64,000 bases of DNA. Source: an uncultured virus (IMG/VR IMGVR_UViG_3300047548_000491). Lineage: Duplodnaviria; Heunggongvirae; Uroviricota; Caudoviricetes. Position 1 is the first letter of the stretch. Each line of letters starts with the position of its first letter. The notes beneath the pieces are model-generated. The model saw only the letters and a list, made by a program, of their open reading frames with translations, was not told the DNA's origin and did no database searches. Positions 1 through 64,000 of the stretch are shown here, piece after piece. The stretch is from positions 1-64,000 of the IMG/VR virus record IMGVR_UViG_3300047548_000491; one strand, given 5' to 3'. Position numbers and translations under genes: made by a program.

Positions 1-54
1 CAATACACTCAGCCACACATAAATATGAAGATGTTATATAAAGGAGAAATTAAC

Positions 55-636
55 ATGACACAATCGTAGATCAACGAATTTGCTTGTAAGGAAGTAGTTT
101 TTCACTTCAACAAAGCACACTTAACAGATCAGACCATCCCTATGTGGGTCTTAAAATTTCATGGGGAGACATATTATGTCAATCACGTTGACGCAAAGTT
201 ACCGTGGAGTACTAAGGAAACACCAGATAATCCTAGTACAAAAGGTTCGCTCAAGTTCAAGAATGCGTTAGTCACCATCAACGAACAAAACGAAGCGACA
301 TTAACTGAACTCACTATATTTGACAAAATTCGTTTGCGTAATCAAAAGTTAGGCATTACACGAATCATGTTCAGACTTAACACCGACATGCATAAAGCGT
401 TGTTAAAGAATGAGTTCAAGCATAGTCCTTTCAAAACAATCACAGCACCCTGTACTACACCCTACATCATTTGTGACTTATTAAAGAAAGAGGAAGTTAC
501 TTTCGCTAGCTTAAAGTATAGCGATTTTAGGATCGTTAAAGAGAACGAGCATTATTACAAACAATATGATGAAGTCAAGGGACAGAAAATATTAGCCGAC
601 TATTCACAAGAGGATACACCCTATGAGTACAGTTAA
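55..636 (+). CDS. hypothetical protein; RBS-supported ATG at 55 is followed by an in-frame TAG at 67-69 (ORF track start 142)
   Basis: TAAATA 20-25, AAGGAG 41-46, ATG 55 in frame with 142; reads MTQS*INEFACKEVVFHFNKAHL. Confidence 0.55.
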
Positions 637-802
637 ATTATTAGTTCCTCATACTGAAATCAATACTGTAATGAAAGATGTTAGGCAGAGTGGGGTAAAG
701 TATTATCCCATTCGCAGACTATTTGGAATGTACAGAATTGAGTTGGATGACCACCCTATTGCCTCTTTTTTGATTTTGAAATACGGACTTGATAGTACAT
801 AA
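623..802 (+). CDS. 59-aa protein missed by the ORF track; possible distant member of the LRW family
   Basis: Manual translation MSTVKLLVPH...IASFLILKYGLDST; GAGGA upstream; fills the gap between genes. Confidence 0.6.
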   Translation: MSTVKLLVPHTEINTVMKDVRQSGVKYYPIRRLFGMYRIELDDHPIASFLILKYGLDST

Positions 803-809
803 ATAATGC

Positions 810-1448
810 ATGAAATTTCCTATTATAATAGTAGCTAATTATAGATCAGGCTCTACTGCATTTGCTACGGGCCTAGCTAAAGAGTTAGGCCTTCCGTATC
901 ACCTAGAACCATACCAACCCCGTGCTAAACCAACTGGTTTTGGATTGACCCTTATGGGATTCAAAGCAGACTTTTTCCACCAGGTCAGGTCAGGCGATTC
1001 ACGATTTTTATTAAAGATAATGCCGGATCAAATCTATCCAGTAACTCCATATGATGCTATGCTTAGGTCGGAAACAACCTACAAGATTAAACTATATCGT
1101 GAAAATGTAATGGACAACATCGTGAGCCAGTATGTAGCGATGATGAGTGGAAAATGGTGGAACACTAAACAAGATACATCTGAACCGTACGTTCTTCCTA
1201 TTGATCCAATTAAGATCAAGGGTGCTATCCACACTATCACATATAACAATTATCTGATGAATACATTAAGTTACGAATATGATGAAATCAAAACTTACGA
1301 AAGTTTGAAGCTATCGGACGAGGATTTCATCAAAACAAAAATGCCGGAAAACATAAACGAAGTCCGCGAGGAAATATCCAAAGCGTTCTATAACTTTAAT
1401 AAGATCAATAGGGAGTTTGCTGAATCTCGAAACTTATATTCCCAATAA
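810..1448 (+). CDS. sulfotransferase-like P-loop protein
   Basis: N-terminal IIIVANYRSGST resembles the PAPS-binding loop. Confidence 0.55.
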   Translation: MKFPIIIVANYRSGSTAFATGLAKELGLPYHLEPYQPRAKPTGFGLTLMGFKADFFHQVRSGDSRFLLKIMPDQIYPVTPYDAMLRSETTYKIKLYRENVMDNIVSQYVAMMSGKWWNTKQDTSEPYVLPIDPIKIKGAIHTITYNNYLMNTLSYEYDEIKTYESLKLSDEDFIKTKMPENINEVREEISKAFYNFNKINREFAESRNLYSQ

Positions 1449-1557
1449 TCTTTATTTCAATATCATCTTATGATACACTAAATAATGTTGAAGCATGGGG
1501 CTTCACCTAACACTCTTTAAATTTTATGGTCTTAGAGTGTGACCAGAAAAGGAAAAT

Positions 1558-2394
1558 ATGATGTACAATCAAAAGCTGGTGGCCAGCCTAAAAGCCAATG
1601 GTAAAATCCTTCGTGAATTCAAGGATACTGTCTACTGCCCATTCGGAGCAGAATACTCAATCTTACTCAAGAACCTAAACACAGTCCGAGCACTAGTCCA
1701 TGTTTACATTGACGGTGAAGACATGGCACCTGGTGGTATCGTATTAAACGCACATCAAGAAATTGATCTTGAGCGTAGCATTAAGAACGGCAATCTTAAT
1801 GAGGGCAATCGCTTCAAGTTCATTGAGCGTACAGGAGCAGTTGAACAACATCGCGGTATCAAATTAGAAGATGGATTGATTCGCATTGAGTATCAGTTTG
1901 AAATGCCTCGTCCTATTATCAGTAATGCTTATGATAATTTTAGATACACTGGTATAAAAGACACTTATACTAATGCATCCTACAATGTTAACGGCATGTT
2001 GCGTAGTGTAGACTATAGTGCTGGTGAATCAATGAAAGCGGCAGCATCTAGTGCTATTCAAGATACATTGAACAGTATGAATATTAGTGCGACATCAGCA
2101 TCATTACATGACGGCATGGCTACAATGGATTCGTATGTACCAAAGAACGAAACGGGTATCACTGTGCCTGGCTCTAAGAGTGAACAGAAGTTTCAGACAA
2201 CTTATATCGGTGCGCTAGATCCAGTCAAGCATTCAATCGTATTGAAGATTCTAGGCGAGACTCCTGACAACGAACCTGTTCGTAAGCCTATCACAACAAA
2301 ACACAAACCCAAATGTGTTACATGCGGTAAACAGAACAAAGCAACAGCTAAGTTCTGTACCGAATGTGGAACTGCATTGGAAATCTTTGCTTGA
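1558..2394 (+). CDS. hypothetical protein with C-terminal zinc ribbon
   Basis: CVTCG...FCTECG; AAGGA RBS. Confidence 0.75.
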   Translation: MMYNQKLVASLKANGKILREFKDTVYCPFGAEYSILLKNLNTVRALVHVYIDGEDMAPGGIVLNAHQEIDLERSIKNGNLNEGNRFKFIERTGAVEQHRGIKLEDGLIRIEYQFEMPRPIISNAYDNFRYTGIKDTYTNASYNVNGMLRSVDYSAGESMKAAASSAIQDTLNSMNISATSASLHDGMATMDSYVPKNETGITVPGSKSEQKFQTTYIGALDPVKHSIVLKILGETPDNEPVRKPITTKHKPKCVTCGKQNKATAKFCTECGTALEIFA

Positions 2395-2419
2395 TATAAA
2401 TACTCGGATACGATATAAT
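2391..2419 (+). promoter_or_regulatory. sigma70-type promoter overlapping TATAAATA and a 9-bp hairpin
   Basis: TTGATA-N17-TATAAT; stem TACTCGGAT/ATCCGAGTA 2401-2426. Confidence 0.6.
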
Positions 2420-2425
2420 CCGAGT

Positions 2426-2680
2426 ATGGAAATCAAAACTTCATTAGATTGGATGCAAGTAAGCATTCCGCTATTAGAACAGCAGAATGCTTTGCCATAT
2501 AATCGTGACCTACACAAAATGTATAGAAATATCGGGAATATGGTCAAAGAATTATCTCAGTTAGAAGTCGAAGCACGTAGACTTAACGCACCCTATATGA
2601 CAGCCGAAAAAATAGCAGAGATAAACTCTGCTATTGATAGATTAGAAAAACTAATGTTAATGGCTAAGTTGATGAATTAA
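2426..2680 (+). CDS. hypothetical protein (84 aa)
   Basis: ATG 6 nt after the -10 box; this start avoids overlap with the upstream gene. Confidence 0.65.
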   Translation: MEIKTSLDWMQVSIPLLEQQNALPYNRDLHKMYRNIGNMVKELSQLEVEARRLNAPYMTAEKIAEINSAIDRLEKLMLMAKLMN

Positions 2681-2687
2681 GCGTATG

Positions 2688-3758
2688 TTAAAACAAAGGT
2701 ATTCCATTACTAGTGCCGCTAAGACCGCCCCTGGATAACGACAATGCACCCCTAGTTTGTATAGTTGAAGTATCAGATGCATATACTATTCGATTAACTA
2801 CAGAAGTAACAACAAACGAAGGACTTGGCCCTGTCACACCACCGCCGAACCATCCGTAATCATAACTTGTAGTAGCAGATAAACTATGCTTTGCTGCACT
2901 TAACGGCGCTCTGCCAGAAGCCACCTGAGAGTCGTTTGAATAATCTATTCGATCAACTGTAGACACGAATACATTCGTGAATCCACCACCGATCCATCCA
3001 TAATTATTGTTTCCAGTAGCACTACCTCCCCATCTAGCTAAACTCAATTGTCCTACTTGAACACCGCTAACATCATTACTTAAGTCTATTCGATCTACTC
3101 TATTCTGTGGGTTTGACGATCCGGTAGTAGTACCACCTTGAAAATAACCAAAAGTTGGACTTGCACTACCGGTTAAGTTCGCTCTAGCTATTGTCAGTGT
3201 AGCAGGTCGTGATGCCGCAGTGTCTGATGCATATGTATATCTATAAATAGTACTTGCATATGGTGGGCTAATACTACTACCACCGCCACCGTACCATCCG
3301 TACGTGCTGTTGCCGAAAGAACCAGCGTCCCCTCTCGATGCACTAGTCGAACGTGACGTTGCACTTGCGAGATCATTAGTGTAGGTAATGCGATATACAC
3401 GACTGGCATTTGAAGTTCCGCCTCCTATAAATCCTCCACCAGCCCACCCGTAATCATACGTTCCGAAACTAAACATACCATCTAACTCTAACGGCATAGG
3501 ACCTCGAACACTTGCTGTTACATCATCATTTGACTGATCTATTCTATCAATTGTGCTTGCATTAACTGTAGCAGTAGTACGGCCACCTATGTTCCACCCA
3601 TACGCAGGTAATCCTGCAGGCGGAACAACCCCTGTACCGGTAACCCAAAAAGAATTCGTTGACGCAGTGTAAATGTCACCCATAGACCATACGCCCGATG
3701 CACTTAACGTAGATATGGATGCTATTTGTCCTATTAACCCACCATTATTAGATTTCAT
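2688..3758 (-). CDS. beta-propeller (kelch-like) repeat protein, probably virion or fibre associated
   Basis: About 6 repeats of YGWxGGG...VDRIDYxND...RxxL; N-terminal NNGGLIG...SGVWS. Confidence 0.65.
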   Translation of the reverse strand: MKSNNGGLIGQIASISTLSASGVWSMGDIYTASTNSFWVTGTGVVPPAGLPAYGWNIGGRTTATVNASTIDRIDQSNDDVTASVRGPMPLELDGMFSFGTYDYGWAGGGFIGGGTSNASRVYRITYTNDLASATSRSTSASRGDAGSFGNSTYGWYGGGGSSISPPYASTIYRYTYASDTAASRPATLTIARANLTGSASPTFGYFQGGTTTGSSNPQNRVDRIDLSNDVSGVQVGQLSLARWGGSATGNNNYGWIGGGFTNVFVSTVDRIDYSNDSQVASGRAPLSAAKHSLSATTSYDYGWFGGGVTGPSPSFVVTSVVNRIVYASDTSTIQTRGALSLSRGGLSGTSNGIPLF

Positions 3759-3771
3759 GTTTATTGCCTTA

Positions 3772-4812
3772 TTACCCTGGTCTACCGCCCACACCTGGTT
3801 GTGAATCTATTAAAAATGGCATAGGTCCTCTAGTAGCCGCAGTATCTGTGTCATTTGAATAGTCTAGCCGATTTATTGAACACGTCCTACTAGTTATGCT
3901 TGGGGCAGTACCGTATCCTCCGGAACTATATCCATATTGATCACTTCCCATGCTAGCACCGTCATATCTAGTTGATGGATAACTACTGCGGTTTAATATA
4001 GTACTAGTGTCTGCTGAATATATAAGCCGAGATATTGTACTTGTTGCCTCGCCGAAATTAGCGCCTTGTCCACCTCCCCAGTAACCATTGATTTCTGTAC
4101 CATATGTAAATAAATTATATACCGAATTCGGTAACGGGCTACGAATTACAAGAGCTGAAGTATCCTGAGAATATTCCATCCTCTCAATGAACGAGATTGC
4201 TGTACTCAAAGGACGCAATCCTCCACCTATGTAGCCAAACGTAGCATTTCCTATGGCATTAGCGGACTCTCGTGGTAGTAATACACTATTTTGAACTGTT
4301 GCAGTTACTGTGTCATTATTGTAATCAACACGGCTAATTGATGAATTTATTAGTCCAGATGCAGCAAGACCGGAACCAAACCAACCGTATGCGTCAATAC
4401 CTATTCCGAATAAGGAACCTAGTCCCGCGGATAAGGGTCCTCTTACACTCGCAGAACCTAAATCATTGGCGTAGTCAATACGGTCTATTCTATTAATACC
4501 GCCAGCACCGCCAGCTACCCAACCGTAACTATTATTACCTGCAGCGGCGCTGGAATTCCTTGATTGCGATAAAGTCCCCCTGGATGAAGCAGTAGTAGAA
4601 TCATTAGTATAATCAATACGGTATAATCTTGATGTTGATCCAATATCAACGCCACCGCAATTCCATCCATATGTTTGTTGAATTCCAGAGTCTATCATCC
4701 ATTGATTGATAGATGCTGCCAGTGGAATGTATCCTAAGGACCAGACACCTGGTGACCAAGTTCTAGCTGATACTGCTAATTTACCTATTACGCCGGCATT
4801 GTTGTGCTTCAT
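3772..4812 (-). CDS. beta-propeller repeat protein, paralog of the neighbour
   Basis: Same YGW..GG / RIDY.ND repeats and N-terminal GVIG...GVWS motif. Confidence 0.65.
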   Translation of the reverse strand: MKHNNAGVIGKLAVSARTWSPGVWSLGYIPLAASINQWMIDSGIQQTYGWNCGGVDIGSTSRLYRIDYTNDSTTASSRGTLSQSRNSSAAAGNNSYGWVAGGAGGINRIDRIDYANDLGSASVRGPLSAGLGSLFGIGIDAYGWFGSGLAASGLINSSISRVDYNNDTVTATVQNSVLLPRESANAIGNATFGYIGGGLRPLSTAISFIERMEYSQDTSALVIRSPLPNSVYNLFTYGTEINGYWGGGQGANFGEATSTISRLIYSADTSTILNRSSYPSTRYDGASMGSDQYGYSSGGYGTAPSITSRTCSINRLDYSNDTDTAATRGPMPFLIDSQPGVGGRPG

Positions 4813-4822
4813 TAATAAGTCC

Positions 4823-5182
4823 TTAACTTATTATTTCATATGAACAAACACCTGTTAGGTATGAATTGTTGCCTGCAGTTAATCTTATAGAATCACCTTC
4901 TTCTAAATATACCATTGCGTCTTTGCTGATTAACACGATTGTTGCGTCATTGGGAACTACAATAGTGTAAGCTATGCGATATTCTACTGATCCTCTGTAG
5001 ATACTAGCAGTAATAGTAGATGTTGCGGTGCCGTTTATATTTGCAATTATTAATGAATTAACTTTATAAATTTTACCACTACCGCTTGAATTAGTTACGA
5101 TATCTGTCGGAGTTGTTGAAATATCTTGAACCGCAGTTTTTCCGTATATCTCTGTTACGTTAACAATATTAGGGTTTGCCAT
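4823..5182 (-). CDS. small beta-rich virion or fibre-associated protein
   Basis: MANPNIVNV...YLEEGDSI...SYEIIS; AAGGA RBS; lies in the fibre operon. Confidence 0.6.
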   Translation of the reverse strand: MANPNIVNVTEIYGKTAVQDISTTPTDIVTNSSGSGKIYKVNSLIIANINGTATSTITASIYRGSVEYRIAYTIVVPNDATIVLISKDAMVYLEEGDSIRLTAGNNSYLTGVCSYEIIS

Positions 5183-5192
5183 TTTTTTTTCC

Positions 5193-6305
5193 TTAACCAA
5201 AAATCAAAGCCATTGCAATGGCTTTACCTGTTGTTATTCCACCTGAACCTGAACTAGTGATCCAATTTAAATTACCTGAACCATCAGTTGATAATACTTG
5301 TCCATTAGCCCCACCTGTAATGCGAACATTAGCTACTGGTCCTAAACTTACATTGCTTGCACCTGTTAGATTTACTGTGCCAGTGCTTGTTAAACCAGTT
5401 AATGTACCAACACTTGTAATATTAGGTTGTGCTGCGGTCGTCACAGTGCCTGCAGTTGTTGCTGCACCACTTAACGTACCAACAAAAGTTGTAGCTGTAA
5501 TAGAAGCATTACCTAAATTAGCACTGATACTTGTATTAAACACCGCAGACGAATTACCATTTGCAGATGATGTAGTAAATGTTGGATAAACCGTAGTAGA
5601 AGTAGAAGTGTTTTGTAGTAATGCACTAGCATTTGTTGCGCTACCAACAGTACCTAAAACATTAGCACCTGTGATAGAAGTTAAAGAAGATCCGTTACCG
5701 CTAAAGAAATTAGCAATTGCTAAATTACCTAAATTGGCGTTCCCTGAAAGTAAGTTTCCTGTTCCTGTATTAAGAATCCCTGCGACATTGACACTAGTGC
5801 TGGAAATAGTAAGTACCCCGCTTGTACCACCTACACCCACAGTCACATTACCGTTTGTTGTAGCAATAGACACGTTGCTAGTACCATTGGATATAGAACT
5901 GGAACTGATTGTTGCCCATGACAATGTTCCGGAACCGTCAGTAGTTAGATATTGACCGGAAGAACCACCAGTGATACGAACATTTGATATTGCTCCTAAA
6001 GTTACGTTTGATGCAGAAGAAAAGTTTATAACCCCTGAGCTAGTGATGTTAGTAACTGAAAGTGTGTTTGTTGTCTTGTTGAATGTTAGATTTGCACTAC
6101 CTGCAAATGAGTTGCTATCGTTGAACTGGATTTGGGTATTAGAACCACCCGCATTTGAAGAAAATGAGTATGGTTGTCCGTTAGCATAATAAATGTTATT
6201 TGTTCTGATGTTTCCGGCTGTAATTGTATTGGAAACATAGGAATCAGCAAACGTAAAATTTGCGGATGTGTTTACTGCAATTGGCTCTACGAATGTTAGT
6301 GACAT
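5193..6305 (-). CDS. tail fibre-like protein (start revised to 6305)
   Basis: Gly/Ser/Thr/Asn-rich; duplicated SNVRITGG..GQ.L.TDGSG.L.W; late motif 6323-6328 and AAGGA RBS before ATG 6305. Confidence 0.65.
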   Translation of the reverse strand: MSLTFVEPIAVNTSANFTFADSYVSNTITAGNIRTNNIYYANGQPYSFSSNAGGSNTQIQFNDSNSFAGSANLTFNKTTNTLSVTNITSSGVINFSSASNVTLGAISNVRITGGSSGQYLTTDGSGTLSWATISSSSISNGTSNVSIATTNGNVTVGVGGTSGVLTISSTSVNVAGILNTGTGNLLSGNANLGNLAIANFFSGNGSSLTSITGANVLGTVGSATNASALLQNTSTSTTVYPTFTTSSANGNSSAVFNTSISANLGNASITATTFVGTLSGAATTAGTVTTAAQPNITSVGTLTGLTSTGTVNLTGASNVSLGPVANVRITGGANGQVLSTDGSGNLNWITSSGSGGITTGKAIAMALIFG

Positions 6306-6349
6306 AAATCTATCCTTATATGTATTTAGCTTTTTCATTCTATTTAAAG

Positions 6350-6378
6350 TTGACAAAAAAACCAAAACATCGTACAAT
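6350..6378 (+). promoter_or_regulatory. sigma70-type early promoter
   Basis: TTGACA-N17-TACAAT. Confidence 0.75.
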
Positions 6379-6384
6379 TCACGC

Positions 6385-6792
6385 ATGGAATACAAAATTG
6401 AAGCTAGCAAACGTAATACCAAATACATCGAAGCACTACTGCCGTCGATGTTGAAGCAACTGAACCTGGAAAGTAGCAAAAAAGTACTACTTATTAGGGT
6501 TGCTGATGAATGTGGGACGAACCAGGGTATTACTATGGATCTTGGTAAAAATATCGGGATTGTCGTTGTCATCAAGCCCCGCAGGAATCTCCATCAAATC
6601 GGGCTGACTTTGGCCCACGAAATGGTTCATGTAAAGCAACTGGCCAAGGGTACACTAAAAACCCGTAAAACTGGGTCATTTATTTGGTCTGGTAAACGCT
6701 ACGGTAAAAAAACTGAATACTTGAGTATGCCCTGGGAAATTGAAGCATTTAGTAAGCAAGAATTGATTCTCCGTCGTGCGTACCAGGCTTGA
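6385..6792 (+). CDS. putative zinc metallopeptidase (HExxH)
   Basis: TLAHEMVHVKQ and PWEIEA motifs. Confidence 0.7.
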   Translation: MEYKIEASKRNTKYIEALLPSMLKQLNLESSKKVLLIRVADECGTNQGITMDLGKNIGIVVVIKPRRNLHQIGLTLAHEMVHVKQLAKGTLKTRKTGSFIWSGKRYGKKTEYLSMPWEIEAFSKQELILRRAYQA

Positions 6793-6817
6793 CAATAAAT
6801 AGTTTTGGGCATACAAT
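6789..6817 (+). promoter_or_regulatory. sigma70-type early promoter
   Basis: TTGACAATAAAT...TACAAT, 17-nt spacer. Confidence 0.8.
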
Positions 6818-6847
6818 ACATATATTGATTCATTAAAGGAGCTTTGA

Positions 6848-7132
6848 ATGTCTGATGTTTCTTACACCGTGATTGTGTTCAAAACTGACAAGCGTACCAA
6901 GTCTGGCAAGCGTCAGGTTCGTGTGTTTGAACACAAAGCAGACCGCAAGGGCATGAAGGAAGAACTCAAGCACCTGTATGAAACTTCTTGGTTCGCCAAA
7001 GACGGTTACAGTTTTGAGATCCACGAAACCTTCGTGACCCGAAAGAACCTGATGACTGGTAAAGAGTACGAGGAACGCTATGACACCCCGTATTTCTGCT
7101 CTCCGTCTAGCGAATCTTTCTGGTCAAATTAA
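6848..7132 (+). CDS. early hypothetical protein
   Basis: AAGGAG RBS; own promoter; ends DTPYFCSPSSESFWS. Confidence 0.8.
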   Translation: MSDVSYTVIVFKTDKRTKSGKRQVRVFEHKADRKGMKEELKHLYETSWFAKDGYSFEIHETFVTRKNLMTGKEYEERYDTPYFCSPSSESFWSN

Positions 7133-7133
7133 T

Positions 7134-7162
7134 TTGACAATAATTCCCAAATCTGACACAAT
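7134..7162 (+). promoter_or_regulatory. sigma70-type early promoter
   Basis: TTGACA-N17-CACAAT with TG extension. Confidence 0.65.
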
Positions 7163-7195
7163 ACTTGTATTGACACTGAAATAGAGGACAACGAA

Positions 7196-7504
7196 ATGGC
7201 ACTGACTCCCCTGACCGAACGTCAAAAGGCTCTGATTGTTTCCAATGTTGTTAAGGCATGTAAGAATATTGACAGCCTTAATCGTACTGGTTACAAGTTT
7301 CTCTACCTGTGCAGTGGCTTTATTGCTCACTATGACCTGTATGGTTTCATTGCAACCTACAGCGAACCCGGTAGCCTCAAGCGTGATATTCTTTCCTATG
7401 CTGGTCAAAATCAGTGGAAGAATTTTCGCCCCGGTGAACGTGATTACGATTATTACATGAGCAAGGCTGATGTGTACAACCGCATTCTTGCCCAAATTAT
7501 CTAA
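7196..7504 (+). CDS. early hypothetical protein
   Basis: GAGGA RBS; own promoter. Confidence 0.8.
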   Translation: MALTPLTERQKALIVSNVVKACKNIDSLNRTGYKFLYLCSGFIAHYDLYGFIATYSEPGSLKRDILSYAGQNQWKNFRPGERDYDYYMSKADVYNRILAQII

Positions 7505-7510
7505 AATAGT

Positions 7511-7539
7511 TTGACAATAAATCCGTTATCACATACAAT
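7511..7539 (+). promoter_or_regulatory. sigma70-type early promoter
   Basis: TTGACAATAAAT...TACAAT, 17-nt spacer. Confidence 0.8.
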
Positions 7540-7579
7540 CAAGTTTCTTTCTTAACTAAGCCATAATCAATAGGAGAAA

Positions 7580-8686
7580 ATGATGGCATCACATGTTTCT
7601 GACAATCTGACTATTACTTCCGGTCAAGTACGCAAAGCCTTGCTGACTGCGTTTAAATCAAAACGTCCTGTATTTTTGTGGGGTCCTCCCGGTATCGGTA
7701 AGTCTGAGGTCGTTGCTGAAATCGCTGAGGAACTAGGCGGTATTGTATATGACTTGCGTATGGCGCAAATGGAACCTACTGATATTCGTGGTATTCCTTA
7801 CTTCAACAAAGATATCGGCAAAATGGATTGGGCTCCCCCAGTTGACCTGCCCGATGAAGAAACTGCAAGTCAGTATCCTGTGGTTGTATTGTTCCTTGAT
7901 GAAATGAACTCTGCTCCGCCCGCAGTGCAGGCTGCAGGTTATCAACTGATTCTGAACCGTCGTGTCGGTAAGTACAAACTGCCCGATAACGTTGTTATCG
8001 TTGCGGCAGGTAACCGTGACAGTGACAAGGGTGTGACTTATCGTATGCCGATGCCCCTCGCTAACCGATTCGTTCATATTGAAATGCGAGCCGACTTTGC
8101 TTCTTGGCAAAACTGGGCTGTGAACAAAGGCATTCACAAGGACGTTGTTGGTTACTTGTCTTTCGCTAAACAAGACCTGTACGACTTTGATTCTAAGTCT
8201 GCAAGCCGTGCGTTCGCTACTCCCCGTTCTTGGTGTTTCGTTAGCGACCTGCTGAATGACGAGGATAATGTTGATACTGATACCTTGTTCAACTTGGTTG
8301 CAGGTGCAGTTGGTGAAGGTCTTGCTGTTAAGTTTGCCGCTCACCGTAAGATTGCAGGTAAGATGCCAGAACCCACTGACATTCTGACTGGTAAGGTCAA
8401 GGATCTTTCTGTTAAAGAAATTTCAGCAATGTACTCCTTGACTATTGCAATGTGTTACGAACTCAAGGATGCTGTCACCAACAAGAAAGCGGATAACAAA
8501 AAGTTCCACGAAATGGCTGATTATTTCTTCAGCTACATGATGACTAACTTCGAGACTGAGTTGGTTGTTATGGGTGCTAAGATTGCACTGAAAACGTATC
8601 AACTTCCGATTGAACCTAGTCAACTTAAGAATTTTGACGAGTTCCATAAGAAGTATGGTAAGTACATCGTAGAAGCAGGCAATTGA
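7580..8686 (+). CDS. MoxR-like AAA+ ATPase
   Basis: Walker A GPPGIGKS, Walker B LFLDEMN, AAGN, LANRF. Confidence 0.9.
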   Translation: MMASHVSDNLTITSGQVRKALLTAFKSKRPVFLWGPPGIGKSEVVAEIAEELGGIVYDLRMAQMEPTDIRGIPYFNKDIGKMDWAPPVDLPDEETASQYPVVVLFLDEMNSAPPAVQAAGYQLILNRRVGKYKLPDNVVIVAAGNRDSDKGVTYRMPMPLANRFVHIEMRADFASWQNWAVNKGIHKDVVGYLSFAKQDLYDFDSKSASRAFATPRSWCFVSDLLNDEDNVDTDTLFNLVAGAVGEGLAVKFAAHRKIAGKMPEPTDILTGKVKDLSVKEISAMYSLTIAMCYELKDAVTNKKADNKKFHEMADYFFSYMMTNFETELVVMGAKIALKTYQLPIEPSQLKNFDEFHKKYGKYIVEAGN

Positions 8687-8723
8687 TTCTACGACTCCCG
8701 GGGGACTTATACTCCCCTTTTAC

Positions 8724-8759
8724 AGGGTGAGAGTATAAAAATATTCTCACCCTTTTTTT
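8724..8759 (+). terminator. intrinsic terminator, preceded by a second hairpin at 8701-8721
   Basis: AGGGTGAGAGTAT/ATATTCTCACCCT followed by a T tract. Confidence 0.7.
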
Positions 8760-8772
8760 CTAAGGAATAAAC

Positions 8773-8925
8773 ATGTCTGGTAAAAAGTATTTTTATGCTC
8801 TTGGTCAAAGTGTCCGAGCACGTGGTCTTACCAAATCACAAGGTGAGGAACGGTACTCATTAGATAGTGCATTGCCCTATGCAAGGATTGCGTTTGATGC
8901 GGGTTTTCGCGGGCTTAGTCTTTGA
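8773..8925 (+). CDS. 50-aa protein missed by the ORF track
   Basis: TAAGGA RBS; MSGKKYFYALGQ...AFDAGFRGLSL. Confidence 0.7.
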   Translation: MSGKKYFYALGQSVRARGLTKSQGEERYSLDSALPYARIAFDAGFRGLSL

Positions 8926-8950
8926 CAATAAATCGTTTTGCTGTTATAAT
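8922..8950 (+). promoter_or_regulatory. sigma70-type early promoter
   Basis: TTGACAATAAAT...TGTTATAAT, 17-nt spacer. Confidence 0.85.
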
Positions 8951-8973
8951 ATTCACATTGTTAAGGAGTAACC

Positions 8974-10260
8974 ATGAGCGAAGTCATCGACAAATCTAAG
9001 TCAAAAAAGAAGCGTAGCGAAAAGTTTGAAAAACTAGTGGGACCTATGGATCCTAAAGTAGACGCACAAGCACGTGAGCGTTTGGTTACTGCTCGTGTCG
9101 GTCTGTTGTTGCGCCAAAGTTTCTATGGTAACCTTGCTACCCGAATGAAGTTGATTAACGCAGACGAATGGTGTAGCACTGCGGCAACTGACGGTCTCAA
9201 TTTCTACTACAACTCTAGATTTATTATGATGCTGAAAACCAAAGAGGTTGAATTCCTTTTTGGTCACGAAGTGTTGCACGTAGTCTACGACCACATCGAC
9301 CGTCGAGGCAGTCGTGATCCTCAAATCTGGAACATCGCAAACGATTATACAGTTAACGCAGACTTGAAGCGACACAAAATTGGTCAGTTTATTACTACTG
9401 TGCCGTGTCTGTACGAACAAAAATATGACGGAAAAACTTCTGAGGAAATCTATGACGACCTCATGAAGAATCTTCCTAAACTTGATCTTGACCAACTCAT
9501 TGACCAAATGATTGACGATCATATGGACAATGAAGGTGATTCCGATGACGAAAACGGAAACGAGGGTAAAGCTAAACGTCCTAAGATGAGTGCGGAAGAA
9601 CGTGAACGTGTCCGTCAAGAAATCAAGCAGGCTGTAATTGCTGCCGCACAAACGGCTGAAGCAGGTCAACTCCCTAAAGGTGTTGAGCGCATCATTAAAC
9701 AAGCAACAAATCCTATCATGCCTTGGCGTGAACTGTTGCAAGTTAACCTGACTAGCGCAATTCGTAACGATTACTCTTGGATTCGTCCTAGTCGTAGAAG
9801 TTGGCACATGGATGCAGTCATGCCTGGTATGACTCCGGGTGAAGAAATTGATGTTACTATTGCAATCGATATGTCTGGTTCTATCAGCGACAAGCAAGCC
9901 CAGCAGTTTCTTGCTGAGATTGCTGGTATGATGAATGCATTTGATGGCTATAAGGTGCATGTGTTCTGTTTCGACACTGACATTTATAATCCTAAAGATT
10001 ATACCTCTGAGAACATGGACTCTATTGAGGAATATGAACCGAAAGGTGGCGGCGGCACAGATTTCGATGCTATCTTTGACTACCTTAAGAAAGAAGCAAT
10101 CGAACCTAAGCGATTGATTGTGTTCACTGATGGTTATCCCTGCGGTTCATGGGGTGATGAAAACTATTGTGATACTACTTGGATCATTCACGGAGATCCT
10201 GATCCGAATCCCCCGTTCGGTACTTGGGCTATCTATGATGACCATAGGAAAGGTAACTAA
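8974..10260 (+). CDS. HExxH metallopeptidase-like plus VWA domain protein (MoxR partner)
   Basis: TAATDG, HEVLH, MIDAS DMSGS, GGGTDF, FTDG. Confidence 0.85.
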   Translation: MSEVIDKSKSKKKRSEKFEKLVGPMDPKVDAQARERLVTARVGLLLRQSFYGNLATRMKLINADEWCSTAATDGLNFYYNSRFIMMLKTKEVEFLFGHEVLHVVYDHIDRRGSRDPQIWNIANDYTVNADLKRHKIGQFITTVPCLYEQKYDGKTSEEIYDDLMKNLPKLDLDQLIDQMIDDHMDNEGDSDDENGNEGKAKRPKMSAEERERVRQEIKQAVIAAAQTAEAGQLPKGVERIIKQATNPIMPWRELLQVNLTSAIRNDYSWIRPSRRSWHMDAVMPGMTPGEEIDVTIAIDMSGSISDKQAQQFLAEIAGMMNAFDGYKVHVFCFDTDIYNPKDYTSENMDSIEEYEPKGGGGTDFDAIFDYLKKEAIEPKRLIVFTDGYPCGSWGDENYCDTTWIIHGDPDPNPPFGTWAIYDDHRKGN

Positions 10261-10382
10261 TGGAACTCTTTTTAGATATTTTAGGCTACGGATTCATTGC
10301 AGTAGTATTACTTGTTATTGCATATCTGTTTGTAAAAATTTTTATTGGTGGTCTAGAGGCACTAACTAAAGATAATGATTGA
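10260..10382 (+). CDS. 40-aa single-pass membrane peptide missed by the ORF track
   Basis: MELFLDILGYGFIAVVLLVIAYLFVKIFIGG...; TAATG overlap. Confidence 0.6.
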   Translation: MELFLDILGYGFIAVVLLVIAYLFVKIFIGGLEALTKDND

Positions 10383-10608
10383 CCAAGAAGCGGGTGTAGT
10401 ATACGAATCTCCTGATGGAGGTAAGACTATCTACGCCCGCACCATCGGCTCTGCTACCAGAACTCTAGTTAGTGTAGATGAACTTGTTGTCAAGGAACAA
10501 CAGTTATTAGATCGATGGAAAGGTTTGAAACGTGCAGTGTTCATGGATGATCCGGTAATCAATGACCTACTTAGTAAGATAGACGTTCTTGTAGAATTGA
10601 AAAGATGA
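10375..10608 (+). CDS. hypothetical protein
   Basis: VYESPDGGKTIYAR; operon packing. Confidence 0.7.
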   Translation: MIDQEAGVVYESPDGGKTIYARTIGSATRTLVSVDELVVKEQQLLDRWKGLKRAVFMDDPVINDLLSKIDVLVELKR

Positions 10609-10868
10609 TGGATTCTATTAATCCTATCACGTGGTTTAGTACACGTGAAGTTCCATTTGTACCAAAACATTTCGTAAAGGCAAGCACCCCTCTAACTACT
10701 AAGTCTTTGTTTTGGGTAAAATCAACACTCACCGGTAGATACAGCTATCAGGCTAACTATGAGAACTCTATTGTATTCAACGAATCAATGGTGATATTTT
10801 TCGAAGATCCTGCCGAACTTACGATATATGAACTACGTTGGTCGGGCACAAATATTTTTTCATCATAA
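10605..10868 (+). CDS. dispersed LRW-family small protein
   Basis: IFFEDPAELTIYELRWS. Confidence 0.7.
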   Translation: MMDSINPITWFSTREVPFVPKHFVKASTPLTTKSLFWVKSTLTGRYSYQANYENSIVFNESMVIFFEDPAELTIYELRWSGTNIFSS

Positions 10869-10907
10869 AACTCACGTTAAATATATACATCCTTAAGGAG
10901 ATATATT

Positions 10908-11600
10908 ATGAGTTTTTTACGCCATATCGGTAAAATAGGTGATCGTAAGGTTGCTATTTTATTCAGAGAAGTGCCCGGAGAACCACATATGTGCTTAGTC
11001 GCATATACGGAAACATTGAATCAGCACATACATGATCCTATGATGGCATGTATTGAAAGTGACATTGGTCAAAACAGTGAGAATCTTGCTGACGCATTGA
11101 ATAGAACATATACCAAAGACGGTAAGATTATTTTACAAGTGTTGCATTCACAGGGGTTGATTAAAAAAGTACAAACACAACAGGTACTTGCTACTCCCAC
11201 CCCTACTACTAACATTAAGTTGAATGAGTTGAACAAAATACTTGATGAAATGAAACAAGGTGAAGATGCTGTTAAGCGTTTGGCTGAACTTGATGCAAGT
11301 CGTGGTTTGCAAGATCCTGTGGATGTTGCACGTAGAATGCGCGGAGAGTCTACATTACCTGCATCGCAACCAGTTTCACCAGCACAAGGAATATTAGGTG
11401 ACGCACAGATAGCTAATAACCTCAGGCAACAGGCTGAACGTATGGCTGCAGAAGCAAAGGGCTTGCTAGCAGAGTCTAGCAGATTGATGAAGGAAGCAGC
11501 ACAACTAGAAGGTGTTATGCCTGAAACAACCCACGCAGTACCTGTTGTTAGTGAAACTAAAAAAAGAGGTCGTCCTGCAAAGGCAAAGATTTTATCATAA
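10908..11600 (+). CDS. hypothetical protein with coiled coil and C-terminal AT-hook-like motif
   Basis: TAAATA and AAGGAG upstream; KKRGRPAK. Confidence 0.75.
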   Translation: MSFLRHIGKIGDRKVAILFREVPGEPHMCLVAYTETLNQHIHDPMMACIESDIGQNSENLADALNRTYTKDGKIILQVLHSQGLIKKVQTQQVLATPTPTTNIKLNELNKILDEMKQGEDAVKRLAELDASRGLQDPVDVARRMRGESTLPASQPVSPAQGILGDAQIANNLRQQAERMAAEAKGLLAESSRLMKEAAQLEGVMPETTHAVPVVSETKKRGRPAKAKILS

Positions 11601-11608
11601 GTAATTAG

Positions 11609-11905
11609 ATGACACCTGAATATTTAAGAAAATGGGAATCTATTATAGAGGACATTGATAAAGTAAAAGTACCAGTTCAGTTCATCAAAAAAATTATTGT
11701 TAAAATGACTGGTAAAAAACAACATACTATCAATATTCAAAATTTGCTAAAGCAAGGATTAGACCCTGAAGAAATCGAAGAATTAGTAAGTCGCAAGCTA
11801 CATGAACTCGACCCGCTGATAACAAGTTTTGAATTTATTTTAAATATTGAAAGTATTGCTGAAACGGTACAACCTCAAACAGATAAACTATTGAATAAGT
11901 TATGA
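11609..11905 (+). CDS. hypothetical protein
   Basis: ORF packing, ATGA overlap with DHFR. Confidence 0.7.
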   Translation: MTPEYLRKWESIIEDIDKVKVPVQFIKKIIVKMTGKKQHTINIQNLLKQGLDPEEIEELVSRKLHELDPLITSFEFILNIESIAETVQPQTDKLLNKL

Positions 11906-12345
11906 AATTAATCATTGCTTGTGATCCTAAAGGAGGAATAGGCTTTGATGGTAAGTTGCCCTGGAGTAAAATCGAGGGCGATTTGCCAAGATTCAAGGCA
12001 TTAACAACTGGTAAGATTGTACTGATGGGACGCAATACATATGACAATTTACCGAAGAAACCTCTACCCAACAGAGTTAATTGGGTAAAATCAACACGCC
12101 CTATCAATGATGTTGTTAATCCTGATGATAACATGATTAAAACAGAAAAAGATGTTTGGTTAATAGGCGGCGCAAAGATGGTTGAAAGCTATTGGCAATA
12201 TATCGATGAAATACATCTATCTAGGACCTTTGCCGAATATACTTGTGATACTTTTATAAGTCTAGTACAATTAGAAAATGAGTTTATGTGCTGGTTTAAA
12301 GAAAATCAATCAGACCATTCTTATGAAATTTGGAAAAGAAGATGA
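11902..12345 (+). CDS. folA: dihydrofolate reductase
   Basis: GIGFDGKLPW, DLPRFK, MGRNTY, PLPNR, IGGA. Confidence 0.93.
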   Translation: MKLIIACDPKGGIGFDGKLPWSKIEGDLPRFKALTTGKIVLMGRNTYDNLPKKPLPNRVNWVKSTRPINDVVNPDDNMIKTEKDVWLIGGAKMVESYWQYIDEIHLSRTFAEYTCDTFISLVQLENEFMCWFKENQSDHSYEIWKRR

Positions 12346-12575
12346 TAGATATAAAATGGTATAATGATCAAACTGCTAAGATTGCATACGACCAAATGCG
12401 TTCTAAATTAGATCCTCTTGTCGTTGAAATGTTTCCTGAATATGAATTAAGTCACTTCGGTATTAATAGGAACAATGATACAGAAGAAGTTATAATTAAA
12501 CTGCACTTGAACAAATTAGGAACAGTTAAGGTTGTTGGAACAGAACCCTGGAATGATTATACGAGATTAAAATGA
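12342..12575 (+). CDS. hypothetical protein
   Basis: ATGA overlaps at both ends. Confidence 0.65.
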   Translation: MIDIKWYNDQTAKIAYDQMRSKLDPLVVEMFPEYELSHFGINRNNDTEEVIIKLHLNKLGTVKVVGTEPWNDYTRLK

Positions 12576-13471
12576 AACAATATCACGATTTACTACAAGA
12601 TATATTAGACAACGGAATTGAAAAAGATGATAGAACTAGTGTTGGGACTTATAGTGTTTTTGGACGTCATCTTCGCTTTGATTTGCGTAGGGGCTTTCCC
12701 GCAGTCACTACTAAAAAATTGGCATGGAAGGCTTGTGTCGGTGAGCTTCTATGGTTTATTGAAGGATCTGGTGATGAGCGTAGATTGGCAGAACTCACCC
12801 ATGGTACTACCGAAGGCAAGGTTACTATCTGGACGCCGAATGCGCTTGCGCCCTACTGGAAACCTAAAGCGAAATTCGAGGGGGATTTGGGTAGGGTCTA
12901 TGGCGTACAATGGCGCCACTGGAACAAATATACGGAAGAGAAAGACTACGGCGAGGCGCACAAAGGTGGGCAACGCCTAGCAGTAGATAAGACAGAAATC
13001 GATCAGTTAGCAAATTTAATTGAAGGTTTGAAAACTGACCCTAATAGTCGCAGACATATACTAAGCGCATGGAACGTTGCAGAACTAGACCAAATGGCAT
13101 TGCCTCCGTGTCATGTAATGTGTCAATTCCATGTTAGCAAATATAGAGAACTTAGTTGTCACATGTATCAACGAAGTGTTGATGTGTTCTTAGGTCTACC
13201 ATTCAACATTGCTAGTTATGCTCTACTCACACATATGATTGCACAAGTATGTGATTTCACTGTAGGTGATCTAATCATCAGCACCGGTGATACACATATC
13301 TATAAGAATCATGTTGAACAAGTTAAAGAACAATTGTCACGCCGTGCATTCGGTATGCCCTCGTTGATTCTCAATCCTGAGATTAAAGACATTACAAAAT
13401 TTACAATGAACGACATTCACCTTGAAGGATATGAAAGTCATGGACCAATTAAAGCAATCATGGCAGTCTGA
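12572..13471 (+). CDS. thyA: thymidylate synthase
   Basis: DRT, ELLWF, YGVQWR, ALPPCH, YQRSVD, PFN, HIY. Confidence 0.97.
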   Translation: MKQYHDLLQDILDNGIEKDDRTSVGTYSVFGRHLRFDLRRGFPAVTTKKLAWKACVGELLWFIEGSGDERRLAELTHGTTEGKVTIWTPNALAPYWKPKAKFEGDLGRVYGVQWRHWNKYTEEKDYGEAHKGGQRLAVDKTEIDQLANLIEGLKTDPNSRRHILSAWNVAELDQMALPPCHVMCQFHVSKYRELSCHMYQRSVDVFLGLPFNIASYALLTHMIAQVCDFTVGDLIISTGDTHIYKNHVEQVKEQLSRRAFGMPSLILNPEIKDITKFTMNDIHLEGYESHGPIKAIMAV

Positions 13472-13721
13472 CAATGAAGATGCCGTAACATCTTGTTGTG
13501 TGGTACATACATTCAATATGGGTGATGTAGAAGATCCCGATTTGTTGGCGGCTCAGAGTTTGTTTGAATTTGAAAAATCAGAAAAAGGTGAGTGGGTAAT
13601 GAAAAATTCAGCACCTGTTGCTAGTTGGCATAGGATGCCCAAAGACTACGGATGGCAATATCAAATTCGTGCGTATCTGACACCCGAAAAAATGACATAT
13701 TATAAATTGAAGTACGAATGA
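13422..13721 (+). CDS. hypothetical protein, LRW-family-like C-terminus (start uncertain, perhaps 13440)
   Basis: Ends TYYKLKYE. Confidence 0.65.
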   Translation: MKDMKVMDQLKQSWQSDNEDAVTSCCVVHTFNMGDVEDPDLLAAQSLFEFEKSEKGEWVMKNSAPVASWHRMPKDYGWQYQIRAYLTPEKMTYYKLKYE

Positions 13722-14680
13722 AAATTTTAGTAACAGGTGGATTAGGTCTTATAGGCCACCACGTTGTAAAACGTTTGCAAAACATGAGTCACCAAGTATC
13801 TATCATGGATACACGGACTACATATGGCGTTATCCCACGTGAAGAAATCACTTATTTGATGGGCGAACGTCTTAAACAGATTCCGTCAATTGAAAGGTTA
13901 TATGACTTTGATATTGCAAATCAAGGACAAGTAAATCACGTATTTTATAAAGAAGAACCTGAACTTGTCATCCACATGGCTAGTTTCCCTCGACAAAAAG
14001 TTGTAAATGCAAATCCTGCATTAGGTTCAAGAACTATGTCAGAGGGATTATTGAATCTATGTGAAGCTAGTGTAGAATACGGAGCCAAACGTTTCTTGTA
14101 TATCAGCTCCAGTATGGTGTACGGAGATTTCAAAGATGATGTTAAAGAGGATTATAATTGCAAACCTCAAGGTCAATATGGAATAATGAAACTAGCAGGA
14201 GAACACCTTGTCAAAGACTACAGCCGTCGTAATTGCTTCACTCACACTATCATTCGTCCTAGTGCTGTTTACGGGCCACTTGATGTTGAAGATAGAGTCA
14301 TATCAAAATTCATGCTCACAGCAATGCGAGGAGAAGTGCTCAAGGTCAATGGAGCGACGGAAACCTTGGACTTCACCTACGTTGAAGATGCCGCAGACGG
14401 TATAGTTGCCGCAGCACTATCAGACAATACACACAACAAAACTTATAACATAACTAAGAGCCATAGCCATAGTTTATTAGATGCTGCTAACCTTGCAGTA
14501 AAGATTGTGGGTAAAGGCACAGTTAATGTCAGGGATAGAGATCCTGACTTTCCTAGCAGGGGAGCGTTAAATATCGATGCCGCACGTAAGGACTTTGGAT
14601 TTGATCCAAAAGTAGACGTTGAAGAAGGCTTTCAGAAATACTATGATTGGTTAAAGGATTCTACATACTATAATAAATAA
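13718..14680 (+). CDS. NAD-dependent nucleotide-sugar epimerase/dehydratase
   Basis: VTGGLGLIG, SSSMVYG, YGIMK. Confidence 0.92.
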   Translation: MKILVTGGLGLIGHHVVKRLQNMSHQVSIMDTRTTYGVIPREEITYLMGERLKQIPSIERLYDFDIANQGQVNHVFYKEEPELVIHMASFPRQKVVNANPALGSRTMSEGLLNLCEASVEYGAKRFLYISSSMVYGDFKDDVKEDYNCKPQGQYGIMKLAGEHLVKDYSRRNCFTHTIIRPSAVYGPLDVEDRVISKFMLTAMRGEVLKVNGATETLDFTYVEDAADGIVAAALSDNTHNKTYNITKSHSHSLLDAANLAVKIVGKGTVNVRDRDPDFPSRGALNIDAARKDFGFDPKVDVEEGFQKYYDWLKDSTYYNK

Positions 14681-14684
14681 CAGT

Positions 14685-15134
14685 ATGTGGATCATTAGCT
14701 TTGCACCCGAATGGGTATTTCATGTTATCTTTGGGTTAGGTGTACTTGGTACCATTGCGGGGTTTGTGCTTGGGTTCATACCTGTAATCAGACAATATAA
14801 GCTACCTATACAGATAATTAGTATTTTGACATTGATTTTAGGTGTATACCTTGAGGGTGCATTAGCAGATTACCGTGAGTGGGAAATGAAAGCTGCTGAA
14901 TTAAAAGTTAAAATTGCTGACATGGAAACCAAATTAGCCCAAAGTGACACAAAAATTGTTGAAAAAGTTGTAGTTAAAACCGAACTTGTTAAACAAAAGG
15001 GCAAGGATGTTGTAAAATATGTAGACAGAGAGATTGTCAAATACGACACTAAATTCTTGCCAGGGGGACAATGCGAGATTCCACAAGAATTTTATAAAGC
15101 GTACAACGATTCACTGAGCTTAGATTTAAAATGA
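14685..15134 (+). CDS. putative inner-membrane spanin (Rz-like)
   Basis: N-terminal transmembrane helices plus coiled coil; overlaps a lipoprotein gene. Confidence 0.55.
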   Translation: MWIISFAPEWVFHVIFGLGVLGTIAGFVLGFIPVIRQYKLPIQIISILTLILGVYLEGALADYREWEMKAAELKVKIADMETKLAQSDTKIVEKVVVKTELVKQKGKDVVKYVDREIVKYDTKFLPGGQCEIPQEFYKAYNDSLSLDLK

Positions 15135-15400
15135 AACCACTATTATTACTAACACTTGTGCTTGCGGGCTGCTCTACTGCGGTTCCAGTAACTATGAACA
15201 ATCCTTACGAGATTCCGCAATCATTAATGCAAGATTGCAGGGATCCTGAAATGCTGAATCCTGAAGCTAAATTCAGCGATAATGTCAAAATTATGATAGA
15301 CAATAACACAAAAGCCACCGAATGCAGGGTGGCTAAACGTGCTCTAAATGAACTTATTCAACAAAGAAAAGAAATCTTTGATAAGTCGATGAAGAAGTAA
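15131..15400 (+). CDS. lipoprotein, putative outer-membrane spanin (Rz1-like)
   Basis: Lipobox LAGC; P..LM..C..P pattern. Confidence 0.6.
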   Translation: MKPLLLLTLVLAGCSTAVPVTMNNPYEIPQSLMQDCRDPEMLNPEAKFSDNVKIMIDNNTKATECRVAKRALNELIQQRKEIFDKSMKK

Positions 15401-15841
15401 TCAGTCACACCAAGACTGTTTTGCTTCCCCGAAATATTCTCGGGCAAATCCGTTCTTAATCAACATTGAACGTAGACTTTGACCATTTAGGATAACGTCT
15501 CCTAATACACGGCCACCGAATTTATCCCACGCATATAACGTGACCTGTCTCTTTTGACTGGCAGCAACTGTGTCTTTTGTGAATTTAGTTGCTGCTTGAC
15601 CTTTAGCATCCTCGGAAGCGCATTTTGCTCTGAATCCCTTTTCAGGCGTGTCGACCCCGTATATTCTTACAGCTAATTCTGGTTTTAGCGGTGCAGGAAG
15701 AAAGGGTGCAGATATCACAATAGTATCCCCGTCATTTACACGGATAATTTGTGCGTCATATGTGACTCCTGTGGGCGTTTTTTGTGCAAAAACACTGGAT
15801 GCAACGGATGCTAGTAATAAAGATAATAGTAATTTGTTCAT
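15401..15841 (-). CDS. SNase/thermonuclease-family nuclease with signal peptide
   Basis: VNDGDT, RIYGVDTPE, DKFGGR, LIKNGFA. Confidence 0.9.
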   Translation of the reverse strand: MNKLLLSLLLASVASSVFAQKTPTGVTYDAQIIRVNDGDTIVISAPFLPAPLKPELAVRIYGVDTPEKGFRAKCASEDAKGQAATKFTKDTVAASQKRQVTLYAWDKFGGRVLGDVILNGQSLRSMLIKNGFAREYFGEAKQSWCD

Positions 15842-15890
15842 AGTAAGATATTTATTCCGACGATAAATACACTATACGCGGAATCATAAC

Positions 15891-16670
15891 ATGACAGTTA
15901 CCACAGCAAATATTGACATAGGTTCTTTACCGAACGACGGAACAGGTGATCCGTTACGTACGGCGTTTGAAAAGATCAATGATAATTTTTTAATATTAGA
16001 AGAATTAGCACCCCAAGGTCCTAATGGATCATTTCAATTCAATAACGATGGCATACCTAACGGAACCGGGAATTTTACTTATGTTTCCAGTGATAATGTC
16101 ATACAATTAGGAATAGATGTACGATTATTAGGAAATGTTTCTATTGGTAATACGACTAATAGACTGAGCAATTTGTATGTAGGAAACTCTGCACTATATT
16201 TAGGTAATGTAAACATAAGAGAATCGGCAAACGTAGTAAGTTTTCCGATATCAGTGTTGCCTTCTAGTAAAGCAAGTTTAGCTGCTGATAATATCAATGC
16301 TGACGGAAATGTAGTAGCAGTTGGTAAAATTCAGACTGCAAATTTAGCCATATCTGAACTCCAAGTAACTACCTCAAATAATAGTACAAATCAAGTTTTA
16401 TTCCAAATCCCTGCAACTGAATTTGTAAATGGAATTGTCTACGTCCACACTAGAGAAGTCAATTCCAATAATAGCCAGTCTGTTACATTAGCGGTGAATA
16501 AAAACAACAATAATAACACCGTAGGTTATAGCGTTTATGGTACTATTTTCGTTGGCACAGTATTAACAGACTATGACGTAGACATAGGTTATGGAAATGT
16601 TAGGGTAATGGTAAATCCGTTATTAAATGCTAATATGGTTCATACGGTATCTTATCAATATACAATTTAA
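15891..16670 (+). CDS. baseplate/fibre protein with T4 gp9/gp10-like N-terminus
   Basis: IDIGSLPNDGTGDPLRTAFEKINDNF. Confidence 0.75.
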   Translation: MTVTTANIDIGSLPNDGTGDPLRTAFEKINDNFLILEELAPQGPNGSFQFNNDGIPNGTGNFTYVSSDNVIQLGIDVRLLGNVSIGNTTNRLSNLYVGNSALYLGNVNIRESANVVSFPISVLPSSKASLAADNINADGNVVAVGKIQTANLAISELQVTTSNNSTNQVLFQIPATEFVNGIVYVHTREVNSNNSQSVTLAVNKNNNNNTVGYSVYGTIFVGTVLTDYDVDIGYGNVRVMVNPLLNANMVHTVSYQYTI

Positions 16671-16671
16671 T

Positions 16672-17046
16672 ATGAGAGCATCTGAATTTATAACAGAATC
16701 GAAAAAAAGAGCAAAGGTTACTAAACGCCAGGCACAGTCTAGTGTTGGGCTAGATGTTTTCCGTGATGTTGAATTTGCTGACAGATTTTACGAACTCAAC
16801 AGAGTGATGATGGCAGTTGCAGCATCAGATGGAATTAATCCAGTAAAAATTGACCAAGAATCTTGGATCGGTCGTTTAAATCTTGCAGCACCCTACAGTA
16901 GTATCGAACAAAAAATGCTTTCGGATGCGTTTAAAGCAGTTGGTGCATATCATGAAGATTTGGTACAAGGCGATTTACGTAGTCAAGAACTATCTGACGT
17001 TAACAAAACTAGCCCAGTAACTGGATTCAAGGGATTTAAAAAATAA
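16672..17046 (+). CDS. hypothetical protein, possibly head associated
   Basis: Starts MRASEFITE. Confidence 0.7.
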   Translation: MRASEFITESKKRAKVTKRQAQSSVGLDVFRDVEFADRFYELNRVMMAVAASDGINPVKIDQESWIGRLNLAAPYSSIEQKMLSDAFKAVGAYHEDLVQGDLRSQELSDVNKTSPVTGFKGFKK

Positions 17047-17097
17047 ATTAATACTTCTTTGTTTGTGACTAAGTAATTTATATTTCTTAGGAAAAAC

Positions 17098-17796
17098 ATG
17101 GAAAAATTATTAGATATTAATAAAACATTAGACCTAGTAAAGTTGAAATTTTATAATGAGTGGTTATACACTGCTCACATATACGATGAGGGAGATAGTG
17201 GTCTACACTCTTCCCTAACTAAGCAAGTTGTCTCAGCATACATAGATCCCTTAAAGTTACCCAAAGATGCAGTAATTTTAGATATGGGAGCAGGCCCCGG
17301 ATATTTCTTAGATGAAATGAAAGAACGGGGATATACCAAATGTATTGGGGTCGGTCTTAGTACCAAAGACAACGAAATAGCCCGAAGCAAAGGGCATGTT
17401 ATTAAAGAATACGATTTCACTTTCATCCCCCAACAAGAAGGGTGGTATGATGAATCAGTTGATTTTATATTTGCTAGACATTCATTAGAACATAGTCCTT
17501 ATCCTATTTTCACACTAATGGAATATAATCGCTTGTTGAAACAATTTGGCAAAATGTACATCGAGCTTCCGGCACCCGGTGCGCAACGTAAATTTGAATA
17601 TAATCTAAATCATTACAGTGTTTTAGGTGAAGATATGATAGTTGCTTTATTAGAGAGAACTGGTTTTAAGATTGATTTCTTTAATATCATGGAATTTGAT
17701 GCCGAGGTGAACGTTTCAGAAGATAAAAGAGAACAGATCAAAGAAAAGTATTTCTCAATCATGGTCACTAAACAAAAACCATTGGATATCAAATAA
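17098..17796 (+). CDS. class I SAM-dependent methyltransferase
   Basis: ILDMGAGPG; DFIFARHSLEH. Confidence 0.88.
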   Translation: MEKLLDINKTLDLVKLKFYNEWLYTAHIYDEGDSGLHSSLTKQVVSAYIDPLKLPKDAVILDMGAGPGYFLDEMKERGYTKCIGVGLSTKDNEIARSKGHVIKEYDFTFIPQQEGWYDESVDFIFARHSLEHSPYPIFTLMEYNRLLKQFGKMYIELPAPGAQRKFEYNLNHYSVLGEDMIVALLERTGFKIDFFNIMEFDAEVNVSEDKREQIKEKYFSIMVTKQKPLDIK

Positions 17797-17803
17797 ATAC
17801 TTA

Positions 17804-18082
17804 ATGACCTTTGATCCCTGGAAACAGCGAAAAATAATGAATGGTCTGGATAAACTTCAGACCATTCCTTTACCTGCAGAAGTTAATGATACTGTTGAAG
17901 ACATGAAAAGACTTGCTGGAATATCTTCAAATCATGTACCCGAGGGGTCAAATATTAGCTTTACGGGAAATCAAAAGGGTGAATTAATGAAAAAACATAA
18001 TATTCAACCCGGAACACCTGAATGGTTTCAGCTATGGTTTAGTTTACCCTATATGACTGGTGAGAAGCCAGTTGATAAATAA
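17804..18082 (+). CDS. hypothetical late protein
   Basis: TAAATA 4 nt upstream; MKRLAGI, PGTPEWF. Confidence 0.7.
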   Translation: MTFDPWKQRKIMNGLDKLQTIPLPAEVNDTVEDMKRLAGISSNHVPEGSNISFTGNQKGELMKKHNIQPGTPEWFQLWFSLPYMTGEKPVDK

Positions 18083-18086
18083 TAAT

Positions 18087-18362
18087 ATGAGAGCTACTGA
18101 TTTTATTCGCGGATTACTCGATATCATTGACGGTGTCCAAACACAAGAGAATCCTATAGTGGATTATGCTGAAGAAAATTCGGCTGATTGCGATATGGAT
18201 GAAATCGCACAGGATACCTATAGTAATACGCCTGATGAACAGATCACGCCCACTGATACAATCATGAGTATAGGTAATGATGTACATAAACCTAAAAATC
18301 CAGCAGATATAAGAGTATCGACAGTAGCATTGTATCCAGAAACTGCATATAAAGGTAAGTAA
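18087..18362 (+). CDS. hypothetical acidic late protein
   Basis: TAAATA 5 nt upstream; starts MRATDF. Confidence 0.7.
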   Translation: MRATDFIRGLLDIIDGVQTQENPIVDYAEENSADCDMDEIAQDTYSNTPDEQITPTDTIMSIGNDVHKPKNPADIRVSTVALYPETAYKGK

Positions 18363-19222
18363 TGGCTACGATTAATGTTGATGTACAGAGTTTAATTAAC
18401 GCAGCAGAATATGATACCTACTCTGTTGCAGATACCACAACAGTTGGTACGTTTAAAACAACAATTCAAACAGCGACTGGATGTAGCGTTGATTGGTTTG
18501 ATTTGGTATATAACAACACTATTCTAGATGTTTCCAAAACCTTAGCATTTTATTCTATACCCACTGGTGCTAGTATAAGAACTCATAATAAAATTTCTCG
18601 ACTCGCTACGCTGGAACTAAGACAGAAAAGCAAATTAGATTTGGCTGCATTGGATAGAGAGTATTCAGATAATCCTCGAAGCACATACGATATTACAGAG
18701 TTGCCTACTCAATACATTGATGATTCTGTATATGACAATCCAAATCCAGGTGGGTTAACTGAAGGCCGCCCCTGGATTGACACTAAAACTCCGTTCTCAT
18801 TCTATGAGGCAATCAATACTACATCAGCATTGCAAACAACGCAGTATGTAAGTGGTAATAAGATTTATGCATATTCCTCGAGTCTTGATGTCCCTAGTTA
18901 TCAACCGGCTAGGGTAATAGTCAATGATATTGAATTAGCAAACACTACGCTTCGTGGACACACCATGGTAGTCACAAATAGTTTTGGTGATTTAGTAAGT
19001 GTTACAAATTATGATACTTACGGTTCATCATCGGCAGTAACTGCATTAGCATCTGCATTGGGCGGAGTAGCAAGTGAAAATATTGTTATATTAGTAGTAT
19101 ATGATGCTAGTGCATTCAATGCAGCGTGTAGGTCTGCCTTAACTACGGGGTATGGTGATACTAACAGCAACACCTGGACTTCTTCTAGGGTAGATCATAT
19201 CTTTATCGGAATTAAAATATAA
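18362..19222 (+). CDS. ubiquitin-like N-terminal domain plus ILEI/FAM3-like C-terminal domain protein
   Basis: Pattern match by eye to ubiquitin and to the ILEI consensus (RGH.MVV...YDTY...IVILVVYD...R..IFIG). Confidence 0.6.
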   Translation: MATINVDVQSLINAAEYDTYSVADTTTVGTFKTTIQTATGCSVDWFDLVYNNTILDVSKTLAFYSIPTGASIRTHNKISRLATLELRQKSKLDLAALDREYSDNPRSTYDITELPTQYIDDSVYDNPNPGGLTEGRPWIDTKTPFSFYEAINTTSALQTTQYVSGNKIYAYSSSLDVPSYQPARVIVNDIELANTTLRGHTMVVTNSFGDLVSVTNYDTYGSSSAVTALASALGGVASENIVILVVYDASAFNAACRSALTTGYGDTNSNTWTSSRVDHIFIGIKI

Positions 19223-20577
19223 TGGCAGGCGAAGATACCTCACAGTTATACACACCTGAACATCACTCGGGGTCGATGGATAAGCGCCTTAACTCAACTA
19301 ACTACATTCATCCACAAGAGACAAATTTATTGAATCTTGCGAAGGCAATGGAGTATAATGTACAAGGTCAACCTGTATTAAGAACTACATCAGGTGCAAG
19401 TCCGGCATCTAACGATGCGTTCGGTAGATTACGTGTAAGCAATCCATTAACATTATTTGATAGTTTTCATCGTTACAACGATAACGGAAAGATTAACACG
19501 TACACGAATGGTACTGCATCTGCGGTAGCTAATACCAACGCCGGGCTTATTGATTGCACAGTGGGTACTGATTCAGGTGATGCAGTATATAGGGAAAGTA
19601 CAAAAGTATTTTCCTATCAACCGGGAAAAAGTTTACAGGTACTTACAACATTTTGTATGGCACCTGGTAAAACAAATCTAAGACAACGCATCGGGTATTT
19701 TGACACTAGCAATGGAGTGTTCCTAGAACAAGATGGGACAACATTACGTTTTAGAATTCGCTCATCTGTTACTGGCTCAATACAATACGAAAGTGTAGAT
19801 CAGGCTGATTGGAATGTTGATCCGTTAGATGGATCAGGAGAATCGACAATAACATTAGATATCACTAAGGCTCAAATTCTTTTCTTTGATATTGAATGGC
19901 TGGGTGTTGGTAGTGTTCGTTGTGGATTTGTTATTGATGGTCAATTTATATTAGCGCATGTTTTTAACCACGCTAACATCATCACTGGTACATACATGAC
20001 TACTGCTTGTTTACCTGTAAGAATGGAACTAGAAAATACAGGACCAACTGAGAGTTCTAGTTTATATAAGCAAATTTGCACAACTGTGATATCCGAAGGT
20101 GGATATGCACTAACCGGTAGACCACTTAGTATAGGTCATACTCTCAGTGCACCTTATGTTTTAGCAACTCCTAACACAGTATATCCTATTTTCAGTATGA
20201 GATTAAAATCCAATCGGCTAGGTGCTATAGTTTTACCTAAAAACTACAGTGTAGGACTAACCGGTAATCACAACTTTAGATTTATGATTATAATAGGTGG
20301 TACTACTACAGGCGGCACTTGGGTAGATGCGGGATCATCAAGTTCAGTAGAATATAACTTAACAGCAACTAGCATTTCCGGTGGTAGAATAGGTGAGTGG
20401 AAACAAATCATTGGTAGCAATCAATTTGCAGGAGTTGCTGACGTTGCGGACCCATTTCAATATCAACTGGAAAGAAACACGTTTACTGACACAGCTTCAG
20501 AATTAACTATCTGTTTAACTACAAGTGGTAATAATGTTAACGTCTACGGTGCAGTAAATTGGGAAGAGATAACTTAA
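19222..20577 (+). CDS. putative virion structural protein (beta-rich)
   Basis: DAFGRLRVS, YQPGKS, WLGVG; late operon. Confidence 0.6.
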   Translation: MAGEDTSQLYTPEHHSGSMDKRLNSTNYIHPQETNLLNLAKAMEYNVQGQPVLRTTSGASPASNDAFGRLRVSNPLTLFDSFHRYNDNGKINTYTNGTASAVANTNAGLIDCTVGTDSGDAVYRESTKVFSYQPGKSLQVLTTFCMAPGKTNLRQRIGYFDTSNGVFLEQDGTTLRFRIRSSVTGSIQYESVDQADWNVDPLDGSGESTITLDITKAQILFFDIEWLGVGSVRCGFVIDGQFILAHVFNHANIITGTYMTTACLPVRMELENTGPTESSSLYKQICTTVISEGGYALTGRPLSIGHTLSAPYVLATPNTVYPIFSMRLKSNRLGAIVLPKNYSVGLTGNHNFRFMIIIGGTTTGGTWVDAGSSSSVEYNLTATSISGGRIGEWKQIIGSNQFAGVADVADPFQYQLERNTFTDTASELTICLTTSGNNVNVYGAVNWEEIT

Positions 20578-20595
20578 TACGAACTAAATATCGTT

Positions 20596-22143
20596 ATGAG
20601 TGGAACTCCTGCACTAATCAAAACACCCTATCAAAAGACTAAGTTTAAAAGTGATAAGGAACTTGAAGATTTTATAAAATGCTGTGACCCTAACACGGGT
20701 CCAATGTATTTTATGGATAACTTTTTTATGATTCAGCACCCTACTAAAGGTAGTATGAATTATCATCCATGGGACTATCAAAAAAGACTAATCGAGACAT
20801 ATCACAAATATAGATATTCTATTAGTTTAATGCCTCGACAAACTGGTAAGTCAACATCGGCTGCTGGATACTTGTTATGGTATGCAATGTTCGTTCCAGA
20901 CAGTACTATTCTTATAGCAGCACACAAATATACAGGTGCACAAGAAATTATGCAGCGTATTCGTTATGCATACGAAGCCTGCCCCGATCACATCAAAGCA
21001 GGTGTCACTACATACAACAAAGGGTCGTTAGATTTTGAAAACGGGTCTCGCATTGTATCAGCGACTACGACTGAAAATACAGGTCGTGGTATGTCTATTA
21101 CACTTTTATACCTAGACGAATTTGCGTTCGTTCGACCTACAATTGCTTCTGAATTCTGGACATCTATCACACCAACACTGGCAACTGGTGGTAAAGCAAT
21201 TATCACAAGTACGCCCAACTCCGACGAAGATCAATTTGCACTGATTTGGAAGCAAGCTAACAAATGTGAAGACTCGTACGGTAACAAAACAGAATTAGGT
21301 ATAAACGGTTTCAAAGCATATCGTTCATATTGGCAAGAGCACCCTGATAGAGATGATCAATGGGCTGCTCAAATGAAAGCGCAATTAGGCGAAGACAGAT
21401 TCAGACGAGAAATAGGTTGTGAATTTATTATTGCAGACGAAACTCTAATCGCCCCCACAACACTATTAGATTTAGAAGGTATAGAACCTATACATCGTCA
21501 AGGTCAAATCAGGTGGTATAAAAAGCCCGAAAAAGGAAATATATATGTTGTTGCACTAGACCCCGCTGTAGGTACAGGCGGAGATAATGCAGCTATTCAA
21601 GTGTATGAAGCTAACACCACAACACAAGTGGGTGAATGGAAGCACAATAAAACCGACATACCTTCACAAATACGATTGATTGCTGACATAAACAAATACA
21701 TTGTAGAATGTACTAATGAGCCTGATAACATATATTATTCTGTAGAAGTCAACGGTGTCGGTGAGGCCGCGCTCGTTAGCTTAAATGAATTCGGGTATCA
21801 CAATATTCCTGGTATATTTTTAAGTGAACCTGGAAGGAAGAAACGCGGATTTAATACTACTAACAAGAGTAAACTTACAGCATGTGCTAAGTTCAAAACT
21901 TTAGTAGAAAGCAGAAAGATGACCATAAACAGCAGAAGTTTAGTGTCAGAATTGAAAAACTTCATAGCTATGGGCGGTAGCTATCAAGCTAAAATCGGAG
22001 AATCAGATGATTTAGTTACTTCTACTTTACTAGTTGTTAGGATATTTCAGCAGTTAAGTGATTTTAACTACGCTTTAGATCAACATATACGTGACCATGA
22101 CGAGATAATAGAACCCTTGCCGTTCTTCGCAGTTCTCGGGTAA
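20596..22143 (+). CDS. terL: terminase large subunit (T4 gp17-like)
   Basis: PRQTGKS, YLDEFAF, STPN, ALDPAVG, DDLV. Confidence 0.95.
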   Translation: MSGTPALIKTPYQKTKFKSDKELEDFIKCCDPNTGPMYFMDNFFMIQHPTKGSMNYHPWDYQKRLIETYHKYRYSISLMPRQTGKSTSAAGYLLWYAMFVPDSTILIAAHKYTGAQEIMQRIRYAYEACPDHIKAGVTTYNKGSLDFENGSRIVSATTTENTGRGMSITLLYLDEFAFVRPTIASEFWTSITPTLATGGKAIITSTPNSDEDQFALIWKQANKCEDSYGNKTELGINGFKAYRSYWQEHPDRDDQWAAQMKAQLGEDRFRREIGCEFIIADETLIAPTTLLDLEGIEPIHRQGQIRWYKKPEKGNIYVVALDPAVGTGGDNAAIQVYEANTTTQVGEWKHNKTDIPSQIRLIADINKYIVECTNEPDNIYYSVEVNGVGEAALVSLNEFGYHNIPGIFLSEPGRKKRGFNTTNKSKLTACAKFKTLVESRKMTINSRSLVSELKNFIAMGGSYQAKIGESDDLVTSTLLVVRIFQQLSDFNYALDQHIRDHDEIIEPLPFFAVLG

Positions 22144-22172
22144 TTGATAAATAATAGATAAAGAGAATAACT

Positions 22173-23615
22173 ATGTCTATACGAAAAGAAAACCTCAACC
22201 GAGAATTATATGGATTTTTAAAGTCTCACGGATACAAACCACATGGATTTTTAAGCTCCGGTGAAAGTTCCGGAGTTCCTGAAAAAGCCGACTTTTTCCA
22301 ATTTGACTTTGTTTATGATGGTAAAACATACGGTAAAATTTCAGTTTCCATTGACGGTTCTGGAAACATGGTTGTTTATATAGGCAACGATGTCGAAGAC
22401 GCTCCTAAAGCAGACTCACATGATAGTATAGGACTTGATTCACTAAGAAGATACTTGTCAAAGTTTAGATATTCTAAGGCTTTAAAATCTTTTACATACG
22501 CCGACAATGATGATTTGGAACCTGACATGAAGAAAAGAGAACATGATAAACAAGAGAGTTTAGTAGAAGGCTATTATCCAGTTAACAAGAAAACTAGCTA
22601 CAGCGACAACGTTCCTGCTACTAAGATTATCATTCAACATTCACGGGTAATGGAAGAAGGTGATCAACGCTATCGTGCTGTAGAAAAGATTTTTGTAGAG
22701 AATATGCAAGGTGAGAGATTCCTTTTACCTACAACTAAGCCAGGAATAGCTCGTGTATATGCAAGACATATCAGTGAAGGTGGTACACCGTATGATGAAA
22801 GAGGTCTACACATAACCAGTTTATGTGAAGAATATTCAAAAATGGCTGGTTTTGTAAGAGCAACAAAGAACAAGCAGTTCAATGAATCTGTGCAACCATT
22901 AGTGCTTGAAGGTATTAACCATTACAACCATTTGCGTGAAACTCTACACAAAATGTCAGGCAAAAGAGGTTACACAGAATACTTCAACAACTATAAACCT
23001 GCATTGTTGGAAGACGAGAACACAGAAGATTTAACTGAGATGTTCAAGGAATCAACTTTAGACCCAAGAATAGCAAATGTCATACAAGTATTAGCTAAAC
23101 TAAAAAAGAATGCTCCAATGCACAAACCATTGAAGCAAGTTAATGAATTAGAAAATTGGGCAGACCAAGTTATCGAAGGTGAGCCAGGCGACCTAGAAAC
23201 AGAATTAGAAAAACAAGAATACGAACAGGATCGTGCTAGAGATGAGTATGCCGAAAAATCCATGAACGATAAAGACGAAAATGTTGATGAAGCTGTTGAA
23301 AAAATTGCTGGTAGATATGATCCAGTTGAGTTTGATGAAAAGATAAAAAGATTAAAGGCTTTGGCAAAAAAGAATCCAGTTGACACTGCTAAACTTGCAC
23401 AATTACTTCGCCAAGCAACTGAAAAAGAAAAAAACAAAGAAGTACAAGAAGCTGGTCCTGCGGGTAAACCGGGTGACTACTTCGATGACGAAACAGTTAG
23501 TACAGGCCCTATTTTAGGTCATGAGCCACAGACGCAGCATGGATTACGTGGCAAACTAGTAGGTGAATCAGAAGATTTATTGAGAATCAAACAACTTTCA
23601 GGATTACAAAAATGA
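22173..23615 (+). CDS. hypothetical late protein
   Basis: 480-aa ORF after TAAATA; acidic C-terminus ending LRIKQLSGL. Confidence 0.75.
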   Translation: MSIRKENLNRELYGFLKSHGYKPHGFLSSGESSGVPEKADFFQFDFVYDGKTYGKISVSIDGSGNMVVYIGNDVEDAPKADSHDSIGLDSLRRYLSKFRYSKALKSFTYADNDDLEPDMKKREHDKQESLVEGYYPVNKKTSYSDNVPATKIIIQHSRVMEEGDQRYRAVEKIFVENMQGERFLLPTTKPGIARVYARHISEGGTPYDERGLHITSLCEEYSKMAGFVRATKNKQFNESVQPLVLEGINHYNHLRETLHKMSGKRGYTEYFNNYKPALLEDENTEDLTEMFKESTLDPRIANVIQVLAKLKKNAPMHKPLKQVNELENWADQVIEGEPGDLETELEKQEYEQDRARDEYAEKSMNDKDENVDEAVEKIAGRYDPVEFDEKIKRLKALAKKNPVDTAKLAQLLRQATEKEKNKEVQEAGPAGKPGDYFDDETVSTGPILGHEPQTQHGLRGKLVGESEDLLRIKQLSGLQK

Positions 23616-25063
23616 AAGAATTACTTGAACTAGAACAATGGGCTGAGAATATTGTAGCCAATGAGGCTGTACAAGATAGACCTTTGGCTAGAAGTCAAGA
23701 TATTCAATATCAAGCAAGTAGAGAATACCCAGATCGTAGTCCTGAACAAGCTCTGCAATTGTATGTTGCTAATAAACTTGCAGCAACAGAAAAAATGGAT
23801 TTAGATCAGAACAGACTAATTAACTCCCAAAAACGTGAAAATGAAAAATTACGTAGAAGCCTACAAGATTTAAGCCAAGACCTCAATAATCATGAGAAAC
23901 AAGCTACCGACACCGGCGCAGAAATTGAACGCTTAAAGGCATTAAGTGCTAAATTAAAGCCTGCGGGAGAAATTCAGAAACAAGCTGCTAAAGCTAGTGC
24001 AGACAAAGTAGAAGCAATGTTAGCTGACTTAGAAAAAGTTAAAGTTGTTCCTGGTATGGATGAGAAGAAATACAAAGAACTTTCTGATAAAGTTGATAAA
24101 ATAAAAAACAATGCCGGAAACGAAGAAATAGCCAAAGTACAAAAAGCATTACAGCAAATGTCGCAACAACAAAGTATAGACAACAATTTGTTTGACAACG
24201 TAATGCAACAGCTAACTAATACACAAGAACAGTTAGATGCTAAAGAAGCAAGGTTCAAAAAATACATAGAGAAAAAATCCAGTGAGATTACTTCTACTAC
24301 ACAAAGTCATGGCGAAGAATTAAAAAAATATGCTGACATTGTAAACAAATACAAAGATGATGTAGAATCTTTTAAAAATTACATGGACACTACTCGCAAA
24401 GAAGTAGCAAATACTAAAGCAGAAGTAGACCAACTTAAGAAAGATGCGGAGAATAAGATGCAAGAATTAGAATTCTTGTCTCCGACATTAAAGAAATTTG
24501 CAATGCAGAAGCCAGGTGAGGCGCCAACGCAGTCTTCTGATTTCAGCAGTGATAGAGCCTTCAAACAAGCAATGTCAGCAGCATCACCTGCTGCCGAACC
24601 AGCAACTAAATTGGCTATACAGAGTAAAAAAGATTTGCAAAATTTAGAAAAAGACTCAGAGATCCAGAGGAGCTATGCTATGGCTGCAACACCGACTGAT
24701 AAGTTTGACTTGGATAAGTTAGACGAAAACCTTAAAAACAACAGTAACCCTGAATTTGTTGAATGGGCTAACAAAAACATTCCAGTAGCATTAAGAATGT
24801 TTTTCAATCGTTATCCTGAATTAGAATCAATTTACGCTTTGGAACAAGTGCAAGCAGTAATGAGTGAGTATTTCCCGTATCTATATCAATACGATGAGAT
24901 TGATATGGAGACTATGAATAAGTTCTTAGACTTTATTAAAAATAAGATCAAGGCTCAACCAATTCAACCTATGCAAAAGAGTTTGTTCGATAATTTAGCA
25001 GAAGCATATGAAACATCTTTGGATAAATTGATTGGGTTAGATTACATAAAAACCCATAGATAA
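23612..25063 (+). CDS. coiled-coil protein
   Basis: Long K/E/Q-rich heptad region. Confidence 0.75.
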   Translation: MKELLELEQWAENIVANEAVQDRPLARSQDIQYQASREYPDRSPEQALQLYVANKLAATEKMDLDQNRLINSQKRENEKLRRSLQDLSQDLNNHEKQATDTGAEIERLKALSAKLKPAGEIQKQAAKASADKVEAMLADLEKVKVVPGMDEKKYKELSDKVDKIKNNAGNEEIAKVQKALQQMSQQQSIDNNLFDNVMQQLTNTQEQLDAKEARFKKYIEKKSSEITSTTQSHGEELKKYADIVNKYKDDVESFKNYMDTTRKEVANTKAEVDQLKKDAENKMQELEFLSPTLKKFAMQKPGEAPTQSSDFSSDRAFKQAMSAASPAAEPATKLAIQSKKDLQNLEKDSEIQRSYAMAATPTDKFDLDKLDENLKNNSNPEFVEWANKNIPVALRMFFNRYPELESIYALEQVQAVMSEYFPYLYQYDEIDMETMNKFLDFIKNKIKAQPIQPMQKSLFDNLAEAYETSLDKLIGLDYIKTHR

Positions 25064-25096
25064 AAATATATTTTCCCTTTATTGGCATAAATAATA

Positions 25097-25125
25097 TTGA
25101 CGCAGGAGTTATTACTCGCTATAAT
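25097..25125 (+). promoter_or_regulatory. sigma70-type promoter of gp32 (late motif at 25088-25093)
   Basis: TTGACG-N17-TATAAT. Confidence 0.75.
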
Positions 25126-25202
25126 AACTTTTGTGTTAGTCACTCACAGGGAGTGGCGAATATTAAAACAGAGACCATCTCAATTTTTAAGGAAAATATA
25201 TT

Positions 25203-26204
25203 ATGGCAAGTCTAAGCGAAATCCGCGCTCGTATCGCAGCGCAAGAAAACAAATCCCAAAACAAAAACACAACTGCACAAGGTGATGGAGCCACGTATCC
25301 ACACTGGAACATGGATGAAGGCCTAACAGCTACTATCCGTTTTCTTCCCGATGCAGACAGTAAAAATACTTTCTTCTGGGTAGAACGTCAAATTATCAAA
25401 CTTCCGTTTAACGGCGTGAAGGGTGATCCAAATATGAAACGTGTTGAAGTACAAGTACCATGTATGGAAATGTATGGTGACGTTTGTCCTATCTTGGCAG
25501 AAGTTCGTCCTTGGTATAAGGATGAAAGTCTAAAAGAAATGGCAAACAAATACTGGAAGAAGCGTAGTTATTTGTTCCAAGGCTTTGTACGACAAAACCC
25601 ATTGGGTGACGATAAAACCCCAGCAAATCCTATTCGCCGATTCATTATCAGCCCACAAATCTTCACTATCATCAAGTCCAGTTTGATGGATCCTGAAATG
25701 GAAGAATTGCCAACTGACTACATGCGTGGTCTTGACTTCAACATTAAGAAGACCAGCAAAGGCGGCTATGCTGATTACAGCACTAGTAATTGGGCACGTA
25801 AAGAATCTGCCCTCACCGAAGCAGAACAATCTGCTATCGAAGCACATGGGCTATTTAATCTAGCAGATTTCTTGCCCAAGAAACCCACAGACGCAGAATT
25901 GCGTGTCATCAAAGAAATGTTCGAGGCATCTGTTGACGGTCAACCGTATGACGTTGAACGTTGGGGTGCATATTACAAGCCCTTCGGTGTTGAAGCACCT
26001 GCAGGAGCGACAGCGGCTACAACACAAGCAGCACCGACCGTGGCTGCACCCGCGACAGCACCCGTAGCAGAATCTACTCCCCCGTTTGATGCTGACGAAC
26101 CAGTCCAAGCAAGTTCTCCTGTTGAAGTTCCTAAAACAAGCGGAACATCAAGCGACAAAGCACAAGACATCCTAGCGATGATTCGTGCTAGACAAGCGAA
26201 GTAA
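25203..26204 (+). CDS. gp32: single-stranded DNA-binding protein (T4 gp32-like)
   Basis: ATIRFLP, C...CP, GxDFxIK, GYADYSTS; low-complexity tail; next to uvsX. Confidence 0.85.
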   Translation: MASLSEIRARIAAQENKSQNKNTTAQGDGATYPHWNMDEGLTATIRFLPDADSKNTFFWVERQIIKLPFNGVKGDPNMKRVEVQVPCMEMYGDVCPILAEVRPWYKDESLKEMANKYWKKRSYLFQGFVRQNPLGDDKTPANPIRRFIISPQIFTIIKSSLMDPEMEELPTDYMRGLDFNIKKTSKGGYADYSTSNWARKESALTEAEQSAIEAHGLFNLADFLPKKPTDAELRVIKEMFEASVDGQPYDVERWGAYYKPFGVEAPAGATAATTQAAPTVAAPATAPVAESTPPFDADEPVQASSPVEVPKTSGTSSDKAQDILAMIRARQAK

Positions 26205-26206
26205 AA

Positions 26207-26228
26207 TCTAGGGGCTACGGCCCCTAGA
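26207..26228 (+). terminator. stable hairpin with cUACGg tetraloop after gp32 (weak T tract)
   Basis: TCTAGGGGC-TACG-GCCCCTAGA. Confidence 0.55.
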
Positions 26229-26243
26229 CTTAAGGAGAAATCT

Positions 26244-26498
26244 ATGACATTACCGGACGAACGCTACCGTGCCCTTAAGCAAGGTAAAAAATTATTAGAG
26301 GAGTTATGTGACCCCGGTCGCACCCCTCGTGTCCCTAGTATTATCAGAGATAAAGCAAGAGGTGCATTGCGCCATTTCCCACAAGATTGGGAAATCGATG
26401 CGTTAGCAGATAAATGCCCAGATATGCTTGATAAAGTATCATTTACTGATAAACTATTACAAAAACAACTTGGAGATAAAATTGGCAAAACCATTTGA
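26244..26498 (+). CDS. hypothetical protein
   Basis: AAGGAG RBS; MTLPDERYR...TPRVP...LRHFP. Confidence 0.8.
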   Translation: MTLPDERYRALKQGKKLLEELCDPGRTPRVPSIIRDKARGALRHFPQDWEIDALADKCPDMLDKVSFTDKLLQKQLGDKIGKTI

Positions 26499-27552
26499 TG
26501 TAAGCAAATTTAGAAAAGACATTACTAAAAGTATTGAAGGATTGAGCATTGGATTTAACGACCCTACAGATTGGGTATCTACAGGAAATTACGCTCTTAA
26601 TTATCTCATTAGTGGTGATTTTAACAAAGGTGTTCCTTTGGGCAAAGTCACTGTATTCGCTGGCGAATCTGGATCTGGTAAAAGCTACATCTGTAGTGGT
26701 AACTTGGTTCGTCACGCTCAGGAACAAGGTATTTTCGTTGTTCTAGTCGATAGCGAAAACGCATTGGATGAGGAGTGGTTGCGTAATTTAGGTGTAGATA
26801 CATCAGAAGATAAACTACTAAAACTTAACATGGCTATGATTGATGACGTAGCCAAGACGATTTCAGAATTTATGAAATCATACAAAACACTACCAGCAGA
26901 AGACAAACCTAAAGTATTGTTCATCATTGACTCACTGGGTATGTTGTTGACTCCTACTGACGTTAATCAGTTTGAAGCAGGTGATATGAAAGGTGACATG
27001 GGTCGTAAGCCTAAAGCATTGACTGCACTTGTTCGCAATTGTGTTAACATGTTCGGTAGTCATAACGTAGGTCTAGTTGCTACTAATCACACATATGCTT
27101 CACAGGATATGTTTGATCCTGATGATAAGATTTCAGGTGGTCAGGGTTTCATCTACGCAAGTTCAATTGTTGTTGCTATGCGTAAACTAAAACTCAAGGA
27201 AGACGAAGACGGTAACAAGGTTAGTGAAGTGCGAGGTATTCGTTCAGCCTGTAAGGTTATGAAAACTCGTTATGCAAAGCCCTTTGAATCTGTTCAAGTT
27301 AAGATTCCTTATGAGACTGGTATGAATCCTTATTCTGGACTACTTGACTTGTTCGAAGGTCAAGGTCTATTGACTAAAGAAGGCAATCGTTTGGCATACA
27401 CAACTGAAGACGGTGAAGTATTGAAATCATTCCGTAAGGGATGGGAATCTAACGATGATGGTTGCCTTGATAAAGTGATGGAAGAATTCCAGAAAAAAAA
27501 TGCAAATAAGCTAAGTACTGTTACTGCCGATGAAGGAGCGGCGACAGAATGA
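26482..27552 (+). CDS. uvsX: RecA-like recombinase UvsX (TTG start)
   Basis: GESGSGKS, DSENAL, IDSLG; GGAG RBS before TTG 26482. Confidence 0.92.
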   Translation: MAKPFDVSKFRKDITKSIEGLSIGFNDPTDWVSTGNYALNYLISGDFNKGVPLGKVTVFAGESGSGKSYICSGNLVRHAQEQGIFVVLVDSENALDEEWLRNLGVDTSEDKLLKLNMAMIDDVAKTISEFMKSYKTLPAEDKPKVLFIIDSLGMLLTPTDVNQFEAGDMKGDMGRKPKALTALVRNCVNMFGSHNVGLVATNHTYASQDMFDPDDKISGGQGFIYASSIVVAMRKLKLKEDEDGNKVSEVRGIRSACKVMKTRYAKPFESVQVKIPYETGMNPYSGLLDLFEGQGLLTKEGNRLAYTTEDGEVLKSFRKGWESNDDGCLDKVMEEFQKKNANKLSTVTADEGAATE

Positions 27553-27806
27553 GTTTAGACTTGGTAACTGAAGTATGGGATGTTCTACGATCCCACATTG
27601 ATTTTAATGAACGAGGCGATGCGGCTGACACACTCGTTAATTTTCTAATTGATAACAACTACGAGGCAGAGGATATCAAAGATGCCTTTAGGGGTGACAA
27701 AGAGATTATTACCGCAGTGAAAGATTACTTGTCTCAACATGAAGATGAACTAGAGTATGAAGATGAAGATTACTACGGTGATTCGGATGACGATGAATGG
27801 GATTAA
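27549..27806 (+). CDS. small acidic protein
   Basis: D/E-rich tail; AAGGAG RBS. Confidence 0.75.
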   Translation: MSLDLVTEVWDVLRSHIDFNERGDAADTLVNFLIDNNYEAEDIKDAFRGDKEIITAVKDYLSQHEDELEYEDEDYYGDSDDDEWD

Positions 27807-28262
27807 ATGAACTGGTACACACGCATAACACAAAACTTAGGCGTGCTACCCGATTTCATTCTTCACTATGAGAATGAACTTCTCGGGGCGAAGAACGAGG
27901 TTAAAATTTTTGGCAATGTTGAAAAGAACATTGCCAATTTACCCGGTATCACTGAGCACCGTTTTAATCAACTACAAGAAATTGAGGCTGTACTAAACTT
28001 CCTCAACATTCAACTTCGGAAAATTCGCCGAAAGCATTTTCAAAAATATTTAGAAGCGTATAATAGAGTATTGACTAGCCGTGATGCAGAAAAATATGTA
28101 GACGGCGAAGATGAAGTCATTGATTTTGAAACCATCATTAATGAAGTTGCCCTATTACGTAACAAATGGTTGGGTGTCATTAAAGGTCTAGAAGCAAAAC
28201 AATGGCAAATGGGTCATATCGTCCGTCTGAGAACGGCTGGTATGGAAGATATTACTATTTAA
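27807..28262 (+). CDS. uvsY: UvsY-like recombination mediator
   Basis: Helical, KYVDGEDEV, position after uvsX. Confidence 0.7.
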   Translation: MNWYTRITQNLGVLPDFILHYENELLGAKNEVKIFGNVEKNIANLPGITEHRFNQLQEIEAVLNFLNIQLRKIRRKHFQKYLEAYNRVLTSRDAEKYVDGEDEVIDFETIINEVALLRNKWLGVIKGLEAKQWQMGHIVRLRTAGMEDITI

Positions 28263-28271
28263 GGATTCACA

Positions 28272-29057
28272 ATGACCATTAACACGCACACATTCCAATT
28301 TCATCCTACCTCTGCACAAACAGGTATTATTGCCAATACAGTAAATTTATCTTTCGATGATTTTGTATCCAATGATTATCATCCTTCTGTTAAAAAATAC
28401 GAAGTGTTTGAGTCACCTGAAGATGTTTTGGCACTGAGTGTCGCATGGAAACGTATGCGTGATAAAGGTGTATCCCCTACAGGTAAGTTGTTAGACAAAA
28501 CATTATTTGATAGAGTAACACAAGAGGATCGTGACACTGCAAATATTATCCGTGATTATTATAGCAAAAAGTTTATGATTAATGCATTAATGAATGACGG
28601 ACGAGAAATGTCACCTTTTAGAAAAGAAATTTCTAAAATCATTAACAGTGAAGGTAAAATGATTTCTAAAGAGGCATTTGGTCCAGTATATTATTTGCCT
28701 ATTTTCTATGAATATGATACTGACCTTGATTATGTTAAAAGCTGTGTAACTATTAATCAAGATTTTAAAAACAGTCAAGCACCTAGGGTTATATCGAATA
28801 TTGTTGATTTACAACCTATTAAAAGAATTGTAAAAAAATCAAAACATACTACTACCGTTGAATATTGGTTGAAGAGTAATAACAAGCATAATTCAGCTAA
28901 TGTAATTAGTATTCCTAAAGATAATCCATTGTTACATATTTGGGATCATGTGTTTAGTACTAAAGAAGTATTACAAATTCAGGGCGGATATGAACAGAAA
29001 CGCTTGGACAATTTTGAATACTATTCAATTAAGGCTTGGAAACTAGCCCAGGATTGA
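28272..29057 (+). CDS. hypothetical protein
   Basis: AAGGA RBS, 261 aa. Confidence 0.75.
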   Translation: MTINTHTFQFHPTSAQTGIIANTVNLSFDDFVSNDYHPSVKKYEVFESPEDVLALSVAWKRMRDKGVSPTGKLLDKTLFDRVTQEDRDTANIIRDYYSKKFMINALMNDGREMSPFRKEISKIINSEGKMISKEAFGPVYYLPIFYEYDTDLDYVKSCVTINQDFKNSQAPRVISNIVDLQPIKRIVKKSKHTTTVEYWLKSNNKHNSANVISIPKDNPLLHIWDHVFSTKEVLQIQGGYEQKRLDNFEYYSIKAWKLAQD

Positions 29058-29082
29058 CAATAAATCATTTCGGGCATATAAT
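29054..29082 (+). promoter_or_regulatory. sigma70-type early promoter
   Basis: TTGACAATAAAT...TATAAT, 17-nt spacer. Confidence 0.85.
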
Positions 29083-29111
29083 ACATGTATTGATTGATTA
29101 AAGGAGCATGT

Positions 29112-29351
29112 ATGACTGAGTTTGAGACTAACTGCTATGGTATGTCTGTTGAAGATATCCGTGAGCAGTACATGGAAAGTATTACCGCTCGTTTCTCTGG
29201 TCTTGAAATGGTTGTCATGGGCATTCTGTCTGACTGTCAGGAAATGATGGCAATGGGCACTGGTCCCCGTTCGGTTGAATATGTTCGCAAGCAAATGAAT
29301 GTCGCCAAGTACATTCTGTCCGAAATGCAAGAAGCCAAGCAGGCAGCTTGA
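29112..29351 (+). CDS. early hypothetical protein
   Basis: AAGGAG RBS before ATG 29112. Confidence 0.8.
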   Translation: MTEFETNCYGMSVEDIREQYMESITARFSGLEMVVMGILSDCQEMMAMGTGPRSVEYVRKQMNVAKYILSEMQEAKQAA

Positions 29352-29376
29352 CATAAAAATCAAGTCGTTGTATAAT
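29348..29376 (+). promoter_or_regulatory. sigma70-type early promoter
   Basis: TTGACA-N17-TATAAT. Confidence 0.85.
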
Positions 29377-29398
29377 AATCTTTTATTCAGGAGCTTCA

Positions 29399-30400
29399 AT
29401 GTCTGTAATTCGTGTGTTGTCTGGTTCTTATCGTAACGAACCTGTTAAAGGCGAAATCTTTACTTTGGTAAAAGGTTACCAACTCGGTGCCAAAGGCGGT
29501 TTTGTTACAGTTAAGAACGAAGGTCAATTCCCCGGTCGTCCGGCAGAAGTTCGTGTTCAAGTTGACAATCAGGAATGTGTTCAGTTTATGTCCGGTAAAT
29601 CGGAAATTGTAGAGACTCCTAAAGAAACTGATGAACAGGCAATGGATCGTATTGCCGCACGATTTGCAGTTTTGGATGAAATGTCCGCTGCCTGTATTGC
29701 AGGTAACATTCGTGCTATGATTGTTACAGGTCCTGCAGGCATTGGTAAGTCGCACGGTGTGACTACTCAAATGGAAAAAGCATCGATGTTTGACAAAATC
29801 TCGGGTAAGCGTCCCCGCTTCGAAATTGTCAAAGGTGCTATTTCTGGTATCGGTCTGTTCGCTACATTGTACAAGTACTCTGACAAGAAAAACGTTTTGG
29901 TGTTCGATGACTGTGATGTTTGGGAAGACCAGGACGCAATTAACGTTCTGAAGGGTGCATTGGATTCTGGTAAAACTCGCCGTATCTCTTGGAACAAGGA
30001 CAGTCGTCTGTTGCGTGACGAAGGTGTGCCGAATCAATTCAATTTCAACGGCTCTATCATTTTCATCACTAACAAGACTTTCGATAACAAGAAGGCTAGT
30101 AAGATTCAACCTCACTTGGATGCTCTCCAATCTCGTTGTCACTTTCTTGACCTGACCGTTGACAGTGAGCGTGACAAGATGCTCCGCATCAAGCAAGTTC
30201 ACCGTGATGCTGATGGCGGCCTGTTTGCGGACTATGATTTCAATCAGGAACAAACTGATGAAATTATGAATTTCATTTGGGACAATCATACCAAACTGCG
30301 TGAAGTGTCTTTGCGTATGTGTCTCAAGATTGCAGACTTGGTTAAGATTTCCGCTAACTGGCGTGAACTTGCTAAGGCAACTTGCATGAAGGGCATTTAA
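29399..30400 (+). CDS. P-loop (AAA-like) ATPase
   Basis: GPAGIGKS, VFDDCD, FITN, ALQSR. Confidence 0.85.
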   Translation: MSVIRVLSGSYRNEPVKGEIFTLVKGYQLGAKGGFVTVKNEGQFPGRPAEVRVQVDNQECVQFMSGKSEIVETPKETDEQAMDRIAARFAVLDEMSAACIAGNIRAMIVTGPAGIGKSHGVTTQMEKASMFDKISGKRPRFEIVKGAISGIGLFATLYKYSDKKNVLVFDDCDVWEDQDAINVLKGALDSGKTRRISWNKDSRLLRDEGVPNQFNFNGSIIFITNKTFDNKKASKIQPHLDALQSRCHFLDLTVDSERDKMLRIKQVHRDADGGLFADYDFNQEQTDEIMNFIWDNHTKLREVSLRMCLKIADLVKISANWRELAKATCMKGI

Positions 30401-30456
30401 TTAACGCCGTGTGAAGGCAGAGGGCAACGTCAATAAGACCCTCCCCTATTCTGAAT

Positions 30457-30478
30457 AAAGGACGTAGTGTCCTTTTAT
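30457..30478 (+). terminator. putative intrinsic terminator
   Basis: AAAGGAC/GTCCTTT followed by TAT. Confidence 0.5.
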
Positions 30479-30523
30479 CCATTGATGTTGCAATTACTAT
30501 TTTGATTATGCTATAATAATGAA

Positions 30524-31561
30524 ATGTCAGCAGTAAAACCCTCTACCAAGGAACAGTTAATCCATTATCTATTGAATCATATTAGTTTAGGTACATATGA
30601 TAGAAAGTTTCTATCCAGCCTTCAGACTATGTATGTTACAGCACAAAAGCCAGTAACCACTAATCAATCCAATTTATTGAGCAGGATTATATTACGCTAC
30701 AAAAGGCAACTGTTAAAGCATGAGATTACAGTTGATGAGGCTAATTCACTACCTTGGACACATGATCCTATACCTAGCTTACCTGAATTTACTGAAACAC
30801 ATTTGATTTTAGTAGATGATGAATTAATTTTGCGTAGTCCGTATAAAACAAACTTTGTCAAAGACTTTAGAAAATTAGAAATATACGGAAAATGGGAACA
30901 AGAGGATAGGTTTTGGAGAATACCTGCGAATACATTTACTCTGCGTGAAGTAAAAAAGTGTATTGAACATCATTATCCCAAGATAAATTATTGCGACCAA
31001 TTAACTGCCCTTCTGAAAGACATTGACTCTTTATCCGAAAAAGATTATTGGGACCCTACATATGTAAATAAGAATGGTAACTTTTATGTTGCCCCAATTA
31101 CAGAATCGTTGCACAACGCTATTGAAAAAATTCCTCTCGATATAGAATTTAAAAACATCACTAGATTAGTTTCTAGTGGAATCAACATAGATAGTAGCGT
31201 AACAGAACTTTGCCGTAGTAAATATTCGGATAAGGAGATCAATTTTGTTAAGTCTCCTGTTGCGACAATTGAATATCTAGACCCGCAGCTTAGTGACTTG
31301 TTAATTTCACTGGAACCCGATTTAGTTATATTTTTAGAATACGTTTCGTCAATGAAACCTTACCTTAAAACTATCAAAGAAAAATTAAAAGAGTATAATA
31401 TAAAAACAATAACTCCTGTGTATTCTAACCTAGCTATAGATATGACACAGCACGGTTACATAGTAATTGTAGAAACTGGCATTTCATTACGTCAGCAAAT
31501 ACTACCCTATGCTAGTAAAATAGTCCAGGTAGTAAATAATAAACCCGTACATATTAAATGA
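30524..31561 (+). CDS. hypothetical protein, possible HARP-like segment
   Basis: SPY...V..F......KW....FW.I; overlaps uvsW. Confidence 0.65.
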   Translation: MSAVKPSTKEQLIHYLLNHISLGTYDRKFLSSLQTMYVTAQKPVTTNQSNLLSRIILRYKRQLLKHEITVDEANSLPWTHDPIPSLPEFTETHLILVDDELILRSPYKTNFVKDFRKLEIYGKWEQEDRFWRIPANTFTLREVKKCIEHHYPKINYCDQLTALLKDIDSLSEKDYWDPTYVNKNGNFYVAPITESLHNAIEKIPLDIEFKNITRLVSSGINIDSSVTELCRSKYSDKEINFVKSPVATIEYLDPQLSDLLISLEPDLVIFLEYVSSMKPYLKTIKEKLKEYNIKTITPVYSNLAIDMTQHGYIVIVETGISLRQQILPYASKIVQVVNNKPVHIK

Positions 31562-33045
31562 AAGAATGTAAATTAATCATAAAAGATGAAGTAAACGTAA
31601 AGCTAGAAGGTCTAGAACTTGGTGACCGTAAGACGCTGATGAAGATGTTTGAGTTTGAAGTTCCTGGTGCAAGATATTTACCTAGTGTAAGGCTCGGCAG
31701 ATGGAATGGTAAAACAAGTTATTTTAGTTTAGGTGGTAGCACATACATTAATCTATTGCCAGAGATTCTTCCTCTGCTAGATCAAGCCGGGTATGATATT
31801 GAACTAGATGACCAGCGTGAATACACTACAACATTCAATTTCGCTCAAGTGTCCGAGGAGACATTCAAACACAAAGTCTGGCCAGCAAAGCACCCAATGG
31901 CAGGTCAACCTGTTGTATTGCGTGACTATCAGATCGAAATCATCAACAACTTCCTTGCTAACCCACAATCAATCCAAGAAGTAGCTACGGGTGCAGGTAA
32001 GACACTAACAACAGCAGCATTAAGTTTAAGTGTAGAAGACTATGGGAGAAGTATCGTTATTGTCCCTAATAAGGACCTCGTCAGACAAACGGAAGCCGAT
32101 TATATTAATCTGGGCTTGGACGTTGGTGTATATTTTGGTGACCGTAAAGAAGTCGGACGCACTCATACTATCTGTACTTGGCAATCACTAAACAACATGA
32201 TGAAGAAAACTCAGTCAGGAGAGGCTGAAATTTCTATCATTGACTTTATTGAAGATGTTGTTTGTGTTATGGTTGACGAAGTGCATATGGCTAAAGCGGA
32301 TGCATTGAAAGCATTATTAACAGGTCCAATGTCACGTATTCCTATTCGTTGGGGACTCACTGGTACGATACCTAAATCTAAATTTGAATTTATGTCATTG
32401 TTCGTCAGTCTCGGTAACGTGATTGGCAAACTGTCTGCTAAAGAGTTGCAAGATAAAGGTGTACTTGCACAATGTCACGTAAACATTGTTCAATTGAAAG
32501 ACGATGTTGAATTCAGTAACTACCAAAGCGAATTAAAATATTTAACAGAAAACAGTGAACGTCTAGACGCAATTGCAGGATTGATTGGCAAAATAGTTGA
32601 GAGCGGAAACACACTTATTCTAGTCGACCGCATTAGTGCAGGCAAAGAATTACAACGCAGACTGAGTGATATATTCAGTCTACTGAAAGACGCACCTGAA
32701 GTAGCTTTTGTTTCAGGTGAAACTAATTTAACAGAAAGAAGGGAAAACTATGATGAAGTCGCAACATCAAACAACAAAATCATTATCGCAACTTATGGGG
32801 TTGCCGCTGTGGGTATTAACATACCCCGCATATTTAACCTCGTGTTATTGGAACCAGGTAAGTCGTTTGTTAGAGTCATACAATCCATTGGACGAGGAAT
32901 CAGAAAAGCCGAAGACAAAGACTTTGTCCAAATCTGGGACATTACAAGTTCCTGCAAATTCGCAAAAAGACACCTCACCCAAAGAAAAGCGTTCTACAAA
33001 GAAGCTGCATACCCGTTCGACCTTGAAAAACTTACCTACAAATGA
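31558..33045 (+). CDS. uvsW: UvsW-like superfamily 2 helicase
   Basis: LRDYQ, ATGAGKT, DEVH, LTGT, QSIGRGIR. Confidence 0.92.
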   Translation: MKECKLIIKDEVNVKLEGLELGDRKTLMKMFEFEVPGARYLPSVRLGRWNGKTSYFSLGGSTYINLLPEILPLLDQAGYDIELDDQREYTTTFNFAQVSEETFKHKVWPAKHPMAGQPVVLRDYQIEIINNFLANPQSIQEVATGAGKTLTTAALSLSVEDYGRSIVIVPNKDLVRQTEADYINLGLDVGVYFGDRKEVGRTHTICTWQSLNNMMKKTQSGEAEISIIDFIEDVVCVMVDEVHMAKADALKALLTGPMSRIPIRWGLTGTIPKSKFEFMSLFVSLGNVIGKLSAKELQDKGVLAQCHVNIVQLKDDVEFSNYQSELKYLTENSERLDAIAGLIGKIVESGNTLILVDRISAGKELQRRLSDIFSLLKDAPEVAFVSGETNLTERRENYDEVATSNNKIIIATYGVAAVGINIPRIFNLVLLEPGKSFVRVIQSIGRGIRKAEDKDFVQIWDITSSCKFAKRHLTQRKAFYKEAAYPFDLEKLTYK

Positions 33046-33057
33046 TACACTTTAATT

Positions 33058-33558
33058 ATGAACATTTTATTATTAGACAATATAAAATACAATTTAGAAA
33101 ATCTACCTGAAGAAGTAGATGATGTTAGATTTGCTATTTTAGATAACAGCAATCCGCAGAACGTAGATTACCATTATATTCCATTAATCTTTCTGGAGAG
33201 TTTCAACTCACCTGCACTTGTTTTACGAATTGGAGATCAACATATTAAGATGCCTGTTGATTGGCAAATACTAATCGGGGAACCTGAAATGGGTGACTTG
33301 GAAACATTACCACTAACTAGTATCAATGATCGAGGATTCAAAGCATTCGAGTTTAACCCATTAACCTCATTTAGACCCAGCTTTCTTGACATTGACATTG
33401 TAGATATATACCATGATGTTACATGGTATGCCCCTAGATTAAAAAACGGACAGTTCTTGTGTGTACCAATTGATGATGGATACAAACCTAGGTGTGTGTA
33501 CTTTGTTAAAGAAATTAGTAGAAATTGTGAAATTGTTGACTACCAACAGGCATTCTAA
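33058..33558 (+). CDS. hypothetical beta-rich protein
   Basis: Preceded by TTGAAA-N17-TACACT. Confidence 0.75.
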   Translation: MNILLLDNIKYNLENLPEEVDDVRFAILDNSNPQNVDYHYIPLIFLESFNSPALVLRIGDQHIKMPVDWQILIGEPEMGDLETLPLTSINDRGFKAFEFNPLTSFRPSFLDIDIVDIYHDVTWYAPRLKNGQFLCVPIDDGYKPRCVYFVKEISRNCEIVDYQQAF

Positions 33559-34148
33559 TGGCAACTAAAAAAGCAACTCCGTCAGAAGAAAAATTCGAGA
33601 AACAAGACTTTGATTTGTTCAAGGCTTTAGAAGCGATTGACAAGAAAGACTATTCATATTACGATAGACTGACAGAAGAACAGCAAAAGAAGTTCGTACC
33701 GTTTATGATGACTCACTGGATGAGCCAAATCAAAAGCAATGGTAGTATGCAGGGATATTACGTGCGTAGTGTTGATTATCACGCTAATCAACATTTATTC
33801 AATGAAAACGTGATGAAACATCCCAAACTACAGTGGCTAATGTTGTGTGCTAGTAGCCCTGATATGGGAAAGCAATTCCATCAATGGGTGCCGCACTTGT
33901 CTAGCAAAGTTGCTACATTGAAAGAAACACCCAAAGAACGTGAAATTAGAGAGTATTTTAGTAAAATTTATCCTAAGGCAAGCGAAGCAAACCTATATGC
34001 TATAAGCGAAGCATATGTTACAGAACACAAGAAAAAATCATACCTAGCCAAAAGATTTGAAAATCTAAAATACGAAGATATTGAAATATTAGCAAATTTA
34101 GTGACCGACGATGACATTCGTAGATATGAAGAAGACCGAGGAAATTGA
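33558..34148 (+). CDS. putative clamp loader small subunit (gp62-like)
   Basis: PFM...WMS...AN.....K.QW pattern; replication context. Confidence 0.45.
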   Translation: MATKKATPSEEKFEKQDFDLFKALEAIDKKDYSYYDRLTEEQQKKFVPFMMTHWMSQIKSNGSMQGYYVRSVDYHANQHLFNENVMKHPKLQWLMLCASSPDMGKQFHQWVPHLSSKVATLKETPKEREIREYFSKIYPKASEANLYAISEAYVTEHKKKSYLAKRFENLKYEDIEILANLVTDDDIRRYEEDRGN

Positions 34149-34824
34149 AACGAAACACAGTTGCGAATTCTGCAACCGAACATTCGTCAGAGAAAAAACT
34201 CTGTTCACCCACATGTGTGAGACAAAGAATAGATGGTTGTCAAAAGATAAAATTGCAAATAGAATAGGATTTCAAAGTTTCGTTCAATTTTATAAAAAAC
34301 ATTCTGCTGCTAAAAAGACAAAAACATATGATGAATTCATTCGTAGTCCATACTACACAGCTTTTGTAAAGTTTGGAAATTATTGTAGTGATATCAATGC
34401 TATCAACATTTCTCGTTTTGTTGATTGGTTATTAGCAGAACAAGTGTCAATTGATAATTGGAATAGTGATAAAGTATATACTAGGTATTTGATCGAATAT
34501 CTTAGAAAAGAAGATCCAATGGATGCTATACATCGTAGTGTAGAAACGTCAATAGAATTAGTAAAATCTGAAGGTATTCTTCCTAAAGACTTGTTGAGAT
34601 TCGGTAATACAAACAAGATTTGTTATGCAATAACTACTGGTAAGATTAGCCCTTGGATGTTGTATCAAAGTAAAAGTGGCCCTAAGTTTTTAGACACGTT
34701 ACACCCTGACCAAGTTAAATTCATTATAGATTATATTGATCCAGAGCAATGGGCACTAAAATTTCACAGAGAGCCGGAAAATGTCAGAGCAGTCAAAGAA
34801 ATCCTTGATGTTGGGGGGTATTGA
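34111..34824 (+). CDS. hypothetical protein with N-terminal zinc finger
   Basis: CEFCNRTF...L..HMC. Confidence 0.7.
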   Translation: MTFVDMKKTEEIETKHSCEFCNRTFVREKTLFTHMCETKNRWLSKDKIANRIGFQSFVQFYKKHSAAKKTKTYDEFIRSPYYTAFVKFGNYCSDINAINISRFVDWLLAEQVSIDNWNSDKVYTRYLIEYLRKEDPMDAIHRSVETSIELVKSEGILPKDLLRFGNTNKICYAITTGKISPWMLYQSKSGPKFLDTLHPDQVKFIIDYIDPEQWALKFHREPENVRAVKEILDVGGY

Positions 34825-35035
34825 TATTAATCATGATTATAGAGTAAGAATACCCTTTACAGTAGGGTTCATGAGTGACGGCGAAATAAATATGTGGAAT
34901 GAAACATGTGCTAGAGCAATCGAGATGTTCGGATTGCCGGGTGACAAATACACATGTAGATTTACTAAAGAAGCGATTGAGTTTTGGTTCTTAGAAGAAA
35001 AAGATGCTATGATTTTTGAGTTGACTTGTGGATAA
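34781..35035 (+). CDS. LRW-family protein (start uncertain)
   Basis: EMFGLPG...FWFLEEKDAMIFELTCG. Confidence 0.7.
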   Translation: MSEQSKKSLMLGGIDINHDYRVRIPFTVGFMSDGEINMWNETCARAIEMFGLPGDKYTCRFTKEAIEFWFLEEKDAMIFELTCG

Positions 35036-35288
35036 GTGTTTAGAGTTTATATTGCCTAGCGGAGCAGCAGGTATGGCAGCCGGCATGACTCGTCAAGCTA
35101 TAGGTAAAAAAATCAGAAAATTACAAGAAGATAAAAAAATAGGTCAGTATAAAACTAAAACGACAGGATATAGATTTAAGGTATGGTTTGAGAATGAAAT
35201 TGACTACACTACTTTTTTCCTTGTTTGGGAAGCCATTAACTCTTGGCATAAACCTAAAATCATTGAAGAAGATTACGATCCGAATTAA
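35028..35288 (+). CDS. LRW-family protein
   Basis: VWFENEIDYTTFFLVWE. Confidence 0.7.
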   Translation: MDKCLEFILPSGAAGMAAGMTRQAIGKKIRKLQEDKKIGQYKTKTTGYRFKVWFENEIDYTTFFLVWEAINSWHKPKIIEEDYDPN

Positions 35289-35691
35289 AGCTCTTATAAG
35301 AATATTAAAAGCAAATCGCAAACTCAAAAAGAGTGGTTACAATAATTGGGCACATTATAAACATAACCGTGACCCCGATGTCGAAAGGTATGCTAATTGC
35401 ATAGATGACTTCTACAAGGGTTATCCATATATCTATGCTTGCCCAAACCCAAACCACTATGCATATCAACACATAGCCGATTATGGACCAGGTGGTGACA
35501 TATATGGGTTTAATGAGATAGAATTTTGGTGTCACGAAAAAATAAGGTGGAACTTTCGTTGTGACATGCATAGAGTTTATGAGAATCAATGGGGAAAAAT
35601 TGAGTTCAATGATATCGGAGGTTATGATAGAATATACTTTGCTTTTAAACGTGAACAAGATTTTACACACTTTTTATTGCGATGGGCCTAA
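35263..35691 (+). CDS. LRW-family protein with N-terminal extension (start uncertain)
   Basis: WCHEK...FKREQDFTHFLLRWA. Confidence 0.7.
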   Translation: MKKITIRIKALIRILKANRKLKKSGYNNWAHYKHNRDPDVERYANCIDDFYKGYPYIYACPNPNHYAYQHIADYGPGGDIYGFNEIEFWCHEKIRWNFRCDMHRVYENQWGKIEFNDIGGYDRIYFAFKREQDFTHFLLRWA

Positions 35692-35924
35692 AAAGAATAT
35701 ACATAATGTATCATACACCTAGATCGATGGAAGTTCTTTCATGGTTTTATGATACATTCGGTGAACCTCAGGAATGGGGAGGTATAATGTCAGAGCCTGT
35801 TCAATTGAAAAGTGGATATCAGTGGGCCAATGGTCAACATTCTACTAATTATCATGATGAAGCTAGTCCATGTATTTGGTGTACAGAACAAGCGTTTATG
35901 ATGTATTCTCTAAGGTGGTTATAA
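35682..35924 (+). CDS. LRW-family protein (alternative start 35706)
   Basis: WFYDTFG...MYSLRWL. Confidence 0.7.
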   Translation: MGLKRIYIMYHTPRSMEVLSWFYDTFGEPQEWGGIMSEPVQLKSGYQWANGQHSTNYHDEASPCIWCTEQAFMMYSLRWL

Positions 35925-36178
35925 TGGAACAAGGTAGCTTTACATATAAAACAACTAATTACTATGGTAGTCAACGAAAGATTCACATCGTATCTTGGAA
36001 AGGTAAGGGTGAAGTTGACGGGGATGAAATCCGAAAGTGGTGTATTGAAAACTTCGGAAATCCAGGTTATCAGGAAGAACATTCTCAAGCTCGATGGCTA
36101 GATGATATTAAAGATTCGGGTGAAATCTATCTGTGTAAAGATGAAGATTTGACCTTTTTCTTACTCAAGTGGACATGA
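35924..36178 (+). CDS. LRW-family protein
   Basis: WCIENFG...EDLTFFLLKWT. Confidence 0.8.
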   Translation: MEQGSFTYKTTNYYGSQRKIHIVSWKGKGEVDGDEIRKWCIENFGNPGYQEEHSQARWLDDIKDSGEIYLCKDEDLTFFLLKWT

Positions 36179-36384
36179 TGTACGATGATTTGACCCATAG
36201 GGTATTTCTAAAATGTCCAACTACAGACACAGATACAGTTGACAGGTGGTGTTACGAACATTTTGGTGAACAGGGTGACAAATGGGATGCTTGGTTCGCA
36301 GATGATAGTCTCTGGAATTATGACCAAATTTATGCTTTCGTTAACCACGAAGATGCAGTACTTTTTACTCTAACTTGGGTATGA
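36175..36384 (+). CDS. LRW-family protein
   Basis: WCYEHFG...EDAVLFTLTWV. Confidence 0.8.
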   Translation: MMYDDLTHRVFLKCPTTDTDTVDRWCYEHFGEQGDKWDAWFADDSLWNYDQIYAFVNHEDAVLFTLTWV

Positions 36385-36614
36385 GAAGATTACATTTTGA
36401 TGGCTCTACTTGGCATGATACCAAACCCGGTTGGCATGAAATTGAATTGAATTTGAACGGTCAACCAAAACGCTATCGTGAAATACTAGAATGGCTGTAT
36501 AATACTATAGACAAGCCGGAAAGGCATTGTAGGTGGTTCCAAACGTCTGTTGGAATCAAAATTAAATTTAGGTACGAACGAGATTTTATTATCGCAACAT
36601 TGAGGTGGACATGA
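36381..36614 (+). CDS. LRW-family protein
   Basis: FRYERDFIIATLRWT. Confidence 0.8.
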   Translation: MRRLHFDGSTWHDTKPGWHEIELNLNGQPKRYREILEWLYNTIDKPERHCRWFQTSVGIKIKFRYERDFIIATLRWT

Positions 36615-36964
36615 GAGTAGGTGTTTGGTATCGTACAGAATTACAACAACCCCCTAAGTCAGGTTACTACCTTAGCTACAGAGGATGGGGTATCGCTGGC
36701 AAGGCAGATGACGACAGCGATTGGGGTTATGTCTATTACGATAAGAAAATAAATGAGTGGCGTGATTATCAAAATGTTAGCAGTAGCTATGCTATTGTCT
36801 ATTACTGGACTGACGCTACGCCTGATGATTGGGTAAATCAAGACCCACCCGGTGTCACATTACATAAAGTAAAAGAAGAACACAATGTAGCACTGGAAGA
36901 TGCGTGGAAGAAAGTTCAGGAGGCAATCGACCAGTACAACATGATTAAAGAGTTGGTGCGATGA
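36611..36964 (+). CDS. hypothetical protein, non-family insert in the array
   Basis: W....PPKSGYY...YYW; ATGA overlaps. Confidence 0.75.
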   Translation: MRVGVWYRTELQQPPKSGYYLSYRGWGIAGKADDDSDWGYVYYDKKINEWRDYQNVSSSYAIVYYWTDATPDDWVNQDPPGVTLHKVKEEHNVALEDAWKKVQEAIDQYNMIKELVR

Positions 36965-37335
36965 CAATACAATTACACGACTATCAATTGTGCGTTTTAG
37001 AACACTTAAAGGGATGGAAGCCGGGCGAAATGATGCTTATCTCTACTCCTAGACAAACTGGTAAAACTTATCTCAATCAATTATTCGGTAAAATGAGTAA
37101 CAGACAAATTTTTATGATGGGACCAGAACCTAAGTATAAATTCAGTCGTGCCAACTGGTATCAAGCAGAATTTGACTGGCGAAAGTATGATGAAGTTGAA
37201 GAATGGTGCGAACAACAGTTTGGGCCGCACCCACAGAGACCAGATGCGTGGAGTCGCTGGTGGCATAAGTTTGAGAATAGCATTCTGTTCCGTGACGAAA
37301 AAGACTATGTATTGTTCATGTTGAGGTGGTCGTGA
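36961..37335 (+). CDS. LRW-family protein fused to a terminase-like Walker A fragment
   Basis: LHDYQ...PRQTGKT then WCEQQFG...FMLRWS. Confidence 0.8.
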   Translation: MTIQLHDYQLCVLEHLKGWKPGEMMLISTPRQTGKTYLNQLFGKMSNRQIFMMGPEPKYKFSRANWYQAEFDWRKYDEVEEWCEQQFGPHPQRPDAWSRWWHKFENSILFRDEKDYVLFMLRWS

Positions 37336-37577
37336 TGTTTATTCACACATACCAACAACAGGAGGATTGGAGAGATCCCGTACCCTGGTTTGTTGCTGCA
37401 TTTACGACACCTAAGGAAAATCGTAAAGAGATTACCAAATGGTGTTACAAAACTTTTGGTGCCCCTAGTATGAATCATCTTACTAAACAGATTCGTTGGA
37501 AAGATAGTATTCAATACGGTGAAATATATTTCAGTAATCAAAAAGACCTGGAGTGGTTTGTACTGAGGTGGTCATGA
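37335..37577 (+). CDS. LRW-family protein
   Basis: WCYKTFG...KDLEWFVLRWS. Confidence 0.8.
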   Translation: MFIHTYQQQEDWRDPVPWFVAAFTTPKENRKEITKWCYKTFGAPSMNHLTKQIRWKDSIQYGEIYFSNQKDLEWFVLRWS

Positions 37578-37780
37578 CTATGCACAAAGTTGTTTATGCT
37601 CAAACTACAGATGGCACACTGTCTGCGTATCAGCGTAGCTATAAAGACCACCTAGTAGACGAATGGCTTAAAGAATATTGTAAAGGCCCTTACTATCATA
37701 ACCCGGGCTGGACTACAGAAAAGTTTATTGAGTTTGAACGCAATGAAGATGCGTTTTGGTTTGCGTTAAGGTGGTGTTGA
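37574..37780 (+). CDS. LRW-family protein
   Basis: EDAFWFALRWC. Confidence 0.8.
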   Translation: MTMHKVVYAQTTDGTLSAYQRSYKDHLVDEWLKEYCKGPYYHNPGWTTEKFIEFERNEDAFWFALRWC

Positions 37781-38022
37781 TGAATAACATTTCAGTTCAT
37801 AATCTTATCGACAATCATATTATCAACTATCTTAGAGAGATTGATAAGCCCAGTAGAACATATTGGCCCTATCTAATTCAGCTAAAATCTTGGGCTGACG
37901 TAAGCCCTGCTGAAAGATTCTGCTATACCCACTTCAAGAGTCGAAACTGGAGAAATATCAGCGCCGATTTTTATTTCAAACATAAAGAAGATTATGAATG
38001 GTTTATGTTAAGGTGGTCTTGA
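37780..38022 (+). CDS. LRW-family protein
   Basis: EDYEWFMLRWS. Confidence 0.8.
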   Translation: MNNISVHNLIDNHIINYLREIDKPSRTYWPYLIQLKSWADVSPAERFCYTHFKSRNWRNISADFYFKHKEDYEWFMLRWS

Positions 38023-38201
38023 TGGAAACAAATATTGTATATAGAGCTATGGCAGCAGGCAACTGGGATGAAAAAGTCGAATGGTGCAGAGAAAACTTGT
38101 ATCCTGGAGGACACTATGAACCAAAATGGTATATGCGTTATCCTTGGATAGAATTTGATGATGAAAAAGAATATATCTGGTTCAAGTTGAGGTGGGAATG
38201 A
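38022..38201 (+). CDS. LRW-family protein
   Basis: WCRENL...EKEYIWFKLRWE. Confidence 0.8.
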   Translation: METNIVYRAMAAGNWDEKVEWCRENLYPGGHYEPKWYMRYPWIEFDDEKEYIWFKLRWE

Positions 38202-38398
38202 GCCTAATTGACGATATCGATGATTTGATGTGGCCAGTATTTGTCAAGTTTGATAAAGCATTGGTTCCTGACGAATGGTACGAACTAGATTGCTGGTGTA
38301 ATCAGCAGTTTGGTAAAGATGGTTGGTGGCTTGAGAAAGGTGTCATGCGTCTTAGAAAAGAAGAACATGCTACAATATTCTTACTAAGATGGGGTTAA
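38198..38398 (+). CDS. LRW-family protein
   Basis: WCNQQFG...ATIFLLRWG. Confidence 0.8.
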   Translation: MSLIDDIDDLMWPVFVKFDKALVPDEWYELDCWCNQQFGKDGWWLEKGVMRLRKEEHATIFLLRWG

Positions 38399-38598
38399 TA
38401 GTTACAAAGTACATTTATGAAAATTTTGATACCGACGCCGCGGTAGAGTGGGCCATAGAAAATTGTCCTAGTTTTGAAAAGTACATGATAATAGAACTAG
38501 ACTGGGAAGAAAAAGAAGATTTGGGTTGTTGGTTTAAATTTGAGGTATATTTTGGTGACGAAAAAGATGCAATGTTTTATTCATTGAGGTGGGCGTAA
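38389..38598 (+). CDS. LRW-family protein
   Basis: WAIENC...EKDAMFYSLRWA. Confidence 0.8.
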   Translation: MGLIVTKYIYENFDTDAAVEWAIENCPSFEKYMIIELDWEEKEDLGCWFKFEVYFGDEKDAMFYSLRWA

Positions 38599-38817
38599 TT
38601 GATTGAAGTGACATTAGAAGATAAATTACCTAGTGAGTTTTTAGAAATTGTTAGAGAAATTAAAGACAAAGGGTATGTTCAGGGAACTGACTTTGACTTT
38701 GCTTACCATCCACCCAAATTTGATAACTTTTCAGGGGATGCAGTGTATAATAGATGCGTCATATTCAAATTTTATAAAGAAGAAATTGCAACATGGTTCA
38801 ACCTAAAGTATCTTTGA
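38599..38817 (+). CDS. LRW-family protein (TTG start)
   Basis: FYKEEIATWFNLKYL; GAGGTG upstream. Confidence 0.75.
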   Translation: MIEVTLEDKLPSEFLEIVREIKDKGYVQGTDFDFAYHPPKFDNFSGDAVYNRCVIFKFYKEEIATWFNLKYL

Positions 38818-39065
38818 TGGATGAAATAATCAAAGAAAAATTAGAAGAAATGGAAAAAAGTATAGACAACGATGTGATGAGGTCTTGTCTAGTCGAAGGT
38901 GGATGGACAGAAATTAAATTTCATTATCACAGTGGTAAACACGCAGTTGATGTGTTAGAATGGTGCGGTGAAACGTTTAAAGAAAATCAATGGTCGAGAC
39001 TGAATGGTTACTTTGTATTTCGCAAGAAAAAAGATGCTGAATGGTTTATGTTAAGGTGGCTATGA
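38817..39065 (+). CDS. LRW-family protein
   Basis: WCGETF...KDAEWFMLRWL. Confidence 0.8.
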   Translation: MDEIIKEKLEEMEKSIDNDVMRSCLVEGGWTEIKFHYHSGKHAVDVLEWCGETFKENQWSRLNGYFVFRKKKDAEWFMLRWL

Positions 39066-39403
39066 AAATCATATGGGGAAGAAGCATAGGATGGAATATT
39101 TCCTATAATAATTACAGAAGCATACTGAAATACGCCGGCGATAATAATTTCGATATCACCCATAAAAATATTAAAATGGAATATACTATAATAGAAAACG
39201 GTGCAGACTGCTATCCCTGGATGGAATACTTTGCGATATTACCTAGAAAAACAGTGACAGGTAAACGCATATGGTGGCAGAAAGCATATAAGCGTAAAGT
39301 ATGGGTAGTGTGGGGCATAGGCTTTCACATGGAACCACATGTACAATATGCAACAGCCTTTGATTTGTTAATGTATGACAACAACTATAACACTAAAAGG
39401 TAA
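39062..39403 (+). CDS. hypothetical protein; C-terminal half paralogous to 58608-58832
   Basis: PWMEYFAILP...GKRIW...Y.R...YATAFDLL. Confidence 0.7.
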   Translation: MKIIWGRSIGWNISYNNYRSILKYAGDNNFDITHKNIKMEYTIIENGADCYPWMEYFAILPRKTVTGKRIWWQKAYKRKVWVVWGIGFHMEPHVQYATAFDLLMYDNNYNTKR

Positions 39404-39596
39404 TTTAACTGGTGAACAAGAACAATGGCTCGCAAAGAATATCGGGCCTAGGATGCATTACATTCACAATAGTATAGGTGGTCAAGGTTGGATAGCAAGA
39501 CACGAATGGAAACCTGGAATGGTTTCTAAGTATTGGAATCTTTCTATTGAAGATGACCGTCTCGCTACATTTTTTGTACTGATGTTCCCGCAATGA
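39375..39596 (+). CDS. divergent LRW-family protein
   Basis: WLAKNIG...DDRLATFFVLMF. Confidence 0.7.
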   Translation: MTTTITLKGNLTGEQEQWLAKNIGPRMHYIHNSIGGQGWIARHEWKPGMVSKYWNLSIEDDRLATFFVLMFPQ

Positions 39597-39937
39597 TAGA
39601 AAATCATCCTTTTAAAATTACAGAGTACGACAGGTTTGTAACTGTGACTTGGCCTGCTTTTCATGACATACGAGACAAAATGACTAAAGTAAAATTAGTT
39701 GAGGCAGCATTTCAGCAATCTAAAGCAGTTGAGGTCGGGTTTGTATTAGAACTCAATAACAAAGAATATGATATCATGTGGATCAATTCTTTTCTTAGTT
39801 TAACTCAAAATGATTATGTGCATTATGTACAAGACATGTATGTGATTAGAGGTGTTGCTTATAGAGATAAGCAAGACGCAGAAAAGTTATATAATTGGTT
39901 AGAAGGAAAGTATATATGGCAGCTATTAAAGGACTAG
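39593..39937 (+). CDS. hypothetical protein
   Basis: ATGA overlap. Confidence 0.7.
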   Translation: MIENHPFKITEYDRFVTVTWPAFHDIRDKMTKVKLVEAAFQQSKAVEVGFVLELNNKEYDIMWINSFLSLTQNDYVHYVQDMYVIRGVAYRDKQDAEKLYNWLEGKYIWQLLKD

Positions 39938-40170
39938 GAAGTTTTCAACCAATGATTGAGTATGTTGATGTGGTTCGTAATAACACGGATTACACCTCAA
40001 AGAAAACGTATATCCCTAAGCCCAATGATTCAGATGAACACATTAGATGGTGCCGCAGAAATTTAGGAGCTAGGGGTGATGGTTGGGACTTTGCAGGTTC
40101 TGGTAAAACGTTGACTATTTTTATTTGGTCACACAAATTGCAATTTATGTATGAAATGTGGCAACAATAG
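39895..40170 (+). CDS. divergent LRW-family protein (start uncertain)
   Basis: WCRRNLGARGDGWDF...MYEMW. Confidence 0.7.
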   Translation: MVRRKVYMAAIKGLGSFQPMIEYVDVVRNNTDYTSKKTYIPKPNDSDEHIRWCRRNLGARGDGWDFAGSGKTLTIFIWSHKLQFMYEMWQQ

Positions 40171-40994
40171 TGAAGAATAAAATAGGTATTGATATCGGCA
40201 AAACCAAAACTGAATGCTGTGTCATTTCACTTAACAACGAAGTGTTGTTTCGTGAAAGATTACCTACAGGTACCGTCTTTAATGAAATAAAAGAATTGTA
40301 TCAAAAGGCTATCAAATACACAGATACAACGAATCACACCATCGGTGTGTGTATGCCGGGAAAATTAAGCAACGTTAGTGGGTTAATGATTAATTCTAGT
40401 ATTGAATTTTTGAATAATACTGACTTTGTAAAAAATCTACAACTTGTTTTAAACCATGATTTTAAAACAGCAAATGATTCACAATGTTTTGCATTAGCAG
40501 AAGCATTACTAGGGGCAGGGAAAAATTATAATATTGTTTATGGCTTAATATTGGGCACTGGCGTGGGCGGGGGCATCGTAATAAACGGTAGAAGTACACA
40601 AAGCGAGTTTGGTCACACTAGTCTAGATAGTTCAAACAAAATACTATGTAGATGTAAGAGAATTGGTTGCGTTGAAACATGGCTCAGTGGCTCAGGTGTC
40701 GATGTATGGGCAAAAGAATTGTTAGGGATCGATATGTCTACTGTAGACTATATGAAAGATCCCAAAGTAAAGCAGATATACTTTGAAAAGTTTGGATTAG
40801 CTCTATCTAATTTAATTCAAACAGTTAATCCAGAATGTATTGTAATCGGTGGTGGAATCAGTAATAATAGTGAAGTATATTCCGTAGGTGTAGAGCGCAT
40901 CAAACAAAAGTTGTTTGATGATGAATTGTCTATACCTGTAGTCAAAGCAGAACTAGGAGATAGTGCAGGCGTTATAGGTGCTGCACTTTTATAA
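40170..40994 (+). CDS. ROK family sugar kinase
   Basis: GIDIGKT, ANDSQC, GTGVGGG, EFGH, CRC...GCVE, GVIGAA. Confidence 0.9.
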   Translation: MKNKIGIDIGKTKTECCVISLNNEVLFRERLPTGTVFNEIKELYQKAIKYTDTTNHTIGVCMPGKLSNVSGLMINSSIEFLNNTDFVKNLQLVLNHDFKTANDSQCFALAEALLGAGKNYNIVYGLILGTGVGGGIVINGRSTQSEFGHTSLDSSNKILCRCKRIGCVETWLSGSGVDVWAKELLGIDMSTVDYMKDPKVKQIYFEKFGLALSNLIQTVNPECIVIGGGISNNSEVYSVGVERIKQKLFDDELSIPVVKAELGDSAGVIGAALL

Positions 40995-40996
40995 TT

Positions 40997-41566
40997 ATGG
41001 CAAATGATATAATGATTGACCTTGAAACACTTGACACGACACCGTATTGTGTAATTCTCACAATCGGTGCAGTCAGGTTCGATCCTAGAGGTCAAGGAGT
41101 GGTTGAACGATTAGAACTACGTCCTACGATTGAGGATCAAACAGAAATTCATAATAGAATAATTGATGATGACACATTACGGTGGTGGTCTACACAGAGC
41201 CCTGATGCACTTGAAGAAGCATTGGGAGACAGGGGACGTACATCATTTAGAGAGTGCATGGAGGCCCTTTATAAGTTTTGTTGGAACCGTCGTGCTGTTT
41301 GGGCTAATGGTTCTGCATTTGATATCGTAGCATGTGAAACAGGTATGCGTCAGACATTGACTGATTATCCTAATCCTATTCCGTGGCCATTCTGGACAGT
41401 TAGAGATACACGAACACTGTATGAAGTAGCAGGTGTTAGTTTGAAGGATAAGAAATACGGTAGCAAAACAACGCACAAAGCAGTCGAAGATGCAGAACAC
41501 CAAGCGATTGTTGTGCAAGACGCATACATGAAATTGATGAAAGCAGGATTGGCAACACCGCGATGA
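40997..41566 (+). CDS. DEDDh 3'-5' exonuclease
   Basis: MIDLETL, NGSAFD, RDTRT, HKAVEDA. Confidence 0.88.
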   Translation: MANDIMIDLETLDTTPYCVILTIGAVRFDPRGQGVVERLELRPTIEDQTEIHNRIIDDDTLRWWSTQSPDALEEALGDRGRTSFRECMEALYKFCWNRRAVWANGSAFDIVACETGMRQTLTDYPNPIPWPFWTVRDTRTLYEVAGVSLKDKKYGSKTTHKAVEDAEHQAIVVQDAYMKLMKAGLATPR

Positions 41567-42024
41567 AAACATACGGTGAATTATTACCTGGCTTAAAGAT
41601 CATTGAACATACAAAGTACAATGATAATAGAGGTAATTTTTGTGAAACATGGAAGATAACAAATGATGGGATGCGAGGATCGTTCCGTCAATTGAACACT
41701 GCAACATCTAAACAAAATGTCATTCGTGGTATGCACAGACAAGACCAATCTAAGTTGATTATGCCTGTTTATGGTAGAATATTTGACGTTGCACTAGAAC
41801 CTGAAACTGGTAAGTGGTTTGCGATTGAATTAGACAACACCTCAGGTTTATTAGTACCACCAGAATACGCACACGGTTACATGACATTAACTGAAAACAC
41901 GATAGTGCAGTATATTGTAGACATGCCCTATAATAAAGACGTTGAAGAAAATTTCAAATGGGATCAATATAACATCGCTTGGCCAATCGTTGTTACACCC
42001 ATACTATCAGAGAAAGACAAATGA
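41563..42024 (+). CDS. rmlC: dTDP-4-dehydrorhamnose 3,5-epimerase-like cupin
   Basis: DNRGNFCE, IRGMH, G.IFDV, AHG, ILSEKD. Confidence 0.88.
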   Translation: MKTYGELLPGLKIIEHTKYNDNRGNFCETWKITNDGMRGSFRQLNTATSKQNVIRGMHRQDQSKLIMPVYGRIFDVALEPETGKWFAIELDNTSGLLVPPEYAHGYMTLTENTIVQYIVDMPYNKDVEENFKWDQYNIAWPIVVTPILSEKDK

Positions 42025-42512
42025 AAGTAGGATTTAATTGTTCAAGTTTTGATTTGTTTCATGCTGGGCATGTTACCATGCTTAAAATGGAAAAAAAGTT
42101 ATGTGACTATCTAATTGTTGCACTTCAAGTTGATCCTACTATTGATAGGCCTGGCATCAAAAATAAACCTACACAATCTGTCTATGAACGATACGTACAA
42201 TTGCAGTCATGTAAATATGTAGACGAGATACTAGTATATTCTACCGAATATGACCTACTTCAATTATTGATGACCCAAAAGATCGACATTCGTTTTTTGA
42301 GTGAAGAATATCTTAACAGAGATTTCACGGGCAAGCAATATTGCATTCAAAATGGAATCGAGTTATACTATCACAAACGTGAACATGATTATAGTTCAAC
42401 CGAGTTGCGTAACAGAATATATATGTTAGAAAAACTCAAGCGTGAAACAACTCAACCAGAAACAGAGATACCGCAACACAGTCCTGAATTGGTTAAAAAG
42501 AATGAAATTTAA
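42021..42512 (+). CDS. cytidylyltransferase (TagD-like)
   Basis: FDLFHAGH, ER..QL..CKYVDE, SSTELR. Confidence 0.88.
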   Translation: MKVGFNCSSFDLFHAGHVTMLKMEKKLCDYLIVALQVDPTIDRPGIKNKPTQSVYERYVQLQSCKYVDEILVYSTEYDLLQLLMTQKIDIRFLSEEYLNRDFTGKQYCIQNGIELYYHKREHDYSSTELRNRIYMLEKLKRETTQPETEIPQHSPELVKKNEI

Positions 42513-43083
42513 TAGTGACATTGACATTGATTTTAGTAACCGTGATGATATACTAAAGCATATCAGGCACATACCTGCAGCCATGCGTAATGTTAATCCA
42601 ATTCGTAAACATGCGACTGGAATCTATGTGACAGACATTCCATATGATGCAGTGAATGACATGGCTAACATTGATTATGTAGAAGCAGAGGATCGTGGAT
42701 ATATTAAGTTAGATATGCTTAATGTGCATGTATATAATCAAGTCAAAGACGAAATGCACTTAATCGAGTTGATGCGTGAGCCTGACTGGAATAAGTTAAA
42801 AGATCGAGAATTTGTTGAAAAACTGATACACTTGTCAAATCACTACAATAGTCTTTGCAAAATGCCAGAACCAGTTGACAGTATTCCTAGACTAGCTATG
42901 TTTTTGGCTATTATTCGTCCAGGAAAAAAGCATTTAATTGGTCTGCCCTGGAAAGAAGTAGCTAAAACTGTATGGGAAAAAGGAAGTGACGGGTATAGCT
43001 TCAAAAAAGCACATGCAATTGGGTATTCTTGGTTAGTAGCAGTTCATATGAACTTGCTTACAGAATCTTCTTCACAAGGGTAA
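42502..43083 (+). CDS. miniature DNA polymerase III alpha (DnaE)-like protein, 193 aa
   Basis: SDIDIDF, HATGIYV, GYIKLDML, AIIRPG, YSFKKAHA. Confidence 0.8.
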   Translation: MKFNSDIDIDFSNRDDILKHIRHIPAAMRNVNPIRKHATGIYVTDIPYDAVNDMANIDYVEAEDRGYIKLDMLNVHVYNQVKDEMHLIELMREPDWNKLKDREFVEKLIHLSNHYNSLCKMPEPVDSIPRLAMFLAIIRPGKKHLIGLPWKEVAKTVWEKGSDGYSFKKAHAIGYSWLVAVHMNLLTESSSQG

Positions 43084-43438
43084 TTGATTTTCTTTTAGAT
43101 TTCTTTTTACTGAGTTCAAGCATACTACATATAGGTCCGTGTAATACTGTCAAACTCTTATTGTTAAATGTTCTTAAGTAGGGCTTAAAGATAGCCCAGT
43201 CTTCTTTTAGAAACATATTAATGGGTACTAATCTGTTTGATTCCCACCACCAAACATCCCCTAATAACAAAAATTGCTCTCTTAACTCTTGTTGTGCTAT
43301 AGATCCATAATCATATATAGTGGTGACTAAATCATCACGGTTTTGTACTATACCAACATAATCTTGGCCAGCATAGGAACAAACGGTGATGAATGGGTGA
43401 TTTTCTGTTAGTTTTTTAAAGAAATCGTTATGAAGCAT
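43058..43438 (-). CDS. hypothetical late protein
   Basis: TAAATA upstream on the minus strand; WWWESNR. Confidence 0.75.
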   Translation of the reverse strand: MLHNDFFKKLTENHPFITVCSYAGQDYVGIVQNRDDLVTTIYDYGSIAQQELREQFLLLGDVWWWESNRLVPINMFLKEDWAIFKPYLRTFNNKSLTVLHGPICSMLELSKKKSKRKSITLVKKIL

Positions 43439-43512
43439 AAAAATCAATTACCAAATATTTATCAAATCTCGTTACCCAATATATTTTTATAAATATATAA
43501 AAGGAGCAAACT

Positions 43513-44283
43513 GTGTATTCAACAAGTGTTTATTTTTATATCCCAAGACAAACTGTTGTGGTTTACAGTGGCAATTCTACTAGGAGGTATGCGATTGTGT
43601 ATGCTAAGAATCTAACATTGAACAAGGGCGTGGATAATAAAATCCAATTTCAGTTCTTAAACCAAGAACAAAAACCATTTGATATTACAGGTAAGAGTAT
43701 TACCTTTAGACTATTAGATGAAAGTGGAAGTGAAATCTTATTGCAAAAAGGAGTATTACCTACACTAGCTTTAAAGGGAATATGTGAATTAACAACTACT
43801 GCAAGCGAAATTGAAGATATTAACCCACAGTATTGTTCATATAGTTTAGAAATCTCTGATAATGATTATGATCTTCCGGTATTTGTTAGTTCAGAAGCCT
43901 CTGCAAGAGGGGCAGTTAGTGTTGTAGACAGTGTGTTTCCTAGTTTTGTTCCTGCAATAAATGTAGAAATCCCCACACATTTGTTGCCTAATACTATCGC
44001 TAATACAAGCACTGTAAATTATTCAACTAGCATTATTAACACCAAAGATAATCCTATGCTAAGTATTCAGTGCTATCTTGACAGCTATAGTGGTACTGTC
44101 GAGATATATGGATCCACTATTTATAGCCCGGATTTGTCTGCAATAGGATATCAAATATCCAATAATGGTCCTTATACCACTGAATCTGGTTCTAAAGGCT
44201 ATAGTATTTCAGGATATCACCCGTATGTGCAATTAAAATTTACCAGCACTGAGGGTAATGTCACCAAAGTATTAGCCAGATAA
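43513..44283 (+). CDS. putative structural protein (GTG start)
   Basis: TATAAATA and AAGGAG upstream; beta-rich. Confidence 0.6.
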   Translation: MYSTSVYFYIPRQTVVVYSGNSTRRYAIVYAKNLTLNKGVDNKIQFQFLNQEQKPFDITGKSITFRLLDESGSEILLQKGVLPTLALKGICELTTTASEIEDINPQYCSYSLEISDNDYDLPVFVSSEASARGAVSVVDSVFPSFVPAINVEIPTHLLPNTIANTSTVNYSTSIINTKDNPMLSIQCYLDSYSGTVEIYGSTIYSPDLSAIGYQISNNGPYTTESGSKGYSISGYHPYVQLKFTSTEGNVTKVLAR

Positions 44284-44320
44284 TATTGATTTATTCTAGT
44301 AAGAAGTATACAATATAAGA

Positions 44321-45292
44321 ATGTTCGACATTCTAGGTTTAATTCCGGGTAAAAAGAAGCATACAAACAGCGGGTGGACTAGCTTTAACGCAGTCTGCTG
44401 TAGCCATCGCGGCCATAATCCAGACAGAAGAATGCGAGGCGGGCTACGTATTGATGGAAATAATTGGGTGATGCATTGCTTCAACTGCGGATATAGTTGT
44501 AGCTTTATGCTCGGTAGGAGTATAAATGCAAAAACCAGACAGTTCCTTATTTGGTGCGGAGTAGATAGTGAACAAGTACAAAAATGGAGTTTAGAAAGCC
44601 TTCAGAAAAAAGATTTGCTTCAACTATACCTAGAACAGAAAAAACGCTTTACGATTAAATTTAAATCTAAGAGGCTGCCGGACAATTCTGAACAAATTAC
44701 TGAACAAGGTACTCATAAGTTCTATGTAGATTATTTGAAAAAGCGCAAAATAGACTATGAAAAATATGTTCTCTATTGCAACCCTTCCGGTGGTCAACGT
44801 AAAAAATATGGTATTATAATTCCCTACACATATAAAGGAAAAATAGTAGGACACACTACAAGGTTTCTGGATAACAAAAGTCCTAAATATATCAATGAAC
44901 AACAACAAGGCTATGTCTTTAATATTGACATGCAGAAACCAGAATGGAATGTATGCATTGTAACTGAAGGTATTTTTGATGCAATGGCAATCGATGGTGT
45001 TGCACTGATGCATGACGATATTAGTAATGAGCAAGCAATACTACTAAGTACACTAAACAGAAAAATTATTGTAGTGCCGGATTTTGACAAAACTGGTTTG
45101 AAAATTACAGATAGGGCGTTAGAACTTGGATATCATGTCAGCTTACCCAACTGGGGTCCTGATATTAAAGACGTTAACGATGCAGTAGTAAAGTATGGTA
45201 AGCTCCCTACATTATTGGCAATACTTGAAAACGCAACGATGAGCAAGATAAAAATTGAAATGAGGAAGAAACAGATTGCTAAAGGATTATAA
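44321..45292 (+). CDS. DNA primase
   Basis: Zn motifs CC..H...HCFNC; KYIN; TOPRIM EGIFD, PDFD, KDVND; adjacent to helicase. Confidence 0.85.
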   Translation: MFDILGLIPGKKKHTNSGWTSFNAVCCSHRGHNPDRRMRGGLRIDGNNWVMHCFNCGYSCSFMLGRSINAKTRQFLIWCGVDSEQVQKWSLESLQKKDLLQLYLEQKKRFTIKFKSKRLPDNSEQITEQGTHKFYVDYLKKRKIDYEKYVLYCNPSGGQRKKYGIIIPYTYKGKIVGHTTRFLDNKSPKYINEQQQGYVFNIDMQKPEWNVCIVTEGIFDAMAIDGVALMHDDISNEQAILLSTLNRKIIVVPDFDKTGLKITDRALELGYHVSLPNWGPDIKDVNDAVVKYGKLPTLLAILENATMSKIKIEMRKKQIAKGL

Positions 45293-46703
45293 TATTGATG
45301 TACAGACCCTATTTCTGCGTATGTTAGTAACAAACGCAGAATTGTTTACAAGGGTTACAAACATCATGAATCCACAAAACTTTGATAAGTCTCTCAGACC
45401 TGTGGCTGAGCTACTTAAGGAGCACAGTGAAAAATACAGTGTGTTACCTTCTCCTGAACAAATCAAAGCAACGACTGGAGTTGAAATTGATGTAGTACCA
45501 GAGTTAAACGAAGGTCACTCTGAATGGTTTTTAGATGAATTTGAAAAATTTACTAAGCGCCAAGAACTTGAACGTGCTATCCTTCAAGCAGCCGATATGC
45601 TTGAAAAGGGTGATTACGGTCCTGTTGAAAAGATGATTAAGGACGCTGTACAAATCAGTTTACAAAAAGACATGGGTACAGATTACTTTGCTGACCCCAA
45701 GACACGAATTAATAAGTATTTCAATGCAGGTGGGCAGGTTAGTACAGGATGGCCACAACTTGACAGACTACTATATGGTGGTTTTAGTCGGGGTGAACTA
45801 AACATCTTTGCAGGTGGTTCTGGTTCAGGTAAGTCTTTGGTTATGATGAATATTGCATTGAACTGGTTGAACGTAGGTCTAAGTGGTGTTTACGTTTCAC
45901 TAGAACTTTCAGAAGAACTAACATCATTGCGTACTGATGCGATGTTGACCAGTATGAGTACCAAAGATATTCGCAAAGATATTGATTCTGCTGAATTGAA
46001 GATTAAAATGATGAGTAAGAAGTCTGGTCAATATCGAGTTAAAGGTATGCCTGCACAATCTAACGTTAACGATATTCGTGCTTATTTGAAAGAAGTACAA
46101 ATTCAGACAGGAATCAAAATTGATTTTGTGATGATTGATTATTTGGATCTGGTTATGCCCGTGTCTGTTAAAGTAAATCCCAATGATCAGTTTATCAAAG
46201 ACAAGTATGTTTCAGAAGAATTGCGTAACTTAGCAAAAGAGCTAGGCATTTTAATGGTAACTGCATCTCAGTTGAATCGTAGTGCTGTAGAGGAAATTGA
46301 GTTTGATCATAGTCACATTGCAGGTGGCATTTCAAAGATTAACACTGCGGATAACGTCTTTGGTATATATCGTACTAGAAGTATGATGGAGCGAGGAAAG
46401 TATCAGATTCAATGTATGAAATCTCGTAGTAGTACAGGCGTAGGTCAAAAAATCGATTTAGACTATAATATGGAAACTATGCGTATTACAGATGATGATC
46501 CTGAAGGATACGCAGACCAGCAAGCAAAGTATAAACAGCAACCTAGTGCAAATGACATAATGAGTAAATTGAAGCCGCAAAGCACTATAACAACAAACGA
46601 TCAGGTTCAGTCTTTTGTCCAACCAGAAGCAAAACGAGTAGTAGGTGATGTTCAGGGTGCTAAATTAAAAGCACTATTGAATACGATTCAAAAAGATAAA
46701 TAA
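45276..46703 (+). CDS. gp41: replicative DnaB-family helicase (T4 gp41-like)
   Basis: GGSGSGKS, SLEL, IDYLD, TASQLNR. Confidence 0.93.
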   Translation: MLKDYNIDVQTLFLRMLVTNAELFTRVTNIMNPQNFDKSLRPVAELLKEHSEKYSVLPSPEQIKATTGVEIDVVPELNEGHSEWFLDEFEKFTKRQELERAILQAADMLEKGDYGPVEKMIKDAVQISLQKDMGTDYFADPKTRINKYFNAGGQVSTGWPQLDRLLYGGFSRGELNIFAGGSGSGKSLVMMNIALNWLNVGLSGVYVSLELSEELTSLRTDAMLTSMSTKDIRKDIDSAELKIKMMSKKSGQYRVKGMPAQSNVNDIRAYLKEVQIQTGIKIDFVMIDYLDLVMPVSVKVNPNDQFIKDKYVSEELRNLAKELGILMVTASQLNRSAVEEIEFDHSHIAGGISKINTADNVFGIYRTRSMMERGKYQIQCMKSRSSTGVGQKIDLDYNMETMRITDDDPEGYADQQAKYKQQPSANDIMSKLKPQSTITTNDQVQSFVQPEAKRVVGDVQGAKLKALLNTIQKDK

Positions 46704-46721
46704 TAGTAGGACATATTTATT

Positions 46722-46961
46722 ATGCAAAGAAAAACTCGTAGCTTACTAGAGGAATTAGAGTCCCTAGGACAAAATCGTGATACTAAGCATATCATCGAAA
46801 ACCGAGCCCAACATATCATCACTAGTGCTATAAATTTGCTAGAAATGATCAATAAATATTACGATCCTGACAAGGCCCAGATCCTAGAGCGTAAACTTTT
46901 AAACGCAATCAAGACTAGAGATCAAGAAAAATTCAGCAAATCCATCAAAAAAGATAGTTAA
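46722..46961 (+). CDS. hypothetical late protein
   Basis: TAAATA and AGGA upstream. Confidence 0.7.
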   Translation: MQRKTRSLLEELESLGQNRDTKHIIENRAQHIITSAINLLEMINKYYDPDKAQILERKLLNAIKTRDQEKFSKSIKKDS

Positions 46962-47048
46962 AAATCTATCTGCAAACCCAACTTTTTTTGCAAAAGGCAT
47001 AAATAAAAGTAGAGCCTATATGGCTCAACTATTTAAAGGAAAATTAAA

Positions 47049-47438
47049 ATGGCACAACAAACTAAAGTTCACGGTGATTTCAAAGGCGTAGCTAACTATG
47101 ACGTTCGTGATTATACAGTAGGTTCTCTAAATGCAGTTACTTCTGCTCAAACAGTACAACCACAAGGTCCTAAGCTAGACTTTGGTACTATCACTTTCAC
47201 AGGTGCAGCAAGCCCATCATTAGCTGACATCAAGACAGCTATTGACACAATCCAACAATTAGCAGTTGTTTATGTATATGAGTATACTGAAGTTGGTGAC
47301 AATACTGACACTCTAGCAGTTGCAGTATACCCAACAGGTGCATGGGATTTCGCAAACGGTGGTTCTTTAGACGCAGCTTTAACTTCTGCTCTAGGATATG
47401 CTGTTACTACAGCCGCTACAGCAACATTCACTAACTAA
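47049..47438 (+). CDS. putative abundant virion protein
   Basis: Own late promoter, 5' hairpin, AAGGA RBS, terminator; Ala/Thr-rich. Confidence 0.6.
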   Translation: MAQQTKVHGDFKGVANYDVRDYTVGSLNAVTSAQTVQPQGPKLDFGTITFTGAASPSLADIKTAIDTIQQLAVVYVYEYTEVGDNTDTLAVAVYPTGAWDFANGGSLDAALTSALGYAVTTAATATFTN

Positions 47439-47453
47439 TTTAAAACTTAGTCT

Positions 47454-47483
47454 AAAAACCCGAGAATATTCTCGGGTTTTTTT
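47454..47483. terminator. palindromic intrinsic terminator
   Basis: AAAAACCCGAGAATATTCTCGGGTTTTTTT. Confidence 0.8.
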
Positions 47484-47501
47484 ACCTCTATAAATATCAT
47501 T

Positions 47502-47960
47502 ATGAGTTATAGAATAAGATGCTATACGTTATTTGATATCACGCAAACCGGAGTTTTGATTAGACGACCCCCGATAAATTTGTCAGACGACCAAAGAGTC
47601 GATTGGGAAAATCGCAGAAATTCACAGTCTAATTTTGACACGGTTGTTCAGGTGATAAATCTAAGAAGCCAACCTGAAGAAATGTCAATAACTACCTCGT
47701 CTTACATCAACTTCAAAGAATTTCAAAACTTTGGATTTATGTATGAAGATGAAGAAGATCAAATGTGTTGGCAATTTGATTTTTCGATTAGACATAAAAG
47801 TGTATTTGACGACGGAGTAAGTGAACTAGGAGCATTATTCGATGATTGCGAAGGTGTACCTATGATTAAACACGGTATAAAGTGGGAGAAACTTGCATCA
47901 TTTTTAGATACATCCCCTGAATTTCGAAATATTTATTTTGAGGTACTATCAAATGAGTGA
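47502..47960 (+). CDS. hypothetical late protein
   Basis: TATAAATA 5 nt upstream. Confidence 0.7.
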   Translation: MSYRIRCYTLFDITQTGVLIRRPPINLSDDQRVDWENRRNSQSNFDTVVQVINLRSQPEEMSITTSSYINFKEFQNFGFMYEDEEDQMCWQFDFSIRHKSVFDDGVSELGALFDDCEGVPMIKHGIKWEKLASFLDTSPEFRNIYFEVLSNE

Positions 47961-48426
47961 GCAAAACATGTTTGACATTCTTAAAAAGATGTTAGATAAA
48001 ACTAATATCACCGAACTTTCAGAAAAATTGGTGTTAACGACTGAAAGCGGTTATGAATTATTTGGAAAATACGTAATAACACATGTAAATAATCAGTATA
48101 TAGTTTCTGCTCATAAGAGGCACCTGTCACAATCATTTTATACATTAAAAAATGCAGTAATATGGACTACCTTATACGCTAATAATAAGATATCAGATTC
48201 TAAAAGAATTTTAGATTTAGATGTTGCCTTAGAAGGTGCAAACTTTGAAATAAAATTACATGATACTTTAGCCAAAAAAGCTAAATCGTTAGAAGCTAAA
48301 TCAATCCATGCAACCAAAGTTGTAGAAAATAAACACCGAAAATACCTTATAAATCGTGAATTAGCTGAATATGAGGAGAGAGTCAAGAAATGGCAATATA
48401 CTCAGTTCTCTAAGATAACTGCCTAA
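47953..48426 (+). CDS. hypothetical protein
   Basis: GAGGT RBS. Confidence 0.7.
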   Translation: MSEQNMFDILKKMLDKTNITELSEKLVLTTESGYELFGKYVITHVNNQYIVSAHKRHLSQSFYTLKNAVIWTTLYANNKISDSKRILDLDVALEGANFEIKLHDTLAKKAKSLEAKSIHATKVVENKHRKYLINRELAEYEERVKKWQYTQFSKITA

Positions 48427-48476
48427 AAATAATTTAGAAAAAGATAAATACATAATCAGTACTCTAGGACAATACT

Positions 48477-49193
48477 ATGAAACTAACCGAATTTAACGCA
48501 AAACCATTACAAGTCACTAAGAAGGCTCTAAAAGAGCATTTCAATACTGACATGAAATTAGATGGAATGAGTCTATATGACACACAAAGAATGATGAGAA
48601 AAGTAAGCACATTAATGGCTGAAATGCGTCAGTCTTCAAATGGGTTGAATACAGAAAACAATCCGGCATATTTAAAACTAGTGTTCATGGAACAGGCATT
48701 AACTCATCACTACGGTGAACTTAAAGCTCTACCAATGTACAATACTAGAATGGTAGTAGAAAATGAAGAGGTTGAAAAATCTCAAGTTATTCTTGCTGCA
48801 CAAGAAATGGTCGATTCAATTCAAAAAATGGTTGAGCAAGTTTCTGATATGTTAGTCAAAGAGCTACCTGCAGTTGTAGACGGCGTCAATAGTGAAGTCG
48901 GCACACAGCAAGGACAGCAATTCAACACAACCATGACAGAAGCTCTATCTGGATTGCAGGGCGCATTGACACAAGCTAAATCAAGCATTCAAGGTGGTCT
49001 AGGTATTATCACTGGTCAAAGCAGCGATATGGCTGATATGGGTATGGGCGGTGAAATGGGCGGAGAAGCCGATCTAGGTGGCGAAGACATGGAAGATTTA
49101 GGTGGTGAGCAACCTGACGCAGAATTGCCTGAGCTACCTGAAGAACCTGACGAAGACGAGACTGTTGCCGGCGTCGGCCGCGCAATGCGCTAA
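48477..49193 (+). CDS. hypothetical late protein with acidic tail (head or scaffold-like)
   Basis: Starts MKLTEF; D/E/G-rich C-terminus. Confidence 0.65.
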   Translation: MKLTEFNAKPLQVTKKALKEHFNTDMKLDGMSLYDTQRMMRKVSTLMAEMRQSSNGLNTENNPAYLKLVFMEQALTHHYGELKALPMYNTRMVVENEEVEKSQVILAAQEMVDSIQKMVEQVSDMLVKELPAVVDGVNSEVGTQQGQQFNTTMTEALSGLQGALTQAKSSIQGGLGIITGQSSDMADMGMGGEMGGEADLGGEDMEDLGGEQPDAELPELPEEPDEDETVAGVGRAMR

Positions 49194-49196
49194 AAT

Positions 49197-49526
49197 ATGA
49201 GAATTTTTGAATTCGCAGGAGATGATCCTCTTCGTGTTAAATTAGCAGCAATTGCTAAACAATTACAAACACGAGCTATTGAAAAAGATCGTCCGATGGA
49301 CACAGATGAGTTCCTGCGTTTTCTAAATGACAGTGGTATTAGTTTAGAATTATCCGACTTGTTTGATATAGTTCAAAAAGAACCACTGAGTAACATAGTT
49401 CAATCAGTGAACAAGGATCAAGTCATATTCAAAGGACAAAAAGGCGCCGAAACTACAGGGACTACGCCCGATAAATCAGATGCTGAAAAGGTTCGTCAGC
49501 AGATGGCTAGAAAAGCAATGAAATAA
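49197..49526 (+). CDS. hypothetical protein
   Basis: Starts MRIFEF. Confidence 0.7.
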   Translation: MRIFEFAGDDPLRVKLAAIAKQLQTRAIEKDRPMDTDEFLRFLNDSGISLELSDLFDIVQKEPLSNIVQSVNKDQVIFKGQKGAETTGTTPDKSDAEKVRQQMARKAMK

Positions 49527-49570
49527 CCAAATAGATTGTACTATGTAGAAATATATAGTACAATTTTTTT

Positions 49571-50257
49571 ATGTATATTCCTGATAAATTCAAATATGTT
49601 GCTATTAATAGAATTGACACTCCTGAGGGTCGAAGATACGCAACTCCCGACGGTGAAAAACTTCCTAGCGTTACAACTATATTAGACGCAACTAAATCTG
49701 AAGAATCTAAAAAAGCACTACAAGAATGGCGCAATAGAGTAGGACATAAACAAGCACAAGCAATTACTACAGAAGCAGCTGGCCGCGGCACACGAATGCA
49801 TAAGTGGCTAGAGAACTATGTAAAGACAGGAGAAACAGGTGAGCCCGGAAGCAATCCATACAGTATCCAAAGCCATAAAATGGCGCAATCTATTATCTAT
49901 CAGGGACTATCTAAATGTAATGAGTTCTGGGGTACAGAAGTTCCTCTCTATTTTCCTAAAGTATATGCCGGAACAACTGACTTGGTTGGCGTTCATGACG
50001 GTAGTCCTGCTATCATGGATCACAAACAAGCTAACAAACCAAAGAAAAAAGAATGGATCTCTGATTACTTTATTCAATTAGCAGCCTATGCTAACGCACA
50101 CAATGAAGTACACGGGACTGACATTCGAAAAGGTGTCATTTTCATGTGTACCGCAGATAATAAATACCAAGAGTTTATAATTGAGGGTTCTGAGTTCGAC
50201 CACTGGACTAATGAATGGTTTAAACGTGTAGAGAAATTCTACATGCAGTTCTTATAA
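49571..50257 (+). CDS. PD-(D/E)xK exonuclease
   Basis: PSVTTIL, RGT.MH, AGTTD, DHK, QLAAY. Confidence 0.88.
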   Translation: MYIPDKFKYVAINRIDTPEGRRYATPDGEKLPSVTTILDATKSEESKKALQEWRNRVGHKQAQAITTEAAGRGTRMHKWLENYVKTGETGEPGSNPYSIQSHKMAQSIIYQGLSKCNEFWGTEVPLYFPKVYAGTTDLVGVHDGSPAIMDHKQANKPKKKEWISDYFIQLAAYANAHNEVHGTDIRKGVIFMCTADNKYQEFIIEGSEFDHWTNEWFKRVEKFYMQFL

Positions 50258-50294
50258 TTCGAGATAAATAGTATAATCAAATAAAGATTATACT

Positions 50295-51533
50295 ATGGCT
50301 ATCGTACAAATATCTAAAGTTCAAGCAAGAACAGGCGCAAACGTTGATTTACCACAATTAGATGTGGGGGAATTAGGTTACGCAACGGATGAAGGTAAAT
50401 TATATATCGGAAATGATCCAGCAGAACCACTGCCGACCATTGATGGTAAATATATTTCTGAAATTCTAACGACTACATCATCACTTGACTTTTCAAGATT
50501 AAACGGTTCTGATAACGTGTCAATGGACATGACTAGCGTAAGTTCAGGTGAGTTATTAGGAATTAGTGTATCTGGGAATATTGCTACAGTAGTTAATGTA
50601 GGTGGTGATGCCGGCGGCGAGATTAACTTAGGGGATGCTAGTAACGTCAAAATTTCAGGTAACGGTGTCGTTGGTGGCTATGTCCTAGCAAGTGACGGAA
50701 ATGGTGGACTAACTTGGGTAACTAACGGTGTTTTAAAATCAGTTATTCAGTCTATCGGAAACGCAAGTGGTACGGCGTTGTTTACTACGCAAGGTGATCA
50801 CTTATTCGGTACTGGTACAATTTGTTCAGTAACAAATATTCAGCCATCAGGTGTCCAGGGTATTATTCAAGTATCAGGGGTTGACGATAGTAATAAATTT
50901 TATGTTAACCGCAGATCAAGTAATACATTCTCCTTGCACAAAGCTGCCAATGCAATGGCGGGTAATTTACCATACGATATTCAATTCGCTAACTATACTG
51001 CAAATAGTGGTTCAATAGTTGGCATGATAACACCTAGTGGAAACATAAGTATTGCCGGTACTAGCAATACTCAACTATTTTTTAATGACACTGGAGCTAC
51101 AATAGGTGGTAGTAGTAATCTAACATTTAACAAAACCACATCAGTTTTAACGCTAATTGGTAACATAACAACCACTAATGCTAATTTAGGTAATGCTGCA
51201 ACTGCGAATTATTTCATTGGTTCGTTTAGGGGTGCAGTTGGTAATGCAGCGACCGCTAACGCCGGAACTTTTACTACAGTAATAGCTAACAATAGTACAG
51301 TTTCAGGAAATATTGATGTAGGTGGAAATTTAGATGTAACTGGAAACATTACATTTGATTCTAGTTCAGGTGCTAATGTTACTGCAACCGGATTTATGCA
51401 GCTTCCTGTATATGCCGACGATACAGCACGTGATGCAGCTATCTTATCCCCTTCAGAGGGTATGATGATTTTCAATCAGTCCGGCGCCAAGTTTCAAGGA
51501 TATGACGGTACTGATTGGGTAAATCTCAATTAA
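50295..51533 (+). CDS. tail fibre-like protein
   Basis: LDVGELGYATDEGKLYIG; fibre repeats; C-terminal GMMIFN...FQGYDGTDW. Confidence 0.7.
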   Translation: MAIVQISKVQARTGANVDLPQLDVGELGYATDEGKLYIGNDPAEPLPTIDGKYISEILTTTSSLDFSRLNGSDNVSMDMTSVSSGELLGISVSGNIATVVNVGGDAGGEINLGDASNVKISGNGVVGGYVLASDGNGGLTWVTNGVLKSVIQSIGNASGTALFTTQGDHLFGTGTICSVTNIQPSGVQGIIQVSGVDDSNKFYVNRRSSNTFSLHKAANAMAGNLPYDIQFANYTANSGSIVGMITPSGNISIAGTSNTQLFFNDTGATIGGSSNLTFNKTTSVLTLIGNITTTNANLGNAATANYFIGSFRGAVGNAATANAGTFTTVIANNSTVSGNIDVGGNLDVTGNITFDSSSGANVTATGFMQLPVYADDTARDAAILSPSEGMMIFNQSGAKFQGYDGTDWVNLN

Positions 51534-51552
51534 ACAGATAAATATATAATAC

Positions 51553-51606
51553 ACTCTTAATTCTGAGAGTTTATGCGGTCCCCGCCGCGTAGTGGCTAGA
51601 ACCCAC
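51553..51606 (+). ncRNA. candidate structured 5' leader RNA (three hairpins)
   Basis: ACTCTTA/TGAGAGT, TATGCGG/CCGCGTA, GTGG/CCAC between a late promoter and AAGGAG. Confidence 0.45.
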
Positions 51607-51626
51607 AACTAACAAGGAGAAAACAA

Positions 51627-52487
51627 ATGGGACGCCCAATTAAAGCAAATAAATGGAATGGATCAACCAACATCGACTATGGTTATCCTAACGACGGTAC
51701 TACCGATAATGGCTACGATACAGATAAACCAGGTGTAGTAATCGGAGACCCTGAGGATAGATGGGAAATTGTACAATCATATGTATGTATTAAAGTAAAT
51801 GGATTAGGAACTATCACTACTGATTCCACTGCCACCACAGTTACCGGTACAGGTACAAACTTTACTGGACTACTTTTAGGCGGTGCTAAACTTTACACAT
51901 CTGCAGGAGTGTATATCGGTACCGTTGATTCAGTAACCGATGACGGTGAACTAGAATTAGCAGCAAACGCAGAAGTGGATGTTACTGACAGTGCCTTCTA
52001 CTATGGTGATGCAGACAGTGAAGGTATAATTCTTCGTCAAAAAGGTAAAAGAAAGTTTTTAGTAGCTAGAAGGGACAATATCCAAGATGAATATATCGTA
52101 GCAGGCAATACATATTTCATTGATACTGTCGGTAATACTGATTGGGAAGCATTAGGAGCCGGAGTAGGCGCAGGGTACGGAAAAGTGTTTACTGCTACTG
52201 CAAACGGTACAGGTCTTGGAACAGACGGCTCAGTGTACAATGTAGGTATATGCTCATTAGTCGATACCACTGATTCAACTGAATTAGAGCCCGGAGAAAT
52301 GTACATTTCTTACTACGATCCAGTACAAGACGATACTTATGCTGCAAGTGAACTTACTAACCATTGGTTAAGACCGTGGGGTGCTCAAGCTTCCGCAACC
52401 AAGTATGTTGCACAATTGACTGACTCTAGTTCAACACCTGATCCAGCTACAGGATATACAAGTGTTGACGTTAATGATTGGGATTAA
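51627..52487 (+). CDS. putative virion protein
   Basis: MGRPIK, IILRQKGKRKFLV; late promoter; terminator downstream. Confidence 0.65.
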   Translation: MGRPIKANKWNGSTNIDYGYPNDGTTDNGYDTDKPGVVIGDPEDRWEIVQSYVCIKVNGLGTITTDSTATTVTGTGTNFTGLLLGGAKLYTSAGVYIGTVDSVTDDGELELAANAEVDVTDSAFYYGDADSEGIILRQKGKRKFLVARRDNIQDEYIVAGNTYFIDTVGNTDWEALGAGVGAGYGKVFTATANGTGLGTDGSVYNVGICSLVDTTDSTELEPGEMYISYYDPVQDDTYAASELTNHWLRPWGAQASATKYVAQLTDSSSTPDPATGYTSVDVNDWD

Positions 52488-52505
52488 TAAATCTCATTTG
52501 ACAAC

Positions 52506-52533
52506 AAAAAAGCCGCATTATGCGGCTTTTTTT
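52506..52533. terminator. bidirectional terminator between convergent genes
   Basis: AAAAAAGCCGCA-TTA-TGCGGCTTTTTT. Confidence 0.8.
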
Positions 52534-52931
52534 ATTAGTACTTTTAATTTTTCTTGTACTATATCAAAGTTAATCGTATTGAACAATCCCGGATGTAATG
52601 GTTTAGGGTATTGTCCTGATTCTACCCAAGCATATCCGCAATGCTCATCGTTTAATTTAGGAATAAATTCATCTTCAATTTCACAAAAGAATGTGTGATA
52701 CACAAATGAATGATTAATAAATTTTTGAATAGGTATTAATTTAGCTTTAAGGGGGAAGTAACCTATTTCTTCTTCACACTCTCTTTGAATACCTTCAATC
52801 AAAGTTTCATTATCTTCTATTTTGCCACCAGGAATTCCCCAATTACCTGGATTCTTTTTATCTGTTCTTAGTAGGAACAAGAATCTTTCAGTATTTTTTG
52901 AATAAAAGAAAACGCCGGCTGAAGTATTCAT
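52518..52931 (-). CDS. Nudix hydrolase
   Basis: GGKIEDNETLIEGIQRECEEEIG. Confidence 0.92.
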   Translation of the reverse strand: MNTSAGVFFYSKNTERFLFLLRTDKKNPGNWGIPGGKIEDNETLIEGIQRECEEEIGYFPLKAKLIPIQKFINHSFVYHTFFCEIEDEFIPKLNDEHCGYAWVESGQYPKPLHPGLFNTINFDIVQEKLKVLIKKAA

Positions 52932-52949
52932 ACTATCATTTATCTTAAT

Positions 52950-54323
52950 TTAGATAACGATAGAATAATCTCCTTCACCATACCATCCCTCATATGATTT
53001 CATCCACATTCCTTCTGCATATCTATATTGAACTCTAGTAGTTAAGTTTAATACATATTGCACATCCGTTAATAATGTACTGTCAAAACTGACAAACCAA
53101 TTGGTTCCATCATATTCAATAATATCATTCGCAACAGCAACTAAATCACCCCACGCTATTGTTCCCGGGAAGTTAACATCATTGCTACCTATGTCTTCTA
53201 CTATCAAGTAGCGTTGCCCTGCTTCTGCGGGCGGTAAGTTATTGCCCGGACTTTTTTGTTGAGGATTAATGATACTATCTACTGGTTCTAACGTGTTCTC
53301 CGGTAAAGTATCCGGGTCAATATTGTATATTAGTAATCTGTCATCTGTCGGATTAAATGTAATAGTGCCTGCAATTTCAGTACTCATATACGGATTCTGT
53401 AACCATATCTGACTTATTCCCGGTCTTACAGTGCCGTATACTTGCAAAACACTTTGCCAATACACACTAGTGTTTGGATTAGTCGGTAAATCAGTTGATG
53501 CATTATTTGGATTGAATGGTTGATTAGCAGGTAGAATTTGAAGACTATTTCCAACTAATAATAACTTGTATCCATATGGAGTAATCTTTTGTCTGGTACC
53601 TAATAATAAATCATCATCTTGCATGTCCGATATTGCTTTACCCTTAAAGATACTTGCAATAATCTTGTGAATAACACCCATCTTTGTAATTTTAGCACTA
53701 GAACTAATCCAGATTGGCATGTAGAATTTCCAAGACAGTACATCTATCGGATTTCCTGAACCTTGAGGTATCTGTCTGCTAGTAAAAGTTAATCCATCCT
53801 GGTATACTACGCTTAGAGATGTCCAGTCAATAAAGTTATCTGTACTTTGTAATTCCATACTCGGGTTAAACAACACACCTAACTGTTCAATCAATTCTAA
53901 TTTTTGCAAATAGTTAGTTGTCCAGAAATCCACTGTGATACGTAATGTATACGGTACTGGCATGATTCTTTGTACACCAAACGCCTCGCCTTGGGTAGTT
54001 TCATATGTTCCTGTTTCTTGATTGAATGTACGCTGACGTACAGATAATTTGTCGATAAAAAATGGGTCTTGTGTTCTTTTTTGATCGTATTCTAAACCGC
54101 TAATGTAATATGTAATTAACGGAGCACTAGGTAAACTGCTAGCACTGTTGCCTGCAATTTGCGTAGCTGCCATTCTACTGCTATCACCGTACATGATAGG
54201 TACCCTAACAAGAATATTATTACCTGCAGGATCCTTACCTTTAGTAACTTGCCAGTTGCTAAAAATACGTGCGAACTGAAGTAAAAAACGCTTTATCTGA
54301 TTGTCATAAAAATAATTTGCCAT
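52950..54323 (-). CDS. tail completion/sheath stabiliser (gp15-like) with C-terminal extension
   Basis: YFYDNQIKRFLLQFARIFS, VPIMYG, PVPY, EQL..LFNP. Confidence 0.65.
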   Translation of the reverse strand: MANYFYDNQIKRFLLQFARIFSNWQVTKGKDPAGNNILVRVPIMYGDSSRMAATQIAGNSASSLPSAPLITYYISGLEYDQKRTQDPFFIDKLSVRQRTFNQETGTYETTQGEAFGVQRIMPVPYTLRITVDFWTTNYLQKLELIEQLGVLFNPSMELQSTDNFIDWTSLSVVYQDGLTFTSRQIPQGSGNPIDVLSWKFYMPIWISSSAKITKMGVIHKIIASIFKGKAISDMQDDDLLLGTRQKITPYGYKLLLVGNSLQILPANQPFNPNNASTDLPTNPNTSVYWQSVLQVYGTVRPGISQIWLQNPYMSTEIAGTITFNPTDDRLLIYNIDPDTLPENTLEPVDSIINPQQKSPGNNLPPAEAGQRYLIVEDIGSNDVNFPGTIAWGDLVAVANDIIEYDGTNWFVSFDSTLLTDVQYVLNLTTRVQYRYAEGMWMKSYEGWYGEGDYSIVI

Positions 54324-54331
54324 TGTCTTCC

Positions 54332-56236
54332 TTAATCTGGAACTATACTGAATAATGTACTTAGTGGTTGCTGTGACGGAACTACAGTACCGTCAGTTAG
54401 CACTAGTGTCTGTTCATTATTAATGAACGAAGACAATTGATTTTGTTCGCTAGGTATCGTAGAGTCAAACGCAACACCTGCTCTATTGCTAATACCAATT
54501 CTTACCCATAGTGTGCCATCCCAACGATATAGTAAGTTAGGTAGATAGTCAACTCGTAAGAAATAATCACCTACGTTAGGATTTACTGGGAATGTAATAC
54601 CTGATCCAACCGGTAATCCGTTAGGAGCAGTACCGTCACCTATTAGATACCCATCTGTGTATCCAAAATCTCTAGGACTTACCCTCGCAATAAACACAAA
54701 TCTAGGATCACTATCCGCTCTAAAATCCATTTGTTGTGTAACAGTATATGTAAAGCTAGGTGCAATTTGAATAGCAGTTCCTGCAGGCATGAGCTGAAGT
54801 GTAGGATTGTTAACTGTAATAACGCTGTTTACAAAATCTACACTCACTACTCTAGTATCTGGTGGGAATACAGATAATACTGTACCGTTGGAAGTCGTTA
54901 ACGTTGCAGCAACATCTACTTCTGGCCAAGGATCTTGCTGAGGTGTAAATGCTTGGCAAGGTATTACTGTACTTCCTATAGGGACTTCTAATGAAGTTAA
55001 TTCAAATGATGGGAAATTATCAGCAGTCGAGTAGGTATTATCAGCAGTGCCGTAAGGTCCTGTAATATCACCCATTGATTTTGCTGTTAATACTAGTGTT
55101 CCATCAACTTGACCTGAACCAGTCTCCGTCCTTTCAGGAGCTAATTTCCCCGTGCTTAATGACAAGTTAAGAAACTTTCTTAGAGCATCACTTTCATTAG
55201 ATGTTAATTTTTCTAATTTTTTTCTTGCTTCTGCACCAATACGCAACACTGGACTAGGGACTCTATATAAAGGACTAGTGACCATGAAAACTTCAGCCCT
55301 AATTGGTTCTGGGTTTCCGGGTGTTATTACTACGTTTACTGGTGGTGCTGGTTGATTATTTTCATATGTAGGTACTAGGTATAACTGACTTCTATCATAT
55401 CCTGCTTGAGGTAGAATACGTCTAGCTTCTTCTATTACTGCGTTATTGATTTCAATGTTTTTGTTATAACGACCTAAGATATCACGTAGATTGTCCGCAG
55501 GATCTAGTTCCCAATAATTAGGATCAGTTGGTGCGATTCCTGCTGGTACAGGACCTTTTGGTCTATATGTTTTGTCCCCGTATGTTACAGTATATCCAGG
55601 TACATATGTTTTAGTAGGATCCCAGTCACCTAGATAATTGTCTTGGTCTATTGGTTGACTTAGAATGTTACTAAATTCTTGACTGTCAACCAATGGTTCG
55701 CACTTGATTCTCCAAAGATGTGGGTACCAAGTTTGACTGAAACCCTCACTTGCATAATTTGCATCAGTAATTTGATAATATCTACGTAAACCTACAGGGA
55801 TAGATTCATTTAATGGATGATAATCAGTTAAATGTGGTAATTCAAGTACATCACCTACCATTAACTTGCGCCCAATTAAATCTATCATTTCGTTATAATG
55901 TACAGTAATGAAAATAATATCGTTATTTAAAAATAATCCAAATTGACTTAAATCAAAATCTAAATTTTGTACATTATAATGACCGCGAATTCTGTAAATA
56001 CTAGTTTCATATTTTCTGTCACGGTTTTCCAGGAATAATAAATCTTGAATATTAGTGGGGTCTAATTGGTCATATTGTGGTAATGTAGCATCTTGACTGG
56101 GTCCAGTATTAGGTACACCTAAATATTTGTGAATATATAAATCCGTGCCTCCCACGACTAATTGTTCTTTGACTATTCTATCTAAGAACTTATAATCCTT
56201 AGTTTTTTCGGGACGATATAATGATATTCTAGGCAT
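54332..56236 (-). CDS. neck protein (gp14-like) with long extension
   Basis: DLLFLENRDRKY, LSQFGLF, GDVLELP. Confidence 0.6.
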   Translation of the reverse strand: MPRISLYRPEKTKDYKFLDRIVKEQLVVGGTDLYIHKYLGVPNTGPSQDATLPQYDQLDPTNIQDLLFLENRDRKYETSIYRIRGHYNVQNLDFDLSQFGLFLNNDIIFITVHYNEMIDLIGRKLMVGDVLELPHLTDYHPLNESIPVGLRRYYQITDANYASEGFSQTWYPHLWRIKCEPLVDSQEFSNILSQPIDQDNYLGDWDPTKTYVPGYTVTYGDKTYRPKGPVPAGIAPTDPNYWELDPADNLRDILGRYNKNIEINNAVIEEARRILPQAGYDRSQLYLVPTYENNQPAPPVNVVITPGNPEPIRAEVFMVTSPLYRVPSPVLRIGAEARKKLEKLTSNESDALRKFLNLSLSTGKLAPERTETGSGQVDGTLVLTAKSMGDITGPYGTADNTYSTADNFPSFELTSLEVPIGSTVIPCQAFTPQQDPWPEVDVAATLTTSNGTVLSVFPPDTRVVSVDFVNSVITVNNPTLQLMPAGTAIQIAPSFTYTVTQQMDFRADSDPRFVFIARVSPRDFGYTDGYLIGDGTAPNGLPVGSGITFPVNPNVGDYFLRVDYLPNLLYRWDGTLWVRIGISNRAGVAFDSTIPSEQNQLSSFINNEQTLVLTDGTVVPSQQPLSTLFSIVPD

Positions 56237-56287
56237 GATTAAATCCGTTTACTTACTATTTATGACAAAAGTATTACCGTAATTCTA

Positions 56288-56316
56288 TTGACAATAATTG
56301 GACATGGCTATACAAT
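56288..56316 (+). promoter_or_regulatory. sigma70-type early promoter
   Basis: TTGACAATAATT...TACAAT, 17-nt spacer. Confidence 0.8.
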
Positions 56317-56340
56317 ACATACATTGTTTAAGGAGAAGTT

Positions 56341-57504
56341 ATGGCAACCCGCAAGCCTAAAAAGACAGCCGATCATTTTATCAAAGCACTAAATCCCCGA
56401 GACCCTGATACAAAGTATATGGGGGACGAGCCGTTCTTTGCCCTCCAGCCTGATTCAGGTTATCGTGGGGTAGCACTTGCACGTAGCTTCAATTGGTATA
56501 ACCGTTTTTATAGCAAAAAAGATGCTAAAGAATTGATTTCTCAATATCTGGAACATCACGACCGGCATGATGACGCTAAAAAAATGCGTAAGGTCGATGA
56601 CAAAGAATTCCTAATGACACTGTGTTGGCTTGCAAGAATGACTTTGCGCGGCCTTGAACTTACCGAACATGAAGAAGCCACATTGGAAAATGAAATTAGT
56701 CGATTGCTGAAATTGGTTGCCAAACCAGTTGTAGTTGAAAAAGTAGAAGACAAGCCTGTGATTTCTCGCCCCAACATTCAGGATATTATGCGAGACAAAG
56801 CACGTGAGGCTGCAGGCGAACTTGAAGGTATGTTTGATGAATTTGTTGCTACTGGAAAGGTATCTGACAAGACAGTTGATGTGGTTGCAAGATTCAATGT
56901 GATGCCTCAACACATTCCACTGATTGTTGAATTCTGGAAGCGTAAGCAGGAAGAATTTGAAGTCCTGCAAGAAGGTAATGATAAAGATATCAAAGAAGCA
57001 TACAGTTTTCTGGGCAAAATTCAAGTACGAAACATTCTGAAATTTATTGATCAGGTACTGGGTGATTTGAATAGTTACATTTCTATTAAGAAAGCAAGCA
57101 AAGCTCCTCGTAAGAAGAAGGCTGTACCGATCGAAAAGGTTGTAGCTAAACTTAAGTATCTCAAAGAATTTAAAGACCCTGCAAACAAACTGGATCTCGT
57201 CAGTGTACATCCTACTAAATTGCATGGTGCAAGTGAGGCGTGGGTTTATGACACTGCGAAACGTAAACTCCACCACTACATTGCGGATGAGTACAGCAAA
57301 ACCTTCACTGTCAAAGGTAATACTATTCTCGGCTTTGATACAAACAAATCTGAGATTAAAACACTGCGTAAGCCCGGTGAACAAATCAAAGAAGTAATGG
57401 GTTCAAAACCCGCGGCTCGCAAATTCTTTGCAGATATTAAAGCGGTTGCTACTACACCCAATGGTCGCTTTAATGAGAACATGCTGATTTTGAAGGCGTT
57501 TTAA
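56341..57504 (+). CDS. early hypothetical protein
   Basis: AAGGAG RBS; 387 aa, Lys-rich. Confidence 0.85.
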   Translation: MATRKPKKTADHFIKALNPRDPDTKYMGDEPFFALQPDSGYRGVALARSFNWYNRFYSKKDAKELISQYLEHHDRHDDAKKMRKVDDKEFLMTLCWLARMTLRGLELTEHEEATLENEISRLLKLVAKPVVVEKVEDKPVISRPNIQDIMRDKAREAAGELEGMFDEFVATGKVSDKTVDVVARFNVMPQHIPLIVEFWKRKQEEFEVLQEGNDKDIKEAYSFLGKIQVRNILKFIDQVLGDLNSYISIKKASKAPRKKKAVPIEKVVAKLKYLKEFKDPANKLDLVSVHPTKLHGASEAWVYDTAKRKLHHYIADEYSKTFTVKGNTILGFDTNKSEIKTLRKPGEQIKEVMGSKPAARKFFADIKAVATTPNGRFNENMLILKAF

Positions 57505-57505
57505 T

Positions 57506-57730
57506 ATGATTACAGGAGCCCTTTGGTATACAGGTAGCCACTGCATTGGTATTGTTCAAGTCGTTCAAGGCCACCAAGTAGAAGAATATCGACAAACCGG
57601 CGAAGCAGAATTTAAGTACTACATTGGTGTAGGTTTGGGTCAGGAAGAAAAATCTGATGCCCAGTATATTGCAGATTACGGCATGCCTTTTGACAAGGTC
57701 GCAGGTGATTCGTTATTCAGAGTAAATTAA
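57506..57730 (+). CDS. hypothetical protein
   Basis: Operon packing; KYYIG. Confidence 0.7.
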   Translation: MITGALWYTGSHCIGIVQVVQGHQVEEYRQTGEAEFKYYIGVGLGQEEKSDAQYIADYGMPFDKVAGDSLFRVN

Positions 57731-57740
57731 GGAGATAAAA

Positions 57741-57971
57741 ATGAAAGTTAGTAAAACAGATATGATTGTAAAAGATGAAAAAGCATTTAGGTTGCGTGTA
57801 CGTCACTGGAAGGCAGATAACCCATCTGATCTAAATGCTATTGAATTTGTTCAGGAATGCATCGGTAAAGACGGCGAAGTTGACTTCACTTCAACTTACC
57901 AGTACAATCTAACCAATGATGATTTAAAACAATTGGCCATCACAATGTCCAGACTAGCAGAAAGCGCATAA
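57741..57971 (+). CDS. hypothetical protein
   Basis: TAAGGAG RBS. Confidence 0.75.
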   Translation: MKVSKTDMIVKDEKAFRLRVRHWKADNPSDLNAIEFVQECIGKDGEVDFTSTYQYNLTNDDLKQLAITMSRLAESA

Positions 57972-58385
57972 ATGACACAACAAATTGATTTAAACAAATA
58001 TCAGGACTTTGTCCAAGCAGTTACCAGTGACGCAAGCAACGACTTTGCGGCTATGGTTAAACGACTACAAGAACTTGATGACCAACCCAACCTGAACATC
58101 AGTCTACTGATGACTGCTGGTATTGGTCTAGCAAGTGAAGGCGGCGAGTTTAACGAAATCATTAAAAAGATGGTCTTCCAAGGTAAGCCATTCAATGAAG
58201 AAAATCGCTTTCACATGAAGCGTGAACTAGGTGATATCTTTTGGTATTGGACTAATGCATGTAGGGCACTTGGATATGACCCTAACGAGGTGATTGCTGA
58301 GAATGTAGGCAAACTTGAAGCACGATATCCAGGAGGCTCATTCGATGCGTTCTATTCAGAAAATCGCAAGGCCGGGGACCTCTAA
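57972..58385 (+). CDS. MazG-like NTP pyrophosphohydrolase
   Basis: GLASEGGEFNE...RELGD...N..KL..RYP. Confidence 0.88.
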   Translation: MTQQIDLNKYQDFVQAVTSDASNDFAAMVKRLQELDDQPNLNISLLMTAGIGLASEGGEFNEIIKKMVFQGKPFNEENRFHMKRELGDIFWYWTNACRALGYDPNEVIAENVGKLEARYPGGSFDAFYSENRKAGDL

Positions 58386-58386
58386 A

Positions 58387-58611
58387 GTGCATCCTTGGGA
58401 CGAAAACCTGACGTTGTTCACCCCCGAAGAATTTGACCAATTGCCTGATGGGACTGAATTATATTCAATCATGCAGGGTGATAAACCTGTAATCAAAGGT
58501 AAAGATGACATTGACATGGATACACGATTCGGGCACATTGCTTATGGAGTTAATGATCCATGGAATCATCCCTTGAAGGACTTGTTCTTGATGTTCAAAC
58601 TCAAGCAATGA
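58387..58611 (+). CDS. hypothetical protein (GTG start)
   Basis: GGGGA RBS; DMDTRFG. Confidence 0.65.
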   Translation: MHPWDENLTLFTPEEFDQLPDGTELYSIMQGDKPVIKGKDDIDMDTRFGHIAYGVNDPWNHPLKDLFLMFKLKQ

Positions 58612-58832
58612 ACTTCAGCCCAGCTCCCAAGTATCATACTTGGAACGATTATGTTGCGAGAAAGATTGTGAAATCTCCCTGGGAGCAGTGGTTTGCGTGG
58701 TATCCTGTCAAAGTTAATGGAAATCGAATCTGGTTAAAGACAGTATACCGCCGATGCATCAACACATATGTTGACATGGATAATTGGAAAAGATACGAAT
58801 ACGGTAATGTATTTGATATACTGAAAGACTAA
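58608..58832 (+). CDS. hypothetical protein
   Basis: PWEQWFAWYPV...RIWL..VYRR. Confidence 0.7.
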   Translation: MNFSPAPKYHTWNDYVARKIVKSPWEQWFAWYPVKVNGNRIWLKTVYRRCINTYVDMDNWKRYEYGNVFDILKD

Positions 58833-58859
58833 CTCCTGATAAATACACTATCAGGAGTT
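58831..58859 (+). promoter_or_regulatory. RBS-occluding hairpin containing a late promoter
   Basis: Perfect 11-bp stem AACTCCTGATA/TATCAGGAGTT; TAAATA 58840-58845. Confidence 0.7.
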
Positions 58860-58863
58860 TTCC

Positions 58864-59625
58864 ATGGCTAATCAGCGACTACAAGATTTAAAAGATGAAT
58901 TGTTCAAAAATTTAAGATTTCGTCTAGGTGATGGTATGGTTGATGTTGAACTTGACCCAGAGCATTACGAAGCTGCATACAATTACACCATTAAACTATA
59001 TAGACAACGAGCACAAAACGCAACGCAAGAATCATATACTTTGATGGAAATTCATAAAAATAAAGATGTGTATGTCCTGCCTTCAGAATTTATCAACGTA
59101 AGACAAGTATTTAGAAGAACAGTGGGTTTAGAAACAGGTCCTGCGGCAAGTTCTTTTGACCCATTTTCTAGTGCGATTCTTAACACGTATTTGTTAAACT
59201 ATAACTACGCAGGTGGTCTAGCAACATATGATTTTTATGCCCAGTACATCGAATTAGCTGCTAGAATGTTCGGTGGATACGTAATTTACACGTTTAACCC
59301 TGTAACCAAAGAAATTAGAATTGTAAGAGACCCTAAAGGATCAGGCGAAAAGATTCTAATTTGGGCTGATATTATTCGTCCAGAAGAACAATTATTACAA
59401 GATCCAGGGGCAGGGGTTTGGATTGGTGACTATACACTTGCGGTGCTTAAAGGCATATTAGGCGAAGCCCGTGAAAAATTCGCTAGTATAGCTGGTCCAA
59501 GTGGCGGAACTTCTTTAAATGGTGCTTCGCTCAAAGCAGAATCAAAAGCAGAACAAGAAAGATTAATTGAGGATCTAAAACGCTTTGTAGATTATAGTCA
59601 ACCATATTCATTCGTTATTGGTTAA
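58864..59625 (+). CDS. neck protein (gp13-like)
   Basis: RLG...VDVEL; LGEAREKF...GPSGG.SLNG. Confidence 0.75.
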   Translation: MANQRLQDLKDELFKNLRFRLGDGMVDVELDPEHYEAAYNYTIKLYRQRAQNATQESYTLMEIHKNKDVYVLPSEFINVRQVFRRTVGLETGPAASSFDPFSSAILNTYLLNYNYAGGLATYDFYAQYIELAARMFGGYVIYTFNPVTKEIRIVRDPKGSGEKILIWADIIRPEEQLLQDPGAGVWIGDYTLAVLKGILGEAREKFASIAGPSGGTSLNGASLKAESKAEQERLIEDLKRFVDYSQPYSFVIG

Positions 59626-59685
59626 ACTGCTCTTTATTTTAAGACACTCCTGTAATACAATAAGTACTGCAGGAGTTTTCTTTTT

Positions 59686-60318
59686 ATGATTATAGGTGTT
59701 ACCGGATTGATCGGCAGCGGCAAAGATACTATCGCCGATTATTTAGTTACCCATCATGGGTTTAAGCGTATAAGTTTTGCAGCTAGTCTCAAAGATGCAG
59801 TATCGTCAGTATTTGGTTGGGACCGAGAATTACTAGAAGGAACGACTAAATCAAGTCGTGAATGGCGAGAACAAAAAGATGAATGGTGGAGCAACCGTCT
59901 AGGTAGAGAAATTACACCACGCTGGGTACTGCAATTTTGGGGCACAGAAGTTTTACGTAATCATTTTCATAATGATATATGGGTTGCGAGTGTAGAAAAC
60001 AAATTGCGCCAAGCAAAGGATGATATTGTAATCACAGATTGCAGATTTGCTAATGAGGTCAATGCTATAAAAGATGCAGGCGGTCTAACGATGCGTGTTT
60101 CACGCGGGCCCGATCCAGAATGGTATCAATATGCAACTGATTATAACAAAGGACCTGATGGAAATTCCATGTGGTCTATTAGTAAAACTAAATTAGATAA
60201 ATTTGGTATACATGCCAGCGAATATTCTAGCGTTGGCTTGATGTATGACTATTACGTTGATAATAACGGCTCAATTGATGATTTGCATAATAAAGTGAAA
60301 TCAATAGTCAACCTCTAA
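59686..60318 (+). CDS. deoxynucleoside monophosphate kinase (T4 gp1-like)
   Basis: GLIGSGKDT, FA..LK, TPR.VLQ.WGTE, DCRF.NE, HASE. Confidence 0.92.
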   Translation: MIIGVTGLIGSGKDTIADYLVTHHGFKRISFAASLKDAVSSVFGWDRELLEGTTKSSREWREQKDEWWSNRLGREITPRWVLQFWGTEVLRNHFHNDIWVASVENKLRQAKDDIVITDCRFANEVNAIKDAGGLTMRVSRGPDPEWYQYATDYNKGPDGNSMWSISKTKLDKFGIHASEYSSVGLMYDYYVDNNGSIDDLHNKVKSIVNL

Positions 60319-60648
60319 ATCACCCCTGCGCCAAGTTACTTCCTTTCGTTTTACTACTTCTACGCAATTAAGACACACCGTTCTTAAGTTGACGTAGTTA
60401 TTATTTTCTAGATTACCATCTATGTGGTATACAGTCATCTGAGAAGAAAATAGACTCTTAAACCCGCATACGTCACATGTGGGTTTTTTCTTGTATCCTG
60501 CCCTTTGCCAAGTAGGAACGCTGGGTTTCTTCTTAGCTTTCTTGCGCCCGCACTCATCACATATGCTGCGATAGTATGTTTTTCCTTTGCGGATGTAATT
60601 AACTGCACAAAGATTCTTGTTACAAGTCTTACATATTGGTCTTTTCAT
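60301..60648 (-). CDS. Zn-binding HNH-like protein
   Basis: CxxC pairs; VYHIDGN..NN...NL..VCLNC. Confidence 0.7.
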   Translation of the reverse strand: MKRPICKTCNKNLCAVNYIRKGKTYYRSICDECGRKKAKKKPSVPTWQRAGYKKKPTCDVCGFKSLFSSQMTVYHIDGNLENNNYVNLRTVCLNCVEVVKRKEVTWRRGDLEVDY

Positions 60649-60766
60649 ACAGTATTTAACAAAACACCTTTAAAGGTATGGTTATTGGCTGTTTTTATAA
60701 ATTTTCGCTAAATATTATTACGTATAGGGCGTTAACCCTCAAAATCATAACATAAAGGAAAACAAC

Positions 60767-63700
60767 ATGGCACTAGTATCACCAGGCGTAGAAGTTACAA
60801 TTATTGATGAAAGTCAATATTTACCTCCTGCCTCATCATCTGTCCCCTTCGTTCTATTAGCAACTGCACAAAATAAAGCGAACGCTACCGGGACAGCAAT
60901 TGCGCCAGCGACTACAGCCGCTAATGCAAACAAATTATACACAGTAACAAGTCAGCGTGACTTAGTAAACTTATTCGGTAATCCGTTCTTTTACAAAACT
61001 TCGAATAATACCCCTATTCAGGGATATGAACTAAATGAATATGGTCTTTTGGCTGCATACTCATTGCTAGGTGCTACTAATCGTTGCTTTATCTTACGTG
61101 CTGACATTGACTTGGCTAGCTTAGTAGGTACATTATCTCGTCCAACAGGAGCTCCTGCTGACGGTACTTATTGGTTAGATACAACAACTACTACCTGGGG
61201 TATCTATGAGTTTAATCAATCTACTGGTAAATTCACTAATAAACTACCACTAGTTATTACTGACGCTAACCAAATGTCTGGCGGCGCGCCACTAACATCA
61301 TTGGGTACGATCGGATCATACGCACAATATGCTGAATTGAATTCAGAAACTGGTGTTTATAGTAACCCTACATTCTTCTATAAGAACATGAACAACTCAT
61401 GGGTTGTCGTAGGTAGTCAAGACTGGAAAAATTCAATACCTACTGTAACTACTGTTGCTCCTACAGGTGCATTACTTAGTGGAACAGAATACTCATTCAC
61501 TATTACGTTTAATGGAACTACCGGCAATGCTCAAGTAATAACGTTTGACGGAGCTACTGGCATTTACGCTATTCAGAATGCAATTCACAATGCAGGTGGA
61601 TATTTAGATGCTCAAGTTGTAAACAACACACTTCAAATTTATTACTCTAATCCAGATCCTGATTCTTTCATCAATATTACTGACGGAGCAAATACACCAT
61701 TAGCTACATTATTTGGAGCAGCAGCACCAGTTAATCTCAACTATTTTAACCCATTGATGGTTACTAGTCCATCATCTCAGATGCCTTTATGGACAGTTGG
61801 CCAATTAACTTCTAGACCTACTGGATCTGTTTGGGTTAAATCAAGTGTATCTGGTAATGGTTTGAATCCTGCTCTCAACGTTTATCGTAGTAGTTTAGCT
61901 AGTTGGGTAGGCGTAAATGTATCTTATTATGACTTATCTGGAAATGCAATCTTTGCGTTAGATTCAACTGGTGGCCAATCAATACCAGTAGGCACTGTTA
62001 TCATGTCTGGTGCACCTGCAGGCTTATTAAGAAGAAAAGCTACAGGTAGCACAATTGTAACTGGCTCTACTACTTCGCCAGAACCAACTGTAGGATCCGT
62101 ATTGTATGCTACTGTATCAACTCCGGGTGTTCCTGCTGCATCGGTCCATCAAATTACTATGACCGGTTCAACAGGATCTTCGTTTGTAGTTGATTGGCTT
62201 GCAGCCGATATCCCTAATACAGATGCATATTTGACTACTAATGGAGCAATTCAAATCGAACACACCGCCGGCGGCGACATCTATTTAACTGATGTTAATC
62301 CTACAACAGGTATTAGTTCGGGACTTCTTGCTGAAATAGGTTTTGACACAGTATCTAACCCAGATGTACTAGTTGGTTTTGCTCTAAGTAACTACAACAC
62401 ATTCCAGTACACTGACATTGGCGGCGCAGTATTCTCTGTAACTATTGAAAGAGATTACTATTCTGTTTCTGCTAACTTAGGATCCGGTAACTACTCTAGT
62501 TCTGGTACTACTCAGGTAGTAATACCAGGAACTGATTTAGGTGGTTCATCTCCTGCAAATGATATTACAATTAACATTGAAGGTGGTTCATCTCCTACTT
62601 GGACATTCATGTCCGGCACACCTAACATTAAATATGTTTCAACTTTATCTAATTGGGAATGGTTGTCCTACACACCAAATGAAGGTCCACTAGCAACAAA
62701 CCCAGCAAACGGAACTAATTGGTACTACAGTACAATTTCTGAAGTTGACATTATGGTAAACCAAAATGGTGCTTGGAAAGGGTATCGTGAAGTATCTTAC
62801 GATAGTAATGGTCACCCCCTACCAAGCGGTGTTAACACAACTGATCCTAACGGTCCGATTCTTGCAACCGATGAGCCAACTACTCAGAGTGACGGTACTG
62901 CTCTAGTGTACGGTGATCTATGGATTGACACTAATGATTTAGAAAACTATCCAATGATTTATCGTTGGCAATTGGTTGATGGTCAAGATCAATGGGTACA
63001 AATCGACAACACAGACCAAGTCAGTCAAAACGGTGTTCTATTTGCAGACGCACGTTGGGGCACTTCTGGTAGCGTAGATCCAGTAAATGATCCGATACCT
63101 GAAATCGTTGATTTGCTAGAAAGCAATTATCTAGATTTAGATGCACCTAATCCAGTTGCGTATCCACAAGGTATGTTGTTATGGAATACCCGTCGTTCTG
63201 GATATAACGTAAAGCAGTTTAGAACTAATTACTTTACAAGTGCTAACTATCCAGGTGAATCATTACCTACATTCTCATACACATGGGTAAGTGTAAGTGG
63301 ATTGAATACTAATGGATCAGCTTACATGGGCCGCAAAGCTCAGCGTAATATGGTTGTACAAGCCATGAAAGCTGCAATTGGTACTAACCAGACAATTCGT
63401 GAAGAAGATACATTCTTCAACTTAATGGCTACACCAAACTATCCTGAGTTGCAACCTGATATGGTCGTTCTAAACAATGACCGTAACAACACTGCTTACA
63501 TCATTGGTGATACACCATTGCGCTTACCAGATCAAGCTACTGCATTGACTAACTGGGCTACAAACGCTGCAGGAGCATCAAGCACAGGTGAAGATGGATT
63601 AGTTACACGTAACGAATATATGGGTCTATTCTATCCAAGCGGTATCACTGTAAACCCAACAGATGGTTCTGCAGTGGTGGTACCTGCTTCACATATGATG

Positions 63701-64000
63701 CTTCGTACATTCTTACGCAATGATACTATTGCTTATCCTTGGTTAGCACCAGCTGGTACTCGTAGAGGTAATATCGACAATGCAACAAACATTGGTTATT
63801 TAGACGCAACTACTGGCGAGTTTGTAGCTATCAAGAATCGTTTAGGAATTCGTGACGTATTGTACACAAACCAGATCAACCCACTAGCATTCTTCACAGG
63901 TGTTGGCTTGTTGAACTATGGTAATAAGAACAGCAAGGATACACAGTCTGCACTAGATCGTATCAACGTAGCTCGTTTAGTTTGCTATGTACGTGAAAGA
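60767..64000 (+). CDS. gp18: contractile tail sheath protein (gp18-like), truncated by the window end; absent from the ORF track
   Basis: MALVSPGVEVTIIDESQY start; in-frame PWLAPAGTRRG, INPL, SALDRINVARL at the end; TAAATA and AAGGA upstream. Confidence 0.92.
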   Translation, partial: MALVSPGVEVTIIDESQYLPPASSSVPFVLLATAQNKANATGTAIAPATTAANANKLYTVTSQRDLVNLFGNPFFYKTSNNTPIQGYELNEYGLLAAYSLLGATNRCFILRADIDLASLVGTLSRPTGAPADGTYWLDTTTTTWGIYEFNQSTGKFTNKLPLVITDANQMSGGAPLTSLGTIGSYAQYAELNSETGVYSNPTFFYKNMNNSWVVVGSQDWKNSIPTVTTVAPTGALLSGTEYSFTITFNGTTGNAQVITFDGATGIYAIQNAIHNAGGYLDAQVVNNTLQIYYSNPDPDSFINITDGANTPLATLFGAAAPVNLNYFNPLMVTSPSSQMPLWTVGQLTSRPTGSVWVKSSVSGNGLNPALNVYRSSLASWVGVNVSYYDLSGNAIFALDSTGGQSIPVGTVIMSGAPAGLLRRKATGSTIVTGSTTSPEPTVGSVLYATVSTPGVPAASVHQITMTGSTGSSFVVDWLAADIPNTDAYLTTNGAIQIEHTAGGDIYLTDVNPTTGISSGLLAEIGFDTVSNPDVLVGFALSNYNTFQYTDIGGAVFSVTIERDYYSVSANLGSGNYSSSGTTQVVIPGTDLGGSSPANDITINIEGGSSPTWTFMSGTPNIKYVSTLSNWEWLSYTPNEGPLATNPANGTNWYYSTISEVDIMVNQNGAWKGYREVSYDSNGHPLPSGVNTTDPNGPILATDEPTTQSDGTALVYGDLWIDTNDLENYPMIYRWQLVDGQDQWVQIDNTDQVSQNGVLFADARWGTSGSVDPVNDPIPEIVDLLESNYLDLDAPNPVAYPQGMLLWNTRRSGYNVKQFRTNYFTSANYPGESLPTFSYTWVSVSGLNTNGSAYMGRKAQRNMVVQAMKAAIGTNQTIREEDTFFNLMATPNYPELQPDMVVLNNDRNNTAYIIGDTPLRLPDQATALTNWATNAAGASSTGEDGLVTRNEYMGLFYPSGITVNPTDGSAVVVPASHMMLRTFLRNDTIAYPWLAPAGTRRGNIDNATNIGYLDATTGEFVAIKNRLGIRDVLYTNQINPLAFFTGVGLLNYGNKNSKDTQSALDRINVARLVCYVRER

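Follow-up and report, generated by a model that had tools for sequence, protein, structure and literature searches.

A ubiquitin-family domain joined to a conserved module and an interchangeable head in a protein of uncultured large phages

What might a ubiquitin-like domain do in a phage protein that also carries an ILEI/FAM3-like domain? The gene that raises this question (18362..19222, + strand, 286 aa) lies in a 64,000-nt window, the whole stretch of DNA analysed here, which belongs to a 99,913-base record of an uncultured virus that is 74% complete. A sequence-only reading had proposed a eukaryote-like ubiquitin domain fused to an ILEI domain in a late operon, forming a virion protein that may act as a decoy for antiphage conjugation systems or bind glycans. 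Both domains are present, but the two-part architecture overlooked a conserved middle module. The protein comprises a ubiquitin-family (PF00240) beta-grasp domain (Ubl; aa 1-75, 18362..18586, + strand), which is integral, lacks a di-Gly and is optional in the family; a conserved, unclassified module (aa 76-139, 18587..18778, + strand); and an ILEI/FAM3/POMGnT1-stem-fold domain with R198, D248 and R276, assigned by Pfam and structure (18794..19219, + strand). We collected 1358 homologues at E ≤ 1e-3 (2979 candidates, 157-501 aa). In all three domains pN was far below pS in 5/5 pairs, with pS near saturation, as for purifying selection. The AF2 model of the whole protein had a mean pLDDT of 84.7, with aa 107-142, the second half of the module, mostly below 50.

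The N-terminal domain is a genuine ubiquitin-family domain. The gap-free alignment to ubiquitin described in the sequence-only reading was reproduced with the identities it had listed (query 19-71, ubiquitin 14-66); its phmmer score was weak (~1 bit per domain). Pfam, which had been suggested as a check on both halves, placed each above its cut-off. For PF00240, the match in the whole protein covered aa 19-72 (25.8 bits with the cut-off at 25.4; E 9e-6) and rose to 29.3 bits for aa 1-75 alone. The same profile matched 72/120 homologues at E ≤ 0.01 and, at E ≤ 0.1, 22 of 26 members compared with 3/26 for YukD. The AF2 model of the Ubl is a beta-grasp, the fold on which the earlier claim depended, and it superimposes on ubiquitin and ISG15 with Z 14.4 and an rmsd of 1.1-1.3 Å over 74-76 residues; in Foldseek the TM to target was ~0.9. 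Across ubiquitin, the ISG15 C-domain, the Dsk2 UBL and OASL, the same fold was matched at Z 13.5-14.4 and rmsd 1.0-1.5 Å. Among 163 unique Ubl-bearing proteins, the ubiquitin core residues L8, T22, K27, I30, T55, L56 and I61 are retained. K27, which is buried, is the only ubiquitin lysine kept, the other six of the seven being lost, and the equivalents of K48, K63 and residues 41-44 are variable. Conserved residues specific to the family are Q9, S10, N13, A15, Y17, W45 and R73, and the beta1-beta2 loop, two residues longer than that of ubiquitin, has its own QSxxNxAxY motif. The phage Ubl thus differs from ubiquitin and from integral UBLs in its missing di-Gly, longer beta1-beta2 loop, W45 and rigid fusion to a phage module. 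PF00240-type domains are seldom seen in bacteriophages; here an apparently non-conjugated version is kept in hundreds of phage proteins.

The absence of a di-Gly after the domain, also remarked on in the sequence-only reading, extends to the family. GG is missing from the query, was found at residues 69-90 in just 1/163 unique relatives, and at residues 67-90 in 0/120 short relatives among the matches listed. The exceptional protein (L022, 3263-4147) is the most divergent Ubl member. Its glycines, three in number, end a six-residue insertion that sits just past the Ubl/module junction, inside the first turn of the module, and this module is of the Ubl-free type, with Lys at position 97; the glycines are possibly a relic di-Gly or the mark of an independent fusion. 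We saw no stand-alone phage Ubl among the 120 short matches listed of 338: the module is present in 118/120, and the remaining two (81 and 86 aa) end within its first residues and look truncated. Profiles for ThiF, Prok-JAB and JAB each matched 0/5 genomes with their controls working, the window's own record being 74% complete, and UQ_con and OTU likewise matched 0/5 genomes, with controls that were silent too. We take the Ubl to be incapable of attachment and neither conjugated nor cleaved; cleavage like that of lambda gpI by gpK was rejected because there is neither a Gly nor a JAB.

The middle module is more conserved than the Ubl, with a mean column conservation of 0.80 for aa 76-141 compared with 0.71. 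Its 64 residues include a helix (84-101) with invariant Q88, K91, L92 and R99, an LP at 114-115, a hairpin and a GRPW end, and relatives encode it as a stand-alone protein of 67-76 aa. No known family was found for it in Pfam or PHROG. Its sequence profile gave a best E of 0.62 against the PDB, fold searches were filled by Ubl matches, and ESM Atlas returned no usable match for the module or for aa 1-140. A profile search detected the module in 2723 of 8000 scored candidates (126-2000 aa), which makes it an undescribed and very common family of more than 2,700 clusters. It was single copy in 5/5 large records, all chosen for carrying it. Among records picked by capsid similarity it occurred in 2/14, most of the 14 being fragments, and core-gene status is therefore unsupported; the one record at least 90% complete has the module (1/1), and an 86%-complete record is without it. 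By tblastn, neither the module nor the whole protein matched any of 50,697 phage records, and the module profile found 0/3 of the cultured relatives PA5oct, Phosso and BF. In GTDB genomes, 17 pattern matches yielded one module locus (L245), on an 18.7 kb contig of a Crocinitomicaceae MAG; this is probably mis-binned phage DNA and a possible lead to the host. When the module (aa 74-139) was modelled in complex with the major capsid protein as a dimer of chains, the score was 0.00, which counts neither way. One relative (P0368) has ~200 residues inserted within the module, directly before the GRPW end, an arrangement suggesting that GRPW folds back against the rest of the module. The insert, which had no Pfam match at E ≤ 0.001, looks SPRY-like.

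Ubl and module appear to be built as one piece. With a more diverse alignment, AF2 modelled aa 1-139 as a single rigid unit (pLDDT 95.4, pTM 0.87). Mean-field covariation over 278 sequences (Neff 55) gave a weak signal with some implausible pairs mixed in, recovering plausible sheet contacts and the module-internal pairs K89-Q117, D93-Y109 and T116-D125. The strongest pairs between the two domains mostly join loop 12-16 to module positions 84, 90, 97, 108 and 109 (A15-T108, E16-L84, A14-L84, A14-S90 and I12-L97). Judging by covariation, the conserved face of the Ubl appears to pack on the protein's own module. Of 151 modules that carry a Ubl, 93% have Leu at position 97, where T, A or I stands in the 161 without one, an association that could arise through linkage alone. 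Mutual information on the module by itself was mostly lineage signal.

The C-terminal part has the ILEI/PANDER pattern assigned to it from the sequence. Pfam ILEI (PF15711) matched aa 198-285 (34.3 bits against a cut-off of 27, E 3e-8) and was found at E ≤ 0.01 in 117/120 homologues. By structure, aa 164-286 matched the POMGnT1 stem (5ggf/5ggj; Z 13.8, rmsd 1.8 Å, 113 residues aligned) and FAM3B (2yoq; Z 13.6), with beta-strands from aa 147 preceding the matched region. This match came from the structural search alone; searching the PDB by sequence with the ILEI part gave nothing relevant, and tblastn of the same part against the 50,697 phage records gave six weak matches (E 0.1-7). Foldseek also matched phage fibre and receptor-binding proteins. 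POMGnT1 binds GlcNAc via R129, D179 and R207, and FAM3A and FAM3C bind sugars, according to the available text of PMC9802357. R198, D248 and R276 of the phage protein are spaced as these three residues are, with an offset of 69, as also seen where the structural alignment ends, the equivalence resting on range offsets rather than residue-level superposition. The triad is intact in 234/237 relatives. By analogy with this fold and triad, the head is likely to recognise GlcNAc-type sugars on the surface of the host or of the particle. T4 gp35 carries an ILEI-like domain as well, and the accessible part of the source does not state sugar binding there (10.64898/2026.03.06.709160). Compared with POMGnT1, FAM3 (ILEI, PANDER) and the gp35 kneecap, the ILEI domain here serves as the head in a small protein of modular build and is swappable with PA14 and LamG domains.

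This exchange is seen across 127 unique proteins (loci L001-L239), found by sequence patterns that derive either from the module or from the Ubl of the present protein; the proportions are biased by these patterns, which would miss more distant forms. Without a Ubl there were 15 proteins with the module alone, 26 with module and ILEI, and 17 with module and another head; with a Ubl, 36 had the module only, 17 module and ILEI, and 12 module and another head. The remainder were one Ubl truncated where its contig stops and three proteins with ILEI but no module. PA14/GLEYA or LamG accounted for 14/20 picked proteins with other heads. The module is therefore the usual companion of the Ubl, in 65/66 Ubl-bearing proteins from viral loci, and the commonest Ubl form (36/66 unique proteins) lacks ILEI; the functional unit is thus not the pair of Ubl and ILEI. 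Since the 15 module-only and 36 Ubl-module proteins are headless, some members must have a role other than adhesion. In one locus (L038:7413-8627), a different N-terminal extension of ~190 aa, which itself begins like the N-terminus of a module, replaces the Ubl ahead of the module. Two relatives in UniProt, from uncultured Caudovirales, are named just 'Interleukin-like EMT inducer', and among mostly open-access texts, main text only, we found no paper describing the module or its Ubl cap. The component folds are known already, and the likely role, accessory adhesion, is an ordinary one.

The Ubl is also patchy among close relatives. On a tree of module plus ILEI (29/112 Ubl-bearing and 29/118 Ubl-free proteins, thinned at 80% likeness), its presence changes 13 times, at least four of these changes being forced by starred branches. 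The Ubl-bearing protein of L015 and the Ubl-free protein of L042 are sisters with support 99, in loci that share an identical capsid protein sequence and have flanking DNA 79-89% identical. From the tree and this pair, we conclude that the Ubl is dispensable and shuffled. On a tree of the Ubl itself (a quick search over 80 columns), 32 phage domains and one truncated phage domain (L107) split from 59 other Ubl domains with an SH-aLRT of 96 on the parting branch, which is compatible with a single acquisition by the phage lineage. No eukaryotic sister group was resolved on the 80 columns, and the donor is left unnamed; a bacterial donor is still conceivable because BilA/BubA-type Ubls are absent from the tree. 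The best matches of the Ubl profile outside the family are poly-ubiquitin-like proteins, which we read as eukaryotic, making the Ubl eukaryote-like by profile.

The genome setting points to large T4-like phages. The identical gene occurs in a 260-kb record, near-complete relatives are ~355 kb, and the best matches among sequencing runs were from a freshwater metagenome, which may be the source; no RNA runs were listed among the runs matching the locus. The window encodes a T4-type terminase large subunit (TerL; 20596..22143, + strand) that is 50% identical to those of PA5oct and Paride, which are the closest cultured phages when judged by terminase. Its major capsid protein, of the gp23-like type, is 65-69% identical to those of cultured jumbo phages. 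The late operon proposed from the sequence agrees with 1-nt gene overlaps and a promoter-like hexamer at the locus. The 18362..19222 gene has a neighbour on each side that overlaps it by 1 nt: the upstream gene (18087..18362, + strand; 91 aa, family 2, a usual neighbour) shares 1 nt with its start codon, and the downstream gene (19222..20577, + strand; phrog_1645, 'virion structural protein') shares 1 nt with its stop. A TAAATA hexamer, which we take to resemble the T4 late promoter, stands 11 nt ahead of that upstream gene (18076..18081, + strand). It precedes 6/15 inspected starts, that of TerL included, and is absent in front of the genes for DHFR, thymidylate synthase, epimerase and SSB. 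Neither late promoters nor decoration proteins are treated in the available text of PMC7318152. In PA5oct, the neighbours of TerL on either side encode virion proteins detected by MS.

In Ubl-bearing loci the downstream family is adjacent in 44/53 and the small family 2/29 gene in 42/48, compared with just 18/50 and 22/49 in loci without a Ubl. At the N-terminus of the virion protein encoded downstream, ~64 aa (19222-19413) are conserved and clade-specific, of an HPxExNLLNLHKAMEY type, and sit on bodies of 430-860 aa; cyanophage virion homologues match only from residue 51-65. This N-terminal stretch would be a second anchor-like module.

These results fit best, and in our view with reasonable likelihood, a late accessory virion surface protein in which the module serves as anchor, the head binds glycans and the Ubl forms an optional structural cap. 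We favour this reading because the module takes swappable heads in related phages. The carriers would be uncultured ~355-kb T4-like freshwater jumbo phages that express the protein late. The core module, for which 'anchor' is a working name, would dock on a conserved part of the virion, probably the capsid or sheath, and display an interchangeable glycan-binding head, here of the ILEI/POMGnT1-stem type. The Ubl, acquired once by the lineage, would cap the module rigidly through its beta1-beta2 loop and may act structurally as a stabiliser, spacer or shield. T4 Hoc and Soc are non-essential late proteins that combine a virion-binding part with variable outer adhesion domains. By analogy, they are a probable working likeness of the Ubl-module-head protein; there is no sequence match to capsid decoration and display families, with which the late virion-gene context and the variable adhesion heads are shared. 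The glycan-binding virion protein of the sequence-only reading is thus supported indirectly, by the triad, the exchange with PA14 and LamG and the late unit, while its decoy part fared poorly.

As a decoy, the Ubl would face outward on the virion, or act in the cell, to inhibit the E1, E2 or JAB enzymes of Bil, Bub or type II CBASS systems, with the module as scaffold. Counter-defence genes are often patchy across close relatives, as the Ubl is, its fold is truly that of the ubiquitin family, and the form without a sugar head is common. A ubiquitin-like fold in a phage-bacterium setting is also shared with BilA and BubA, and Bil targets a virion protein during assembly, as far as the available description goes. 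We nevertheless consider the decoy very unlikely. BilA requires a C-terminal Gly that enters the E1 site and works with an E1, an E2 and a deubiquitinase (accessible part of 10.1101/2023.09.04.556158), whereas the phage Ubl runs into the module with no such Gly and neither ThiF nor JAB was found in the five genomes searched for each; by covariation the conserved Ubl residues cluster toward the module, with the K48, K63 and 41-44 equivalents free to vary; and PADLOC matched just 1/26 members at an unconvincing E of 0.022. A related idea is that the lineage captured a eukaryote-type ubiquitin once and shows it on the particle via the module, as cargo engaging either an enzyme of bacterial Ubl-based defence or, in eukaryotic grazers, a ubiquitin receptor. 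Were this the case, which seems to us quite unlikely, the headless Ubl-module proteins (36/66) would be pure ubiquitin-display proteins. It is also very doubtful that the protein is not part of the virion at all and is released on lysis or acts, via its lectin head and Ubl, on eukaryotic cells such as grazers or at the surface of the host: the eukaryote-like profile of the Ubl would suit such a role, but the late gene block does not, nor does the loss of the functional lysines and tail of ubiquitin, with K27 alone kept.

The module might instead be an assembly or internal-head factor, or a partner of the flanking products, with the Ubl as an N-terminal folding or assembly tag. A precedent exists in lambda and T1 gpI (TAPI), likewise a late protein of phages in which a Ubl is fused ahead of a small C-terminal domain; the lambda Ubl is removed by gpK, according to the available text of PMC12908700. 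The 1-nt gene overlaps and the adjacency of the flanking families in most Ubl-bearing loci agree with such a partnership. In the accessible part of PMC1779556, however, the TAPI Ubl is described as ThiS/MoaD-related, with a conserved Gly, a Gly-rich linker and an adjoining JAB protease. None of these was found here: PF06805 (TAPI) is not among the matches of 26 members, the neighbours at the locus are not JAB genes, and the five records have neither JAB nor Prok-JAB. The neighbours, moreover, are adjacent in a minority of loci without a Ubl, and the heads have lectin-type folds, which are typical of outer surfaces. We therefore regard an assembly factor as unlikely, and return to the accessory surface protein as the preferred reading. 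Should the module prove to anchor cargo to the virion, it would serve as a marker for the adhesion repertoire of many uncultured freshwater phages, a large group, and would offer a small display tag.

We also noted features of the late block outside the three overlapping genes. By eye, a short (K/Q)RLAG(I/L)-like motif recurs in several small or coiled-coil late proteins (17804-18082, 22173-23615 and 23612-25063 in the window, and L244:2691-3800) and at the C-terminal end of the product encoded ahead of the capsid protein, a sharing that suggests head-targeting. The late block includes a class I SAM methyltransferase (17098-17796; Methyltransf_23, E 3e-16), which adjoins the Ubl-gene locus in close relatives too. 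Further upstream, an overlapping i-spanin/o-spanin pair of the Rz/Rz1-like type is encoded at 14685-15400.
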